The notes under the pieces are model-generated. The model had not been told where the DNA came from and ran no database searches. It saw nothing but the letters and a program-made list of their open reading frames with translations. A stretch of 64,000 nt of DNA from Bacteroidales bacterium. GTDB taxonomy: Bacteria; Bacteroidota; Bacteroidia; Bacteroidales; VadinHA17. The stretch is from contig JAOZPG010000005.1 of NCBI GenBank assembly GCA_029932855.1, forward strand, positions 829 to 64,828, given 5' to 3'. The translations under genes were made by a program, and so were the position numbers. Of the stretch, positions 1-64,000 are shown in pieces (the first letter of the stretch is position 1; each line of letters opens with the position of its first letter).

Positions 1-59
1 AAAGCAGCTCCGACCTTTTTATCCTTTATAAATTCTCTAATCAATATTTTTTCTGTCAT
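1..59 (-). CDS. 5' end of an unidentified CDS running off the left window edge
   Basis: ATG at 57-59 on the minus strand, open to position 1 (MTEKILIREFIKDKKVGAA...). Too short to identify. Confidence 0.25.
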   Translation of the reverse strand, partial: MTEKILIREFIKDKKVGAA

Positions 60-96
60 TTCATATTAATTTAATTGTACTTTAACCGCTTATTAG

Positions 97-378
97 TCAG
101 TTTGTGTCAATATCTTGATATACTGATACTGCATAAGTTCCAGGTTTTAGATTTTTAAAATATACGATCGTTCTTTTTGTAATAACTTTCGCTTTTATAA
201 ATCTATTTGCTTTTGATATTTTAATAGGAAAACCTTCTTCCGAAGTATAGAGATACACATAAACATTTCTTTTAATACTGTTTATACCTGTTATGTTTAT
301 TGTTAATGTATTTTGTTGTGCAAACACAACTGCACTAACTTAAAGCAAAATCATTATTAATGTTATTTTTTTTATCAT
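97..378 (-). pseudogene. DUF2141-like secreted protein remnant
   Basis: The track ORF 97-327 resembles the N-terminal half of DUF2141 proteins (FAQQ...LKPGTYAVSVYQDIDTN). An upstream in-frame ATG at 376-378 gives a signal peptide MIKKITLIMILL*VSAVVFAQQ, interrupted by an in-frame TAA at 340-342. The usual C-terminal half after D.N is missing. Confidence 0.4.
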
Positions 379-438
379 TATATTAGTAATTCAAATCGAC
401 CGTATTAGTATTATGGTCGGGTCGATGTTAAATTTTTT

Positions 439-1038
439 TTAACTCTTTGTTTCTTTACAAGATAAACCATATATCAAAATATTAAGCATCCCATCTAAAC
501 GATTGTTTATTTTAGAATACCTGTTTTCCAGAAAAAATGGTATTTCAATTCCCTTTAATGCTGTTGCTATTCCATAAGCATATATTTTTGTATCATCCTT
601 ATCAATGTTAAATTCTTTTTTATTAATTCCGTCTTGTAAAATTTGTTCTATAAAAAATATCTCATATTCATCGTATTTTTCTCTGTATTTTTGAATAAAA
701 TTGAAATGATTAAGATAATCTGATTTTATAGCAGAATAAAGGTTTGCCAACTCATCAATCAAGCTCATCCTCGTAATAATATATTTTTTAAGTTTCGATT
801 TACAATCAATATTTGCAGTGATGATTTTATTCAATTCTCTAAACATTGTAGAACCTTCTTTTTCTATTACGGCAGCAAACACCTCTTCTTTGCTTTTGAA
901 ATAGTGATACAATGTACTTTTCCCTTTTCCGGATGCTAAGGCAATTTCATCCATTGTAGATTTTTTAAATCCGTACCTTTTAAAAATATCTTGTGCTACT
1001 TTTATTATTCTATTTTTAATATCAATCTCTTCCATCAT
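439..1038 (-). CDS. TetR/AcrR family transcriptional regulator
   Basis: N-terminal HTH typical of TetR (IIKVAQDIFKRYGFKKSTMDEIALASGKGKSTLYHYFKSKEEVF), 199 aa. Confidence 0.85.
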   Translation of the reverse strand: MMEEIDIKNRIIKVAQDIFKRYGFKKSTMDEIALASGKGKSTLYHYFKSKEEVFAAVIEKEGSTMFRELNKIITANIDCKSKLKKYIITRMSLIDELANLYSAIKSDYLNHFNFIQKYREKYDEYEIFFIEQILQDGINKKEFNIDKDDTKIYAYGIATALKGIEIPFFLENRYSKINNRLDGMLNILIYGLSCKETKS

Positions 1039-1197
1039 TATTAATTAAATACTATTCGACTATTTGTGTATTTTAGTCTGTAAAGATATATGTATATCTT
1101 TTATAAAAAAGTTATTTAACAGATTTCTTATAATAAAATTTGTTATTGGGTCGAATCGGCTGATAATGATATCCTGATTCTATCCGGCTTTTAAATA

Positions 1198-1419
1198 TTA
1201 AGTCAACCGATTTACCCATGAACAATTATTATGCATTGACAAAGAATAGCTCTTTTGTTTTTTTAAGGTCGGAATTTTGTGTGTTAGCAAAAAAACAAAT
1301 CCGCTATTATGTCTTACCAGCCTGTTCTTCAAATCATTGGTCTGGCCTTTATAAAAGCGGTCAGCTGACACGGAATATAAAATATAAACCCAATACACAA
1401 GCTGCTTTTTTATAGACAA
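1198..1419 (-). CDS. GIY-YIG nuclease-family small protein, C-terminal part diverged or degraded
   Basis: VYWVYILYS...FYKGQTNDLKNRLVRHNSG matches the GIY-YIG/URI N-terminal motifs. The sequence after HNSG does not resemble the usual family C-terminus. It lies directly beside the tRNA. Confidence 0.55.
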   Translation of the reverse strand: MSIKKQLVYWVYILYSVSADRFYKGQTNDLKNRLVRHNSGFVFLLTHKIPTLKKQKSYSLSMHNNCSWVNRLT

Positions 1420-1426
1420 AAAGTTG

Positions 1427-1499
1427 AGCCTCCCACCGGACTTGAACCGGCGACCTGCTCATTACGAATGAGCTGCTCTACCAACTGAGCTAAGGAGGC
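1427..1499 (-). tRNA. tRNA-Thr (anticodon CGU)
   Basis: Minus strand reads GCCTCCTTAGCTCAGTTGGTAGAGCAGCTCATTCGTAATGAGCAGGTCGCCGGTTCAAGTCCGGTGGGAGGCT. It has a 7-bp acceptor stem, anticodon stem GCTCA/TGAGC with loop TTCGTAA (anticodon CGT), a GTTCAAGTC T-loop and discriminator U. Confidence 0.9.
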
Positions 1500-1596
1500 A
1501 TGATGCAAAGATAAAATATTTAAGAAATACCAAAACTGTATTAATAAAATTAGTCTGTGCAGATACCCGGCAAAACCGGTATATTGCAGCCTTCAA

Positions 1597-2829
1597 TCAC
1601 TTCCTCAATGCTTCTATTCGTTTCAGTACAGTAGGATGTGAATATGTAAAAAACTCATATAGCGGATGGGGCTGCAGGTTTCCCAGATTATTTACTGTAA
1701 GATTTTTTAAAGAGCTGATTAATGATTCTGCATTATAATGCTTGCGGGCAAAGGCATCTGCCTCGTATTCATTCTTGCGTGATAAAATATTCAATCCCAG
1801 TCCGAGTACCATAGATATAGGAGAATAAAGTATTCCAAAGGCAACAAGGCTGATATGAAAGCTCGGTTGGGATGCTCCCAGTGCTTCAGATAATGAAGGA
1901 TTGTTTATCAGAAATGATAATATAAATAATGTAAGTCCTGTTTGAAGAAGTGAAAGAACAAGCCCCTGTTTTGTATGTCTTTTTTTATAGTGGCCAATTT
2001 CATGGGCCAGTACAGCTATTATTTCTTCTTTCTTCAGATCTTTGATAAGTGTATCATACAATACTATTCTCTTCTTTTTCCCAAAACCACTGAAATATGC
2101 ATTTGATTTAGATGACCTTTTGGAGCCGTCAATAACATATACATTATCAAGCTTAAAGCCTGCTTTGCTGCACATATCCTCTATCCCGCTCCTTAACTCA
2201 CCTTCCTCAAGTGGCGTTTGTTTGTTGAACAGGGGGACTATAAGGCTTGAATAGAACATTGTCATAAAAACCATAAACAGCCCTATCATCGCCCAGGCAA
2301 CCAGCCAGAAGTACTTTCCGCTCCACATATATATCCAGATAACAAGAGCAAGTATACCACCACCAATAATGGCACTTAAAAGCCAGCCTTTTAGCTTATC
2401 TGTAAAGAAAAGCCCTAATGTACTTTTGTTAAAACCAAACTTCTCTTCTATTACAAAAGTATCGTATATTGAAAATGGAGTGGACAAAATATCCATTGCC
2501 AGGCCCAGTAGGCCAAAAAACAATAATGCCTGTATAACGGGACTTGCAGATATCTCATGTACCCATGTATCCACAAGTGCAAAACCACCAAGGAAAAGCA
2601 TGGCCATCAGTATAACAAAGCTGAATGAGGAGCTGATCTCCCCGAATTTCAGGTTTGCCAGGAAATAATCCTGAGACTTCTTATATTTCTCAGCTGAATA
2701 AAAACCTTCGAACTCCCCGGGAAGCTTATTGGAAAAGTGATTTTTATTAAGATAATTAAGAATGCGCTCAAATACAAAATCAAAGATCACCAGACCAACA
2801 ATAAGATAAAATAAACCAGTAGAAAACAT
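1597..2829 (-). CDS. M48 family (Ste24/HtpX-like) zinc metalloprotease, membrane
   Basis: HEIGH zinc motif (LAHEIGHYKKRH), multiple TM segments, C-terminal SHP...RI motif. Confidence 0.85.
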   Translation of the reverse strand: MFSTGLFYLIVGLVIFDFVFERILNYLNKNHFSNKLPGEFEGFYSAEKYKKSQDYFLANLKFGEISSSFSFVILMAMLFLGGFALVDTWVHEISASPVIQALLFFGLLGLAMDILSTPFSIYDTFVIEEKFGFNKSTLGLFFTDKLKGWLLSAIIGGGILALVIWIYMWSGKYFWLVAWAMIGLFMVFMTMFYSSLIVPLFNKQTPLEEGELRSGIEDMCSKAGFKLDNVYVIDGSKRSSKSNAYFSGFGKKKRIVLYDTLIKDLKKEEIIAVLAHEIGHYKKRHTKQGLVLSLLQTGLTLFILSFLINNPSLSEALGASQPSFHISLVAFGILYSPISMVLGLGLNILSRKNEYEADAFARKHYNAESLISSLKNLTVNNLGNLQPHPLYEFFTYSHPTVLKRIEALRK

Positions 2830-2886
2830 TATTTGCAGTATTAAGACCGCAAAAGTAGAAATATACCGGAGAAATGCCAGTAAATA

Positions 2887-3105
2887 CTAATTTAAATCTT
2901 CTTTATCCTTAGGACAGGTATTAATTCCCAATGGCACATAAAGAGCACACCGGCCTGCCAGCGAGGTGATAAGCAAAATGGCTGCTATTACCATAAAAAC
3001 TATCCCTGCAGCAGCTGTAAGTATTTCCATGAAATATAAGACAACGATAATAGTTGCAATAATAATACGCAAGATACGATCAAGGCCTCCAATATTTTTT
3101 TTCAT
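2887..3105 (-). CDS. DUF2892/YgaP-like small membrane protein
   Basis: 72 aa. N-terminal GGLDRILRIIIA followed by two hydrophobic helices, typical of DUF2892. Confidence 0.55.
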   Translation of the reverse strand: MKKNIGGLDRILRIIIATIIVVLYFMEILTAAAGIVFMVIAAILLITSLAGRCALYVPLGINTCPKDKEDLN

Positions 3106-3134
3106 GGCTTAATATATAATTGGTTCTTATTATT

Positions 3135-4214
3135 CTAGTCTTTTATCCTGTTAAATCTTAATCCCTTTAACATCCAGTCGGGAAGTCTCTTCAACGGATC
3201 TCTTTTCCTGAGATTGAGATAAATACCAAGCTTTTTAATTATAGGGATGCGATGTGCTTCTACAAATTCAATAAGCGTACCGTCGGGATCTTCAACATAT
3301 GAAAAATGCCCGCTGGCCTCTCCCATATCAAAACCGTCAATGTTATGGTCGGCCATGCTGTCGATAGTGAAAGGAAAACCTTCTTTCTTACAAATCTTCT
3401 TAAGATTACTCATTCCTTTAATATCATAACACAAATGAATAAAGCCCAGATCCCCCCAAAACCTGTCCTGGAATATTCCCTTTGGCTTTTTATCGCTGAG
3501 TGACACCAGTTCAATATTACTAAAACCAAAAACGCGGGAGAAGCCTCCCTTTCTTTCCTGGCTGTGGGCCAGCAATAGCCTTCTCATCTTTGAACCTCCC
3601 CCTGGAATGCCATTAAAATCCTCAAACTCCCCTGTCTTATCATATACCACCTTATCATAGCCAAGTATCCTGGAATAGAAAGATTTGGCCTTGTCAATAT
3701 TTGTGGATCCTATAATAACCCCGTAGGTTGAACCGGTTAATTTTTTCTCTTCCCTGAACCAACTGCTTCCGTCAACAATCTGGAAGATATTGCCATAAGG
3801 GTCCTTTACAAAAAAATGGGGATTCCCATCGGGATCTCTCCTGAGGCCACCCAAAAGATCAAGACCTCTGTCCTTATACTGTTTATATGTTTTTTCCACA
3901 TCCTTGCTTTTAATTTTTACCGCAAAGATGCCGGTGTCACCAAGCCCTATCTCGAAAGAGGGAGACTCGGGGACACGATCGGTATACTGCCATATCTCAA
4001 AGCCGCCACCACCCTGCAGGTTAAGTGCCAGGGCAGCATGCCTGCTCCGTGGCTTGCCCCCGGTATATTTTGTCATTAGGGCAGCCTCGGCTTTTTCTTC
4101 AAATACCTTTATATCCACCCCAAAATTCTTCCTGTACCATTTCCATGCCTCATGCAGGTTTGCAACTCCTATACCAACTTGCTGTATCCCACTTATTACA
4201 ACTGTATTCATCAT
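3135..4214 (-). CDS. VOC (glyoxalase/bleomycin-resistance/dioxygenase) family protein, two-domain
   Basis: Two repeats of the VOC-like pattern (HVGIGV-like start, DPDGN..E motifs: DPDGNPHFFVKDPYGNIFQIV and EDPDGTLIEFVE). Confidence 0.6.
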   Translation of the reverse strand: MMNTVVISGIQQVGIGVANLHEAWKWYRKNFGVDIKVFEEKAEAALMTKYTGGKPRSRHAALALNLQGGGGFEIWQYTDRVPESPSFEIGLGDTGIFAVKIKSKDVEKTYKQYKDRGLDLLGGLRRDPDGNPHFFVKDPYGNIFQIVDGSSWFREEKKLTGSTYGVIIGSTNIDKAKSFYSRILGYDKVVYDKTGEFEDFNGIPGGGSKMRRLLLAHSQERKGGFSRVFGFSNIELVSLSDKKPKGIFQDRFWGDLGFIHLCYDIKGMSNLKKICKKEGFPFTIDSMADHNIDGFDMGEASGHFSYVEDPDGTLIEFVEAHRIPIIKKLGIYLNLRKRDPLKRLPDWMLKGLRFNRIKD

Positions 4215-4274
4215 ATATTTCCTGTTTATTATATTTTGTAAAATTACGAATTTATTTCAACTTAATGAACTAAT

Positions 4275-5069
4275 TCAGGTAGGTTCAACCCTGCTTATTA
4301 TCCATCTGTAGAGACAGGGGCAAAATCGCCTGAAATAAACCATTAAAATTATCTTACCCCCGAAAACGACCTCCTTTTTTTCCCTGTATATAGCCTTAAG
4401 CATTATCCTTACAGCCTTTTCAATACTTATGCCACCTGCCAGGCCCTTATCCATCCTGTCCCATACACTTCCGTCTCCCTTAAGTGCATTCTTAGATATC
4501 TCTGTATTTACTCTGCCGGGAACAAGTAATGTAACCTTAATGTCACTGCCTGCCAGTTCTGCCTGTAAAGATTCGAAATATCCATGCAAAGCATGCTTTG
4601 ATGCCGAATAACTGCTTCGAAGTGGTGCCCCGAACTTACCGGCAACACTTGTTACCACAGCTATTCTGCCACTGCCCTGTTTCTTCATTTGCAGCAATAC
4701 CTCCCTGCTAAGAGCAATTGTTCCAAAGAAGTTTATCTCCATTATTTTCCTTACAGTATCAATTCCGGTCTCCCCTGCAAGTGCTCTCTGACTTATGCCT
4801 GCCACATTTACCAGGATATCAATTTTTCCGAACTTTTTTACTGTTTCCTGAACCATCTCTGCAAAAAGCTCTGATCTTAACATATCCAGAGGCAAAATAT
4901 CACACATGGCAGCATCTTGCCCACAGTTAGTCCTCACTCTGCTCAGTTCATCTTCAAAGGGTGCTGAAGCAATAACTCTTGCCCCCTCTTTTATAAAAGC
5001 ATATACCAGCTCTTCTCCAATTCCTGAAGATGCCCCTGCTATCCATACTATTTTTCCCGGGAACTTCAT
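4275..5069 (-). CDS. SDR family oxidoreductase
   Basis: GASSGIGEE cofactor motif, NVAG, and the YSASK catalytic motif. Start chosen at MKFPGK (the track ORF starts 5 codons earlier, at 5084). Confidence 0.85.
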   Translation of the reverse strand: MKFPGKIVWIAGASSGIGEELVYAFIKEGARVIASAPFEDELSRVRTNCGQDAAMCDILPLDMLRSELFAEMVQETVKKFGKIDILVNVAGISQRALAGETGIDTVRKIMEINFFGTIALSREVLLQMKKQGSGRIAVVTSVAGKFGAPLRSSYSASKHALHGYFESLQAELAGSDIKVTLLVPGRVNTEISKNALKGDGSVWDRMDKGLAGGISIEKAVRIMLKAIYREKKEVVFGGKIILMVYFRRFCPCLYRWIISRVEPT

Positions 5070-5114
5070 AATAATGTTTTGCAAAACAGCCCGAAAATAC
5101 GAAAAAATAACATG

Positions 5115-5987
5115 CTAAGGCAGATATTTCCTGGCAAGGTATCCCAGTCCCCATGTTGTAAAGAATGAAAAACTGCCATAAACAACCGGAACCAGGGCTA
5201 TTTCATAGTTTCCCAGCAGGCTGCCAGCAACAAAAATCGCAAGGGTGCTGTTTTGTAAGCCTACCTCCACTGCAATCGTAAACTTATTCTGCTTGCAAAG
5301 CCTGAAAAAGCCAGGAACAAAATAACCGGCAATCATGGCAAGAACATTCAATAATAGAGCATATGGCAAAATCTGAAAAAAACTGCTCCATGCTATTCCG
5401 GCATTGCTGTTGCTTTTAAGAAACAATACCGCACTGTAAACAAGGAGCAGTATCACCGGAAGGATTAGCCTTAGAGGAGCCTCAAGTTTTTCAGCAAACT
5501 CCTGATTCCATTCACGTATAAGTATTCCTGTACCTGCAGGTAATATAGTAAGCAGGAATATCTTTAATATTGCCTCGCTTAATGAAATGCTTATTTCTGA
5601 GGCCTGTCCATAAAAAAGAAGAAGGGCCATTCCTGTCATAAGTGGTATGGTAAAAACTGTAATAATCCCGTTTACAACTGTTATTGAAAGTGACAAGGCA
5701 ACATTGCCTTTTATCATATAATTTACAAGGTTGGCAGTAGCACCACCGGGACAAATTGCAATTAGTACCAGTCCCACAGCATATGGAGCTTCAAGTTTTA
5801 AAAGCCATGCAATGGCAAAGGCAATTAGCGGAAGGATCATCAACTGGCTCAGTAACCCCACGGTAATGCTTCTTGGCCTGAGTACAATATCTTTTATATC
5901 CCGGAAAGATATGGAAAGTCCAAGCCCAAGGGTTATAATTGCCAAGGTTACCGGGAGGAGGATGTTTGAAAACAGGTCGTTTGTCAT
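5115..5987 (-). CDS. bile acid:sodium symporter (BASS) family transporter
   Basis: About 9-10 TM segments. The CPGG.A.N motif (AICPGGATANLV) is typical of SBF/BASS. Confidence 0.75.
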   Translation of the reverse strand: MTNDLFSNILLPVTLAIITLGLGLSISFRDIKDIVLRPRSITVGLLSQLMILPLIAFAIAWLLKLEAPYAVGLVLIAICPGGATANLVNYMIKGNVALSLSITVVNGIITVFTIPLMTGMALLLFYGQASEISISLSEAILKIFLLTILPAGTGILIREWNQEFAEKLEAPLRLILPVILLLVYSAVLFLKSNSNAGIAWSSFFQILPYALLLNVLAMIAGYFVPGFFRLCKQNKFTIAVEVGLQNSTLAIFVAGSLLGNYEIALVPVVYGSFSFFTTWGLGYLARKYLP

Positions 5988-6020
5988 AAATTTAACTGTA
6001 AAGAGATAAAATGCCTTATG

Positions 6021-6494
6021 CTATTTCCATCTCCCGTAGGGATTTTTAATTAACATTGAGTTGTAATACTTCATATCCATGCTTACTTCCTCAGCCAGCC
6101 ATTCCGGTTTTAAAAATTCTTCATCTTCTGAGGCAAGTTCCACTTCTGCAACTATTAATCCTTCATTCTCGCCATAAAACTCATCTACTTCAAAAGTATG
6201 CTTTCCCGATTTTATATAAAATCTGTTTTTTTCTATTAGCCCGGGCTCACATATTTCCAGAAGCTCTTTAGCCTCTTTAAGTGGAATCTCTTTCTCCCAC
6301 TCGTAACGCGAAACAGCTGATTCAGACCTGATCCCTTTAATAGTTATAAAAGCTTTTTTTTCCAGTATGCGAAGCCTGACAGTCCTTTCAGGAACAGAAG
6401 ACAAATAAGCCTGTTTAATATGTATTATTTTAGCGGCCTTAGCTTTAAAAGCATTGCTTTTCACTAAAAATTTTCTTTCTATCTCTATTGCCAT
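6021..6494 (-). CDS. CYTH domain protein (CyaB-like triphosphate tunnel enzyme)
   Basis: N-terminal EIERKFLV signature of CYTH, 157 aa. Confidence 0.8.
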   Translation of the reverse strand: MAIEIERKFLVKSNAFKAKAAKIIHIKQAYLSSVPERTVRLRILEKKAFITIKGIRSESAVSRYEWEKEIPLKEAKELLEICEPGLIEKNRFYIKSGKHTFEVDEFYGENEGLIVAEVELASEDEEFLKPEWLAEEVSMDMKYYNSMLIKNPYGRWK

Positions 6495-6540
6495 TTCCCT
6501 AATCTTTAAACCTCCTTATTGTAATTAATATAGCCATAAA

Positions 6541-8064
6541 TCACTTTGCAATTGCCCAGTCCGGTATTTCATTAAAATTGATACCTAATACTGAGCCCAG
6601 TATCAATATTCCAATAGTAAGCACAGCTATGCCAATAAGGTTAATGAGAAGGCCCACCTTGGCCATATCAATTATCCTTATTCGCTTTGTACCGAATATT
6701 ATTGCATTAGGAGGCGTGGCAACAGGCATCATAAAGGCAAATGAACTGGCCAGGGTTGCCGGAATCATTAGCAAGAGGGGATTCTTGCCTATAGCTGTTC
6801 CCATGGCAGCAAGTATAGGCAGTATCATCTGTGAGGTTGCAATATTGGAGGTTAGTTCTGTTAGGAATGTTATCATAGTACAGATAACAGAAATAATCAT
6901 TATAGGTGAATATGATTCAAGCTGGTAAAAATGACTACCAAGCCATTCTGAAAGTCCCGATTCTTTAAAAGCCCCTGCCAGTGCAAAACCTCCCCCAAAC
7001 AAGAGTACTATGCCCCACGGCAGCCTGGATGCATTTTCCCATTCCATTATGCTTCCTTTTTCCCTTGCAGGTATGATGAAAAGAAAGGAGGAAACCAGAA
7101 TAGCTACCACCCCGTCATTCAGGTACTCGGGATGCTCAAACAGGGAAGACCAGCCGGGAATATGAATAATACCTATATCTATATTTGCACGGCTAAGCCA
7201 GAGCAGGGCCAGTGAAAGGAAAATAAATAGTACAATTTTTTCTTCATACTCCATCTTTCCTAGCGACTTATATTGTTCCCTGAACAATGTTGGGTTGATA
7301 CTAAACTTTATCCTTGCAAAAAGGAAAGAAAGAATTGCCCAAACAATCAACAGGAAGCTTATACTTATAGGCAGAGCAAAGAAGAACCACTTTGCAAAAG
7401 ATATTTCAGGTGCATCAGGAAAAGAAATGGAGAATATCCTCAGGAATGCCGCATTGGGAGGAGTTCCTATAAGTGTTGATATCCCCCCAATGCTGCAACT
7501 GTATGCTATTCCAAGCAATAGTCCTATTGAGTACTTCTTCATCTTGTCCACACCAAGACTTGATTCAAGCTTTATAATTACAGACAGGGCAATGGGAACC
7601 ATCATCATTGCCGTAGCAGTATTTGATATCCACATGGAAAGAAAAGCACTTGTAACCATAAAACCCAGCAGTATCTTTTTGGGTTTTACCCCGAATATCA
7701 TAAGGGCAAAGATCGCTATCCTTTTATGCAGGGCCCATTTTTCCATTGCCAGTGCTACAATAAAACCCCCAAGGAAAAGAAAGATAACGTCATTGATGTA
7801 AAGACTTGATACATCTTTCCCGTCCATAACACCCAATAAAGGGAAAAAAGCCACCGGGATAAGTGCGGTAACTGCCAGTGGCACAGCTTCGCTTATCCAC
7901 CATGCTGCCATAAGAACAGCTATTCCGGCCGTATATTGTATCTGTGGATGTCCCGGGGAGGGATTAAAACCTGTGAATATGATAATTGCTAATAGTGGTC
8001 CCAGTATAAACCCTGATTTCTGTAATAAAGTGTATTCAGTCTTAAAAATTTTCAACTTCATCAA
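6541..8064 (-). CDS. SLC13/DASS family anion:sodium symporter
   Basis: 507 aa polytopic protein. SNTATA and the duplicated SN.A.. hairpin motifs (SNTATAMMM / TSNIATSQM) are typical of DASS transporters. Confidence 0.8.
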   Translation of the reverse strand: MMKLKIFKTEYTLLQKSGFILGPLLAIIIFTGFNPSPGHPQIQYTAGIAVLMAAWWISEAVPLAVTALIPVAFFPLLGVMDGKDVSSLYINDVIFLFLGGFIVALAMEKWALHKRIAIFALMIFGVKPKKILLGFMVTSAFLSMWISNTATAMMMVPIALSVIIKLESSLGVDKMKKYSIGLLLGIAYSCSIGGISTLIGTPPNAAFLRIFSISFPDAPEISFAKWFFFALPISISFLLIVWAILSFLFARIKFSINPTLFREQYKSLGKMEYEEKIVLFIFLSLALLWLSRANIDIGIIHIPGWSSLFEHPEYLNDGVVAILVSSFLFIIPAREKGSIMEWENASRLPWGIVLLFGGGFALAGAFKESGLSEWLGSHFYQLESYSPIMIISVICTMITFLTELTSNIATSQMILPILAAMGTAIGKNPLLLMIPATLASSFAFMMPVATPPNAIIFGTKRIRIIDMAKVGLLINLIGIAVLTIGILILGSVLGINFNEIPDWAIAK

Positions 8065-8327
8065 GTGATAATTTATTGTATCAAAATTAATAAATCCTAT
8101 TAGAAAGCCTGTTCGTAAATCTAAGGAATTCTTTTTATTCTAATAAACAGAATGGCTATAACTTCTTATAAATATCATAAACCCATTAAGTCTCAAACAC
8201 CTGCCGTTTACAGCTCAGTACAAAGACATATATCTTGCTTAACTTTTCATCTTCCTGATTGACTGAGATGAAAATTTCACTTACATTTGGATTAATATAG
8301 TATTAGTCATTTAATTTCATTAATGGT

Positions 8328-9464
8328 ATGGGAAAATTCATAGGACTCTTAACATCGGGAGGCGATACACCTGGATTAAATGCTGCAATAAGGGCTATTG
8401 GCAAGGCATGTATAAATAAATACGACATGCAGATCATAGGATTCCAGGATGGATTCCGGGGTCTTATGGAAAACAGGTCTGTTCAGTTAACAAACCAGAC
8501 CCTGTCAGGAATACTTACGCTGGGTGGCACAATTCTTGGCACCAGTCGCGAAAAACCATACAAAATGATGATTGGCGGCAAGCAAATGGATATGACAGAT
8601 GTAATTGTTGAGAACTACCATAAGAACCATCTCGACTGCCTTGTTTGCCTTGGTGGCGGAGGGACCCAAAAAAATGCTTACCATCTTGCCAGGCATGGCC
8701 TGAATATCATTACCCTTCCAAAGACCATAGATAATGATGTAGCTATGACAGACTTCACTTTTGGTTTTGATACTGCACTTGGCATAGCTGTTGAAGCTAT
8801 TGACCGGCTTCATAGCACAGCTCACAGCCACCACAGGATAATTGTTGTAGAAATAATGGGTCACAGGGCAGGATGGCTTGCGCTTGGTGCCGGTGTATCG
8901 GGAGGAGCAGATGTTATACTTGTCCCCGAAATTCCTTATGATATTAATGTTGTTGCAGAATCTATAATGAAACGGAGCAGATCGGGAAAATCATTTAGCA
9001 TAGTAGCAATAGCTGAAGGCGCCCTGAGCCAGGAAGGCTATAAAAAGATAAATGAAGTTAAAGAGCAGATAAATTCAGCCGATAATAAAAAGGGAAGGTC
9101 ACAGCTTAAAAAACAATTGAGGGCGCTTGATGCTGAATATACCGGCAATACGGTATTTCTTGCAAAAGAACTTGAAAAGTTAACGGGACTGGAATCAAGG
9201 CTTACCATACTGGGGCACCTTCAAAGGGGCGGTTCTCCCTCAGCTGCCGACAGGCTGCTTGCAACAAGGCTTGGAACATGCTGTGCCGATAATATTAATG
9301 CCGGCAACTATGGCAACATGGTAGCCATTAAGGGAAATGATACTGTGCTTGTTCCCCTTGAGGAAGTTGTAGGCAAGATTAAACTGATCCCTCCGGGGCA
9401 TGAATGGCTCAGAAGCGCAAAGGAGGTGGGCACATGCCTTGGCGATGGAAGTAAATATTCCTGA
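8328..9464 (+). CDS. pfkA: 6-phosphofructokinase
   Basis: [26 protein letters not shown] and [11 protein letters not shown] motifs of the PFK family. Confidence 0.85.
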
Positions 9465-9487
9465 TAGGATATTAAAGTGAAACTTTT

Positions 9488-10366
9488 ATGAAAGATTCAC
9501 ATATCATTAAGCGAAAGCCTGTGGTTGCAGGTAGTTTCTATAGTTCTGATCCTAAAAAACTTACAACTGAGCTTAAGAAATACTTCTCTGGTGCGGGTTC
9601 CCAGGCAATAACAAGAAACATACGTGCTTTAATATCTCCTCATGCCGGCTATGTGTACTCAGGGCAGGTAGCTGCTTCGGCTTTTAATAGTCTTGATCCC
9701 CTGGCTTCATATAAGAACATATTCATTATTGGCAGCAGTCACCATATAAGTTTTGACGGTGCCTCAGTGTATAGCCGGGGAAATTATTATACTCCCCTGG
9801 GAGAGATTAAAGTTAACAGGGAACTGGCAAAGACACTTATTTCGGACAATAGCTGTTTTGACTTTAATATGGCTGCACATTCTAATGAACATAGCCTGGA
9901 AGTACAGTTGCCCTTCCTTCAGTTCAGGCTAAGCAAAGCCTTTCAAATAGTTCCTGTTGTAATAGCTACTAACAACAAGGAAAGAGTAAAGGACATATCA
10001 GTAGCACTGCAGCCTTATTTCAATAAGGATAACCTGTTTGTAATAAGTACAGATCTTTCTCATTATCCCGGATATTCAGATGCTGTAATTGCAGACAGGA
10101 GGATGATAGAGGCTGTGGAAAGTGGGATCCCGGATAAGCTGTCAGAGGCGGCGAAAAAGAATAAGCAGTCGGCATTTACAGGGCTCATGACCAGCATGTG
10201 CGGCTGGACATCGGTATTATGTTTAATGTATCTGGCAGAAAAAGAGTCCGGCCTGAAATTTAAAAAGATATTGTATAAAAACTCGGGGGATGTTGAATTT
10301 GGCGATAAAGATCGTGTTGTCGGTTATGTTTCAATCTTGCTCGAATCAGATAAAGCTCATGCTTAA
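9488..10366 (+). CDS. amrB: AmmeMemoRadiSam system protein B (MEMO1 family)
   Basis: VAGSFY...SPHAGYVYSG N-terminal signature of MEMO1/AmrB. Starts 23 nt after the pfk stop. Confidence 0.8.
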   Translation: MKDSHIIKRKPVVAGSFYSSDPKKLTTELKKYFSGAGSQAITRNIRALISPHAGYVYSGQVAASAFNSLDPLASYKNIFIIGSSHHISFDGASVYSRGNYYTPLGEIKVNRELAKTLISDNSCFDFNMAAHSNEHSLEVQLPFLQFRLSKAFQIVPVVIATNNKERVKDISVALQPYFNKDNLFVISTDLSHYPGYSDAVIADRRMIEAVESGIPDKLSEAAKKNKQSAFTGLMTSMCGWTSVLCLMYLAEKESGLKFKKILYKNSGDVEFGDKDRVVGYVSILLESDKAHA

Positions 10367-10922
10367 GACAGAAGAGAAGAAAAGATTACTGCTAATAGCA
10401 AGGAAAGCCCTGGAAGAAGAGATAGGCAGCAGCCTTCCCCACAGACTGATAGCTAAAGATCTTCCCCCTGCCCTTTTACAGGATGGGAGTGCTTTTGTGA
10501 GCCTGCATACCAGGAAGGACAATAAACTAAGGGGCTGCATAGGCAGGTTTAATACTTATATCCCCCTGTATGAACTGGTCAGGGAATTGGTTGTTTCTTC
10601 GGCCACAAAGGATTACAGGTTCCCGGCCATGAAAGCTGATGAACTGGAAAGAGTGGATATTGAGATATCCGTGTTAAGTCCCCAAAAGAAGATCAGCTCT
10701 ATTGAAGAGATAGAACTGGGCAGGCATGGAATTTATATTAAGAAAGATGCTCAGAGCGGCACTTTTCTTCCCCAGGTAGCTGCAGAACAAGGTTGGGATC
10801 TAGAAGAATTCCTTGGATATTGCTCCAAACACAAGGCAGGCCTGGGATGGAATGGTTGGAAAGAAGCGGATATTTACATTTTTGAAGCAGAAATATTTTC
10901 GGAGAAAGAATTCCGTACATAG
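10359..10922 (+). CDS. amrA: AmmeMemoRadiSam system protein A (AMMECR1 domain)
   Basis: LRGCIGRF AMMECR1 motif. Start taken at ATG 10359 (MLKTEEKK), which overlaps the amrB stop by 8 nt (ATGCTTAA). The longer track ORF from 10290 would overlap amrB by 77 nt. Confidence 0.8.
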   Translation: MLKTEEKKRLLLIARKALEEEIGSSLPHRLIAKDLPPALLQDGSAFVSLHTRKDNKLRGCIGRFNTYIPLYELVRELVVSSATKDYRFPAMKADELERVDIEISVLSPQKKISSIEEIELGRHGIYIKKDAQSGTFLPQVAAEQGWDLEEFLGYCSKHKAGLGWNGWKEADIYIFEAEIFSEKEFRT

Positions 10923-10970
10923 ATTCCTGTACTCTTGCCGGCTCCACAACAGGACTGCTAAAAGCAATGT

Positions 10971-11528
10971 CTATTTTAATAAGTCCTTGTATTTTTCCCT
11001 GATCTTCTTCAGCTTGGGACCAACAACCACCGAACAATAAGGCTGTGATGGATTATTTGAGTAATAATCCTGGTGATAATCTTCCGCCTCATAAAATGTC
11101 TTTAAAGCAGCTATCTCAGTAAGTATTGGTCTTGAAAAATCCCCGGCTGCCTGCTTCATCGATGATTCTGCAATTTTTCTCTGCTCCTCGTTATGATAGA
11201 ATATTACAGATCTGTATTGCGTTCCTATATCCCCACCCTGCCGGTTAAGGCTTGTAGGATCATGAATTGCCCAGAAAACTTCAAGAAGCCCGGCATAGCT
11301 GATAATTGCCGGATCAAAACTCAGCTGACATACCTCTGCATGACCTGTATTACCTGTACTGACTTCTTTATATCCCGGGTTAACAGATTTTCCTCCTGAA
11401 TAACCTGAAACCACTGAAGTAACACCTCTCAGGTCTTTATAAATAGCTTCCACACACCAGAAACAACCGGCTCCAAATGTTGCCAGTTCAGTTGCATCCG
11501 CCTTTTTATTTTTAAGCTCTACAGTCAT
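10971..11528 (-). CDS. msrA: peptide-methionine (S)-S-oxide reductase
   Basis: GAGCFWCVEA active-site motif. Start taken at MTVELKNKK (the track ORF is extended 22 codons upstream). Confidence 0.9.
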   Translation of the reverse strand: MTVELKNKKADATELATFGAGCFWCVEAIYKDLRGVTSVVSGYSGGKSVNPGYKEVSTGNTGHAEVCQLSFDPAIISYAGLLEVFWAIHDPTSLNRQGGDIGTQYRSVIFYHNEEQRKIAESSMKQAAGDFSRPILTEIAALKTFYEAEDYHQDYYSNNPSQPYCSVVVGPKLKKIREKYKDLLK

Positions 11529-11590
11529 GTATTTATTTTTTTTATATTTATTGAACCACTCAGGAATACGAACAATGCAATAAATAAAAA

Positions 11591-11950
11591 TCAAAAAAGA
11601 GGTTCCTCCTTTATAATTATACGATAATAGTCATCATCCAGCTTCAGTACTCCCCTTTCGAAACAATATACTGATAACTGGTTTTTTGCAGATATGCTTG
11701 TCTGAGTATGGAAATCAAAATTATAACCCCTGGCAATAAGCTGGTCCCTGTGTATCTTTGTCCTCCCCTCCTTATCAAGATCAGCAAGCACCCTGCGGTT
11801 CCTGCGAAGCACATTCTGAATATTCCTTATAAGTGATAACTCAGCACGATTCTGCCTGTTATTATAAGAATTCCTGCAGTTATCATCACAGAACTTCTTA
11901 TCCGATCTGCCTTTTAATGGGGCGCCACAATAGAGACAAAAAGCTTGCAT
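11591..11950 (-). CDS. small zinc-ribbon protein, function unknown
   Basis: N-terminal CLYCG...FCDDNC four-Cys ribbon followed by a basic helical region. 119 aa. Confidence 0.4.
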   Translation of the reverse strand: MQAFCLYCGAPLKGRSDKKFCDDNCRNSYNNRQNRAELSLIRNIQNVLRRNRRVLADLDKEGRTKIHRDQLIARGYNFDFHTQTSISAKNQLSVYCFERGVLKLDDDYYRIIIKEEPLF

Positions 11951-12175
11951 TTATCTGATATTTAATAAACCTAACAGATTTAATCTTAAAAATATTGATT
12001 TTCTGAAGAAATATAGCTTCAGATCAGGAAATTATGAAATCTATATAGTAAAATATCCGATTTTAAATGATTATAAACGTTTAACTCCCGACTCCTGCCG
12101 GTAAAATACCTTTTATTTGCAGTGTATGTTCGTGTAATCATTACAACAAATTATTAACTACTTAAATCTTTAGTC

Positions 12176-12589
12176 ATGAACAATTTGAACAACAGAGTAA
12201 ATTTAATCGGTAATCTCGGTACAGATCCCGATGTGAAAGAACTTGAAAGCGGAAAAAAACTGGCAAAATTCTCACTGGCCACTACTGAGAGATACAAAAA
12301 CAAGGAAGGGGAAAAGGTGTCTGACACACAGTGGCATAATCTTGTGTTATGGGGCCCAAGGGTGGATTTTGCTGAAAAATATCTCAAAAAAGGCCAGTCT
12401 GTTGCAGTGGAAGGCAGGTTAAACCACAGGAGTTACGATGATAAGGATGGTATTACAAGATATTTTACCGAAATTATCGTAAATGATATTTTTATGCTGG
12501 GAACCGGAAAAGTTTCTGAAGCAGGACCAGAACCGGCAGGAGTAACAAAAAAAGCAACTTCATCCTCTGCCGGAAAAACTAAAAAGTAA
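12176..12589 (+). CDS. ssb: single-stranded DNA-binding protein (no acidic C-terminal tip)
   Basis: OB-fold signature NRVNLIGNLGTDPDVKE...AKFSLAT...TQWHNLVLWG. The C-terminus ends ...SSSAGKTKK. Confidence 0.85.
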   Translation: MNNLNNRVNLIGNLGTDPDVKELESGKKLAKFSLATTERYKNKEGEKVSDTQWHNLVLWGPRVDFAEKYLKKGQSVAVEGRLNHRSYDDKDGITRYFTEIIVNDIFMLGTGKVSEAGPEPAGVTKKATSSSAGKTKK

Positions 12590-12607
12590 GGACATAAATA
12601 ATTATTT

Positions 12608-12642
12608 AATGCTATCATCTTGAATACTGAGGTGATAGCATT
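12608..12642. terminator. hairpin between convergent ssb and thioesterase genes
   Basis: Perfect 10-bp stem AATGCTATCA/TGATAGCATT with a 15-nt loop in an AT-rich flank. Sits in the 59-nt gap between two convergent stops. Confidence 0.5.
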
Positions 12643-12648
12643 ATTATA

Positions 12649-13380
12649 TTAGCTCATCTTCAGTCTTATCCTGAATGTTTCCCTGCCACTTTCATCATCC
12701 CTGATATTTGCAATATATATCCCGTCCTGTCCACCGGATATATTAACAGTCAGCTCATCTCCCCAATATATTTCAGAGATATGATTTAACTCAATTGAAG
12801 ATATTTGCATTTTCTCCATGATCTCTTTTGGAAAAGTATTAAGTACCCATTTTACGTAATTTGTACTGCTTACATGCTTATTAATATCAACATCTGTATA
12901 TGCAGCCTTATAATTACCGCTGAATACTATCTCTGACACTGCTGGAAGCTTTTCCAGTTTACGCTTAATTGCAATCCTGTCAGGATTTAACAGGGATTCA
13001 TGCATATGCGTCATTTGGGGCCTTTTAGTTATAAAATCTATTAGCAGCCAGTAGGTGGTGGCCCTGCCAATAAGTTTCTCATCTTTATTCATTATCAAAA
13101 AATCACGTCTGGCAAACAGGCGGTCATAATCTTTGGGCCAGGTTTCAATAATTACAGATGAACCCATGACCGGATATTTTTCCAGTTCCAGTAACATACG
13201 GGAAAGCACCCATGTCTGATGTTTGTCTTTTTGAAGTTCTTTAACACCCATTTTTAAATATTGGGCATGCACACCTGCAATCTCATAAAGAAAATCCAGG
13301 ATGGAATTCATCCTGGCTATACCCTTATAATTAGTATGATAGGATCTTATCCTAAACTCTTCCCTGTATACTTCTGCCAT
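12649..13380 (-). CDS. acyl-ACP thioesterase
   Basis: FRIRSYHTNYKG...LDFLYEIAGVHA matches the FatA/B-like bacterial acyl-ACP thioesterase N-terminus. Double hot-dog length (243 aa). Confidence 0.8.
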   Translation of the reverse strand: MAEVYREEFRIRSYHTNYKGIARMNSILDFLYEIAGVHAQYLKMGVKELQKDKHQTWVLSRMLLELEKYPVMGSSVIIETWPKDYDRLFARRDFLIMNKDEKLIGRATTYWLLIDFITKRPQMTHMHESLLNPDRIAIKRKLEKLPAVSEIVFSGNYKAAYTDVDINKHVSSTNYVKWVLNTFPKEIMEKMQISSIELNHISEIYWGDELTVNISGGQDGIYIANIRDDESGRETFRIRLKMS

Positions 13381-13534
13381 TTTCTAATAGTTCTTTTTTA
13401 TTAATCTGCCTCCCGCGACAGTATATTATAATCAACACAATTAATTAATCCATATTAAATAACCTGGGTGATTGTGAATATAAATTACTCCAACCAGGCT
13501 TCTCTTCATGCTTGTAAACTATCAATATATCCAC

Positions 13535-15865
13535 TTAATAAAGAATATTTTCTAACTTCCGGAACAGCCACATGAAGTTCTCCTTTGTTTCGTCATCAAA
13601 ATCTTCAAACTTCATATTGTTATCCTGTACCTCATTCATAAAATTTGATGCCAGTACAGCCCTCGAATACCTGTTATCCTTTAGGAATATTGAATTAGAT
13701 TCAGGAATACCAACCCTTTGATGTAATACATATTTTTTAAAGTCAAGGGTTGAGAAAAAATCTTCCACACTAAGGAAGCTTTCCATGTTTATAAGATATT
13801 TTTTTTCCAGCTTCCTGTCGCCCCTGCAAAGATTCTGCTTCAGGTCATTATGAATTTCCAGACCCTTTGCATTACCACCTGTAAGAACGATAAAATCAAT
13901 TCCCCAGCCCAGCAACAGGTTTACAAGGGTTTCAACATTAGAAATATGCGAAGAGGGAAGAAGGTAAACTTCCTTTTCCAGTTCTATCAGTGACAGTATG
14001 GTTGACAGGTAATAATAAGTAGATATGTCTTCAAGTATCACGTTATTCTTTTGCCGAATGTACTGTTGCTCGGAAAGACGGGCACCTATAAGGGTGTATA
14101 TAGGTGAAAGGGTATCTGCAGAAGCGGCTGTAAGCGATTTTGCATTGAATATCTTTGTCTCACTTGAATCTTTATCTTCTATCTCTCTTTGGACAGCAAG
14201 CAATCGGTATATCTTCTTTGAGTCTATCAGGTGGGGAGAATGAGTGGAATAGATCACCTGCATCCTGTCTTTTATATAATCAAAAACTTTTAATACATCC
14301 TCCTGTGCCCGGGCATGCAGACTGAGTCCCGGCTCATCAATAAGCAAAACCATGCCTTTCCCGTGCTCTGAAAGAGCAGCAGCCTTAAGTTCGAGGTAAA
14401 ACGACAGGAACCAGCGCACTCCCCTGCTCCGTTGCTTGGGATATAATCTTTCATGCCTGTCCTTTATCCAGAACTCCAGGTATGGATATCCGCTTTTTTC
14501 AGGATGGGACTGCGAATAATGCTCCATCTCGAAACTGATACTTATCTTGTTTCTTTTTCCTATTTGCTGCCTCCAGAAATCCTGAAAATCTACAGTAATG
14601 CTTCTATTGAGTCTTTCAATCTTCTGTTTTAACAGCCTGCTGCTTCCTTCCACAAAAAAAGAAGGTGTAAGTCCTGATAATTTAAGGAAATTCCTTGCAG
14701 CCCTCATCCCTTCTACCTCTCTATTGGCACCCAATATATCTTCCAGATCTATCTTGTTTGGCAAAAGACTGCTAAAGTCCTCAAACAGAACAAACTCGGG
14801 GATATGCTCAAATATAGCTGTACCAGCCTCTTCTCTTGAATAATACTTGTCTATATGAGGTTTTTCCGATTCCACTTCCCTTTCTGCTGCAGTCAGGGTC
14901 ATCCCCTCTGCAACTTTATAAGCCAGGTTAAGTTTTATTATTGCATCTTCATTTGCCAGATCATATTCCTGCAGTGCTTTAACATACTTTTCATTAAGCT
15001 TATCAAGCTCAGGCTTAACTCCTCTCCTGTCAATTTCATATTTTATTGAATTAAATATACGCTGCAGGTCCCTTAGCTCCTTATAAGTAGATTCAAGTAC
15101 ATCAATAGCTGTATCCAGCCTTATAGTTGCCTGCCTGCTGCTCTCGGCAATTTTATAATTGCGTGTAAGCTCTTCAGCTTCTTTTTTCAATAATTGTAAT
15201 TCCTTCTTTTTCCTGGTAAGAGTCCCTGTTGATTGTGCAAGATCTTTTTCCATTTTACTGAGTCTTGCCAGGCTGGCCTTATCAGCATCTTTTCCTTTTT
15301 TTAGCTTACTTTCTTTTTGCTCCTCTGCAATAAGTAATCTGAATCTGTCAATATCCTGCACCAGCATTTTCCTGTCTTTTTCAGCTTCAGCATATAACTG
15401 CACTGCTTTATCCTTCTTTTCCAGGCAGGCATCAACTTTCTTATGGAGTTTTTTCTGATATTCAGAATTCAGTTTTTCATGTTTATCAAATAAGGCAGAC
15501 ATCTTCTGCCCTCCGATCTTTATCCTGCTGCCGAGATCCTCATCCCATATCCTGGTGAGGCACAACTCCCTGGACGACTTTATTTGCTTCAATACTCCAG
15601 GTGGCAATTCCTTTTCATCGAGAACTTTTCCTGCCAGCCCGGGATCAATCTCAAAGCAACACGACACAACAGGGAGGCTCATGTCTCCCCTTAATATGTC
15701 TTCCGAAACAGTCCCTGTATAAAAGCTGTTTAATGCTTCGAGTATAGAAGTTTTCCCCGACTCATTCTGCCCTATGATTCCGGTAATATTATCCGGAGAT
15801 AAGTCATTCCATCCCGAGTCAATTATAGAACGGTAATTATGTATTCTAAAACTTATAAGTTTCAC
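13535..15865 (-). CDS. SMC/OLD-like ABC-type ATPase with coiled-coil insertion and degenerate TOPRIM-like C-terminal domain
   Basis: Walker A GQNESGKTS near the N-terminus. A ~220-aa K/E/L-rich heptad-like insert follows. Then RSRGVRWFLSF, Walker B VLLIDEPGLSLH and YSTHSP. The C-terminal segment NNVILEDISTYYYL...DFIVLTGGNAKG resembles a TOPRIM/DUF4435 core but lacks a DxD. Confidence 0.7.
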   Translation of the reverse strand: MKLISFRIHNYRSIIDSGWNDLSPDNITGIIGQNESGKTSILEALNSFYTGTVSEDILRGDMSLPVVSCCFEIDPGLAGKVLDEKELPPGVLKQIKSSRELCLTRIWDEDLGSRIKIGGQKMSALFDKHEKLNSEYQKKLHKKVDACLEKKDKAVQLYAEAEKDRKMLVQDIDRFRLLIAEEQKESKLKKGKDADKASLARLSKMEKDLAQSTGTLTRKKKELQLLKKEAEELTRNYKIAESSRQATIRLDTAIDVLESTYKELRDLQRIFNSIKYEIDRRGVKPELDKLNEKYVKALQEYDLANEDAIIKLNLAYKVAEGMTLTAAEREVESEKPHIDKYYSREEAGTAIFEHIPEFVLFEDFSSLLPNKIDLEDILGANREVEGMRAARNFLKLSGLTPSFFVEGSSRLLKQKIERLNRSITVDFQDFWRQQIGKRNKISISFEMEHYSQSHPEKSGYPYLEFWIKDRHERLYPKQRSRGVRWFLSFYLELKAAALSEHGKGMVLLIDEPGLSLHARAQEDVLKVFDYIKDRMQVIYSTHSPHLIDSKKIYRLLAVQREIEDKDSSETKIFNAKSLTAASADTLSPIYTLIGARLSEQQYIRQKNNVILEDISTYYYLSTILSLIELEKEVYLLPSSHISNVETLVNLLLGWGIDFIVLTGGNAKGLEIHNDLKQNLCRGDRKLEKKYLINMESFLSVEDFFSTLDFKKYVLHQRVGIPESNSIFLKDNRYSRAVLASNFMNEVQDNNMKFEDFDDETKENFMWLFRKLENILY

Positions 15866-15938
15866 GGAAAAAATATTTAAAGCACTTTCTTCATCATTGA
15901 TCTACCAACCCACTAATGTAATTAAAAAATATAGCAGG

Positions 15939-16787
15939 TCAAATTTTCAGTCCCATTACAAGAATATCATCTACCTGGTCATAACTGCCTTTCCAGTTAA
16001 GAAATTCGTTAAGCAATAACTCTTTTTGCTCCCTCATCGGTCTTTTGCTGTTAGAATGTAACAGCGACTGGAACTGCCGGTATTTATATTTCTTACCTTT
16101 TTTCCCTCCAAACTGGTCAGCAAAACCATCTGAAAACAGATAGACAATATCTCCTTTATGCATAGTGATAAGGTGATTACTAAATGAAACTTCTTCTATA
16201 CCGCTGATACCAATAGGCATCCTGTCGCCTTTCATCTGCTTTATCTCTCCTTTCCGGATATAATGCAGAAAGTTATTTGCTCCTGCATACTGCAATTCAT
16301 TTGTTGATCTGTTCAATGCGATCAGGCCAATATCCATACCGTCCTGCGATTCATTTCTGGCACCTGTCTGGTGCAAAGCTTTCATAACCTTTTCTCTCAT
16401 CAGGTTAAGTATCCTGTTAGGCTTTATAAATTCCCTCTTCGACATGATCTCGTTAAGGAATGATATTCCAAGAATGCTCATCAGTGCACCCGGAACGCCA
16501 TGCCCTGTACAGTCTGCAACAGCGATATATATCCATTGATCCATAGGATATAACCAGTAGAAGTCTCCGCTGACTATATCTCTTGGCAGGTAAAGCACAA
16601 AATGTTCATCAAGATACCTTTCAAGTTGCTGATTGGGCGGTAGTAAGGCAGCCTGTATAAGGAAAGCATACTCTATACTGTCTGTAACCTCTTTCTTATG
16701 CCTTTCAAGCTCCTCCATGGCATCAGCAACACTTCCTGTATTGTTTTCAATATTATTCATCTGCTCAAAGTCATAATACCCTCTCAT
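15939..16787 (-). CDS. stand-alone PP2C/SpoIIE-family serine phosphatase
   Basis: SGDFYW, DCTGHGVPGALMS, SDGFADQFGG and DDILVMG motifs of the SpoIIE/RsbU-type PP2C domain. No sensor domain is attached. Confidence 0.8.
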   Translation of the reverse strand: MRGYYDFEQMNNIENNTGSVADAMEELERHKKEVTDSIEYAFLIQAALLPPNQQLERYLDEHFVLYLPRDIVSGDFYWLYPMDQWIYIAVADCTGHGVPGALMSILGISFLNEIMSKREFIKPNRILNLMREKVMKALHQTGARNESQDGMDIGLIALNRSTNELQYAGANNFLHYIRKGEIKQMKGDRMPIGISGIEEVSFSNHLITMHKGDIVYLFSDGFADQFGGKKGKKYKYRQFQSLLHSNSKRPMREQKELLLNEFLNWKGSYDQVDDILVMGLKI

Positions 16788-16841
16788 AGTCTCCGTAAAA
16801 CAAAACAGATATGATCTGCAGTTTACTCATTAGCTATTATT

Positions 16842-17804
16842 TTACTTCCATACTTCGATATTAATAATATTCACCGGTTTCTTTGCAGAAAAAAAATCAA
16901 TAATACTTTCAGCAGCTTCTTCTGCTATGGCTATCCTGCCTTCATAGCTTGCTGTCCCAATATGTGGAGTAAGTACTACATTTTTCAAAGTTAATAATTG
17001 TTCAGATACTAATGGTTCATTCTCGTATACATCAAGACCGGCACCTCCCAGATGTCCTGATTCAAGTGTCTTAATAAGTTCCTGTTCATCCACAACGCTT
17101 CCTCTGGCAGTATTTACCAGTAATGATCCTTCCTTCATTAATGCAAGTTGCTCCTTTCCTATCATATGATGTGTCTCCCTGGTATAAGGTACATGCAGGC
17201 TTACAAAATCAGATTGTTCAAGCAAATTCTCAAAAGCAGAATATTCCACCTGCTGCTCCCTCTCAGCCGGAGCAGTTAACCTGGTCCTGCTATAATATGT
17301 GATTTTCATACCCATTGCCAGTCCCCTCCTGGCCATAGCTTTGCCTATCCTGCCATAACCAATAATGCCAAGGGTTTTACCATAAAGGCCTGTCCCAAGA
17401 TTGTCAAGCAGTCCCCATCCAAACTTCTCTTTTCTTAACCTGCTGTCTAATTCAGGGATCCTCCTTGCCAGGCTGATAAGTATCCCCATGGCAAGTTCAG
17501 CTGTTGGTTCTGTTACTGATCCTGGAGTATTGGTAACAAGTATATTGTTCAGGCTTGCCTGTTCTACAGGAATATTGTTATATCCAACACCATAATTACT
17601 TATTATTTTAAGATTTTTTGCCCTGCCTATCAGGCCTGACGGGAATTCCTCAGAAAACAGGCAAATCAAGGCATCATAATCTCCTATCGCTGCCAATACA
17701 TCAGGATCTCCCAGCCGCTTGTAATAATCTATAGAAAACCTGTCTGCAAGTAAGTTGAGTCCTTCCCCCGGTATCTGCCCGTTTACCAATACTCTGATAC
17801 TCAT
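16842..17804 (-). CDS. D-isomer-specific 2-hydroxyacid dehydrogenase (glyoxylate/hydroxypyruvate reductase-like)
   Basis: GIIGYGRIGKAMARR NAD-binding motif, the R/E/H catalytic context (NTARG...D, TPHIGTAS). Confidence 0.85.
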   Translation of the reverse strand: MSIRVLVNGQIPGEGLNLLADRFSIDYYKRLGDPDVLAAIGDYDALICLFSEEFPSGLIGRAKNLKIISNYGVGYNNIPVEQASLNNILVTNTPGSVTEPTAELAMGILISLARRIPELDSRLRKEKFGWGLLDNLGTGLYGKTLGIIGYGRIGKAMARRGLAMGMKITYYSRTRLTAPAEREQQVEYSAFENLLEQSDFVSLHVPYTRETHHMIGKEQLALMKEGSLLVNTARGSVVDEQELIKTLESGHLGGAGLDVYENEPLVSEQLLTLKNVVLTPHIGTASYEGRIAIAEEAAESIIDFFSAKKPVNIINIEVWK

Positions 17805-17834
17805 TCTTTATATATTTAAATAAACAAAAATGAT

Positions 17835-17850
17835 ATAATTCCGGAATTAT
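17835..17850. promoter_or_regulatory. perfect 16-bp palindrome ATAATTCCGGAATTAT, candidate operator
   Basis: Read directly. Lies 31 nt upstream of the dehydrogenase start codon, in the divergent region shared with the TonB-like gene. Confidence 0.25.
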
Positions 17851-18059
17851 CTTCAAACCTAGCTTTAGATTGGCAGATTTAAAAATTTCGCTGCAATAAA
17901 ATACCTGAAATAAGAACTCCCGGATATTCTGAAATATAATTATCGAATTTATATAATATATTATTGCTGCAAACTTAATATTGCTTAATGCTGATAAATA
18001 ACCTTATATCCAAAGAGCAGATGATATCAGCCTGAATAATATTTTGTAATTTCGCAGCT

Positions 18060-18797
18060 ATGAAAAGCTCGTCCTATCACAGGAATTTATACGGGATACT
18101 GGGTACCATAATTGTGCACCTGGTACTTGCAATTCTATTTATGCTTATCAAGCTTTCAACTGAAAGAAAAAACTATGAGTCTTACCTGCTGATTGATCTT
18201 GAACCAACAGTTGAAGAAATACTTGAGAAACTGTCCAGCATAGATCTTCCGCAAAATGCAAAGGATATCTCTGTAAATAACTACATGAATATAGCCGTTA
18301 ACATGTCTGACATGCCCGAAGAGGAATTTAATGTTGATGAATATATAGAGCAGTTAAAAAATGAGATGATAGAGGAAGGTGATCTTGATGAGAATAATTT
18401 TATAGATCAGTGGAACAAGGCAGATAAGGATGCCACCCTGGAGTATATTGATAATGATGTGCTAAACAAGGATAAACAGGAAAGGCCGGAATCACAGGAA
18501 ATGGCTGCAAACTACAGGGGACCAACAAGGGTTTATTACGAGCTTAAGAACAGGTTTCACACAAAACTTCCTCTGCCCATATATAAATGCGAGCATGGCG
18601 GAAAAGTAGTTCTGGAGATAATTGTAGGACCTGATGGACGGCTGACTAAGGCAACTGTGCTTCCTGAAGAATCGTCAAGTGATGATAACTGTCTTCATGA
18701 GGCAGCCCTGTCAGCTGCTCTTTCCTCACGCTTTAATCCCGTTAATGATGCAGTTCTGCAAAAAGGAAGTATTACTTATATTTTTGCCACACAATAA
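18060..18797 (+). CDS. TonB-like membrane-anchored protein (C-terminal TonB_C-like domain)
   Basis: N-terminal TM anchor, an acidic linker, and a C-terminal GGKVVLEIIVGPDGRLTKATVL...CLHEAALSAALSSRFNP resembling the TonB C-terminal fold. Confidence 0.45.
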   Translation: MKSSSYHRNLYGILGTIIVHLVLAILFMLIKLSTERKNYESYLLIDLEPTVEEILEKLSSIDLPQNAKDISVNNYMNIAVNMSDMPEEEFNVDEYIEQLKNEMIEEGDLDENNFIDQWNKADKDATLEYIDNDVLNKDKQERPESQEMAANYRGPTRVYYELKNRFHTKLPLPIYKCEHGGKVVLEIIVGPDGRLTKATVLPEESSSDDNCLHEAALSAALSSRFNPVNDAVLQKGSITYIFATQ

Positions 18798-18852
18798 AAA
18801 AAGGCCACCCGAATAGTTTCCGGCAGCCTGTAGTGAAAAATCCTCACTCTTA

Positions 18853-19581
18853 TTACCTTGTCAGGTATGAATAATTAATATTTCCTTCTTTCACACTATT
18901 CATAATCTCATTGTTTCTGATATTCCAGGAAACAGAAACATAATACAGTTTGACATCCAGGTCGCTGTATATCTTACCCTGTGTAGGATGAGTATAATTC
19001 TGATTCATATAGTTCTCCATGTAATATTTGAACTTTACATTAATACCTTTTGGTAATTGAATCCCCACAAAAAGTGAAGGAATGAACTGGTTCACCCTTT
19101 TACTGAACCAAGCGTGATACTTTCTTTTTTCACCATCCCTCTCTCCTCCTCCGTTGGGCCAGTATTTTTCCTTATACAGAAACTGCCATTCATATTCCCC
19201 ACCACCAAACAGGTACATATTATTATCAAATGATCCTAACTTAAGTGCCAGTGGAATACCAAGATTATAGGTTCTCCTGATGGTTTTCATATAATTACCC
19301 GGATTATTCGGATCATCCTCATTTGAAATAAAACCGATATTCCTTAAAGCAAGTCCGCTATACATCCCGATATTATTGGTGAAATCCATATGGGTGTATG
19401 AGCCAAGGTGTAAGAAAACTGTCCACCTAAGATTGGTCTCCGGTTCACTGCCTCCTGAATTAACATCACTCATCTGGAAAATCATTTCTCCGCCAGATGT
19501 AGTATAAACCTGTTTCTGAGCAAAACCCGGCTGTAAAGCCTGGAGAAACAATATCAGAAGCAACAGCCCCGAATACTTCAT
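18853..19581 (-). CDS. secreted hypothetical protein, probably an outer-membrane beta-barrel
   Basis: Signal peptide MKYSGLLLLILFLQALQPGFAQ. Alternating aromatic/hydrophilic strands. No recognisable catalytic motif. Confidence 0.4.
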   Translation of the reverse strand: MKYSGLLLLILFLQALQPGFAQKQVYTTSGGEMIFQMSDVNSGGSEPETNLRWTVFLHLGSYTHMDFTNNIGMYSGLALRNIGFISNEDDPNNPGNYMKTIRRTYNLGIPLALKLGSFDNNMYLFGGGEYEWQFLYKEKYWPNGGGERDGEKRKYHAWFSKRVNQFIPSLFVGIQLPKGINVKFKYYMENYMNQNYTHPTQGKIYSDLDVKLYYVSVSWNIRNNEIMNSVKEGNINYSYLTR

Positions 19582-19801
19582 GATTATTATTATTTCTTTA
19601 TGTTTCATAATTAATTACAATAAGTTGATTTATCCTCGTTTATGCTGTTCTTAGTATTGCTTTATTATTTAGCAGTTATGATCTTTAGGCCGAAAGATAT
19701 TACTTTCTGCTTAAAAAGACATAATCTTTATTATGAATTAACTCTAATACTATATGAATGAACCTTTATGCAAAGGATAGCCGGGATATCACCTGTATTG
19801 T

Positions 19802-20755
19802 TCAGCTATAATCATCATCTTTTCTAAATACAGCTTTACATATAAGAGGCTTCCCGAAAGGATGCCAGTCGTAATACTGATCACTCGAATCCGAATGCAG
19901 GCGCCATATCCATATATCAGGATACCTGGCTGAAAGCAACATACAGGAAAGAGCAAAAGGTTTGGGGCCAAGAGGTGCCAGTATAAGCTGAGAATCCAGC
20001 CTCAGGTCAACACACAGATCTTTAAGTATAAGATTTATCTTTTTAAGATCATCCATTGGATAGCGATAGACATTCTCAGGAGGAAGGCTGTTAAGTATCT
20101 CATTATTCCTGCTTTCAACCTCCTTAACAAACCTGTTATCAATACTGGGATCAGAATAAAAGGCAAATGTCCTTGCCGGACGAAGCCTGTTTATCAGTTC
20201 AAATGCCTGGTCCTGATCATATCCAAGTCCCAATACCAGTGAAACCGGTTTATTCTGGGAATTAATCTGTTTATCAGGGTATTTGTGTTTTTTTCTTTTC
20301 AGAATACTTCTTTTCTTGGATTTTTCGAATGCCGAGGGGGTATAAGAAAAGACTAAGTCCACCTCTTTGAGTTTCATATCCCAGTTAACAAAATAATTAA
20401 CAATAGTTGCATACCATTCTTTTGTCATACAGGAATAATCTATTAATATTCTTATCTTCTCCTGCTCAAAACTATTCAGGACAGACTCAAGGGTTTTTTG
20501 TATTTCATTGCCCGTGGAGCCCGAAGAATCGATAAACTCGAAATCCCTCTTTCTAAAGAATTCATCATTCTCAATACGGTAAGCATCCTTGTTCTTTTCT
20601 GTAAAAGCGAATACCAGTTTGGTAAATTGATTTAGCGGAAGATGTTCACTCAGGTAACTGCACCTTTTCTCGTAGCCTGAAACAGCTATTAACACATCAA
20701 AATGCTCATTTTTAACCGATTCAAATTCGAGTTGTTGTATGTCGGCCAGTTCCAT
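19802..20755 (-). CDS. orphan 317-aa cytoplasmic protein, two alpha/beta (Rossmann-like) halves, no recognised family
   Basis: Long clean ORF with no TM or signal peptide. Repeated strand-helix pattern (DVLIAVSGYEKR, IRILIDYSCMTKEW, VSLVLGLGYDQDQA, QLILAPLGPKPFAL). I could not match any family motif. Confidence 0.5.
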   Translation of the reverse strand: MELADIQQLEFESVKNEHFDVLIAVSGYEKRCSYLSEHLPLNQFTKLVFAFTEKNKDAYRIENDEFFRKRDFEFIDSSGSTGNEIQKTLESVLNSFEQEKIRILIDYSCMTKEWYATIVNYFVNWDMKLKEVDLVFSYTPSAFEKSKKRSILKRKKHKYPDKQINSQNKPVSLVLGLGYDQDQAFELINRLRPARTFAFYSDPSIDNRFVKEVESRNNEILNSLPPENVYRYPMDDLKKINLILKDLCVDLRLDSQLILAPLGPKPFALSCMLLSARYPDIWIWRLHSDSSDQYYDWHPFGKPLICKAVFRKDDDYS

Positions 20756-20867
20756 TAATTCTTGGTTCTCTGTATATTATTCTCTAATTGTAAAGATATG
20801 TAAAACTAATACAATTCAGGCTTTTCAACTCTAAGGATATTTTCAGAAAAACTAACTAATATATAGT

Positions 20868-20999
20868 TAAAAGGATAAAAGATAAAAGAGAAAAAATAAA
20901 AAAAGGATAAAAGGGAAAAGAGAAAGAATAAAATACAAAAGCAGATCCGGAGGACACACACTAACAACAGAAACAGCTGGAACAGCAGAAACAGGAATC
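20868..20999. repeat. ~130-bp homopurine(+)/homopyrimidine(-) low-complexity tract with a 13-nt direct repeat
   Basis: The plus strand is almost only A/G with scattered T/C. AAAAGGATAAAAG occurs at 20869-20881 and 20901-20913. Lies between the ncRNA terminator and the 317-aa ORF. Confidence 0.6.
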
Positions 21000-21003
21000 C
21001 CAT

Positions 21004-21045
21004 AAAACAAAAATGGGAAACCATTCTTAACGAATTGCTTCCCAT
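21004..21045 (-). terminator. intrinsic terminator of the candidate ncRNA
   Basis: Minus strand reads AUGGGAAGCAAUUC-GUUAA-GAAUGGUUUCCCAU (13 pairs, counting one G-U, and 1 mismatch; 21013-21045), followed directly by UUUUUGUUUU. Confidence 0.7.
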
Positions 21046-21526
21046 CTTCACCGCCTAAGGTCCGTAGACTTTATTTGGTGGCAGTTTACAGTTATTATGA
21101 CTTCCGCTTTGGTGTTTCTCCCGAAGGATCCGCTCCATGGCTTCTGAGCTTCCGGCTTTCGAAATCTTGCGATCCTTATACCTTTCACCCTGACTTCAGG
21201 CCCCATACGTCTCTGAACCTTGCGAAACAGTGACTTAGAGTTGAATTTAGTTGGGTTTCACCGTTTCCGGATTCACCGTTCTGCCTTCACCTGTGAAATC
21301 TGCCCTCTGCATCAGTTCTTCCAATCTTTTTCAGTCCTGCCCGGTCCTTTTTCAATTTCACCCTTGCGGGCTTCAGTTTCAAATTTCCTTGCTTTCTTCA
21401 AGCTGAACAGGGTAAAGCCGATCTTCAGATCTTTTGGCTTACGAGAGGTTGAATCCGGTTGGTCCCGTGAGGGGCTTTCCTTCTCCGACTTAAGACTTCA
21501 CGTCAGCCTTTTTTCTCTCAACTGCT
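21004..21526 (-). ncRNA. candidate large (~520 nt) structured ncRNA, family not recognised
   Basis: GC-enriched island with no minus-strand ORF of 60 aa or more. Bounded by a TTTG/TATTTTTG promoter and an intrinsic terminator. Has at least 8 short hairpins capped by GCAA, GAAA, UGAA, UUCG or UACG loops. GGUGAA occurs 6 times and AAGUC 6 times. See findings. Confidence 0.5.
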
Positions 21527-21530
21527 AGAT

Positions 21531-21562
21531 CAAAAATAGTACTCAATATTACTTTGTGCAAA
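21531..21562 (-). promoter_or_regulatory. Bacteroidetes-type promoter (-33 TTTG, -7 TAnnTTTG) for the candidate ncRNA
   Basis: Minus strand has TTTG (21562-21559), a 20-nt spacer, then TATTTTTG (21538-21531). This fits the Bacteroides sigma-A consensus TTTG/TAnnTTTG. Confidence 0.45.
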
Positions 21563-21787
21563 TATTTTTGACATTCTGTATCAACAATATATTAACATAA
21601 GTTATTAACAATTGTTAATAAGTATGGATCAGTTTAAAAAGCATATTGATATTCAATATATAACATATTTATAAATAGAATATTCACAACAAAATCAACT
21701 TATTAATATTGCTCTTATCATTAATAAAAGTCATAATCTGAATTAATTTTTAATATTATATTTGAGGAAAATTATAGAACGGGTATT

Positions 21788-23341
21788 ATGATAAAGAAAA
21801 TACTGATTGCCAATCGCGGAGAAATTGCTGTGCGTGTGATTAGGTCTTGCCGGGAAATGGGAATTTCCACGGTTGCAGTTTATTCCGATGCTGACAGAAC
21901 TGCCCTGCATGTAAGATATTCCGATGAAGCTTATTACCTGGGACCATCCCCTTCCAATCAGAGTTACTTGCTAATAGACAAAGTACTTGATGTTGCCAGA
22001 AGGTCGGGTGCCGATGCTATCCATCCAGGCTATGGTTTCTTGTCGGAAAATGCCGATTTTGCCGAAAAAATCGCCAGGGCCGGACTTATATTTATAGGCC
22101 CACAGGCTGGAGCCATACGTACTATGGGCGATAAGATAACTGCCAGGAAGACCATGATAAATGCGGGTGTACCTGTGGTTCCCGGAACAAAGGAAAAGAT
22201 TGTTGACGACAAGCAAATAGGTAAAATAGGAAAAGAAGTCGGATTCCCCATTATGGTTAAAGCCTCTGCAGGAGGCGGTGGAAAAGGAATGAGGCTGGTT
22301 CACAAGCCTGAAGATCTGGTTGCTGCCGTTAAGGGAGCACAATCCGAGGCCAGGGCTTCTTTTGGAGATGATTCCGTTTATATAGAGAAGTATATCGAAT
22401 CTCCGCATCATATTGAATTCCAGATACTGGCCGACAAACATGGTAATGCTATACACTTGTGTGAACGGGAATGTTCGGTGCAGAGAAGACATCAGAAAGT
22501 TGTTGAAGAAACACCTTCTCCCCTTATTACCGAAAAAATAAGAAAAGAAATGGGTAAGGCTGCTGTGGCTGCTGCCCAGGCTGTGAATTATGAGGGCGCA
22601 GGTACAATTGAGTTCCTGGTGGATAATGATCTTAATTACTATTTCCTGGAAATGAATACCAGATTGCAGGTTGAACATCCCGTTACCGAAATGGTTACAG
22701 GGGTTGACCTGGTTAAGGAACAGATACTTGTTGCATCCGGGGAGAGACTCAGCTATAAGCAAGAGGACATAAAGCAAAATGGTCATTCCATTGAATGCCG
22801 TATATATGCAGAGGATCCTGGAAACAATTTCATGCCCAGTCCCGGTCTCATTAACAGGATAATTGAACCACAGGGAGTTGGAGTTAGAAATGACGGATAT
22901 GTATATGCAGGATTTGAGATACCTCTTTTCTATGACCCAATGATCTCGAAGCTGGTCACATGGGGCAAGGACAGGAATGAAGCTATTAGCAGAATGAAAA
23001 GGGCTCTTGGGGAATATATTATTTCAGGCATACGCACATCAATACAATTCCTGCACAGAATAATGGAAACTCCTGCATTTGTCAATGGTAAGTACAATAC
23101 TCATTTTATTGCCGATAATGAAGAGTTCCTTTTTGAGCCTTGTATGTATGGTGCTCAAAAGAAAAAAATGACAAGGAAGGAAATGAAAGAGATGGAAGAT
23201 ATTGTCATGATAGCTACCCTCCTGGAGTATAATTTCCAGAGATCCAAAACAAATGGTACATCAGGTACAAACGGGGATACTGCTTCAAAAACAAGCACTT
23301 GGAAAGAGTTCGGAAGAAAAATTGGTGCCACAAGACTCTAA
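21788..23341 (+). CDS. accC: biotin carboxylase subunit of an acyl-CoA carboxylase
   Basis: MIKKILIANRGEIAVRVIRSCREMGI, the ATP-grasp GGGGKGMR loop and EMNTRLQVEHPVTE. About 60 aa of extra C-terminal sequence compared with the core. Confidence 0.9.
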   Translation: MIKKILIANRGEIAVRVIRSCREMGISTVAVYSDADRTALHVRYSDEAYYLGPSPSNQSYLLIDKVLDVARRSGADAIHPGYGFLSENADFAEKIARAGLIFIGPQAGAIRTMGDKITARKTMINAGVPVVPGTKEKIVDDKQIGKIGKEVGFPIMVKASAGGGGKGMRLVHKPEDLVAAVKGAQSEARASFGDDSVYIEKYIESPHHIEFQILADKHGNAIHLCERECSVQRRHQKVVEETPSPLITEKIRKEMGKAAVAAAQAVNYEGAGTIEFLVDNDLNYYFLEMNTRLQVEHPVTEMVTGVDLVKEQILVASGERLSYKQEDIKQNGHSIECRIYAEDPGNNFMPSPGLINRIIEPQGVGVRNDGYVYAGFEIPLFYDPMISKLVTWGKDRNEAISRMKRALGEYIISGIRTSIQFLHRIMETPAFVNGKYNTHFIADNEEFLFEPCMYGAQKKKMTRKEMKEMEDIVMIATLLEYNFQRSKTNGTSGTNGDTASKTSTWKEFGRKIGATRL

Positions 23342-23367
23342 AAACTTTTATTAGCATAATTATTATC

Positions 23368-23871
23368 ATGGAAATTCACATAAAGGACAGGATTGCAGAA
23401 ATAAATCTACTTGATTACGATGGCACATACCTGAAGGCCGAAGTTGACGGGAAAGTCTATCACCTTGATTATGCACGAATCAGCGAAGGGGTTTATTCCA
23501 TTCTAAACGAAGGAAAAGCCATGGAGCTGGATATTGGAAAAACTGATAAACCAAAGATATATGAGGTAAATAACTCATGTCATGTCTTTAAAACAGAGGT
23601 TGTTGATGCAGAAGCCAAATATCAGAAAAACAGGAGCCAGTCGGATGATGGTGAAAGTGAAACATCAATATCCTCACCTATGCCGGGCAAGATTGTTAAA
23701 ATTCCTGTTTCTGTAGGGGATGAAGTAAAAGCAGGACAAACACTTATCATTGTATCTGCAATGAAAATGGAAAGTGAATATAAGGCTAAGATGGATGGAG
23801 TGATCAGGGAGATTCTGGTTGCAGAAGAAGACACTATTACCGGGAACCAGGTACTTATTACCCTTGAATAA
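23368..23871 (+). CDS. biotin carboxyl carrier protein (biotinyl domain)
   Basis: C-terminal biotinylation motif SAMKMESE inside a lipoyl/biotinyl fold. Start taken at MEIHIKD. Confidence 0.85.
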   Translation: MEIHIKDRIAEINLLDYDGTYLKAEVDGKVYHLDYARISEGVYSILNEGKAMELDIGKTDKPKIYEVNNSCHVFKTEVVDAEAKYQKNRSQSDDGESETSISSPMPGKIVKIPVSVGDEVKAGQTLIIVSAMKMESEYKAKMDGVIREILVAEEDTITGNQVLITLE

Positions 23872-23916
23872 ATACCCGTCTCTCAACATATTTAACCTAA
23901 TATATAATTATAGCTT

Positions 23917-25458
23917 ATGTCAACTTTAGAGCAAAAATTCAAAGACTTTGAAGAAAGAAATAAAACTGCTGAAGCCGGGGGTGGTGAAGAAAGAATAAAG
24001 AAGCAACATGCAACAGGCAAAAAGACTGCACGGGAAAGGATAAATCAACTTCTGGATAAAGGCAGTTTTGTTGAAACAGACAAGTTTGTACAACATCAGA
24101 ACAGGGATTTTGATATGGAAAAGAACAGACCCATGGGGGATGGCATGGTAACCGGTTATGGAAAGATAGATGGCAGGCTGGTATATGTATTTGCACAGGA
24201 CTTTACAATATTCGGAGGGAGCCTTTCAAGAAGCAATGCAGATAAAATAATAAAGATACAAGACCTGGCCATGAAGATGGGAGCTCCTGTAATAGGACTG
24301 AATGATTCGGGGGGAGCCCGGATACAGGAAGGAGTAAGAAGCCTTAGTGGTTATGCGGATATTTTTTACAGGAATGTGATGAGTTCAGGCGTAATTCCCC
24401 AGATATCCGCTATTCTTGGTCCCAGTGCAGGCGGAGCAGTCTATTCCCCTGCCCTTACTGATTTTATTCTCATGGTAAAAGAATCAAGCTACATGTTCAT
24501 TACCGGTCCCGATGTTATTAAATCTGTTACCCATGAAGATGTAAGTAAGGAAGAACTGGGCGGCGCACATACACATAACACTAAAAGCGGGGTTGCCCAC
24601 TTTATGGCAGACGATGATGAGCAGGCAATGATGATGATAAGGGAACTTTTCAGCTTCATTCCATCCAACAATATGGAAGATCCTCCAGTGGTTCCTACAT
24701 CAGATGACCCTGAACGGGAAAATTTGAAACTCTCAGATGTTGTACCTGTAGATCCCAACAAACCATACGATATTAAAGAGATTATTACCGAGATAGCCGA
24801 TAATAACTATTTCTTCGAGGTAATGCCTAATTATGCCCAGAATATGGTTATTGGTTTTATAAGGATGAATGGCAAGACTGTTGGTATAGTGGCAAACCAG
24901 CCTGCAATCCTGGCAGGAGTACTTGATATTAATGCCTCTGTAAAAGCAGCCAGGTTCGTCAGGTTCTGCGATGCATTTAATATACCCCTTGTAACCTTCG
25001 AGGATGTTCCCGGCTTCCTGCCCGGAACAACACAGGAATATGGAGGTATTATTACACATGGGGCAAAGCTTCTTTATGCTTTTTCTGAAGCCACAGTACC
25101 CAAGATCACAATAATTACCAGGAAAGCTTATGGAGGTGCATATTGCGTTATGTCAAGCAAGCATATAGGTGCTGATGTGAATTTTGCCTATCCCACTGCC
25201 GAGATAGCTGTAATGGGACCTGAAGGGGCAGTAAATATATTATTCAGGAAGGATATAAAATCGGATGAAGATAAGCAAAAACATATCGATGAATACAAGG
25301 AGAACTTTGCAAATCCTTACAGGGCAGCATCATTGGGATATATTGATGAGGTAATACATCCTAAAAATACCAGGAAAAAGATCATTCAGGCTCTGGAAAT
25401 GACCCAGAACAAGTCTCAGAGCAACCCTCCGAAAAAACACGGGAACATACCCTTGTAA
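23917..25458 (+). CDS. acyl-CoA carboxylase carboxyltransferase (propionyl-CoA carboxylase beta / methylmalonyl-CoA carboxyltransferase family)
   Basis: 513 aa. ARERI..LLD.GSF.E, DFT.FGGSL and GGAY motifs typical of the carboxyl_trans family. Confidence 0.9.
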
Positions 25459-25478
25459 TAAAGCTTAAGCATAAGGTA

Positions 25479-25505
25479 AAAGGCTGGCTTAATGCCGGCT
25501 TTTTT
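25479..25505 (+). terminator. intrinsic terminator after the carboxylase operon
   Basis: AAAAGGCUGGC-UUAAU-GCCGGCUUUUUU: a GC-rich 6-bp core stem (one G-U) extended by A-U pairs, running into a 6-U tract. Confidence 0.75.
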
Positions 25506-25626
25506 AGATATTAAAGCAAATAAAATAATACATAGTATCCTGAACAGGCTAATATCAATCATAATAATTATTTTGCTTCCTGTAATGAGTTATGGACAAT
25601 CGGTTGATACAATAACAATAAGGAAA

Positions 25627-26013
25627 ATGAAAAAATCAAATGACGACTGGAAGCTGGAGCTAAGTCCCCTGCAGTTCCATATATTAAGGGAAAGTGGTAC
25701 AGAACAGCCATATACCGGAGAACTGGATGATCATTACAAGGCCGGTGAATACCATTGTGCAGCATGCGGAAATTATCTGTTCAGTTCAGATAAGAAATAC
25801 AACTCGGGCTGCGGCTGGCCATCTTTCAGCGATATAGAATCAAAAAAGAACATTGTACTGCTGGAAGACAGGAGTGGCGGAAGGATAAGGACTGAGGTAC
25901 GATGTGCCGGCTGCAACAGCCACCTGGGCCATGTTTTCAAGGATGGCCCCCCTCCTACTAATCTCAGGTACTGTATAAACTCGGCAGCACTTAAATTTCA
26001 TCTCCGGAAATAA
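25627..26013 (+). CDS. msrB: peptide-methionine (R)-S-oxide reductase
   Basis: SelR/MsrB motifs CAACGNYLF, GCGWPSF and RYCINS. The track start at 25492 lies inside the upstream terminator hairpin, so a downstream ATG is preferred (25627; 25585 is an alternative). Confidence 0.85.
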   Translation: MKKSNDDWKLELSPLQFHILRESGTEQPYTGELDDHYKAGEYHCAACGNYLFSSDKKYNSGCGWPSFSDIESKKNIVLLEDRSGGRIRTEVRCAGCNSHLGHVFKDGPPPTNLRYCINSAALKFHLRK

Positions 26014-26073
26014 ACAGGATATAAAAACTTACACAACAATAAAAAACCCCCGTAAAACGGAGGTTTAAAAAGA

Positions 26074-26197
26074 ATAGATGAGGTCCAAACTCCTGAAAAC
26101 TAAGCGCCTTGAGATAAAGCGCGTTGAAAATGAATAAGAAGAGAATAATAAACCAACAACTAAACCTAAAATTAAGAAATGTTTGGACCTCATCTAT
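26074..26197. repeat. perfect 17-bp inverted repeat flanking a 90-bp segment
   Basis: ATAGATGAGGTCCAAAC (26074-26090) and its exact reverse complement GTTTGGACCTCATCTAT (26181-26197). Intergenic, about 220 nt upstream of the ankyrin gene. Confidence 0.6.
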
Positions 26198-26417
26198 CAC
26201 TCACCCTAATTCACAAGTAAATATAAGACCATTTTGTCTTATTTACAAATATTTTATGTTAACTTAAGTTAAAAACAGTCTTTTCCATCATATATATTTA
26301 TTCTTTAATCAGCTGCAAACATGTATTAATCATTCCAGAATCTTAAAAGGTCAAAATGAAAATACATTTTATTAGTTTTATGAAAAGAATATTGATCTCT
26401 AAGATCCTGATAATTTG

Positions 26418-27854
26418 ATGAAGTCAAAGCTGCATATAGTCCACAATCTGGCCATATCATTAATATTTATTTCTTTATGGCCTTTTGCCTCAACTTTATC
26501 TGCTCAGGACAGCCTTGTTGTTTCAATTGATACAAGCGATTATATTAAAGGAAACATAAATTATAATTTACTGATAGCCTCATACAAGGGATATGGAAGC
26601 GAGATAATCAGGCTTCTTAACATGGGAGCCTCTATAGATTATTGCTCAGATGAAGGCCTTAGTCCGTTGATGTACGCAGTTTCTGAAAGACAGATAGAGG
26701 CTGTAAAAATATTATTACTTAACGGTGCCGATCCCAATTTCGATCCTTTCCTTATAGAACCTCCTCTGGTTATCAGCGCCAGGAATGGATTTGCCGGGAT
26801 AACAGAGGAGTTAATAATTTCCGGAGCATATCTATTGGGAAAGGACCAGTACGGGGCAAGCCCTCTACACTATGCGGCGGCCTATAATTATCCTGTAATT
26901 GCAGATATGCTTCTGTATTACGGGGCTAAAGCTGATGTAGAGGATTATAGCCTCACAACACCCCTGATGGCTGCAACATATAGTGGCAACATTGGTGTAG
27001 CAAGACTTTTAATTAAGTATGGTGCACAAAGCACAAAAAAAGACATAAATGGTATTACTCCTTTAATGATTGCAGCACAGGCTGGCGATAGCCTGTTCGC
27101 AGGCTTCCTGATTGATAATGGAGCCAGGCTTGGCAGTAAAAGTGTAAATGGTAACAGTGCCCTGAACTCGGCGATATCTAATGATCACACATCAGTTCTT
27201 GATCTGTTTTATATTAAGAAATCTGAGCTCTTAAAAAAGGAACTTAAAAATACTCATCCTTACCTTATTAGCAGGAAATATAGCAGCAGGAATACTGAAA
27301 AATGGCTCAGGGAACACAATATAAAAAAGGACATGAGCCTGGGATTTTCTGAACTACATCTGGGAGGCGGCATCAGTGTCAACCAGGGAGATGCTTTATG
27401 GGGCTTTGCTGCGGGACTGAAGGAAGATTATACCGGTATATGTGCTGATCTGGAATATCGCACCAGGATAGGGCCAAAAAGAGTATTGTACGAACAGGAT
27501 AACAACAACTATTACCAGTTCTGGGAAAAAAGAAGAATGAGCTCTGTTCATATTTACAAGTTGTTTAAAATAATGTTCAGGGAAGGCATAAGCGGACCCT
27601 CTGCAGGTATCAGGGGACTTTATATTTTCGGACCCCTTAACAGGGGATCAGAACTGAAGCCGGAAAAACTCTGGAAAATTAGTCCCACGATAGGATGGAG
27701 CTTCAAGAACAAGAATTACCGTTTTGATATAAGCTATGAATACCTGTCGCTTGAATATCCGGATGAGAAAGCTCACTGGATTAACCTGTCACTATTTTAC
27801 AACATTCCTTTAAAAGCAAATAACTTCTCAAATAAGGAAATACCATGGTATTAG
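26418..27854 (+). CDS. secreted ankyrin-repeat protein with C-terminal beta-barrel-like domain
   Basis: Signal peptide (LISLIFISLWPFASTLSAQ). About 6-7 ANK repeats (G.SPLMYAV....EAVKILLLNGADPN; ASPLHYAAAYNYPVIADMLLYYGAKADVED; TTPLMAATYSGNIGVARLLIKYGA...). The last ~180 aa have alternating aromatic strands. Confidence 0.75.
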   Translation: MKSKLHIVHNLAISLIFISLWPFASTLSAQDSLVVSIDTSDYIKGNINYNLLIASYKGYGSEIIRLLNMGASIDYCSDEGLSPLMYAVSERQIEAVKILLLNGADPNFDPFLIEPPLVISARNGFAGITEELIISGAYLLGKDQYGASPLHYAAAYNYPVIADMLLYYGAKADVEDYSLTTPLMAATYSGNIGVARLLIKYGAQSTKKDINGITPLMIAAQAGDSLFAGFLIDNGARLGSKSVNGNSALNSAISNDHTSVLDLFYIKKSELLKKELKNTHPYLISRKYSSRNTEKWLREHNIKKDMSLGFSELHLGGGISVNQGDALWGFAAGLKEDYTGICADLEYRTRIGPKRVLYEQDNNNYYQFWEKRRMSSVHIYKLFKIMFREGISGPSAGIRGLYIFGPLNRGSELKPEKLWKISPTIGWSFKNKNYRFDISYEYLSLEYPDEKAHWINLSLFYNIPLKANNFSNKEIPWY

Positions 27855-27856
27855 AA

Positions 27857-28291
27857 ATGAATAATATTAAGAACATTTCTTTCTGGCTCTTTAGCTTATT
27901 ACTGGTCAGTACTTTTATAAGCAGCTGTTCTGACACTAGCCTTGTAGATGTTAACTGTGATGAATGTATTTCATATAAACCTGATGTCGGGGAACTTTAT
28001 ATAGATGTTACAATAAATGAAGAATATCCTGAGGTAGCTGTTATAGTTTTCAAGGGAAGAATAGAAAATATGGATACCTTACTAACAGATACTATATATG
28101 AAGAAAGGGGCTATATTGATGTCCCACTGAATAATTATTACTCTGTAATGGCAGAGTATCACTCCGGGAACGATCTGATCAGGGCAGTTGACGGAGATGA
28201 TTTTGAAACTTATAAAGTGGAAAATGAGTGTGAAGGAATATGCTGGATCATAAGGGGTGGGATTTATAATGTAAAACTAAAATACAGGTAG
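27857..28291 (+). CDS. small lipoprotein, unknown function
   Basis: Lipobox LVSTFISSC after a hydrophobic signal. Cys-rich. The start region overlaps the stop of the ankyrin gene. Confidence 0.5.
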   Translation: MNNIKNISFWLFSLLLVSTFISSCSDTSLVDVNCDECISYKPDVGELYIDVTINEEYPEVAVIVFKGRIENMDTLLTDTIYEERGYIDVPLNNYYSVMAEYHSGNDLIRAVDGDDFETYKVENECEGICWIIRGGIYNVKLKYR

Positions 28292-28342
28292 TCATACTCA
28301 TTCCAGGTTACTGACAGCTTAATCAAAATGTATATTACTGAC

Positions 28343-29458
28343 TCAGTGCCTTGCGTGGAAGGCCATTAAGGGAAGACTGGTCTTGCAAAACACCTTTTTG
28401 GTAATACTTGGCTGAATGATACTTGTAAGAAGGTTCCTTCTTCGGGTTGTCAGTACAATCATGTCTATTTCTTTTGCAGACACAAATTCGTTGAGGCTAT
28501 CTTCAATGCAATCATCCTCACTTATACTGCAAGAAAGCATTAGCTCGGGATATCCTTTTCTGAAATATTCCTTAAGGGCCTCCATTTTCATTTTTTCAAG
28601 TGTATGATCTCCCCTGCCAACATGTATGCAATAAACAAATAATTCAAAAATGCTAAATAAGCTGATCAGTCTGCTGATAGCAAAAAAATCATACTCATCG
28701 AAATTGGTCGCATATACAATTTTCAGTTTCCCCTTTTCATTATCAAACTTCAGGTCTTCAGGTATAACAAGAACAGGGAACCTGGCTTTCAGAAGCACTC
28801 TTATTGCGGAACTGCCAAACATTTCCTTTCTGCGGTCCATTCCACTGGCCCCCATAACTATCAGCTGTGGGTTTAACTGCCTGCTGTATGTAAGGATTGC
28901 ATCAGCAGTTATCCCGGGTTCAATGGCTGCTGAAAATTTAATTTTCTTTGCCGTTTGCCATGGAAGCTCTGCTTTAAGCTCATTTATAAAATCTTTTAAT
29001 GTTGCCTCCGACTCTTTTTTAATATTTCCCAGCTGATTTGTAACATCTCCCTGGTAAACAAAAGTCTCGGAAAAAGCCATGTTGGCAGGGTCTGGAGCAT
29101 AATAAACATAAAGGAATCTTATTTCAGAGCTAGCAAATTTTTCTGCTAGCTTTACTGCATATAATGCTGCATTTTTCGAAGGCAAAGAAAAATCAACAGG
29201 GACCAGTATTATATCAATACCGCTTTTATCAGGAAAATATATTTTATCCACCCTTTCAGTCTCGAACTCTCTTACAAGCAGCATTGCTCTCTCAGTATCA
29301 CTCTCACTTACCTTAAGTTCCACATACTGTGACAGGCTTGGCCTTACAACATTCACATTACTCAATATGCACCTTATGCCATCAGTCTCAAGTATGCTTT
29401 TTAATATCAGGGCCTGCGCATAAGGTGTTGTGGTAACAGTATACAGCTTTGTGCTCAT
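28343..29458 (-). CDS. tandem universal stress protein (UspA) domains with an N-terminal small regulatory-type domain
   Basis: Two UspA-like halves (ILVPVDFS...; KIVYATNF...VLTTRRR). The N-terminal ~70 aa resemble a DUF2007-like beta-alpha-beta module. Confidence 0.6.
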   Translation of the reverse strand: MSTKLYTVTTTPYAQALILKSILETDGIRCILSNVNVVRPSLSQYVELKVSESDTERAMLLVREFETERVDKIYFPDKSGIDIILVPVDFSLPSKNAALYAVKLAEKFASSEIRFLYVYYAPDPANMAFSETFVYQGDVTNQLGNIKKESEATLKDFINELKAELPWQTAKKIKFSAAIEPGITADAILTYSRQLNPQLIVMGASGMDRRKEMFGSSAIRVLLKARFPVLVIPEDLKFDNEKGKLKIVYATNFDEYDFFAISRLISLFSIFELFVYCIHVGRGDHTLEKMKMEALKEYFRKGYPELMLSCSISEDDCIEDSLNEFVSAKEIDMIVLTTRRRNLLTSIIQPSITKKVFCKTSLPLMAFHARH

Positions 29459-29555
29459 TTGATAAATATTAAAATAACAAAAGCCTCCTTGAGCTATTTA
29501 AGATACGAAAAAACCCTGATAATTACAAAAAACTATATCTTTCTGTTCAGGATAC

Positions 29556-29582
29556 AACAGGCAATAATCTCAGCTGCCTGTT
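29556..29582 (-). terminator. hairpin immediately after the cls stop
   Basis: Perfect 8-bp stem AACAGGCA/TGCCTGTT with an 11-nt loop, 3 nt downstream of the stop. No clear U-tract. Confidence 0.4.
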
Positions 29583-29585
29583 GCT

Positions 29586-31058
29586 TTAGTACAATGGACC
29601 CAAAATGCGTGACAGGGATTCCTTGATTTTGTTTTTCAATGGCCTTTTTTTCCAGGTAGCCAGCTTAAGCTTGCGGCTGCCTTCAAGGTCTTTAAGATAT
29701 TTCTTAACAAGAATCTTAGATACTGCCTCATCATAGATATGGGCATTTACTTCAAAATTGAGATCGAAGCTCCTGTTATCAAGATTAGCCGTTCCTACTG
29801 AACAAAATACATCATCAACCAACAAGAGCTTGGAATGATTAAATCCATTCCTGAAAAGATAAACTTCAATACCTGCATCCAGCAGTTCCCCTATATAAGA
29901 AAACGAATTCCAGTATGAAACAGTAGAATCGGATGATGCCGGCAATAATACTTTTACATCTACGCCTCCCAGTGACATTGTTACCAGGGCGGTAAGTATT
30001 GACTCAGTGGGTGAAAAATACGGAGTGGATATATAAATGCTCTTACGTGCTGAAGTTATCGCTGCAAGATATGCCTGCAATATTGAAGCCCAGTCTGAAT
30101 CCGGTCCGCTGGCGGTAATCTGTACTACCTGTTGTTTATCTGCCTTATAATCAGGAAAATACTTGGCAGGATTACCTATTCCCCTGCCTGAAACAAAGTA
30201 CCAGTCAACAGAAAAGATAGTCTGCAAAGACTTTACCGCTTCACCATCAATTTTAAGATGAGTATCTTTCCATGCACCAAGCCTTTTTGTCCCCTTAATA
30301 TACTTATCGGCAATATTCATTCCTCCCACAAATCCGACTTTACCATCAATAACAACTATCTTTCTGTGATTGCGAAAATTCATTTTAGAGGTAAAGTAAG
30401 GAAAACGTACGGGCATGAATACTTTAATCTGTATTCCCTCTTCCCTCAGGCTTCTGACATAAGACTTACTTATCTTCCAGCTGCCAACATCATCATAGAT
30501 CAGTCTTATTTTTATTCCCTGCCTGGCCTTTTTTATAAGAGCTTCCTTTATCCTGTTTCCAATATTATCAGATTCCCAACGGTAAAACTCCATATGAATA
30601 TGATCCTCTGCAGCCTCAACAGCCTCTATTATAGATTTAAAGGTCTGTTCCCCGTCAAACAATAATTCCACCCTGTTAAATCTTGTAAGAATGGACTTGG
30701 AATTCCTGAGAAGCAATAAAATAATGTTTGATTTATTCCTTATCGCCCGGCTATTCAGTGCGTTAAGATTCTCGAAATTCTTCAGCTGGCTATAACTGAT
30801 ATTTGCCATTCGTTTCAAATCCCTGAGTCCCTTCCTGGAGAATAGCTTCTGCTTCCTGTAATTCTGCCCGAACATTATATAGAACACTATGCCCAGGACA
30901 GGCACCAGCATGATTACAAGAGTCCAGGAAATTGTTTTTACCGGGTCTCTGTTCTCCAGTATTATCATAGATATAAGGAACAATATGCTTATGCCATACA
31001 AAACAGACAGCACCAGGCTTAAATATATCCCAAAACTACTCCATAATATGAGGCTCAT
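29586..31058 (-). CDS. cls: cardiolipin synthase
   Basis: Two PLD HKD motifs (NHRKIVVIDG, NHSKLLLVDD) and two N-terminal TM helices. Start taken at MSLILWSS. Confidence 0.9.
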   Translation of the reverse strand: MSLILWSSFGIYLSLVLSVLYGISILFLISMIILENRDPVKTISWTLVIMLVPVLGIVFYIMFGQNYRKQKLFSRKGLRDLKRMANISYSQLKNFENLNALNSRAIRNKSNIILLLLRNSKSILTRFNRVELLFDGEQTFKSIIEAVEAAEDHIHMEFYRWESDNIGNRIKEALIKKARQGIKIRLIYDDVGSWKISKSYVRSLREEGIQIKVFMPVRFPYFTSKMNFRNHRKIVVIDGKVGFVGGMNIADKYIKGTKRLGAWKDTHLKIDGEAVKSLQTIFSVDWYFVSGRGIGNPAKYFPDYKADKQQVVQITASGPDSDWASILQAYLAAITSARKSIYISTPYFSPTESILTALVTMSLGGVDVKVLLPASSDSTVSYWNSFSYIGELLDAGIEVYLFRNGFNHSKLLLVDDVFCSVGTANLDNRSFDLNFEVNAHIYDEAVSKILVKKYLKDLEGSRKLKLATWKKRPLKNKIKESLSRILGPLY

Positions 31059-31168
31059 TACATCGATAACCCGGTATATTAATTTACAATTAAAAGATAG
31101 TGAAAAATATGAGAATGTCAATAAATTTATATCTATGCCTGTAAACCAGATCATTTATTAGCAGGCAT

Positions 31169-31202
31169 AAAAAAAGGCTGTCTCTTTTCAATTGAGACAG
31201 CC
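31169..31202 (-). terminator. intrinsic terminator after the OMP gene
   Basis: Minus strand reads GGCUGUCUC-AAUUGAAAA-GAGACAGCC (perfect 9-bp stem) followed by UUUUUUU. Confidence 0.8.
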
Positions 31203-31226
31203 TGTAAATTCGTTGAACCAGATTAT

Positions 31227-31832
31227 CTAAAACATTATCCCAACGCTAATCAGGAACTGGCTTTGTTTGGTGCTTGGGTTCAGGTCACCGACAACATCCG
31301 GCAAGGTTATCTCGTCACTTACCTCGGTTATAGGTCCTTCATACCTGGCATCAAATGTAAGTTTACCAAGAAGATCCATACCCAGTCCAAGCTGGTATCC
31401 CCAGGTCATGGCTTTCATGTCAGCTTCCATTCCCTCAAGAGAGTAATTTTCACTGATCTGCAACATACCAACAGGACCCGCATTCAACCTTATCGGACCC
31501 AGTTTTACACCTGCCAGCAATGGAATATCTATTCTTTTCAGGTCAATACTCTCAATGCTTGGAGGATCAATCCCGTTATCATATGAGAAACTGCCACCTG
31601 TTGCTGTAAAATATGCTTCAGGCTGAACATATACCATAAGTATCTTTAACCTGTAAAAAGCACCTGCATGAAATCCCCATGTTGCATCTTTTGCTTCTGT
31701 AAAAGCCGAGTTGGCACTTTCAATTTTAAATGAAGCTGTATTAACACCTGCCTTAATTCCAAACTGAGCCTGTGCCGCTACAACCAGCATAGTAAATACA
31801 AATACAAATAATAACTTTTTCATAATCTTCAA
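31227..31832 (-). CDS. small outer-membrane beta-barrel protein (OmpW/porin-like)
   Basis: Signal peptide ending AQAQ, alternating-strand pattern, C-terminal ...ISVGIMF. Confidence 0.55.
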   Translation of the reverse strand: MKIMKKLLFVFVFTMLVVAAQAQFGIKAGVNTASFKIESANSAFTEAKDATWGFHAGAFYRLKILMVYVQPEAYFTATGGSFSYDNGIDPPSIESIDLKRIDIPLLAGVKLGPIRLNAGPVGMLQISENYSLEGMEADMKAMTWGYQLGLGMDLLGKLTFDARYEGPITEVSDEITLPDVVGDLNPSTKQSQFLISVGIMF

Positions 31833-32048
31833 TTTTGATTTAAAATTTCCACTAATATATATAACTTTTGCTTAGCTGTCAAAGCAGTAAGCAATAAGCA
31901 CTACTTCTTCTTTAACGTTTTTTACCGGTCATTGTTACTATAATCTGCAAGCTTTTTAATATTGCAGATATCTCATCAGTTCTTTGTATAGACTGTATTT
32001 GTAGCTAAGAGGTTGCCTGTATGATGCCGGAAAATAACTACCTTTATC

Positions 32049-33167
32049 ATGATGGATGTTAAAATAACAATTATTGGTGCAGGTATTGTTGGTTTAGCCA
32101 TAGCCAGAAGGCTGTCAAAAACCACTGAGGATGTGTTTATTATAGAAAAAAACAATGATTTCGGACAGGAAAGCAGCAGCAGGAACTCTGAGGTCATTCA
32201 TTCGGGAATATATTATCCTGAAGGTTCATTAAAATCCCAACTTTGTGTAAGTGGCAACAGGATGTTATATGAATATTGCAGCATAAATGACATAGCTTTT
32301 AATAAATGTGGTAAACTAATAATCTCATCCTCCGGCAATGATGAACTAAAACTCAGATCCATACTCGAATCTGCAAGAAAGAATGGAGTTAAGGATGGCC
32401 GGATCATAGACAAGGATGAAATCGGACTGCTGGAGCCATATATTAATGCCAGCTCAGCCATTTATTTCCCTTCCTCAGGAATTGTGGATAGTCATTCACT
32501 TATGAAGCAATTTGAGACTGATGCACTTAATAATCAATGCCAGACTGTTTATGGCTCAGAAGTAATTGCCATAAAGAAGCTAAAAAAAGGCTTTGAACTT
32601 CAGTTAAAGGAAAATGATGGCAGCAGCTATAGTTTTACATCAGAGATAGTAATAAACTCGGCAGGATTGAGTGCTGACAAGCTGGCGGCTATGCCCGGGA
32701 TTAATAATAATAAGTATAAGATATATTACTGGAAGGGAGAATATTTTGGTCTGGCCAACGGCAAACACAAATATATATCCAGCCTGGTTTATCCTCTTCC
32801 AGAACAAAACAATGTCGGACTTGGAATACATACCACCATTGACCTGGCAGGAATGGTCAGACTGGGTCCTAATGCCTTATTTCTTAAAGATAACAAAATC
32901 GATTACTCAGTGGATCCCGATCATTCCAGACTGTTTTATGAATCTGCAAGGGACTTTCTCCCCTTCCTTGAATATAAAGATCTTTATCCGGAACTCGCAG
33001 GAATCAGACCAAAATTACAGAAACCGGGTGATGCTGTAAGGGACTTCATTATACGGGAAGAGTCAGATTCCGGCTATCCCGGCATGATCAATCTGGTCGG
33101 CATTGAATCACCAGGACTCACAGCATGCCTGAGCATAGCAGAATATGTTAGTAGTCTTATTCCTTAA
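32049..33167 (+). CDS. FAD-dependent oxidoreductase (L-2-hydroxyglutarate oxidase LhgO-like)
   Basis: IIGAGIVGLAIARRL dinucleotide fold and SSRNSEVIHSGIYY, characteristic of the LhgO/DAO subgroup. Confidence 0.7.
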   Translation: MMDVKITIIGAGIVGLAIARRLSKTTEDVFIIEKNNDFGQESSSRNSEVIHSGIYYPEGSLKSQLCVSGNRMLYEYCSINDIAFNKCGKLIISSSGNDELKLRSILESARKNGVKDGRIIDKDEIGLLEPYINASSAIYFPSSGIVDSHSLMKQFETDALNNQCQTVYGSEVIAIKKLKKGFELQLKENDGSSYSFTSEIVINSAGLSADKLAAMPGINNNKYKIYYWKGEYFGLANGKHKYISSLVYPLPEQNNVGLGIHTTIDLAGMVRLGPNALFLKDNKIDYSVDPDHSRLFYESARDFLPFLEYKDLYPELAGIRPKLQKPGDAVRDFIIREESDSGYPGMINLVGIESPGLTACLSIAEYVSSLIP

Positions 33168-36100
33168 AAAGCAGGGATGTAAACTTTAAAAATTGTGCCT
33201 TTACCGGGAGCTGAATCCACATCTATTATTCCGTTGTGTCCGCTAACAATACCATGCACAACTGCAAGTCCGAGCCCGGTACCTTCACCAACTTCTTTAG
33301 TAGTAAAAAATGGCTCGAATATCCTTTCCATTACTTTTTCCTGTATTCCCGGACCGTCATCTTTAATAATGAACTCAATATAATCGGTTTTTACAAGACC
33401 CGGGTGATCTTCATAAAGATCAAGCGGGTTCTCCAGTAATCTCATTGATATCTCAATCTTTCCGCCATTATCTGATAATGCCTGAGCCGCATTATTCAGA
33501 AGGTTCATAAACACCTGTTGCATCTGGCTTGGATCGGCCATAACAGGTTTACACTTTTTACATTGTTTACGGCTTATTTTAATATTTGAAGAAATTGAAG
33601 GCTTAAAAAGGCCAAGAGCTTCTTCAAGCACATTTTCCAGATCAACCAGCCTGGATTCGGCTTCCATATTCTTACTAAAGGCAAGCATTTTATTAACAAG
33701 AGTCTTTGCCCTGTTCATTGTCCTGGCCATATGCCCCAGGTATTCTGCCGCAGTGGAAGTTTCAGGAACGTCTTCCAATATCATCTCATTATAACCAAGC
33801 AGGGTCCCTATAATATTATTAAAGTCATGTGCTATTCCCCCGGCAAGTGTTCCAACCGTTTCCAGCTTTTGAGACTGTCTCAGCTGGAATTCAAGCATAC
33901 TTTCTCTTGTGATGTCTCTCTTAACCGCTACAAAATTGCTTATTACTCCCGATTCATCCTTAACAGGTGTAATATTCACCCTTTCTGTATATAAACTGCC
34001 ATCTTTTTTCTTATTGATTATATTGCCACTCCATGAATCACCGGCATTTATTGTTGACCACAGTACATTGTAAAATTCATTTGATTGTTTACCTGATTTG
34101 AACATGCTGGGAGTCTTGCCTATTGCCTCACTCCTGCTATAACCTGAACTCTTTTCACATGCCATGTTAGCATATTGTATTTCACCTTGGGTATTTGTTA
34201 TAACCACTGTTTCATTGAGCTGTTCCATAACTGTAAATAACTTTAGCTCTTCTTCCTCTACCAGTTTTCTTTTTAATATACCGGTAAACTGATAGATAAT
34301 ATTTGAAAGCCTGTTTAATTTTGATTCATCTGCTTTTTGCGGGCTGATACATATTGCATGACCCAGTATCTCCTCGCCTATATACAAGGGGAAATTTATA
34401 ATTGATTTTATATTCAGTAGTTTATTTATCTTTTCAGCTTCCTTTTGATTGCTCCCCGTATTCATTACATCTTTTATCATTCTCAATATCCCCGTCCTGC
34501 TATCAACCAGCCATGGAGTTTTCTTTGAGAACATTTTATAAAAAAACTTACTATTTTCTTCTCTCAGAGGTGTCTGATCTCTTTTAAGTAAAATTAAATT
34601 CTTTAACTCAGGGGAAGTGTTTTTAGGAATATAGAAATAGCGAAACCGGAACTCTTTCTTTCGGCTATCCCAAAGAAGTAACCTGAATGAATATCCCCGG
34701 AACAGGGAATATATTTGCATTGAAAAATAATTAAGAATGCTTTCCAGTCCGAAATTCTTATTTGCATACAGATTGAGCTTATTTATCAGGCTCAGGTCTT
34801 CTGTACGTTCAATATTCTGCTTCTCAATTTTTTTCTGCTGACTAATGTCCACAATCATTATTATTACATTAGTGATACTATTGTTTGAGTCTTTTATCAC
34901 CGTACAACCGGTATGGCCCCATATATCTTCACCTTTCTTGTTAATATACCTTTTCACCATATTAAAAGAATCAATTTCACCATTTTTCATTCTAGTCATA
35001 TATTCCTTTGATCTCTCCAGATCAGCGGGATGTGTAAGGCTATAAATAACTGCTTTTGTAAGCTCTCTTCTTTTGTAGCCAAATAACTTCTCAAAAGCTT
35101 TGTTTACCTGTATAAGCTCACCATCTCCATCCTCCAGCAACATTGCAAAATGTCCCTGCATGAACAATGTCTCAAATTTCACCTCTGTTTCTTTCTGTGC
35201 AACCTGGGCTTTGATCTTCTCCGAAATATCCCAGAAAGAAGCCTGAATGAGCTCCCTGCCAGAGATACTGATCTTTTTTGCCTGCACCTCAACCGGTATT
35301 TTTTCTTGTCCCTTCGGTAATATATAGATGACATCCAGAATATTTTCCGGCTTGTCTTCCGATTTACCGGAGAATATATTTTCAAGTCTTTTAACCTGCT
35401 CTGAGGGGTGATTAACTGAAAAATGAGCCGTAATGATCTGTTCTCTGGGTTTATTAAGCAGCTTAACAGCAGTATTATTAATATCAACTACTTTACCCGA
35501 TCCCGGATCAATAAGAAAAATGGCATCAACAGCGTCTTCAAAAACTGCCCTGAATCTTTCTTCACTTTCGACCAGGAGTTTTTCAGATTCCTTTCTTATT
35601 GTAATATCCCTTACTATTGCCTGAAGAAAGATTTCATTATTAAAGAACATAGTAGTAAGACTTACATCCGTATAGAATTCTGTTCCGTCTTTCTTTTTAT
35701 GCAACCATTCAAACCTTGCAGACTTCCCTCTATAGGCCATGTCTAACATTCCCTTTGCCTTTTCTTCTGATCTGCGTCCATCAAACTGAAACTCAGGGGA
35801 ATAATCAACCGGAGTTTTCCCAATTATCTCTTCTTTTTTGCAACGAAACAATTCAAGGGTTTTTGCATTGCAGTCAACAAATATGTTATCCTTTAATATA
35901 AAAATAGAATCATTTGCATCCTCAAATATGTTCCTGAATTTATTTTCACTCTGGACAACACGATCCTCATCAATTTTTCTCTTGAGGATTGAACTAAGTT
36001 GCTCGGCAATAGCTCTAAGCCTTGAAAGTTCACTTCCGGAAAAATATGTTTTCCTGGCAATATTAAATACCCCAAGTATTTTATTGCCTGAGATCAGGGG

Positions 36101-37675
36101 TATGCTGAATATTGAATTAAGTTCAAGAAAATGATCCGGCTCATTAGACTTTTTACTTCGTTTATTTATATCGATATAATCCTTGAGAATAGCTCTTATT
36201 GAATCAGGATCATCTGCCAGTACAGGCTTGCCGGAATTAATTACGTCAAAATAATGGCTGCCCTTTTTTAATGTAATATTATAACTATCCTCACTCAGGC
36301 CATAATAGCTGACAAATATCCTCTGGGCCTTATTTAAACCATTAGTTCTTACCGGTATCAACATAGAGTTATCATCAGAGAGCATGAAAACAAAGACACC
36401 AAAACCACCAAACATAATTCCTGTTTCAGTATTAAGTATCTCTATAATTTTCTGAATGCTAAAACCGGCATTTACTGCATTATTAAGCTTGTTGATAAGT
36501 GACAGGTCTTCAGCCTGGCTGCGAATCTTTTCCTCGTTCTTAAAACGTTGTGATATATCTCTGGCAAAACATGAAACACCTGTGATTTCCTTGTTATCCG
36601 AGTAAACAGGGTTAAGCCTAACCTCATATATTGTCATACCCTTCTCTGAAAGATATGACTGTTCAAATGAATAACCAGTCCCTTTAAAGCATTCATCGTA
36701 ATGTTTTTTCCATACTTCCTGCTCATGAGCAGGAAGAAAATCAATAAGGATACTTCCGTTTTCTAATCTTTTACTGTAATGGGCATATAAAAATTCCTGA
36801 AATGACTGATTTGCATAGATGAGCCTGTATTCCCTGTCAAGTGACCAGAATATGTCCTTTGTATTCTCCATGATTGAAATCATCTCTCCCTCTCCCCTGG
36901 CAATCTTGTCCTCCATTTTTTTCTCTTTGGTAATATCAACTGTTTTTACAATGACATTAATTACCTCTCCTTCTTTATTTATAAACGGAAAATAGCTTAC
37001 CCTGAAATACCTGAGTCCCATGCTTGGTGTTTCAAACCATGCTTCATACTGAATCTCCTCGTTGGAAAAGCAAGCATCCAGCTTTGGTTTAATAAATTCT
37101 TTAAACTTCTTTTCACCCCATATATCTGAAAGCTTCCTGCCAAGTATTTCTTTCTTGTCGAGATTATGAGCATCCCTGAATGAATCATTAACAGCTTTGT
37201 AAGAATAATCCTTATCGATCAGGCTAATAAGGGAATGAGAAGTATTAAGTATAAAGTCATACTTACCCAGCATATTCTCTGCTTCCCCCGGGATTATGGT
37301 ATGCCTCTCCTTCTTTACACTGTTTTGTATGGCAGGGATAAGCCTCTCCGGTCTTGTCTTTATTACCACGTCAGAAGCACCGTAGCGCATGGCTTTAACG
37401 ATCTTACTCTCATCTGCCTTTTCAAATAAAACAATTCCGGGAATGGATGTTTTTTCATTCATCAAGAGACTAAGGCTGTCTTCAATACTCATTGATACAA
37501 GAGAATCATCAATAAGTACCAGCTCCCATTCCTTATCATTCAATGCCTTACGGAAACTCAGCTTCCTGTCTACAATCTTATAACTGAAATCAAGGGATTT
37601 TGATTTCATATAAGCGATCACTTCATCCAGTCCTTCCGATCTTATTGCGGAAATAAGTATATTCAGTTTCTTCAT
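33164..37675 (-). CDS. 1503-aa multi-PAS/GAF sensor histidine kinase with an N-terminal receiver-like domain
   Basis: C-terminal H-box AHDFNNIIG and HATPase motifs (NLLNNA, DDGPGI, GTGLGLAVVHG). Repeated PAS-like units and two GAF-like blocks. The N-terminal ~120 aa are receiver-like (LVLIDDSL, VVIK). Confidence 0.85.
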   Translation of the reverse strand: MKKLNILISAIRSEGLDEVIAYMKSKSLDFSYKIVDRKLSFRKALNDKEWELVLIDDSLVSMSIEDSLSLLMNEKTSIPGIVLFEKADESKIVKAMRYGASDVVIKTRPERLIPAIQNSVKKERHTIIPGEAENMLGKYDFILNTSHSLISLIDKDYSYKAVNDSFRDAHNLDKKEILGRKLSDIWGEKKFKEFIKPKLDACFSNEEIQYEAWFETPSMGLRYFRVSYFPFINKEGEVINVIVKTVDITKEKKMEDKIARGEGEMISIMENTKDIFWSLDREYRLIYANQSFQEFLYAHYSKRLENGSILIDFLPAHEQEVWKKHYDECFKGTGYSFEQSYLSEKGMTIYEVRLNPVYSDNKEITGVSCFARDISQRFKNEEKIRSQAEDLSLINKLNNAVNAGFSIQKIIEILNTETGIMFGGFGVFVFMLSDDNSMLIPVRTNGLNKAQRIFVSYYGLSEDSYNITLKKGSHYFDVINSGKPVLADDPDSIRAILKDYIDINKRSKKSNEPDHFLELNSIFSIPLISGNKILGVFNIARKTYFSGSELSRLRAIAEQLSSILKRKIDEDRVVQSENKFRNIFEDANDSIFILKDNIFVDCNAKTLELFRCKKEEIIGKTPVDYSPEFQFDGRRSEEKAKGMLDMAYRGKSARFEWLHKKKDGTEFYTDVSLTTMFFNNEIFLQAIVRDITIRKESEKLLVESEERFRAVFEDAVDAIFLIDPGSGKVVDINNTAVKLLNKPREQIITAHFSVNHPSEQVKRLENIFSGKSEDKPENILDVIYILPKGQEKIPVEVQAKKISISGRELIQASFWDISEKIKAQVAQKETEVKFETLFMQGHFAMLLEDGDGELIQVNKAFEKLFGYKRRELTKAVIYSLTHPADLERSKEYMTRMKNGEIDSFNMVKRYINKKGEDIWGHTGCTVIKDSNNSITNVIIMIVDISQQKKIEKQNIERTEDLSLINKLNLYANKNFGLESILNYFSMQIYSLFRGYSFRLLLWDSRKKEFRFRYFYIPKNTSPELKNLILLKRDQTPLREENSKFFYKMFSKKTPWLVDSRTGILRMIKDVMNTGSNQKEAEKINKLLNIKSIINFPLYIGEEILGHAICISPQKADESKLNRLSNIIYQFTGILKRKLVEEEELKLFTVMEQLNETVVITNTQGEIQYANMACEKSSGYSRSEAIGKTPSMFKSGKQSNEFYNVLWSTINAGDSWSGNIINKKKDGSLYTERVNITPVKDESGVISNFVAVKRDITRESMLEFQLRQSQKLETVGTLAGGIAHDFNNIIGTLLGYNEMILEDVPETSTAAEYLGHMARTMNRAKTLVNKMLAFSKNMEAESRLVDLENVLEEALGLFKPSISSNIKISRKQCKKCKPVMADPSQMQQVFMNLLNNAAQALSDNGGKIEISMRLLENPLDLYEDHPGLVKTDYIEFIIKDDGPGIQEKVMERIFEPFFTTKEVGEGTGLGLAVVHGIVSGHNGIIDVDSAPGKGTIFKVYIPAF

Positions 37676-37755
37676 AATAATTTCTGGTTGTTGAGTTTAT
37701 TATCTGTATCAGCAGCATATAAGAACATGAAAATAATTAAAATCCTTCATACTCA

Positions 37756-38571
37756 CTACTCTATTTGTTTACTTATCCTGTTAAGGTCTTTTTTCAGGCT
37801 GATCACCATATTCAACAGATGGTCTTCAGGAAGCACAGGATCAGGAAGTTCGTTGCTGATATAATGAACAAACTTCCACACTTCTTTTACCTGACCCACT
37901 TCCACATCATAAGGCTCATATACCGGATTAAGCGAATACAATCCCAATTTATGCTCTTCCTTTATCCTGTTCTCTGCAATTTTAAAAACTATGCCTTCAT
38001 CAAGAGTAAGTATTATATAAGCCTGTCCGCTAAGCATTCCTGTCCAGTCCTGCAAATACTCACCTGTTACCCAGGCACCGTCGGGTATAGGAAGCATGGA
38101 ATCTCCGTTTAACTGGAAGGTCCTGTATTTCTTTTCCTTTGAAAGAAAAGGCAAATGAAACAAGGGCAGGTCTTTTATATATTCAGGATCGGCAAAACCA
38201 TTTTTATAACCGGCCTTAGCCTTAAGCGGAACCAACTCAATGTTTTCATTATTTTCCTGGTTAACCGTTGTTGCCAATACCCGGAGCTGGCTGCCCCTGA
38301 TATATACATCACTCCCGTTCTCGAGCTGGTATAGCTGGCTCTCTGTCAGTGCAGACAGATCAACAGTTATAAGGGTATCCACCGCAATCTTATAATAAGC
38401 TGCCAGAGATACAAGGATGTCCATTCCGGGCTCCGAAACAGCATTCTCGTAACCGCTTAAAGTAGATCTTTTCATTCCCAGCGAAAAGGCTGACTCATCC
38501 TGTGTGCGCCCTGCCCTCTTTCTCAGGAATTTAAGATTTGACGCCAGGTAAAAACTTCTTTTTGTTTCCAT
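37756..38571 (-). CDS. cI-like HTH + S24 peptidase repressor (non-canonical LexA-type)
   Basis: N-terminal XRE/cI HTH (RKRAGRTQDESAFSLGMKRSTLSGYENA), candidate Ala-Gly cleavage site (KAKAGY), catalytic GDSM serine and a downstream Lys (GIVFKIA). Confidence 0.75.
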   Translation of the reverse strand: METKRSFYLASNLKFLRKRAGRTQDESAFSLGMKRSTLSGYENAVSEPGMDILVSLAAYYKIAVDTLITVDLSALTESQLYQLENGSDVYIRGSQLRVLATTVNQENNENIELVPLKAKAGYKNGFADPEYIKDLPLFHLPFLSKEKKYRTFQLNGDSMLPIPDGAWVTGEYLQDWTGMLSGQAYIILTLDEGIVFKIAENRIKEEHKLGLYSLNPVYEPYDVEVGQVKEVWKFVHYISNELPDPVLPEDHLLNMVISLKKDLNRISKQIE

Positions 38572-38630
38572 ATACAGAATAATTATTATAAAAAATCAAA
38601 GCATACAAAGTTTGCTTGTTTCTTAATGAT

Positions 38631-38647
38631 TGATTATATTATAATCA
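38631..38647. promoter_or_regulatory. palindrome TGATTATATTATAATCA (TGATTA-N5-TAATCA), candidate operator 1
   Basis: Perfect 8-1-8 palindrome in the divergent repressor/dinB control region. Confidence 0.4.
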
Positions 38648-38652
38648 GTATT

Positions 38653-38671
38653 TTGATTAATATCTAATCAA
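38653..38671. promoter_or_regulatory. palindrome TTGATTAATATCTAATCAA (TGATTA-N5-TAATCA), candidate operator 2
   Basis: Perfect 7-5-7 palindrome with the same half-sites as operator 1. Centres are about 23 bp apart. Confidence 0.4.
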
Positions 38672-38781
38672 ATATATACTTAATAATCATAAATAACAAA
38701 TTCCGGCTGCATCTTCCCGGCACAGATATACGGGAAGGGAGACAGCAGGCAGGACTTACAGACAAAATACCGGTAAAAGAT

Positions 38782-40029
38782 ATGAGGGATAACAAGAGAC
38801 AGATAATACATTTCGACCTGGATAGCTTTTTCGTATCTGCAGAACGCCTGCAAAACAGCAAGTTAGTGGCTAAGCCCGTACTTATAGGGGGCACGTCCGA
38901 CCGGGGGGTAGTATCAAGCTGCAGTTATGAGGCACGTAGATTCGGTGTACACTCGGCAATGCCCATGAAAATGGCACGCAGGCTCTGTCCTGACGCAATT
39001 ATTATAAGGGGAGACATGGAGCTCTACAGCAAATATTCCAATATGGTTACAGACATCATTGCAGAAAAAGCCCCCCTCTACGAAAAAGCATCCATAGATG
39101 AGCATTATATTGATATTAGCGGCATGGATCACTTTTTTAACTCTTTAAAATGGACCCGTGAGCTGCGCAGCAGCATAATAAAAAATACGGGACTACCTGT
39201 ATCCTTCGGGCTGTCGGTAAACAAGACCGTATCCAAGATCGCTACAGGGGAAGCCAAACCCAATGGCGAACTGGAGGTACCTCCCGGACTGGAAAAATAC
39301 TTCCTCTCCCCTCTTTCCATCAGCAAGATACCAATGCTGGGACATAAAAGCTACAGGCTGCTGCGCTCTTTGGGACTGACAAACATACACAGCCTCAGCA
39401 TGCTTCCTGTAGAAATAATGGAAAGGCTGATGGGCAAAAACGGTATTGCAATATGGAAAAAGGCAAACGGCATAGATAACAGTCCCGTAATACATTACCA
39501 TGAAAGAAAATCAATAAGCACGGAAAAAACCTTCGACAAAGACAGTACGGATATAAAAAGACTTAATGAGATACTGGTAAGCATGATTGAGAAAGTGTCA
39601 TTCCGGCTAAGGAAACAACAAAAGCTGACTTCATGCATTACAGTCAAGATCCGTTATTCAAACTTCGATACCCACAGCATACAAAAGCGCATTCCTTATA
39701 CTTCATTCGACCATGTGCTTATAGAAACTGCAAAAGAGCTATTCAAAAAGCTATACTCGAGAAGAATGCTTATACGGCTTATAGGTGTAAGGCTCAGCCA
39801 CCTGGTACAGGGAGTACAGCAACTCGATCTTTTCGAAGACAGGCCCGAAATGGCAAAGCTGTATATGTCTATGGATCATATTCGCAAACGTTACGGGAAA
39901 GATGCAGTAAAAAGAGCTGTCGGAGTCAGGGATATGCAAAGCCCATCTCCGCATAATGGCAGTAAAGAAAAACATGACCCCGGGGAATGCTTTGAGAACA
40001 GGGTTTTAAAGGGCAGTATATATCACTGA
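38782..40029 (+). CDS. dinB: Y-family DNA polymerase IV
   Basis: IIHFDLDSFFVSAE, SIDEHYIDIS and SVNKTVSKIA(T)... motifs with the catalytic acidic residues present. Confidence 0.85.
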   Translation: MRDNKRQIIHFDLDSFFVSAERLQNSKLVAKPVLIGGTSDRGVVSSCSYEARRFGVHSAMPMKMARRLCPDAIIIRGDMELYSKYSNMVTDIIAEKAPLYEKASIDEHYIDISGMDHFFNSLKWTRELRSSIIKNTGLPVSFGLSVNKTVSKIATGEAKPNGELEVPPGLEKYFLSPLSISKIPMLGHKSYRLLRSLGLTNIHSLSMLPVEIMERLMGKNGIAIWKKANGIDNSPVIHYHERKSISTEKTFDKDSTDIKRLNEILVSMIEKVSFRLRKQQKLTSCITVKIRYSNFDTHSIQKRIPYTSFDHVLIETAKELFKKLYSRRMLIRLIGVRLSHLVQGVQQLDLFEDRPEMAKLYMSMDHIRKRYGKDAVKRAVGVRDMQSPSPHNGSKEKHDPGECFENRVLKGSIYH

Positions 40030-40031
40030 AC

Positions 40032-42992
40032 ATGTACCTCAACACCCATACATATTACAGCCTGCGCTACGGCACCATGTCGCCGGCCAGGCTTGTTGCA
40101 AAAGCACAGGCAAAAGGAATAGAGCTGATGGCCCTTACAGATATAAATACCTCCATGGGCATACCCTCTTTTGTAAGGGAATGTGAAAAGGCCGGCATAA
40201 AACCCCTTGCAGGAATAGAGTTCAGGAATGGAGACAAGCTGCTATTCATAGCTATTGCAAAGAACAATGAAGGTTTAGGGGAGCTTAACGGCTTCCTCAG
40301 CTACCACAATATAAACAAAAAACAAAAACCCTCCCTTGCCCCCCTGTTTAATAATGCCTTTGTTATTTATCCCTTAAACGGCAAACAAGCAAGACAGGCA
40401 GGCAGGAAACTCAGGGATAATGAATTTATTGGTATAAGCCCCAATGAGCTTAGCCGGCTCCCCCTGTCTGAGTTCAGCCATGATCAGTCAAAACTGCTTG
40501 CCCTGCATACTGTAAGCTTTTGCAATGAAAAAGGATATCTGCTACACAGGCACCTGAGAGCCATAGACCACAATATACTTCTAAGCCGGCTCAAACCCCA
40601 CATGCTTGCGGCAAGCAATGAAATTTTCCTCAGCAGGAATGAACTAATGGCTCTCTATTCATCTTATCCCCGCATAATAGAAAACACGGAAAAACTGCTA
40701 AACGAATGTTCAATAAGTTTTGTGCCCGGGGAAGCCAGGAACAAGAAACACTTCACCGGCAACAGGGATGACGACAGGCTGCTGCTGGAAAAACTGGCAA
40801 TGGAGGGAATGGTTTACAGATATGGCAGGAATAATACCGAAGCAGAAAAAAGGCTGAGGCATGAGCTTGATATAATCAACAAGATGGGTTTTTCTTCCTA
40901 TTTTCTTATTACATGGGATATAATCAGCTACTCTATGTCACGGGGCTTCTACCATGTGGGCCGTGGCAGCGGTGCCAGTTCTGTAGTGGCATACTGCCTG
41001 AAAATAACGGATGTAGACCCTATTGAGCTCAATCTCTACTTCGAGCGTTTCATAAACCCCGGGCGTACAAACCCTCCCGATTTCGACATAGACTACTCGT
41101 GGAAAGAACGTGATGAGGTGCTTGATTATATCTTTAAGCGCTACGGGCATGAACACACAGCCCTGCTGGGTAGCATGTCCACCTTCAGGGGAAGATCCAT
41201 AATCCGTGAACTTGGAAAGGTTTACGGCCTTCCAAAGGAAGAAATAGATTCACTTATCAGAAATCCCTTACATGGATCAAACAGGAGTACTATAAGCGAC
41301 CGCATTTTTGAGACAGGCCTGATGATGACAGGCTTCCCCAACCAGAGAAGCATACATGCAGGCGGTGTGCTTATCTCAGAAAAACCATTAAGCTCTTATA
41401 CTGTCCTTGATATGCCTCCAAAGGGATTCCGGACCACCCACTGGGACATGTACATAGCAGAGGATATGGGATTTGAGAAGTTCGATATCCTGAGCCAGAG
41501 AGGAATAGGCCATATAAAGGAGGCTGCTGAAATAGTGGAGAGAAACAGGAAAATAAAAATTGATGTTCATGCCATACAGGATTTTAAAAAAGATGTTAAG
41601 ATCAGGCACTTGCTAAGCTCAGGGAAAACCACGGGCTGCTTTTATATTGAAAGTCCCGCAATGCGCGGGCTTATCAGGAAGCTAAGCTGCGATAACTACC
41701 CGGGACTGGTGGCAGCGAGCTCAATAATACGGCCCGGGGTAGCCCGCTCGGGTATGATGAGGGAATATATTAAACGCTTCCATGATCCTGCAAACATAAA
41801 TTACCTGCACCCTGTAATGAAGGAGCAGCTTAATGAAACCTTCGGGCTAATGGTTTACCAGGAAGATGTGCTGAAGCTATGCCATCATTTTGCAGGTCTC
41901 GGACTTACAGAGGCAGATGTACTGCGCAGAGCCATGAGCGGGAAACACCGCTCCGGGGAAGAGTTCAGGAAAATAGAGAACAAGTTTTTCAGCAACTGCA
42001 GAGAAAAAGGCTACCCCGACAAGCTTACAAAAGAAGTATGGAGACAGGTAGAATCTTTTGCAGGCTATTCATTCTCCAAGGCCCATTCCGCATCCTATGC
42101 TGTTGAAAGCTACCAGAGCCTTTTTCTTAAAGCTCACTACCCTCTTGAATTTATGGTTGCAGTCATAAATAATTTCGGGGGCTTTTACCGTACATGGGTA
42201 TATATCAATGAAGCAAGAAAATACGGGGCAATTATCAGGAGCCCCTGTGTAAACAGGAGCGGTTATAAGACCAGCCTGCAGGATGGAAACAATATTTACC
42301 TCGGATTTGTACATATACAGAATCTTGAGCATAAGCTGAGCCTCAGGCTCATAGCAGAGCGGCAGAGGGCGGGGGACTACAAAAGCCTCGAAGACTTCAC
42401 CCGGCGTCTTACACCCGGTATTAAACAATTACTGATACTCATTAGTGCCGGGGCATTCGGCTTCAGCGGAAAAACAAAGAAAGAATTGCTGTGGCAGGCA
42501 CATATGCTGCTTAACCGGCCAACAAAAAAGCAGCTGATGCCCCTGTCGCTGTTCAATGATGCGGCACCAGAATACAAACTGCCGTCATTTACTCACAGTC
42601 GCAAGGAAGATGCCTTTGACGAAATAGAACTGCTTGGCTTTCCTGTCAGCTTGTCGTGGTTCGACCTGCTTAAAACCGGCTTCCGCGGACAGGTAAAGGC
42701 CTGTGACATAAGGCAGCTGACAGGAAAAACAGTGAAGATGGTGGGACTGCTGGTGACCATCAAGTATATTAAAACAAAGAAGGGAGAATGGATGCACTTC
42801 GGCACTTTTCATGACAGCGAGGGTAATTTCTTCGACACCGTGCATTTTTCTCAAAGCCTTAAGAAGTATCCTTTCCGTGGAAGCGGTCTCTACCTTATCA
42901 TGGGTAAGGTGGTACAGGAGTTCGGCGTTCACAGCATAGAGGTGGAGAAGCTGGCAAAACTGCCACTAATAAGCGATCCGCGATACGGATAG
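40032..42992 (+). CDS. dnaE2: error-prone DNA polymerase III alpha paralog (DnaE2-like)
   Basis: PHP N-terminus (HTHYSLRYG), GRGSGASSVVAYCLKITDVDP and PDFDIDYS palm motifs. 986 aa, shorter than replicative DnaE. Starts 2 nt after the dinB stop. Confidence 0.85.
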   Translation: MYLNTHTYYSLRYGTMSPARLVAKAQAKGIELMALTDINTSMGIPSFVRECEKAGIKPLAGIEFRNGDKLLFIAIAKNNEGLGELNGFLSYHNINKKQKPSLAPLFNNAFVIYPLNGKQARQAGRKLRDNEFIGISPNELSRLPLSEFSHDQSKLLALHTVSFCNEKGYLLHRHLRAIDHNILLSRLKPHMLAASNEIFLSRNELMALYSSYPRIIENTEKLLNECSISFVPGEARNKKHFTGNRDDDRLLLEKLAMEGMVYRYGRNNTEAEKRLRHELDIINKMGFSSYFLITWDIISYSMSRGFYHVGRGSGASSVVAYCLKITDVDPIELNLYFERFINPGRTNPPDFDIDYSWKERDEVLDYIFKRYGHEHTALLGSMSTFRGRSIIRELGKVYGLPKEEIDSLIRNPLHGSNRSTISDRIFETGLMMTGFPNQRSIHAGGVLISEKPLSSYTVLDMPPKGFRTTHWDMYIAEDMGFEKFDILSQRGIGHIKEAAEIVERNRKIKIDVHAIQDFKKDVKIRHLLSSGKTTGCFYIESPAMRGLIRKLSCDNYPGLVAASSIIRPGVARSGMMREYIKRFHDPANINYLHPVMKEQLNETFGLMVYQEDVLKLCHHFAGLGLTEADVLRRAMSGKHRSGEEFRKIENKFFSNCREKGYPDKLTKEVWRQVESFAGYSFSKAHSASYAVESYQSLFLKAHYPLEFMVAVINNFGGFYRTWVYINEARKYGAIIRSPCVNRSGYKTSLQDGNNIYLGFVHIQNLEHKLSLRLIAERQRAGDYKSLEDFTRRLTPGIKQLLILISAGAFGFSGKTKKELLWQAHMLLNRPTKKQLMPLSLFNDAAPEYKLPSFTHSRKEDAFDEIELLGFPVSLSWFDLLKTGFRGQVKACDIRQLTGKTVKMVGLLVTIKYIKTKKGEWMHFGTFHDSEGNFFDTVHFSQSLKKYPFRGSGLYLIMGKVVQEFGVHSIEVEKLAKLPLISDPRYG

Positions 42993-43014
42993 TAATTCAC
43001 AAGGCCTGTGCTTT

Positions 43015-43677
43015 CTATCTTCTGTAAATAGAGTTATCAGACAGGTATTTCATTTTCTTAAAGCCGGTGAACCATAGAAAAACAAGGAAAGGAATAAAAA
43101 TCAACAATAATAAATATCGTTCCGACATCAGGCAGAAGTCATAGAAAGCATGAAACATCCATGGATAGATAAAAGCAAGCAGGAGGTACCATGCTCTTGG
43201 TTTTGGGAAAAACTTTGCCAGTCCCAGGTAATAGCCCATTGTTACACCGAAAAGAGCATGTGCGGGAACTGCTGTCAATGCCCTGCTCAATCCCAGCTCT
43301 GCACCGGCATTCAATACATAAAGCACATTCTCGACAGCTGCAAAGCCAAGAGAGATAAAAACTGCATAAACAATCCCGTCAAATTTCTCATTAAAGTTCC
43401 TGTTGCCCCATATAAATAAGATAAAAGCAAGATATTTAAAACCCTCTTCACTTAAAGATGCTACTACAAAAGCATTATATGCGGCCGATTGCATTTGTCC
43501 GGCAGGAAGAAATACTGACAATGCCCTTTCTAAAAATATTACAGGTAATGTGATAAGACTCCCCAGCAGCAGTGCCCGGAGAAGCATCTTCCATGGCTCC
43601 TTCTCATATTTATCCCGGTAGTAAACGTAGATAATTATTATAAGTACAGGGGCAAGTGATATGACAAGTAGATTCAT
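43015..43677 (-). CDS. PrsW family intramembrane protease
   Basis: Polytopic. Has the SEEGFKY (EExxK) and HALFG motifs of PrsW. Confidence 0.7.
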   Translation of the reverse strand: MNLLVISLAPVLIIIIYVYYRDKYEKEPWKMLLRALLLGSLITLPVIFLERALSVFLPAGQMQSAAYNAFVVASLSEEGFKYLAFILFIWGNRNFNEKFDGIVYAVFISLGFAAVENVLYVLNAGAELGLSRALTAVPAHALFGVTMGYYLGLAKFFPKPRAWYLLLAFIYPWMFHAFYDFCLMSERYLLLLIFIPFLVFLWFTGFKKMKYLSDNSIYRR

Positions 43678-43689
43678 CAGGTAATGATC

Positions 43690-44346
43690 TTACCTCCATG
43701 AAGAATTTGGAAAGAAGGGCTCAGCACCAAAATAAGGCGAATGATAATTATTCATATACCAGGGATTTCCCCTTGTAGTACTGAAATTGATACCCAGCCG
43801 TACAGCATCACTCAGCCTGTAATCGACTGATAACGACAGGCTTTCATAACTCCTGTCGAAGATGGTATTCCTGAGATAGTCAGGAGTCTGGTCAACACTC
43901 TTTACAAGGCTACCCGAAATTGCCAGGTCGCTATTCACAAACCAGGTACCTGAAGCATAGGCACTTATAGTATACCACGAAGAATAATTATCAGATTCCG
44001 TCACAGGAAAGAACTTACTTCCCTTCATAAAATTGTTTGAAAATACCATGCCTGCACTTAAAACAAGATTGTCCGATGCCCTGTAGCTGATTGCAGGAGA
44101 CAACCATGACTGCATTGAGTTACCAAACAATCCTCCGGTGCTAAAGCTTGTACCAACACTCATATTGTATCTTATCCGGGGCTGATCTGATGCGGGATTC
44201 CTGACACTTTCCAGTGAATCGGCATAATATTTCTCCGGTCCCGGGGCCGGCATGTTATAAGCACCTGGATAATTCAAATATTCCTGTCCCCGGGCACTTA
44301 AGGAAAATATAAGCAGGATTAATATTGTAAAGACTGAATTTCTCAT
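43690..44346 (-). CDS. secreted hypothetical protein, outer-membrane beta-barrel-like
   Basis: Signal peptide MRNSVFTILILLIFSLSARGQ. Ser/Tyr/Asn-rich alternating strands. No motif recognised. Confidence 0.4.
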   Translation of the reverse strand: MRNSVFTILILLIFSLSARGQEYLNYPGAYNMPAPGPEKYYADSLESVRNPASDQPRIRYNMSVGTSFSTGGLFGNSMQSWLSPAISYRASDNLVLSAGMVFSNNFMKGSKFFPVTESDNYSSWYTISAYASGTWFVNSDLAISGSLVKSVDQTPDYLRNTIFDRSYESLSLSVDYRLSDAVRLGINFSTTRGNPWYMNNYHSPYFGAEPFFPNSSWR

Positions 44347-44429
44347 TGAAATAATTATGCAGAACTCCTGTAACAAAAAACATACCGAAATTAACAATTT
44401 TCCTTAAGCCGTCAAAATAACTAAAAGCA

Positions 44430-46607
44430 TCATTCAGCCAGCGCGCTTACTTTCTGCACTCCTTTAATACTTAACAGTCTGCGGGTAAGGCCTTCTATAT
44501 ATGAATTATTTCTAACAAGTAATACTATTTCACCACTGAAGGAACCATCTTTGGATGAAAAATTAACAGACTGCATATTCAATTCCTTGTCCTGGGAAAT
44601 TATTTCAGTAATACGGTTTACCAGACCCATCTCATCCCTGCCAGATACTTTTAACCTGTATATAAGTACAAAACCTGATGCAGATTCCGTCCACTTCGTC
44701 TGAATAACCCTGTAAGGATACCTTCTTATCATTTGCCTTGCATTGGGGCAATCCATCCTGTGAACTTTTATTCCATCCTTGATTGTAACAAAACCAAATA
44801 TCCTGTCTCCGGGCCTGGGCTTGCAACAGGCTGAAAGCTTATAATCAATATTCTCAACCTTGTTCTCAATAATAAGAAAATCTTCCTGGGCGGAAGTCTT
44901 TGCGGTCTTAGATCCTGTTTTCTTTTCTTTATTATCATCAGGCTGTGTGCCTGCAACCGGCTGCTCTTCCTTCAGAAGAAAAGCTTTCAGTTCCATCAGG
45001 TCTATCTTCTCTTCGCTTATCCTGTAATAAAGATCCCGGGCATACTTCAGTCCATAGTGTTTAAGCAGCTTTTTAACATTATGGTCATCAAAAGATATCT
45101 TCCAGTTCCTTAATCGTCTCTTAAGTATCTCCTTCCCTATTTCAGAGGTCTTCTGTTTCTCTTCATTAAGAGATATTTTTATCCTGTTCTTCGACTTGCT
45201 GCAAACAACAAAACTCAGCCAGTCCTGCTTGGGCCTCTGGTTCTTTGAAGTCATAACCTCAACCATGTCACCGTTCTTCAGCTTATGCTTTAGAGTAACA
45301 TTCTTATGGTTTACTCTTCCCCCTGTACATTTGGCTCCCACATCAGAGTGTATCTCAAAAGCAAAATCCAGTAATGTAGCACCCGCAGACAGTCGCTTCA
45401 AATCGCCTTTGGGAGTAAAAACAAATATTTCTTCAGGACTCAGACTTAATTTAACATTATCCATCAAGCCCTTACTGTCTGCCTCGGGCTCCTCAAGAGC
45501 ATCCCGCATCCGGGCAAGCCATTTATCCATCAGTTTATCCGGACTGCTTCCTTTATACATCCAGTGGGCAGCCATTCCTTTCTCAGCATATTCATTCATT
45601 CTCCGGCTCCTTATCTGTACCTCCACCCACCTGCCTTTAGGAGTTACAACAGTTGTATGCAAAGATTCATATCCATTAGCCTTGGGTATTGATATCCAGT
45701 CGCGAAGCCTGTTTGGATTAGGAGTGTAAAGGTCAGTTATTACCGAATAGACCTGCCAGCACAAGGCCCTTTCATGTTCCTGATCACTGTCTATGATAAT
45801 CCGTATTGCAAAAAGGTCATATACTTCTTCAAACTCAACCTCCTGGACCTTCATCTTGTTCCAGATAGAATGAACAGATTTCAGCCTTCCTTTTACCTCG
45901 TACTCTACTCCCAGTTTATCAAGCTTTTCCTTAACAGGTTTTATAAATTCACGTATAAACCTGTTCCTTTTCCTGGTGGTATTGGCAAGCTTTTCAGATA
46001 TAAAAGAATACTGTTCCGGTTCAAGGTACATCATTGAAATATCTTCGAGCTCCGACTTAATACTGTATAATCCTAAACGATGCGCCAGGGAGGCATACAG
46101 GTTAAAACTTTCGGATGCAAGCTTTTGCTGCCTCTCCTTTGAAGAATTCTCCATGCTCCTCATTAGCTGGAGCCTGTCGGCAATGATTATCAATAATACC
46201 TGGATATCTCCGGCCAGGGTAAGGATAAGCTTTTTAAAAGATTCAATATGCAGGGAAGTTTTTGAAGTGTCAATACCGGAGATATTAACAAGGCTCTCTA
46301 CTATTCCCGCAACCTCATCACCAAACAATTTCTGAATCTTATTCCTGTCAGATTTAGCTGCTTTAGCCTCAGGGATCAAAAGTGCCCCGATAACTGCAGA
46401 ACTACCCATCCCCATATCCCTGGCAATTATGCGTGCTACCTGAATCACGTGCAGGACATGATGGCCTGAACTGTTTTCAATAGCATATTCAAGGGCTTTC
46501 CTTATCCTTTTCTGGTCGTGAAAACCGGAATGTTTATGATAGTCCCTTAGCAGGCCCCTGTAATGCCGGCTTATTTCTTTCTCTATATTAAGCGCTAATG
46601 TATTCAC
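44430..46607 (-). CDS. relA: RelA/SpoT-family (p)ppGpp synthetase with a degenerate hydrolase domain
   Basis: Synthetase motifs are intact (GRLKSVHSIWNKM, YDLFAIRII, YESLHTTV, EVQIRS..M...AE.G.AAHW.YK). TGS and ACT-like C-terminus. The HD motif position reads ALLIPEAK and ADRLHNMR reads ADRLQLMR. Confidence 0.9.
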   Translation of the reverse strand: MNTLALNIEKEISRHYRGLLRDYHKHSGFHDQKRIRKALEYAIENSSGHHVLHVIQVARIIARDMGMGSSAVIGALLIPEAKAAKSDRNKIQKLFGDEVAGIVESLVNISGIDTSKTSLHIESFKKLILTLAGDIQVLLIIIADRLQLMRSMENSSKERQQKLASESFNLYASLAHRLGLYSIKSELEDISMMYLEPEQYSFISEKLANTTRKRNRFIREFIKPVKEKLDKLGVEYEVKGRLKSVHSIWNKMKVQEVEFEEVYDLFAIRIIIDSDQEHERALCWQVYSVITDLYTPNPNRLRDWISIPKANGYESLHTTVVTPKGRWVEVQIRSRRMNEYAEKGMAAHWMYKGSSPDKLMDKWLARMRDALEEPEADSKGLMDNVKLSLSPEEIFVFTPKGDLKRLSAGATLLDFAFEIHSDVGAKCTGGRVNHKNVTLKHKLKNGDMVEVMTSKNQRPKQDWLSFVVCSKSKNRIKISLNEEKQKTSEIGKEILKRRLRNWKISFDDHNVKKLLKHYGLKYARDLYYRISEEKIDLMELKAFLLKEEQPVAGTQPDDNKEKKTGSKTAKTSAQEDFLIIENKVENIDYKLSACCKPRPGDRIFGFVTIKDGIKVHRMDCPNARQMIRRYPYRVIQTKWTESASGFVLIYRLKVSGRDEMGLVNRITEIISQDKELNMQSVNFSSKDGSFSGEIVLLVRNNSYIEGLTRRLLSIKGVQKVSALAE

Positions 46608-46740
46608 TTTTGCAAATATCCGCTTTTTGATAAATAATAAAGTATAGCTTATTGATTAATTTACACATTTTTATACTCTTGTGCAAATAATAAAGGCCGC
46701 CTTAATGACAGCCCTTTTTCCCATATCACCGGCTTGTCTT

Positions 46741-47841
46741 TTAACGGAAGCTTAAACCAATACCTCCTGTATATACAGAGTATTTGTCATAAGTGTAGTC
46801 TCCATGGAAACTAAATACTCCCAGCCTCAGCCTGAGGCCTATCGTAGTTCTTAATCCGCTCCTGTTTTCAATTTCAAAACCGGGTATTTCCTGTACACCT
46901 TCATCAACAACTTCAGGCTGGGGATCCAAAGGATCATCAATATTCAAAGATGGTATAGGAATAGGCCCCAGGATATCCACTGTTGTATTTGCATTGCTGT
47001 AACCAAGACTTCCGTATACATTTATTACCGGCAAGGTAGTGGATGCAATAAGGCTTAAATTATATCCGCTGGTTTTCACATCTACCGACTGTTTCTGGAA
47101 ATCGCTGAGATCATATTCTACAAGATTGACATTCTCCGAGTATTCAGAAGGAAGTACATCTTTAGGCTGGACACTGATGGCTACAGTGGTTGACAAACTT
47201 GTGTATCCTGCAAAAACAGAAACATCCATAGGAAGTTTATCGAGTTTCTTAAAATATTGTAAGACTGAATGTTTTAAACCAACACCCCATAAACCTACTT
47301 TTGCATTTGTAGAAGGGATCTTCATCATTGGGAAATACCTGAGCACTATCTCTGTACTTTTAGGCAAGCCCACGCCGGCCTGTATCATGGGGGCAGGGAA
47401 ATAATGTAAGCCTGATCCCTGAGGAGATGAAAAAGAGGTAATCTCAACATCTGTCCCCGTAGAATTATCAATATATGTCAGGTCAGGTCCGGATTTATTG
47501 GAGCCTGCAACAGTAGGTGCAATAGTGCTTCCTGAGGGGTCAACAGTCAGGTTATTAAATGTGAGCTTACTCAGGTCCATTGTACGATCAGCCTCAGGGA
47601 TCATGGTAACGCTGGAAGTAAATGTTATATCAAAGCCGCCAAGTTTGTGAGGTTTAGCCGAATTATACCAGCCACCGTTCAGATCAGTACCAAAGGCCTT
47701 TACCCATGGCGTGGCATATGCATTAAACAGTTCCATGCCATCTTCTATTCCGGCATTAAAAAAGTTAAACTGTGCTTTTACAGCCGACCCGCTAAACAGG
47801 ACAAGTGCCAGGGCGATACTGATAGTTTTTATTGTCTTCAT
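46741..47841 (-). CDS. secreted hypothetical outer-membrane protein
   Basis: Signal peptide ending VKAQ. Beta-rich. Terminal ...GGIGLSFR, typical of barrel C-termini. Confidence 0.4.
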   Translation of the reverse strand: MKTIKTISIALALVLFSGSAVKAQFNFFNAGIEDGMELFNAYATPWVKAFGTDLNGGWYNSAKPHKLGGFDITFTSSVTMIPEADRTMDLSKLTFNNLTVDPSGSTIAPTVAGSNKSGPDLTYIDNSTGTDVEITSFSSPQGSGLHYFPAPMIQAGVGLPKSTEIVLRYFPMMKIPSTNAKVGLWGVGLKHSVLQYFKKLDKLPMDVSVFAGYTSLSTTVAISVQPKDVLPSEYSENVNLVEYDLSDFQKQSVDVKTSGYNLSLIASTTLPVINVYGSLGYSNANTTVDILGPIPIPSLNIDDPLDPQPEVVDEGVQEIPGFEIENRSGLRTTIGLRLRLGVFSFHGDYTYDKYSVYTGGIGLSFR

Positions 47842-48002
47842 TGTTTTAACTTTATAATGATTAAATTATAAATTAAGCTTTTTGCTATATTATTCAGACT
47901 TAAAAATACTAAAAATAGTTGCGTTCACACTATACAGGCAGTCTTTGTTGTGGAAAGATATTAAGTTTATCTTTGCATGATACAGCCATTTAAATAATAA
48001 CA

Positions 48003-49292
48003 ATGTCCACTAATATCCCTTTAGCCGAACGAATGAGACCTTCAAGCCTGGAGGATTTCCTGGGACAAAAACACCTGCTTGGCGATAAAGCCATTTTAAA
48101 TAATATGTTAAACTCCGGATCACTTGCATCAATGATCTTCTGGGGGCCTCCGGGTGTTGGAAAAACCACCCTGGCAAGAATAATTGCAAAGAGTTCAGAC
48201 AGAATATTTTTCTCACTCAGTGCGGTTCATTCGGGGGTAAAAGATGTAAGGGCAACAATAGAAAAGGCAAAAAACCAGCAGTTCTTTGACAAACCTAATC
48301 CTGTATTATTTATCGATGAGATACACCGCTTTAGTAAATCACAGCAAGATTCTCTTCTCAGTGCGGTTGAACAGGGAACTGTAACATTAATAGGTGCTAC
48401 CACAGAGAATCCTTCATTTGAAGTTATCTCCCCTCTTCTATCCCGATGCCAGGTCTATATACTCAAGCCACTTGAAAAAGAGGAACTCAGGCAGTTGATA
48501 AATATAGCCCTTAAAAAAGATCATTACCTGAAAAAACTAAAGATAAGAATAGATGAAGATGAGGCATTACTTCGTTATTCGGGTGGAGATGCCAGGAAAT
48601 TATATAATATCCTGGAGCTGGTTGTAAATGCCGGTCAGGCAGAAAGCATTGAGCCAATAATGATAAACAATGAATATGTAAAATCAAGGATACAGGAGAA
48701 TATTGCCCTTTACGATAAGAACAGTGAACAACATTACGATATCATATCTGCATTTATCAAGTCTGTAAGGGGAAGTGATCCAAATGCTGCAGTTTACTGG
48801 CTGGCACGTATGGTTGAAGGAGGCGAGGATCCACTCTTTATTGCCAGGCGACTGCTTATCCTGTCATCTGAAGACATAGGGCTTGCCAATCCAAATGCTT
48901 TATTGATAGCAACAAGCTGCTTCCAGGCTGTTAAGCTTATTGGCTGGCCCGAATCAAGAATAATCCTCTCGGAAACAGCTATCTACCTGGCAAATTCTCC
49001 AAAGAGCAATTCTGCCTACCAGGCTATTAACAAAGCACAGGAACAAGTAAAAAAAACAGGTGATCTTCCTGTGCCCCTGCATATAAGAAATGCTCCTTCC
49101 AAACTCATGAAAGAACTTGGCTACGGAGAAAATTACAAATACTCTCACAACTATGAAGAGAACTTTGCAGAACAAGAGTATTTACCTGAAGAACTAAAAA
49201 ACAGTTTGCTCTATGAGCCGCAAAACAATCCACGCGAGAACGAGGCCAGGAAAAGACTTGCCAGCCTGTGGAAAAATGGATACAAGTATTGA
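48003..49292 (+). CDS. rarA: replication-associated recombination protein A
   Basis: LAERMRP..L.DF.GQ.HL, Walker [16 protein letters not shown], Walker [10 protein letters not shown] and the MgsA C-terminal domain. Confidence 0.9.
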
Positions 49293-49397
49293 GAAGAGAT
49301 TGCGAAGTCTCTTATTAAAAAAATACTCTGTCTTATTTAGATTGTTTAAGAATAATATCTATTTTTGTTTGATACAAGCGAATTACTAAAATTAACC

Positions 49398-49640
49398 ATG
49401 AATAATACAAACTGGTCAGTCGAAGAAAAATTTCTCAATAAAGATTTTAATTTTCCCAGTTCAAAAACCGCTTTGAAGTTTATTGATGAGGTATCAAAGA
49501 TTGCTGAAACAGAACAACTATACCCGGAAATACGCTTTCATTCCGGAAAAACCGTAAATGTTAAGATCTCTATTAAATCGGAAGCAGATATAGGGGAATA
49601 TTCTATAAGACTGGCAAACCTTATTAACAAGATAGGCTGA
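49398..49640 (+). CDS. pterin-4a-carbinolamine dehydratase (PCD/DCoH) family
   Basis: 80 aa. W....FL.K.F.F..........F...V...AE...H.P.I pattern (here YPEI), then a V.V.. strand. Confidence 0.65.
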   Translation: MNNTNWSVEEKFLNKDFNFPSSKTALKFIDEVSKIAETEQLYPEIRFHSGKTVNVKISIKSEADIGEYSIRLANLINKIG

Positions 49641-49708
49641 CAAACAGAATCAAGTGAGCAGCTCCGTGGCATATATCTCTGTTAAGCTGTCTCCTTACTG
49701 CTCTGATC

Positions 49709-51034
49709 CTAAATATCTTTCAGAAGGATATTGGAGTCTGATTTGGAAATACTCTCTGAAAAACCTGCAAGCACCTCTTTGAGCTTATTATATTCAGTGC
49801 AATCTGCAGGAGCTATATGTTCACTCCCTATATTATCAAGTTCGTCCAGGATTGTTACCACCCTTATCTTATTTATATCGTAAGCAGGCTGGAATGCCCT
49901 CTCCCTCGGATTATCCGAATTTAACTCAGAAAAAAGTCCCGCTTCTGTCAACTCATAGGTAATTTCCCTTACCAGGCGGACAGGAATATGCAGTTTTTCC
50001 GATAGCTGTGCTGCAGTAGAAGCTCCTGAACCTCCGGCAAAGTCCTTGACAACCCTTGTTGCAACCATTAAGGACATCAGTTTCTTAAGCCTCCTTGTAA
50101 TACTTTGAGAATCTATCTCATACTCATACTGGCCAACATTCTGGTTGGCAAAGGATATCTCTGCTCCCAGCAAAACAATTACCCAGCTCAGCTGTAACCA
50201 TATCAGGAACAATGGTAAGGCAGCAAAACTCCCGTAAATAGCACCATACTTGGTTGCTACAGACTGGAAATGCAAATAGCCCCACTGGCTGAACTGGAAA
50301 ACGGTACCGGCAATAACCCCTGCAATAAGTGCTGACTTAATATTCACCCGTGTATTTGGCATTATTATGTATAAAAGTGTCATAACAGTCCATATCAGCA
50401 AAAATGGAGTGAGCTGAAGAAGGAATTTCAGGTTTTCCAGCAATGGGTATATTCCACTGAGCTTATCCAGCTGGGTAGAAATAAAAATATTTGTACTGCT
50501 TGATAGTAGTATGAATATAGGGGCTATCAGCATCATTGAAATATAATCACTGAATTTCCTGAAAAAAGGCCGGGACTTCTTTATCTGCCATATACCATTA
50601 AATGCACTCTCAATATTTCCAAGTATTTTCATTATTGACCATAGCAAAACCACAATGCCTATTCCAGTTAAAACACCCCCCCTGACATTTTCAAGGAGGT
50701 TCTCTGCAAAATTAATTATCCATGACATAGCCTCTTCCTGTCCCTGCATATTCTTTATAAGTTCCATCTGGAGTCTCTCCTTAAAGCCAAAACCATTGGC
50801 TACAACAAAGAGCATTGCTACCACAGGTACTACAGACAGTAGTGAGAAAAGTGTAAGAGCCGAAGCCCTTAGCTGTATCCTGTCTTTGGCAAATCCCCTT
50901 GCAGCAATTACCGAGATCCTTAATTGCCTGATCATGAATGATCTGGTTTTTGGCAAGTCTTCCAGGGAAGGATCCCACAGATCATGTGACAGGAAATCTG
51001 TCATTTCCTTAATCCACCTGTTTAGTTTTTTCAT
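49709..51034 (-). CDS. YihY/BrkB family membrane protein with a C-terminal soluble extension
   Basis: N-terminal F..R.......A.ALT..SLLS..P motif region and 6 TM helices. About 110 aa of extra cytoplasmic C-terminus. Confidence 0.75.
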   Translation of the reverse strand: MKKLNRWIKEMTDFLSHDLWDPSLEDLPKTRSFMIRQLRISVIAARGFAKDRIQLRASALTLFSLLSVVPVVAMLFVVANGFGFKERLQMELIKNMQGQEEAMSWIINFAENLLENVRGGVLTGIGIVVLLWSIMKILGNIESAFNGIWQIKKSRPFFRKFSDYISMMLIAPIFILLSSSTNIFISTQLDKLSGIYPLLENLKFLLQLTPFLLIWTVMTLLYIIMPNTRVNIKSALIAGVIAGTVFQFSQWGYLHFQSVATKYGAIYGSFAALPLFLIWLQLSWVIVLLGAEISFANQNVGQYEYEIDSQSITRRLKKLMSLMVATRVVKDFAGGSGASTAAQLSEKLHIPVRLVREITYELTEAGLFSELNSDNPRERAFQPAYDINKIRVVTILDELDNIGSEHIAPADCTEYNKLKEVLAGFSESISKSDSNILLKDI

Positions 51035-51281
51035 AATACAAAAGTTTTGCAATTAAGCCTGAACCTCCTCATTGTATAACTTATTAGCTCTCAAATATTT
51101 TCCTGCTTCCTGTTTTAATACATTGCCTCAATAAGCAAATATAATGGAAAATATGTATTTCCTGAGAATAGCACGTCTGGAAGACCGGTCATAAATTTTC
51201 ATAGATATGTTTTCTTTCAATTTTTATCTTTTATCTTTATTTTTTTGTTTCCTGTCATAATTTTATCCCTTATTCTAAATC

Positions 51282-52379
51282 ATGTCAATATCAAATATCA
51301 GCTCTCCCACCCTGCTGCTTAACGAAAAAATATGCCGCAATAATATCAGGCAAATGACATTAAAGATCTCTGCTGCCTCTGTCCTGTTCAGGCCTCATTT
51401 CAAGACTCATCAATCTAAAATAATAGGAGGCTGGTTCAGGAAAGAAGGAATTAGGGCAATAACTGTTTCTTCTGTAAAGATGGCTGAATATTTTGCTGCA
51501 GACGGATGGGAAGATATCACCATTGCCTTCCCGGTAAACCTCAGGGAAAGTTCTGCCATCAATAAACTTGCGGGACAAATAAAACTTAATATACTAATTG
51601 CAGGCACCGGTATTGCAACTGAGTTAAATAAAAGGCTGTCTGCTAATGTTGGGGCATGGATAAAGATTGATACAGGCTATGGCAGAAGCGGGATAAGATA
51701 TGACAATACAGCTGATATAGACAGCTGTCTGTCAGAAATAGGGAAATCAGCACATCTCAGCTTTGAAGGATTTTTATCTCATACGGGCAATACTTATCAT
51801 GCCGGCAGCAGGAATGAAATACTCGAATTATTTGAACATGCAAGATCATGCCTTGTCGATCTTAAAGACCGTTACATCAAAGATCAGCCCGGATTAAAAA
51901 TATCACTTGGTGATACCCCATCAAGTTCTGTATGTACAAATTTTCAGGGCATTGATGAGCTCCGGCCGGGGAATTTTGTCTTTTACGACCTGATGCAAGA
52001 GCATCTTGGAGCCTGCTCTCTTAACCAGGTAGCCACCCTTCTGGCCTGTCCCGTTGTTGCCAGCTACAGCAAGCGCCGTGAAATTATTATTTACGGTGGC
52101 GCCATCCATCTTTCGAAAGAATTTATTAGCAACAGTAAGGAAGAACGAAATTTCGGACAAGTGGCCCTGCTAACACAAAAGGGATGGGATCCCCTGCCAG
52201 GAAGCAATAAAGTAGTTTCCCTCAGTCAGGAGCATGGTATAGTAAGGCTTGATAAAGAATATATCGGAAAAATCAAAGCAGGTGATCTTATAGGCATCAT
52301 AGCTGTTCACTCCTGCCTCACAGCAGAGGCTATGAAATCATACTACTCACTCGACGGGAAAATAATTGATCATATGTAA
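51282..52379 (+). CDS. D-TA/DSD1 family PLP enzyme (alanine-racemase-fold D-threonine aldolase / D-serine dehydratase-like)
   Basis: RPHFKTHQS PLP-lysine motif, alanine-racemase N-domain pattern, C-terminal beta domain. Confidence 0.7.
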   Translation: MSISNISSPTLLLNEKICRNNIRQMTLKISAASVLFRPHFKTHQSKIIGGWFRKEGIRAITVSSVKMAEYFAADGWEDITIAFPVNLRESSAINKLAGQIKLNILIAGTGIATELNKRLSANVGAWIKIDTGYGRSGIRYDNTADIDSCLSEIGKSAHLSFEGFLSHTGNTYHAGSRNEILELFEHARSCLVDLKDRYIKDQPGLKISLGDTPSSSVCTNFQGIDELRPGNFVFYDLMQEHLGACSLNQVATLLACPVVASYSKRREIIIYGGAIHLSKEFISNSKEERNFGQVALLTQKGWDPLPGSNKVVSLSQEHGIVRLDKEYIGKIKAGDLIGIIAVHSCLTAEAMKSYYSLDGKIIDHM

Positions 52380-52475
52380 TAGCTAAATCATAGCTAAGCA
52401 TAATGCAAATTGTTATATTCGCAGTAAAACGAAAGAACTGCATGAAGAGAAAAAAACTGAATTAAGATAAATCTG

Positions 52476-53081
52476 ATGAACAAACTTACAGAAAGTATAA
52501 AAAAACATTATGCAAAGAAGAGTAAGCTTTACATTATATCTGACATTGTCTTTTATTTATTTGTAATTTTATTGATAATTCCTTCTACAAGGACTACAGT
52601 GGTAACATTTGTAAAAAAGATCACCCTTACTGCTCCCCTGAAAGTAAATGTACCGGAACATTCAAAACTATCTGATAATGATTACCTCTGGCAGCTTCAA
52701 TCGTCAAACGGGACCACGGTAAGCATGGAACAATTCAGGGGTAAGCTTATCTTTCTGAATTTCTGGGCTACATGGTGTGCCCCCTGCCGTGCTGAAATGC
52801 AAAGTATCCAGGAACTATATGATGAATATGGTAATAAGATAGTATTTATACTGGCAAGCAGGGAAAACCAGGAGACCATAAACAACTTCCTGGAGTCAAC
52901 TAATTATGATTTTCCGGTATATTCCCAAAAAATGGCTGAACCTGAAATATTTCAATCCAGGTCAATCCCCACCTCATTCCTTATATCACCGGAAGGAGAA
53001 ATAATCCTGAAGAAAAAGGGAGCCACAAAATGGGACAGTAAGAAAATCAAGGATATTATTGATTCTCATTTAAATCCTTAA
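52476..53081 (+). CDS. TlpA-family thiol:disulfide oxidoreductase, membrane-anchored
   Basis: N-terminal TM anchor and thioredoxin fold with WATWCAPC. Confidence 0.8.
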   Translation: MNKLTESIKKHYAKKSKLYIISDIVFYLFVILLIIPSTRTTVVTFVKKITLTAPLKVNVPEHSKLSDNDYLWQLQSSNGTTVSMEQFRGKLIFLNFWATWCAPCRAEMQSIQELYDEYGNKIVFILASRENQETINNFLESTNYDFPVYSQKMAEPEIFQSRSIPTSFLISPEGEIILKKKGATKWDSKKIKDIIDSHLNP

Positions 53082-54261
53082 GGCAGGCCTCAATATTTTT
53101 CCAGCTATGTTCTATATCCATATCAAGTCCCACAGAAAAGCGCACAAGTCCCTCTGAAAGCCCCATCCTTTTTTGCTCTTCCACCGGCACTTCCGATGAG
53201 GTGCTGGTACCTGAATTACTAAAGAGCGTTCTGAAATAACCCAGGCTGACTGCCAGGTAGCCCACTCCCCTGTCCTGCATGGCAACCATCAGTTTACTGG
53301 CATTATCAGTAGTCACCATATCAATGGCAAGCATACCTCCGTAACCAAAGCCATGATTCATCAGTTCCCCCAACAACTTATGCCCCGGATGATCAGGAAG
53401 TCCCGGGTAATTTATCTTTACACCGGCCTCTTTAAACCTGGAGGCAAGAAAACCTGCATTCTCACTATGCTTCATCATTCTTATATGCAATGTATGAAGG
53501 TTTTTTAGTATGGCTGCTGACCGTGGCGGATCGAGTACAGGACCGAGCAACATAGCAGTACCTGAGCTAACATCAATAAGAGAATTAATAAAGTCTTCCT
53601 TTCCGCAGATGGCCCCTGCCACACAATCATTCTTTCCATTAATGAACTTTGTCATACTGTAAACAACCACATCTGCCCCCAGCTTCAGGGGGGAGATGAT
53701 AAGTGGTGTAAAGGTATTGTCCACAACCAGTTTCAGGTCATTGGCTCTGGCAATCTCTGAAAGTGCGGGTATATCTGATATCTGCAACAAGGGGTTTGTC
53801 ATACTTTCGGTAAAAAGTATCCTGGTATTTGGCCTTATCTCTTTTTTAACAGCCTCAAGATCGGTGATATCAACAAAACTCACCTCTATATTAAACTTGG
53901 CAGGAAGGTAGTTTGCAAAAAAAGCATAGCTGCCTCCATAGGTGGTATTGGCCGAGATAATATGATCCCCATATTTACATAACTGCAATATAGCAGAAGT
54001 TATGGCAGCCATTCCTGATGATGTAAGCCAGGCTGCCTCAGCACCTTCCATGGCGGCAAGGGCCTTTGCAAGATGTACATTTGTAGGATTCCAGTGCCTG
54101 CTGTATAGAAAACAGCCCTCAGTCTTTCCTTCAAAAGTGTCGGTCATAACATCTGCTTCGGAGAAAGCGAATGTTGCCGAGTCGGATATTACCGGGTTTA
54201 CACCATCGAAAGGACTTAAATTCATGATCTTCTGTAATTCAGCTGCAGGATTAAAATTCAT
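53056..54261 (-). CDS. Cys/Met-metabolism PLP-dependent enzyme (methionine gamma-lyase / O-acylhomoserine sulfhydrylase family)
   Basis: YSRHWNPT, SSGMAAI, DNTF and the SMTKFINGKNDCVAG PLP-lysine motif. The 3' end overlaps the convergent tlpA-like gene by 26 nt. Confidence 0.75.
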   Translation of the reverse strand: MNFNPAAELQKIMNLSPFDGVNPVISDSATFAFSEADVMTDTFEGKTEGCFLYSRHWNPTNVHLAKALAAMEGAEAAWLTSSGMAAITSAILQLCKYGDHIISANTTYGGSYAFFANYLPAKFNIEVSFVDITDLEAVKKEIRPNTRILFTESMTNPLLQISDIPALSEIARANDLKLVVDNTFTPLIISPLKLGADVVVYSMTKFINGKNDCVAGAICGKEDFINSLIDVSSGTAMLLGPVLDPPRSAAILKNLHTLHIRMMKHSENAGFLASRFKEAGVKINYPGLPDHPGHKLLGELMNHGFGYGGMLAIDMVTTDNASKLMVAMQDRGVGYLAVSLGYFRTLFSNSGTSTSSEVPVEEQKRMGLSEGLVRFSVGLDMDIEHSWKNIEACLKDLNENQ

Positions 54262-54366
54262 GATCTCTATATTTTATGTTTTTATAAATCTATAAATTAT
54301 TTTGGAGATAGAACAGGAATGTATAATTCAATCCGGACTGAAACAATACTTATTTCCAAAATGTGA

Positions 54367-55485
54367 TCAGCTTGTTTTCCTGTATCTCCATACTGCCAGG
54401 CCAAGCATTACTACAGCAATCATAGAAAGATTTATTATTTCAGCTAAAATATCCTGCAGCTCAGATCCCTTAAGCAAAATCATTCTTATTACCTTCATGA
54501 AATAAGCTAAGGGATTAAGAATATTAAGGGTCTGAGCCCACTGAGGCATGCTTTCAACAGGGGTAAACAGGCCGCTCATAAGTATGAATACAATATTGAA
54601 GAAGAAGAAAAGGAACATTATCTGCTGCTGGGTCTGGGTAATGGTGGAAAAGAACAGTCCTATTCCCATTATCGCAACAAGGTAAACCGAAGAAAAGGCA
54701 AACAGAAGCAATAAACTGCCCCTTATCGGAATATCAAAAAATATCCTGCCAATTGTCAGGCCGAAAGCCAGCTCAAAAAGTGCTACAAGCCAAAAAGGAA
54801 TAAGCTTGCCTGCAAGGAACTGGTATTTTCTTACAGGGCTCACATTTATCTGCTCAATTGTTCCCAGTTCTTTTTCTTTAACAAGGCTCAATGCAGAAAG
54901 GGCCATCCCCATTACAGTCACTAATATCACAAGTATTCCGGGAAGCATAAAAAACTTAAAATTCAGTTCTTCGTTAAACCAGAACCTGTAGCGGATATCA
55001 ATATTGCCACTACTATACTGTTGCGGTATAACCCCCTTCAGGGAAACGAACTCAGCAGTATATTGTGATATTACATTCATTGAATAAGCATATATCAGTC
55101 CTGCTTTTGCCCCGTTGATAGCATTTATAAGCAACTGTACATCCCCGGGCTCAGCCTTATTCAGTTTCTCTCCAAACTCATTGGGAATAGTGATTATTAC
55201 ATCCACCCTGTCCCTGGCCATCTCCTCTTCAGCAATACCGGAAGATGCAGAATAATCAATAATATTATAAAAGGGAGAAGCCTCAAACTTATTTACAAGT
55301 GATCTTGAAGCCTGTGTATGATCCAGATCAATCACAGCCATCTTTATATCCTTCATCTCAAGGGTAGCGGCATAGAGGAGCACCAGCATCTGGAAAATGG
55401 GCATAACAAACATCATAGGCAGCATCACCCTGTTGCGAAAAAGCTGAATAAACTCTTTTTGTACCAGGTAGAAAATAGTCTTCAT
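54367..55485 (-). CDS. ABC-2 type transporter permease (YbhR/YbhS-like)
   Basis: N-terminal TM helix, large periplasmic loop, then 5 TM helices. ABC-2 membrane pattern. Confidence 0.8.
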   Translation of the reverse strand: MKTIFYLVQKEFIQLFRNRVMLPMMFVMPIFQMLVLLYAATLEMKDIKMAVIDLDHTQASRSLVNKFEASPFYNIIDYSASSGIAEEEMARDRVDVIITIPNEFGEKLNKAEPGDVQLLINAINGAKAGLIYAYSMNVISQYTAEFVSLKGVIPQQYSSGNIDIRYRFWFNEELNFKFFMLPGILVILVTVMGMALSALSLVKEKELGTIEQINVSPVRKYQFLAGKLIPFWLVALFELAFGLTIGRIFFDIPIRGSLLLLFAFSSVYLVAIMGIGLFFSTITQTQQQIMFLFFFFNIVFILMSGLFTPVESMPQWAQTLNILNPLAYFMKVIRMILLKGSELQDILAEIINLSMIAVVMLGLAVWRYRKTS

Positions 55486-55553
55486 TTATGCTTAAACTGT
55501 CTAAAAATCATTATTATTCCGGATGAATTTATTGCTCTTATCATAACATGTCT

Positions 55554-56681
55554 TTATTCAAGCCTTATCTTAAACCTTTTTATTGCTGCCAGCATAAAAA
55601 ATAATGTCATGCCAAGCATGATCAATGTTTCCTTCCATACAAATCTCAGTCCCTCTCCTTTTATCATTATGTCCTTCACTATAATTATATACCATTTCGG
55701 AGGCATGATATTGCTAATCCATTGCAGAATAAGAGGCATGTTCTCTATAGGATAAATAAAGCCTGAAAGTAATATCGTAGGTAACATAAGTCCTATAAGG
55801 CTGATGAACATAGCTACCATCTGGCTGTTACTTACCGTGGAAATCAATATTCCCAGGGAGAGGGCCAGGGAAATGAATAGCAGGCTTTCAAGCAGCAGCA
55901 ATATAAGGCTCCCCCTTACCGGCAATCCGAATACAAAAGTACCCAGTGCAATTATTACCACTGCATTGATGAAGCTTAAAACAATATAAGGTATAAGCTT
56001 CCCCACCACTATCTGGAATGGCTTTATCGGAGACACCATTAAAACTTCCATGGTTCCCAGCTCTTTCTCCCGGCTAATGGATATGGATGTCATCATTGCT
56101 GATATCAGCATCAGTATCAATGCCATGGTTCCCGGAACAAACATGAATACGCCTTTAAGATCCTGATTATACATCATCCTTATTTTTGGCTCTATAAGGG
56201 ATGGCATTTTTTCACTGCCATACCTGCTCAGTGCATAATCACGTATTATGCCCGAGGTATAGCTTACTATAAGGTTTGCAGTATTTGGGTCGGAGGCATC
56301 TGTAAGGAGCTGGACTGTCCCCTTATTACCAGATTCCATCTTATTATTAAAGTCAGGTTCAAAGACTATTACTTCTTTAACCTCTCCCTGACGGAGAACC
56401 GGCTCCACCTCTTTAATTGAATTAAGGTTCATTTTAAGACTAAAATAACCTGACGAAACCAGCTTATTCGATATTTCACGGCTTGCCCGGTCTTTGGCCT
56501 GATCGAAAATAGCAATGGGGATATCCTTTATTTCATTTGTAATAACATAACCAAAGATCATTATCTGTGCTACAGGCATGCCAAAGAGTATCAATAATGT
56601 CCGCGGATCGCGAAAAATATGAAGAAACTCTTTCTTTACAAATCCAGCAAAACTATTCATACTCCCTGCTTTATATCTCAT
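55554..56681 (-). CDS. ABC-2 type transporter permease (YbhS/YbhR-like)
   Basis: Same architecture as the neighbouring permease (paralogous pair). Confidence 0.8.
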   Translation of the reverse strand: MRYKAGSMNSFAGFVKKEFLHIFRDPRTLLILFGMPVAQIMIFGYVITNEIKDIPIAIFDQAKDRASREISNKLVSSGYFSLKMNLNSIKEVEPVLRQGEVKEVIVFEPDFNNKMESGNKGTVQLLTDASDPNTANLIVSYTSGIIRDYALSRYGSEKMPSLIEPKIRMMYNQDLKGVFMFVPGTMALILMLISAMMTSISISREKELGTMEVLMVSPIKPFQIVVGKLIPYIVLSFINAVVIIALGTFVFGLPVRGSLILLLLESLLFISLALSLGILISTVSNSQMVAMFISLIGLMLPTILLSGFIYPIENMPLILQWISNIMPPKWYIIIVKDIMIKGEGLRFVWKETLIMLGMTLFFMLAAIKRFKIRLE

Positions 56682-56741
56682 TTACAGATACCACATTCAA
56701 TATAAGCCTGTCCCACCCGGCACAGGTGTCCGGTGCATACA

Positions 56742-57470
56742 TCATCGTGCAATTTTTACAAACACTTCATTAATATCTTTAGCCGAATATTCACTTTTCA
56801 GCCTGTCCGGGCTGTCAAGAGCTACAATCTTTCCCTCATCCATAATGCTTAGTCTGTTACAGTATTCTGCCTCGTCCATATAATGAGTTGTAACAAACAC
56901 GGTAAGCCCTTTTGATGCCACTTCATATATAAGATCCCAAAACTGTCTTCTTGTTATGGGATCAACACCCCCGGTTGGTTCATCAAGGAAGACTATTTTG
57001 GGTTCATGGATCAGTGCTATTGAAAAGGCGATTTTTTGTTTCCAGCCGGGAGGCATATCTGCTATCAGGGTTTTTTTCTCCTTCTCAAGCCCAAGCCTGG
57101 CAATCATATCATTGCTACGCTCCTTCAGGAACTTTCCCCTGAGTCCGTATATTCCACCGTAAAACCTTATGTTCTCATAAAGGCTAAGGTCCTCATAGAG
57201 GCTAAATCTCTGACTCATATAACCAATGCTCCTTTTAACTGATTCCGTTTGTTTGTAAACGTCATATCCGGCAACGCTGGCTTTTCCCGAGCTGGGATGT
57301 AAAAGGCCACACAATATCTTTATGGCTGTTGTTTTCCCTGCACCATTGGCACCCAGGAAACCAAATATCTCTCCCTTGAACACATCAAAGTCAAGCCTGT
57401 CAATTGCTGTAAAATTGCCGAATTTCTTAGTCAGCCCCCTTACCTCTATTACTTTTTCCTTAGAGTTCAT
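56742..57470 (-). CDS. ABC transporter ATP-binding protein
   Basis: Walker A GANGAGKTT, signature (PPGWKQK region) and Walker B IVFLDEPT. Confidence 0.9.
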   Translation of the reverse strand: MNSKEKVIEVRGLTKKFGNFTAIDRLDFDVFKGEIFGFLGANGAGKTTAIKILCGLLHPSSGKASVAGYDVYKQTESVKRSIGYMSQRFSLYEDLSLYENIRFYGGIYGLRGKFLKERSNDMIARLGLEKEKKTLIADMPPGWKQKIAFSIALIHEPKIVFLDEPTGGVDPITRRQFWDLIYEVASKGLTVFVTTHYMDEAEYCNRLSIMDEGKIVALDSPDRLKSEYSAKDINEVFVKIAR

Positions 57471-57590
57471 CACCTTATATGCTTTACCGCATCCTTGCCT
57501 TTTTATTTCAAAACCTTCTTTTTTCCTTATTGCGAAGAGACCCGTGAGATACTTTCATTATCACTGTTCGCATTTCCGGAATTTATTAAA

Positions 57591-58490
57591 TTAAGCCATT
57601 AGCTGAAGAAATGAATCTTCAATTCCCGCGCTGATAGTATTTATCTGTATATCCTTATGTTCTTTATCCTCAAGGTATTTTCTTATAGCATCCCTGTCAA
57701 TATTTTTTCCTTTTCCGCTGTAATGCACTTCCTGTCCGAAAAGCAATACCGAATCCGCCTGTGGAAAATCCCTGAGATCCATTACCAGCCTGTACATATC
57801 ATCTGCCCTTAGGGCTATAATATCTTTCGGGTAAGCATCAATAATTGCCTGAGGGCTATCTACTCTCAAAAGCCTGCCCTCCTGCATCAATGCCACCCTG
57901 TTGCATAATACAGCCTCATCCATATAGGGTGTTGATACCATAATTGTTATTCCCTGTTCTATGATCCCGGACAACATTTCCCAGAATTCCTTTCTTGACA
58001 CAGCATCCACTCCTGTTGTAGGTTCATCCAGTATAAGTATCTCCGGTCTGTGTATAAGTGCACATGAAAGTGCAAGCTTCTGTTTCATTCCGCCGGAAAG
58101 ATTCCCCGCTCTCCTGTCTTTAAATGGCTCCAGGCGCTTGTAAATATCCTTTATAAGTCCATAGTTCTTTTTAATACTTGTCCCGAATACCCTGGCAAAA
58201 AAATTCAGGTTCTCTTCAACACTAAGGTCATTGTAGAGGGAAAAGCGTCCCGGCATATAACCAATTATCCGGCGAATTTTGTTATAATCCTTAACAACAT
58301 CATGATTATTCAGTAAAGCTTTTCCCGAGTCTGGTAACAGCAGGGAACAAAGTATCCTGAAGAGTGTTGTTTTACCAGAACCATCGGGTCCTATCAGTCC
58401 GAATAACTCATTATCCTTCACTGACAGATCTATTGAATCGAGGGCCAGTCTTTTCCCGAATGATTTGCTTATGTTTTCAATAAGGATCAT
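57591..58490 (-). CDS. ABC transporter ATP-binding protein
   Basis: Walker A GPDGSGKTT, signature LSGGMKQK and Walker B ILILDEPT. Its ATG overlaps the hlyD-like stop (TAATG). Confidence 0.9.
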   Translation of the reverse strand: MILIENISKSFGKRLALDSIDLSVKDNELFGLIGPDGSGKTTLFRILCSLLLPDSGKALLNNHDVVKDYNKIRRIIGYMPGRFSLYNDLSVEENLNFFARVFGTSIKKNYGLIKDIYKRLEPFKDRRAGNLSGGMKQKLALSCALIHRPEILILDEPTTGVDAVSRKEFWEMLSGIIEQGITIMVSTPYMDEAVLCNRVALMQEGRLLRVDSPQAIIDAYPKDIIALRADDMYRLVMDLRDFPQADSVLLFGQEVHYSGKGKNIDRDAIRKYLEDKEHKDIQINTISAGIEDSFLQLMA

Positions 58491-59380
58491 TAGTTACCGA
58501 ATATCACTTCCCCTGGCATACCTATCCTGAGGTATCCCCCGTTCTTTACAATTATCTTAACTCCATATACAAGTCTTACCCTTTCCTTCCTTGTCTGGAT
58601 TATTTTGGGAGTAAACTCGGCATTAGATGATATCCATATTATTTTACCCCCCATCTCTGTAACTGATCCGGCATCTTTATCAATTAGTACCCTGGCATTA
58701 TCTCCCAGTTTAATATTTGCTAATTGCACAGCATCTACATATACCATCAGCTCCATTTGTTCAAGGTTCGCTACTTTATAAATAGGCATGCCTGCCTTAA
58801 GCATTTCATACTGTTCGGTATATAATTCCAGTACCGTGCCCTGCAATGGATTTTTAATATAACACCTGCGTATCCGGTCATTAATAAGACTTATCTTTTT
58901 ATCAATAATATTAATTTCAGAGCCCACCGATGCTTTTTCAACCATCAAAGCACTGATACGGCTGTCCAGAACCCTTAAGCCTCCTTCAATCTCATCCATC
59001 TTCTGCCTTGTTGCAGCTCCGTCATCATAAAGCTTTTTCAGCCTTTTCATCTCAAGCATAACTGTTTTCTTCTCTTCCTCCACGATAACTACCCGGGCAT
59101 CAATATTTTTCAGCTTACTGTAAACTGCTTCCTTCTGGGCTCTCAGTTCATCCCTGTTCAGGCAAAAAACCACTGTATCCACAATGGCAACAAGCTGCCC
59201 CTCCTGTACCAGGTCACCTTCCTGAACATCCAAAAAAACAAGTCGCCCGGATACATCAGGAGATACTGATACCGGCCTGGCTTCAAAATTCCCATAAGCA
59301 TCAGACAGATGATTTTCCTGTTTGCAGGAAGAAAAAGACAGCAACAGGCTAGTTAACATAACTATAAATATTGTTTTCAT
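58490..59380 (-). CDS. HlyD-family membrane fusion protein (YbhG-like)
   Basis: Lipoprotein-like signal (LLSFSSC), biotinyl-like hairpin, coiled-coil and beta-barrel segments. Confidence 0.85.
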   Translation of the reverse strand: MKTIFIVMLTSLLLSFSSCKQENHLSDAYGNFEARPVSVSPDVSGRLVFLDVQEGDLVQEGQLVAIVDTVVFCLNRDELRAQKEAVYSKLKNIDARVVIVEEEKKTVMLEMKRLKKLYDDGAATRQKMDEIEGGLRVLDSRISALMVEKASVGSEINIIDKKISLINDRIRRCYIKNPLQGTVLELYTEQYEMLKAGMPIYKVANLEQMELMVYVDAVQLANIKLGDNARVLIDKDAGSVTEMGGKIIWISSNAEFTPKIIQTRKERVRLVYGVKIIVKNGGYLRIGMPGEVIFGN

Positions 59381-59535
59381 TCGCTTTAAATTTTGTAATT
59401 ATCCAAAATCAAAATAATCAGGAATTTGAAAATTAATGTAAGTGCCCACTGCTTTACTCTCCGCTTATGACACCCTGCCAGCTCAGGCAGGACTTGATTA
59501 GATATATTAAAGATTGTTTCATAACTGTATAATTA

Positions 59536-60819
59536 TTAATTGTTATACAAATCCTTACCTTGAATTGTAATGTAATATATTTTAGACTTCACCAGCAATA
59601 AGTCGTGAATATTAAGCTTGATCCTGGCTGCCATAGAACTGCCCAGATCTCTAATATAATCAGCCGAGTTTATCACGCCATTATTCAAACGTGATACAGA
59701 AGAAGCTACAATTCTTTCCCTGAGCTCAATGATCTCCTTATCTTTTTCAATCAATGCTGAATATTTTTTTATGTCTTCTCTCTCCTGCCGGAGCTCCATG
59801 TTTAAATTATATTCAAAGCTGGCTCGCTGGTTACTGATCTTCTGCCTGTTGATCTCCAGCACCTCTTTTTCTTTCCCGGTCTTATTCCAGTCATAAATAT
59901 TCCAGCTAAGCTTAATCCCCAGTATATAATAACTGTCAAAGGAGTCATTCATGGGATTCAGCCCGGGTTGCCCATATCCAAACTGTCCAAAACCACTCAG
60001 TACAGGTCTTCTGGATGATGACAGTAAATTAGTACTCAGGTCGAGATTTCTTTTCTGCATCTCAAACAAACTGATCTCTGGTCTTTCAGGCCTAGCTTCA
60101 TAATCAAGTATTACTTCAGGAAGCTGAAGGATAATATTATCTGTAAAATTCGTATCAACAAGCATAGCAAGCACTTTAATCCCTTTAGATATATTAAACT
60201 CATTTTCAAGCATTGTTTGCTGCAAGCCTGCAATTTCAACTTCCAGCAGGTCCAGGTCAGACTGCAACAATGTTCCGTTCCGTACAGCCGATTCTGCCAT
60301 CTTGAGGCTCTCATTAAGATTTTGCTCAGTTATACCGTAAATAAGCCTGTTATTCTGCAGGAGCAGTATTGAAAAAAAGATAGTGTTTATACGTTCTTTT
60401 AATTTATACATCTCAATCTTTATAGACTGTTCCTCAATAAGGCTTTTTTGCAATTCTATTTCCTTTCTTTTCTTTGTAATCCCTCCATCATATATCAGCT
60501 GCTTAAGTACAATTGAAAGATTATACTGATCATTAGGCGGAGAGGGAATATCAAAACCCGGTATGGGCAGGGCCTGGTTAAGGTTTATAACCTCTGAAAG
60601 ATATTTGGCCTCTGCCTGAAAATACAGGGAAGGCAGATAAGCTGTCTTCAGCCTGGCTGCATTTACTTCACCTTCCTGTAATACCAGCTTTCTGTTTGCT
60701 AATAGAGGATATGCTCTTTCAGCCATTCCATAACAATCTTCAAGACTAATGCTGTCTAAATCCTGCCCGGACAGTGTAAGGCTTGTTAAAACCAGCAGTA
60801 TTGTTAGTTTATGCTTCAT
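59536..60819 (-). CDS. TolC-family outer-membrane efflux protein
   Basis: Signal peptide and two OEP repeats with long helical segments. 427 aa. Confidence 0.85.
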   Translation of the reverse strand: MKHKLTILLVLTSLTLSGQDLDSISLEDCYGMAERAYPLLANRKLVLQEGEVNAARLKTAYLPSLYFQAEAKYLSEVINLNQALPIPGFDIPSPPNDQYNLSIVLKQLIYDGGITKKRKEIELQKSLIEEQSIKIEMYKLKERINTIFFSILLLQNNRLIYGITEQNLNESLKMAESAVRNGTLLQSDLDLLEVEIAGLQQTMLENEFNISKGIKVLAMLVDTNFTDNIILQLPEVILDYEARPERPEISLFEMQKRNLDLSTNLLSSSRRPVLSGFGQFGYGQPGLNPMNDSFDSYYILGIKLSWNIYDWNKTGKEKEVLEINRQKISNQRASFEYNLNMELRQEREDIKKYSALIEKDKEIIELRERIVASSVSRLNNGVINSADYIRDLGSSMAARIKLNIHDLLLVKSKIYYITIQGKDLYNN

Positions 60820-60843
60820 AATATAAAGCTCTTAATTAATGTA

Positions 60844-61458
60844 TTACCCGTTTTTCAGCGAATTAATAATCCACTCGGGCACTTCATGTTTTCTTTCTTC
60901 TATCATATCGTCAAATACCTTGTCATCAAGCTGGAATATGCCCTGAATGACAGGCCTTGCAACAAAGGGAAATACGCATAAAGCAAGTATATTCAGTACC
61001 AGCTGATAAGGGTCATAAGGACCGGCCTTACTCTTGCCTGCAGCCCTGGCAAATTGCCTAAACATACTCACGGGGGGCTTTATGCCTGCCCTGGAAAAGA
61101 AATCAACCAGTTTCCCGGGATCCTGGTTTATTTCATGAAGGATAAAGCCAGGTATATATGAGTTTTCCTGCAGAAAACTTATATAGGTAGAACTAAAAGC
61201 CCTTATCATATCATAAATATCCATATCAGAATCGAGTACAGGCTGTATCTGCGCAAGAATTGCTTTTAGAGAGTCGAAAAGTATGTACTCAAACAATGTA
61301 TCCTTATTACTAAAATAATAATGCAACAATGCCTTGTTTATTCCCGCCTCATCAGCTATTTCCTGCATCCTGGCACCTGAATGCCCCTTTTTAATAAATA
61401 CCTTCTTGGCTGCCGCAAGAATGTTGTTACGTGTTTCATGCCGGGAATTAGTTTCCAT
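60844..61458 (-). CDS. TetR/AcrR family transcriptional regulator
   Basis: HTH ILAAAKKVFIKKGHSGARMQEIADEAGINKALLHYYF. First gene of the efflux operon. Confidence 0.85.
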   Translation of the reverse strand: METNSRHETRNNILAAAKKVFIKKGHSGARMQEIADEAGINKALLHYYFSNKDTLFEYILFDSLKAILAQIQPVLDSDMDIYDMIRAFSSTYISFLQENSYIPGFILHEINQDPGKLVDFFSRAGIKPPVSMFRQFARAAGKSKAGPYDPYQLVLNILALCVFPFVARPVIQGIFQLDDKVFDDMIEERKHEVPEWIINSLKNG

Positions 61459-61616
61459 CAGTTCTTAACCGTTTAGTTTAACTATCTGGTTAAATATATA
61501 AAAAAAATTATTATTCCCTGTAATTCCCAACGAAAAATTATTGTCAAATAACACATTATGAAGTAATAATAATTAACTGAATAAGCTATATTTGTCATCA
61601 ATTTCAAAGAAGCTAT

Positions 61617-62477
61617 ATGTTAAAAAACATCTCACTCTGGATACTGGCAATAATAATTACACTGATCTGTTTGTTCTTCCAGGACAAGACCGGACCCACT
61701 TATCCCCTTGAAGGCAGTTTTACAAGCGGTGAATCTAAGATACATTATAAGTTCCTGCGAAGTGAAAATATTGGAACAGACCTTAAAGTAATGTTCTCAT
61801 ATCCACTACCTGAGGATTTCACTGCTTATGTAAAGTACAGGCGTTACCAGTCGCATGACGACTGGAAACAGGTAGAAATGCAAGCCGGAAGCTTCGAATT
61901 CAAGAGGCGCTGGGAAACAGAATCACTGGTTGGAATTGCTGCAGAACTTCCCTATTTAGATGAAAAAGCAGGTAAATATGAGTATTTTGTTTACTATTCT
62001 GTTGACGGACAGGATGCTGTATCAATTACCGGGGAGCAGGCCATTTATGCCCGCTACAAGGCTGAAGTACCGGGTTTAGTACTTCTTATACATGTATTGT
62101 TAATATTTCTTTCAATGATATTTGCAATAAGGACTGTGCTCGAAGCTCTTGTAAATGGCAGGTTCAGGTGGATGATATGGGCCACACTGATATCTCTTCT
62201 CCTGGGCGGCTTTATTATGGGCCCCATGGTACAAAAATATGCCTTTGGAGTAATATGGTCAGGTTTCCCTTTTGGCCACGACTGGACAGACAACAAGGTG
62301 GTTTTTGAACTAATCTTCTGGGTATTTGCAGCTTATATGAACAGGGGAAGCAGAAGAAACCGCTGGAGCGTTTACTTTGCAGGTATAGCAACACTGCTTG
62401 TTTATTTTATTCCTCACAGTATCTTCGGATCGGAATACAACTATATTACAGAAAGCGGCCACGGAACCAATGCCTGA
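61617..62477 (+). CDS. membrane protein of unknown function
   Basis: N-terminal TM helix, a ~130-aa extracytoplasmic beta-rich domain, then about 4 TM helices. Confidence 0.45.
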   Translation: MLKNISLWILAIIITLICLFFQDKTGPTYPLEGSFTSGESKIHYKFLRSENIGTDLKVMFSYPLPEDFTAYVKYRRYQSHDDWKQVEMQAGSFEFKRRWETESLVGIAAELPYLDEKAGKYEYFVYYSVDGQDAVSITGEQAIYARYKAEVPGLVLLIHVLLIFLSMIFAIRTVLEALVNGRFRWMIWATLISLLLGGFIMGPMVQKYAFGVIWSGFPFGHDWTDNKVVFELIFWVFAAYMNRGSRRNRWSVYFAGIATLLVYFIPHSIFGSEYNYITESGHGTNA

Positions 62478-62495
62478 TCAATAAACAAATACGGA

Positions 62496-63002
62496 CTATT
62501 CAGCAGTATCTGTTCCTGAAGTTCTCATACCTAATATGTCCCTGTCGAACATATAAATATTATTGCTCCCAACAAGCTTTAGTTTATCTAGTATCTCCTG
62601 TACTGATGCTTCTTCTTCAATTTGTTCTGACACAAATCCCTGTAGCCAGTTTTGTGTAGTAAAGTCTCTTTCCTCTATACACATTGCAACAATATCGTTA
62701 ATAGATGCAGTAATGAATTGCTCATGACTCATAACATCATTAAACATCTCCTGTATGCCGGAATGCTCAGCAGGTGGCTTTTTTAAGCCGGGAATCACTG
62801 CCTTTCCTCCCCTGTCATTAACAAAATGAATGAATTCAAGCATATGTCCTTTTTCCTCATCGGACTGGGCATATAGCCATTTGGAGATTCCTGGGTATCC
62901 CTGTTCCTCGGCCCATGAGGCCATTGACAGATAGAGCAAGGATGAATATCCTTCTTTCTCTATTTGTGCATTTAACAGTTCTTCTACTTTGGTTGACAGC
63001 AT
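62496..63002 (-). CDS. ftnA: non-haem ferritin
   Basis: LNAQIEKEGYSS..YLSMASWAE......ISKWLYAQSDEEKGHMLEF di-iron ferroxidase residues. Confidence 0.9.
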   Translation of the reverse strand: MLSTKVEELLNAQIEKEGYSSLLYLSMASWAEEQGYPGISKWLYAQSDEEKGHMLEFIHFVNDRGGKAVIPGLKKPPAEHSGIQEMFNDVMSHEQFITASINDIVAMCIEERDFTTQNWLQGFVSEQIEEEASVQEILDKLKLVGSNNIYMFDRDILGMRTSGTDTAE

Positions 63003-63230
63003 ATCTGATAGTATTAAATAATATTAATTATCTCATCTCCATTTTCAGAACATTTCAATAAGATATTTTAAAATTGTATCCGGATTCCTTATGGAAGCTA
63101 TTCTCCGGTTTTATTAAAATCCTTCTCTCCATTCAGGATTGACCGGGATTATTTTTTATATTGAAAACCGGGCAGTAAATATAACCAAACAGGGGGCAGA
63201 AAACAAGCAAATTAAGCCATGGCATAATAC

Positions 63231-64000
63231 TTAATCAAAATCCAGTCCCAATTGTTTTTTAAGCACCTTTAAATAAGGATTTTTCTTTAAGAGGTACTTG
63301 TATTTTTCTTCCTCTGTATAGGGTTTCTTATCATTGCCTTTTGTTTCTTTCAGTATAGTACTTAATTTAAGCATATTATTGCTTAATGACTTCTTCAGGT
63401 GGACCAGCATATCGATTTTTGCATAACGGTCAAATTCATCTTTCTGATCGGCATTTTCAAGCTCCACAATTATATGTATATCTTCTTCAATGCGTGGCTT
63501 ATATGACCTGATAGTCTGAATCAGCCTGGTCTTGCTTATCCCTGAAACATCAATAAACCTGATCCATTGCTCCTGAAGATACTCCTGCCTGACTACCTGA
63601 TCCTGCATATCTTCTTCCCCCGGGCCGGATTCATTTATATCCTTTTCATCAGAATTGTTCTCTCTAATACTATTTCCTGTTTTTATTGCACCGTTCAGGG
63701 CATCTTTTATCGAGGGAGTTTGCAGCTTATAAGAACTTTTTCTTACAGGCTCCCCGGCATCCGGTTCAGCAACTGAAGATTCTTTAGCCGGTGTTTTAGC
63801 TTCCTCCAACTCATCAGGAATTGTTTTAGCTCTTAACTCTTCTTTTTCCGGCCTTTCATTTCCTTCCGGCTCTTCAACTATGCTTTTTCTTTCTGCAATC
63901 TCTTCAGGAATTCCTTTATCATCTACAGGTTTTTCAAGACTTGTTTCTGGTACTGCAGCTTTTTTATCTGTGGCTTCAACTTCTGCTGCTTCATCTGTGG
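63231..64000 (-). CDS. 3' part of a larger CDS running off the window, possibly DNA polymerase III gamma/tau
   Basis: The frame stays open from 63809 to position 64000 through an E/K/P-rich linker (...EVEATDKKAAVPETSLEKPVDDKGIPEEIAERK...). The C-terminal ~110 aa (EQWIRFID...PRIEEDIHIIVELENADQKDEF...LVHLKKSLSNNMLKL) resemble the Bacteroidetes DnaX tail as I remember it. Confidence 0.35.
   Translation of the reverse strand, partial: TDEAAEVEATDKKAAVPETSLEKPVDDKGIPEEIAERKSIVEEPEGNERPEKEELRAKTIPDELEEAKTPAKESSVAEPDAGEPVRKSSYKLQTPSIKDALNGAIKTGNSIRENNSDEKDINESGPGEEDMQDQVVRQEYLQEQWIRFIDVSGISKTRLIQTIRSYKPRIEEDIHIIVELENADQKDEFDRYAKIDMLVHLKKSLSNNMLKLSTILKETKGNDKKPYTEEEKYKYLLKKNPYLKVLKKQLGLDFD

Follow-up and report, generated by a model that had tools for sequence, protein, structure and literature searches.

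A widespread family of large structured RNAs in uncultured Bacteroidales that is absent from Rfam 15

The locus considered here raises the question of whether a GC-enriched stretch of about half a kilobase, devoid of any recorded gene, is itself an RNA gene and, if so, whether it belongs to a known class. It lies on the minus strand of a 64,000-nt stretch of Bacteroidales DNA (hereafter the window), and a preliminary description had proposed, from the sequence alone, that it is a promoter-to-terminator unit specifying an unclassified large structured non-coding RNA. This proposal was supported by the tests it had named (Rfam, homologues, covariation and coding potential), and all of the coordinates and sequences on which it was built proved to be exact. 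To our knowledge, bacteria have few large, conserved and structured RNAs whose function is unknown, and earlier cases, namely RNase P, tmRNA, 6S, OLE, ROOL/GOLLD and raiA, have each revealed unexpected biochemistry. As far as we know, Bacteroidales also lack Hfq, ProQ and CsrA, and the RNA biology of this group is poorly known.

Boundaries and non-coding nature of the unit

The predicted transcript (21004-21526, minus strand) is about 520 nt long and bounded by a promoter and a terminator, its 5' end probably falling at about 21523-21526 and its 3' end within the U-tract at 21004-21012. The unit would accord with a stand-alone RNA gene of ~520 nt that carries its own Bacteroidota-type promoter and its own intrinsic terminator. 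The -7 promoter element TATTTTTG (TAnnTTTG; 21531-21538, minus strand) lies 6 nt ahead of the conserved CA with which the closing helix P1 begins, and 20 nt upstream of it a TTTG, read directly at 21559-21562 on the same strand, is assigned as the -33 element on the basis of TTTG/TAnnTTTG, which we take to be the Bacteroidota sigma-A promoter consensus; both elements and the 20-nt spacer had been reported correctly. TAnnTTTG is invariant in all six sequences of alignment A1 and in the loci retrieved through rplQ, while the metagenome loci are discounted as evidence for it because the motif belonged to their search pattern. A [T/C]TTG at a spacing of 18-21 nt recurs in six loci (L004, L030, L055, L202, L203 and L205) that were retrieved without the promoter as a search criterion.

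At the opposite end, the intrinsic terminator (21004-21045, minus strand) consists of a stem at 21013-21045 followed by the U-tract at 21004-21012, as had been noted from the letters; a simple terminator scan missed it because the stem is interrupted. In the family alignment 94.6% of the cells of this stem pair and 13 of its 14 pairs covary, and the stem base AUGGGAA/UUCCCAU is conserved in sequence at ≥90% although it was outside the search pattern. Homology with five related loci (L096, L122, L143, L117 and L159) ends at 21002-21006, which corresponds to the 3' end of the unit. The RNA is single-copy within the window and also within each homologous locus. With regard to composition, the G+C counts behind the earlier claim of a sharp island (27/60, 31/60 and 13/60) are exact, but the contrast is restricted to the intergenic DNA on either side (19.5% and 29% G+C), the unit having 46.3%, the window a mean of 39.5% and nearby coding DNA up to 45-49%.

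Identity to the closest relatives (L096 and L100) is 85-86% over the RNA, whereas the flanking carboxylase genes reach 76-77%, with 45-50% at their third codon positions. Identities by codon phase were 0.86/0.93/0.50 in the carboxylase genes and 0.83/0.84/0.89 in the RNA, indicating that the latter has no codon periodicity. No conserved ORF was found within the RNA, the open frames of close relatives being of different lengths and in different frames, and the 102-aa open frame on the plus (antisense) strand, which had been attributed to chance, indeed has no Pfam match and no gene on record, and its frame is lost in relatives.

Distribution of the family and its conserved core

A search for homologues had been suggested as a check on the original proposal and many were found, including five full-length ones in Bacteroidales MAG loci (nhmmer) and at least 120 metagenome loci detected by a pattern scan, 103 of which have both end blocks; total lengths range from ~330 to 670 nt. 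Most of these homologues were retrieved by a pattern containing the promoter and the J1/2 strand described below, which inflates the apparent invariance of both and skews the sample towards conservative members. The RNA is also present in three lineages fetched solely through rplQ homologues, where it lies between eno and ubiD. The family is widespread in uncultured Bacteroidales/Bacteroidota and absent from Rfam 15, and many uncultured Bacteroidales lineages of environmental metagenomes appear to carry the RNA as a regular chromosomal gene.

Neighbouring genes vary by lineage and include a carboxylase operon, ClpS, rpoA-rplQ, eno/ubiD and YceI, and because of these differences a comparison of flanking genes across lineages revealed no protein gene that is consistently linked to the RNA. 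An acyl-CoA carboxylase operon adjoins the RNA in 21 loci, on either side; a functional link was rejected since the remaining groups adjoin ClpS, rpoA-rplQ, eno/ubiD or YceI, and the association, which is limited to four related RNA groups, represents lineage synteny. The downstream 317-aa ORF on the same strand was likewise rejected as a linked gene, as its homologues sit elsewhere in other loci. The close homologues of the neighbouring proteins all come from uncultured genomes. A search of viral and phage collections gave 0 matches in IMG/VR (family pattern) and none in INPHARED (blastn), which together with the single copy per locus and the housekeeping neighbours speaks against a phage- or mobile-element-borne RNA.

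The ends of the RNA are joined by the long-range helix P1, in which GCAGUU (21520-21525, minus strand) pairs with AACUGC (21081-21086, minus strand) some 430 nt away, the family consensus being CCAAGU/AGCUUGG. In P1 95.7% of cells pair, three of the six pairs change on both sides (variants being A-U 33 and G-C 19, or C-G 34, U-A 8, G-C 2 and A-U 1), and its pairs are among those with the top mutual information. P1 is followed by J1/2, the 5' strand of a conserved internal loop (GAGAGAAAAAA, 21509-21519, minus strand; family consensus GAGNGAUAAAA), which is invariant or nearly so in alignments A1 and A4; the search pattern accounts for part of its conservation in the metagenome matches, and it is kept as GAGCGAUAAAAG in the rplQ-retrieved loci, for which no RNA pattern was used. 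The J1/2 of the window has an A where ≥90% of sequences have a U. In the next helix, P2, GGCU (21505-21508) pairs with AGUC (21099-21102; both minus strand) and covaries in A4 (G-C 24, G-U 16 and A-U 13; C-G 40, U-A 7 and U-G 3), and in the subgroup of the window the 5' strand has an alternative local pairing with 21492-21497. The 3' strand of the loop, J2/1 (AUAAUAACUGUA, 21087-21098, minus strand; consensus AnAAUAACnGUA), shows zero entropy at AAUAAC and at the final A across 54 diverse sequences, and as this block was part of no search pattern, its invariance constitutes independent evidence. The variable positions of J1/2 and J2/1 were examined as possible pairing partners, and no clear covariation emerged.

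Directly after P1 lies H3, a hairpin capped by C(UACG)G (21049-21080, minus strand), all 13 pairs of which change on both sides across the family and which holds the pairs of highest mutual information. Taken together, 86.3% of the cells of the core helices are paired, against 33-48% when partners are slid, and the covariation score of 0.495, compared with ~0.1, was reached by none of 500 shuffles. Unsupervised mutual information selects the same core pairs, and independent RNAalifold runs recovered the same top-level layout (a P1-closed multibranch, H3 and the terminator) in seven of nine sequence groups. The covariation analysis suggested at the outset therefore supports the helices, including the one that joins the ends. 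The invariant positions cluster in a single purine-rich internal loop of two strands, with ~25 invariant nt, and in the terminator base.

A promoter and a terminator, purifying selection at the nucleotide level and covarying helices are the features that would be expected of a stand-alone structured ncRNA; the unit shows all of them, and on these comparative grounds the unit is almost certainly a genuine, selected member of a structured ncRNA family. In the architecture that emerges, P1 pairs the two ends and, with P2, encloses a nearly invariant purine/A-rich loop in which GAGNGAUAAAA stands opposite AnAAUAACnGUA; P1 is followed by the UNCG-capped hairpin and the terminator with its conserved stem base, and beyond P2 lies a set of hairpin arms that varies by lineage and is capped by stable tetraloops.

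A variable body of capped hairpins

The body (21103-21504, minus strand) is a variable, multi-armed region with GNRA and UNCG caps, whose approximate domains are A (21304-21448), B (21243-21288), a hairpin (21213-21230) and C (21120-21200), the individual helices being provisional. For the seven closest sequences RNAalifold yielded 115 pairs, 43-44 of them with compensatory changes, and 94% paired against ≤51% when slid; these values are optimistic because they were scored on the alignment that had yielded the structure. A different scoring in RNAalifold gave a different body fold and some body helices have equally plausible alternatives, so for the time being the firm structural claim is limited to the core.

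Across the family the number of arms differs between groups, body length varies two-fold, hairpin number increases with RNA length, and loops swap between GNRA and UNCG. Relative to shuffles GNRA caps are enriched 4-fold and UNCG caps 7-fold, with GAAA (128), GCAA (115), UUCG (106) and UACG (39) among the loops tallied in the family. A search for conserved motifs or k-mers in the body returned only generic tetraloop hairpins.

The seven tetraloop hairpins that were checked, as well as the longer one at 21412-21442, all occur where the preliminary description had placed them, but some of its local or alternative body pairings differ from those that covary. The proposed 7-bp helix (21171-21177 with 21124-21130), thought to compete with local hairpins, is not favoured: RNAalifold on the seven closest sequences keeps the local GCAA hairpin instead, and the alignment, as we read it, shows the distal partner to be lost beyond the closest relatives. 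As for the repeated motifs, the six copies each of GGUGAA (0.25 expected) and AAGUC (0.59 expected) were matched in none of 2000 shuffles, although the majority of the window's copies lack positional conservation and enrichment across the family is mild (3-fold for GGUGAA, 1.5-fold for AAGUC). Comparison of folding energy with shuffled controls, which had been suggested as a check, did not single out the RNA (z = -0.66 and 0.02 for the two strands), and since single-sequence energy is unremarkable the claim of structure rests on comparative data.

Relation to known RNAs and possible roles

A cmscan against all 4227 models of Rfam 15, which include OLE, GOLLD, ROOL, HEARO, raiA and other large families, gave no match at gathering scores and nothing at E≤10 on the 1.1 kb of 20700-21800, and nothing at E≤1 in 17 diverse homologues. 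The absence of RNase P, tmRNA and SRP/6S signatures, remarked upon earlier, was upheld, as there is no Rfam match and the signatures are essentially missing. For RNase P RNA (RF00010/RF00011) no covariance-model match was obtained at gathering scores, at E≤10 in the window or at E≤1 in the 17 loci. Signature motifs of RNase P, tmRNA and SRP were scanned for in 93 family members at ≤1 mismatch: CR-I (GAGGAAAGUCC) and CR-V (ACAGAA..CGGCUUA), which are universally conserved in bacterial RNase P RNA and form P4, occurred in 0/93, as did the SRP domain IV signature, and the tmRNA T-arm signature was represented by a single element. ARAGORN reported no tmRNA in the window, only a tRNA-Thr; the tRNA-like end and the tag ORF that define tmRNA are both lacking, and the RNA ends in an intrinsic terminator rather than in the processed acceptor end of tmRNA. 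It also departs from the ~185-nt rod with a central bubble that typifies 6S, with its 330-670 nt and multibranched consensus. A literature search that included the conserved sequence strings found no description; an unannotated Bacteroidota RNA near uS9/uS2 (10.64898/2026.09.15.751765) is a different element. No described family fits, and the RNA is therefore new at the level of the RNA family.

Several known RNAs nonetheless offer points of comparison. OLE of Bacillota is similarly stand-alone, highly structured, ~600 nt long and confined to one lineage, its function was long unknown and it acts within an RNP. OLE is, however, conserved over most of its length and genetically linked to protein partners (oap genes), whereas the Bacteroidales RNA, from another phylum and with no sequence or covariance-model similarity to it, is conserved in a small core only and has no linked gene. 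ROOL and GOLLD are, like the present RNA, large and ornate, carry many hairpin arms and have no known protein partner, but they are often associated with prophages or tRNAs, while this RNA sits among chromosomal housekeeping genes, is absent from IMG/VR and INPHARED and has no covariance-model match to them. The likeness to RNase P RNA and tmRNA is one of architecture only (paired 5' and 3' ends, and a conserved core with lineage-variable peripheral helices). By analogy with 6S, SRP and Y RNAs, the small invariant non-canonical loop between helices may be a protein-recognition site around which the rest drifts, although those RNAs are rods or hairpins of 100-200 nt and the present one, 2-4 times larger, is multibranched. 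The raiA motif RNA, which is ModT of Clostridioides difficile (PMC11706538), shares independent transcription (here predicted), conservation, structure and a housekeeping-like distribution, raiA extending over thousands of species; it differs in its ~200 nt, its occurrence in Bacillota and Actinomycetota and its architecture, against 330-670 nt in Bacteroidota.

The reading that we tentatively favour, and that we regard as plausible without giving it an even chance, is that of an RNA of housekeeping type whose conserved core would bind a partner. Action in trans is favoured because flanking genes differ by lineage, and a small partner-binding site because the invariant positions lie in one loop and the terminator base, no body k-mer is conserved and length varies two-fold. 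The functional site would then be the small invariant core, most likely a non-canonical surface recognised by a protein, and the RNA might serve as an RNP scaffold or a decoy, as SRP, 6S and Y RNAs do, with the variable body mainly supplying a stable fold. A concentrated conserved loop of this kind would likewise be compatible with a ligand pocket, an element organising tertiary structure or a small site of catalysis.

Large complex bacterial RNAs have often proved to be catalytic, and a ribozyme in which the P1/P2 internal loop forms a catalytic centre buttressed by variable arms, in the manner of RNase P or group I/II introns, would account for the large size, the end-joining helix, the modular arms that vary in number by lineage, the dense GNRA (4-fold) and UNCG (7-fold) caps and the ~25 invariant nt of the purine-rich loop. 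It is unlikely nonetheless, as the invariant positions are gathered in one loop and not spread over several junctions that pseudoknots bring together, no substrate is evident, no Rfam ribozyme family matches, and GNRA and UNCG swap at equivalent arms, which makes conserved tetraloop-receptor contacts there improbable. ROOL, GOLLD and OLE have been shown by cryo-EM to self-assemble into RNA-only homo-oligomers (PMC12286853), and an architectural particle of this type would suit a stand-alone ornate RNA of several hundred nt that has no linked protein gene and many stable arms able to mediate intermolecular contacts. This possibility is a shade more doubtful still, given that there is no homology to these RNAs, that the family is missing from the viral and phage collections in which ROOL and GOLLD often occur, and that the body, which would be needed for interfaces, is poorly conserved.

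A base-pairing regulator that uses purine-rich J1/2 as a seed against pyrimidine-rich targets, or a sponge resembling CsrB/RsmZ, would be in line with the separate promoter and terminator, the trans-type genomic contexts, the repeated purine motifs of the window (GGUGAA and AAGUC) and the additional hairpins of longer members. Both are distinctly improbable: the conserved stretch faces an equally conserved strand within an internal loop and is not an open seed, most copies of the repeated motifs lack positional conservation, 330-670 nt far exceeds known Bacteroides sRNAs, and the sponge idea is rejected because the loops are a heterogeneous GNRA/UNCG mixture that interchanges between groups and offers no single repeated binding motif. 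That the RNA is a diverged and overlooked member of a known family (RNase P, tmRNA, 6S, OLE, GOLLD, ROOL, HEARO or raiA), or of a published family outside Rfam, might be suggested by its paired ends and variable middle, which resemble those of RNase P RNA and tmRNA, and is very improbable in view of Rfam, ARAGORN, the signature scan of 93 members and the literature, all without a match. Finally, a riboswitch or other leader that acts in cis, a gene for a protein or a degraded gene, to which the downstream 317-aa ORF and the 102-aa antisense frame could point, is largely refuted and has next to no likelihood left. A strong conserved terminator precedes the ORF, homology stops there, downstream genes vary by lineage and the ORF is unlinked to the RNA in other loci; a gene is contradicted by the flat phase identities and by the lack of a conserved frame, a Pfam match or a called gene.

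Beyond a partner-binding RNA, there is some chance, though a minor one, that the family is an undescribed class of large RNA, a regular constituent of the chromosomes of many uncultured Bacteroidales, in which the invariant P1/P2 loop would be the active site of a new ribozyme or the assembly interface of a self-assembling particle. The ~25 invariant nt in one internal loop provide a compact and testable target, and natural size variants, down to a transcript of ~290-300 nt, suit structural work.

Boundaries, composition and conservation of the RNA

The layout proposed in the preliminary description for the minus strand at 21004-21562 was exact on re-reading of the sequence, with a promoter formed by TTTG (21562-21559) and, after a 20-nt spacer, TATTTTTG (21538-21531), and with a terminator made of a long hairpin (21045-21013) and a U-tract that closes the ~520-nt unit. 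The G+C counts also agreed with the sequence, the seven tetraloop hairpins checked and the longer hairpin at 21412-21442 were all found, and the six copies each of GGUGAA and AAGUC compare with 0.25 and 0.59 expected from shuffles. Purines make up 61% of the element and G+C 46.3%, and the claim of a sharp G+C island holds against the spacers (flanking intergenic DNA 19.5% and 29%) but not against genes, where the contrast is only mild (whole window 39.5%). Single-sequence folding was no better than that of shuffled controls (z = -0.66), so the structure is not proven by the element's sequence alone. One copy is present in the window and one in each locus examined.

The element is 85-86% identical to its closest relatives (loci L096 and L100); identity is 76-77% in the flanking carboxylase genes, which are themselves highly conserved, and as little as 45-50% at their third codon positions. 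By codon phase, the RNA gives even identities (0.83/0.84/0.89) as opposed to 0.86/0.93/0.50 in the genes, and the homology block shared with five relatives stops at 21002-21006, the terminator end. Open frames on both strands shift in frame and length among close relatives, and the 102-aa antisense (plus-strand) ORF, which had been attributed to chance, has no Pfam match and is never a called gene in the collection. At the level of sequence comparison, these data identify the element as a discrete promoter-to-terminator unit that is non-coding and under nucleotide-level purifying selection.

Homologues and their distribution

Eighty loci were fetched from species-representative genomes via the neighbouring biotin carboxylase gene of the window, and the homologue search suggested earlier, run as nhmmer with the element, recovered full-length homologues in five, all Bacteroidales MAGs; in three the RNA occupies the position it has in the window, oriented divergently to the carboxylase operon, and in two it lies just downstream of that operon. 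A pattern of promoter plus 5' block, taken from a six-sequence alignment, gave 0 matches in IMG/VR and at least 120 loci in JGI metagenomes, where, in at least 103 loci, the 5' block is accompanied on its own strand by an independent 3' block at a distance of 257-668 nt. Among the loci listed, length classes lie near 330, 450, 510-550, 595 and 630-670 nt, and the listed matches with both end blocks include at least 93 distinct sequences. Because this pattern, the source of most homologues, fixes the promoter and the 5' strand of the conserved internal loop (J1/2), rplQ homologues on long contigs were retrieved without any RNA criterion; all three lineages examined have the RNA between eno and ubiD, with TAnnTTTG, GAGCGAUAAAAG and the 3' block all present.

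A blastn search of 50,697 phage records gave no match to the RNA. All close homologues of the proteins encoded next to it carry the label Bacteroidales or Bacteroidota MAG and, since the taxonomy of the carriers consists of MAG labels only, the family is not tied to any cultured organism; these data show that it is widespread in uncultured Bacteroidales. The best species-representative biotin carboxylase is only 68% identical to that of the window, which leaves the source organism without a close sequenced relative, and the carboxyltransferase (23917-25458, plus strand) occurs in one other public assembly only (Logan SRR21545388); on these matches the organism is rare and uncultured.

Conserved core and variable body

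RNAalifold returned one frame in three sets, namely 20 sequences of the ~540-nt class, the window subgroup of 7 and the minimal ~330-nt group. On the minus strand, P1 pairs the first nucleotides (GCAGUU, 21525-21520) with a segment ~430 nt downstream (AACUGC, 21086-21081); elsewhere it reads CCAAGU with AGCUUGG, a compensatory change at multiple positions. Between P1 and P2 (21508-21505 with 21102-21099) lies an internal loop with GAGNGAUAAAA on its 5' side (J1/2, 21519-21509) and AnAAUAACnGUA on its 3' side (J2/1, 21098-21087), while P1 is directly followed by hairpin H3 (21080-21049) with a C(UACG)G cap, a short GUGA-type linker and the terminator. This core architecture is supported by covariation: in 54 diverse sequences, with 27 nt of the 5' end and ~105 nt of the 3' end joined, 86.3% of cells pair versus 33-48% with partners slid 1-3 columns, 32 of 38 pairs are altered on both sides, and the covariation score of 0.495 (versus ~0.1) was reached by none of 500 shuffles. 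Mutual information computed without structure input places the same core pairs on top.

Outside the search pattern, the loop sequence AAUAAC and the terminator stem base AUGGGAA/UUCCCAU are near-invariant. No Watson-Crick pairing is possible between J1/2 and J2/1, and G·A and A·A oppositions are abundant; UAA and GAN triplets in the strands resemble the UAA/GAN internal-loop motif, beside P1 an (A)GUA/GAG arrangement recalls a loop-E/S-turn, and both resemblances are leads only. At 21514, a nearly invariant position of this loop, the window RNA shows a rare deviation, with A where at least 90% of family members have U (GAGAGAAAAAAG versus GAGAGAUAAAAG). The P2 5' strand AAGGCU (21510-21505) may also pair locally with the first AAGUC repeat (AGUCUU, 21497-21492), a pairing kept in the window subgroup with one compensatory change, and this hairpin could be a folding intermediate or switch.

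Beyond P2, the body (~21103-21504) is variable, with 3 to more than 8 arms across groups. In the window subgroup ~20 further helices are supported, with pairing in 94% of cells and compensatory change at 44 pairs, in a structure derived from the same alignment on which it was scored; another RNAalifold scoring gives a different body fold, for some helices other pairings are just as plausible, and the body helices are provisional. GNRA and UNCG hairpins are enriched 4-fold and 7-fold over shuffles, loop identities are mixed and swap at equivalent arms, and no body k-mers are conserved beyond generic tetraloop hairpins.

Candidate function and genomic neighbourhood

Among all 4227 Rfam 15 models, cmscan at gathering scores reported one match for the window, a tRNA-Thr outside the element; on the element itself at E≤10 there was no match, the one reported being noise in an AT-rich spacer, nor was there any in the element of 17 diverse homologous loci. 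ARAGORN found no tmRNA. Across 93 family members, the RNase P, tmRNA and SRP RNA signatures were practically never found with up to one mismatch allowed, the exception being a tmRNA T-arm string in a single element. The literature searched yielded no paper describing the family, which is new in the sense of having neither an Rfam match nor a published description found; that it is a known family missed by these searches is very improbable.

The RNA would act in trans, and its function may reside in the small invariant core. SRP, 6S and Y RNA, which are recognised by proteins, concentrate their invariant positions in a single non-canonical loop and let the rest of the molecule drift, as here, and this pattern leads us to favour, tentatively, an RNP scaffold or decoy. 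A ribozyme is unlikely, since several conserved junctions would be more typical of it than invariance confined to one such loop above a drifting body. An RNA-only assembly ranks lower in probability, and a base-pairing or sponge regulator lower again; a cis or coding element is the least credible reading. Specialists would have good reason to pursue another widespread RNA longer than 300 nt in a phylum whose RNA biology is little known.

The neighbours of the RNA are ordinary chromosomal genes that differ by subgroup. Four related groups have the acyl-CoA carboxylase operon and MsrB beside the RNA, and the minimal group has ClpS, NUDIX and a steroid-reductase-like gene; one further group has rpoA-rplQ (or rplQ-eno ... 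ubiD), and another has YceI-like genes. Among the loci examined, no protein family stays with the RNA from one lineage to the next. The metagenome contig of locus L198, which holds a minimal-size member, also carries a TPP riboswitch (1214-1310, minus strand, 66 bits) unrelated to the element.

In the window, a minus-strand pyrimidine-rich tract (TTCTTTCTCTTTTCCCTTTTATCC...) at 20800-21000 separates the terminator from a 317-aa ORF and contains a hydrophobic 81-aa ORF that is spurious; the tract is not kept in relatives, where homology to the window ends at 21002-21006. Neither the 317-aa ORF (19802-20755, minus) nor a 251-aa ORF (18853-19608, minus) matches Pfam or NCBIfam; the former has homologues of 37-41% identity in loci L014, L015 and L004 and matches L100 at the DNA level, and in none of these is it linked to the RNA. 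A 776-aa AAA_15/AAA_21 ATPase gene (13535-15865, minus), whose product is weakly similar to the PtuA and MADS3 anti-phage ATPases, adjoins a SpoIIE-type PP2C phosphatase gene (15939-16787, minus), and the two possibly form a defence locus. A gene for a 479-aa ankyrin-repeat protein (26415-27854, plus) lies in a bacterial chromosome context.
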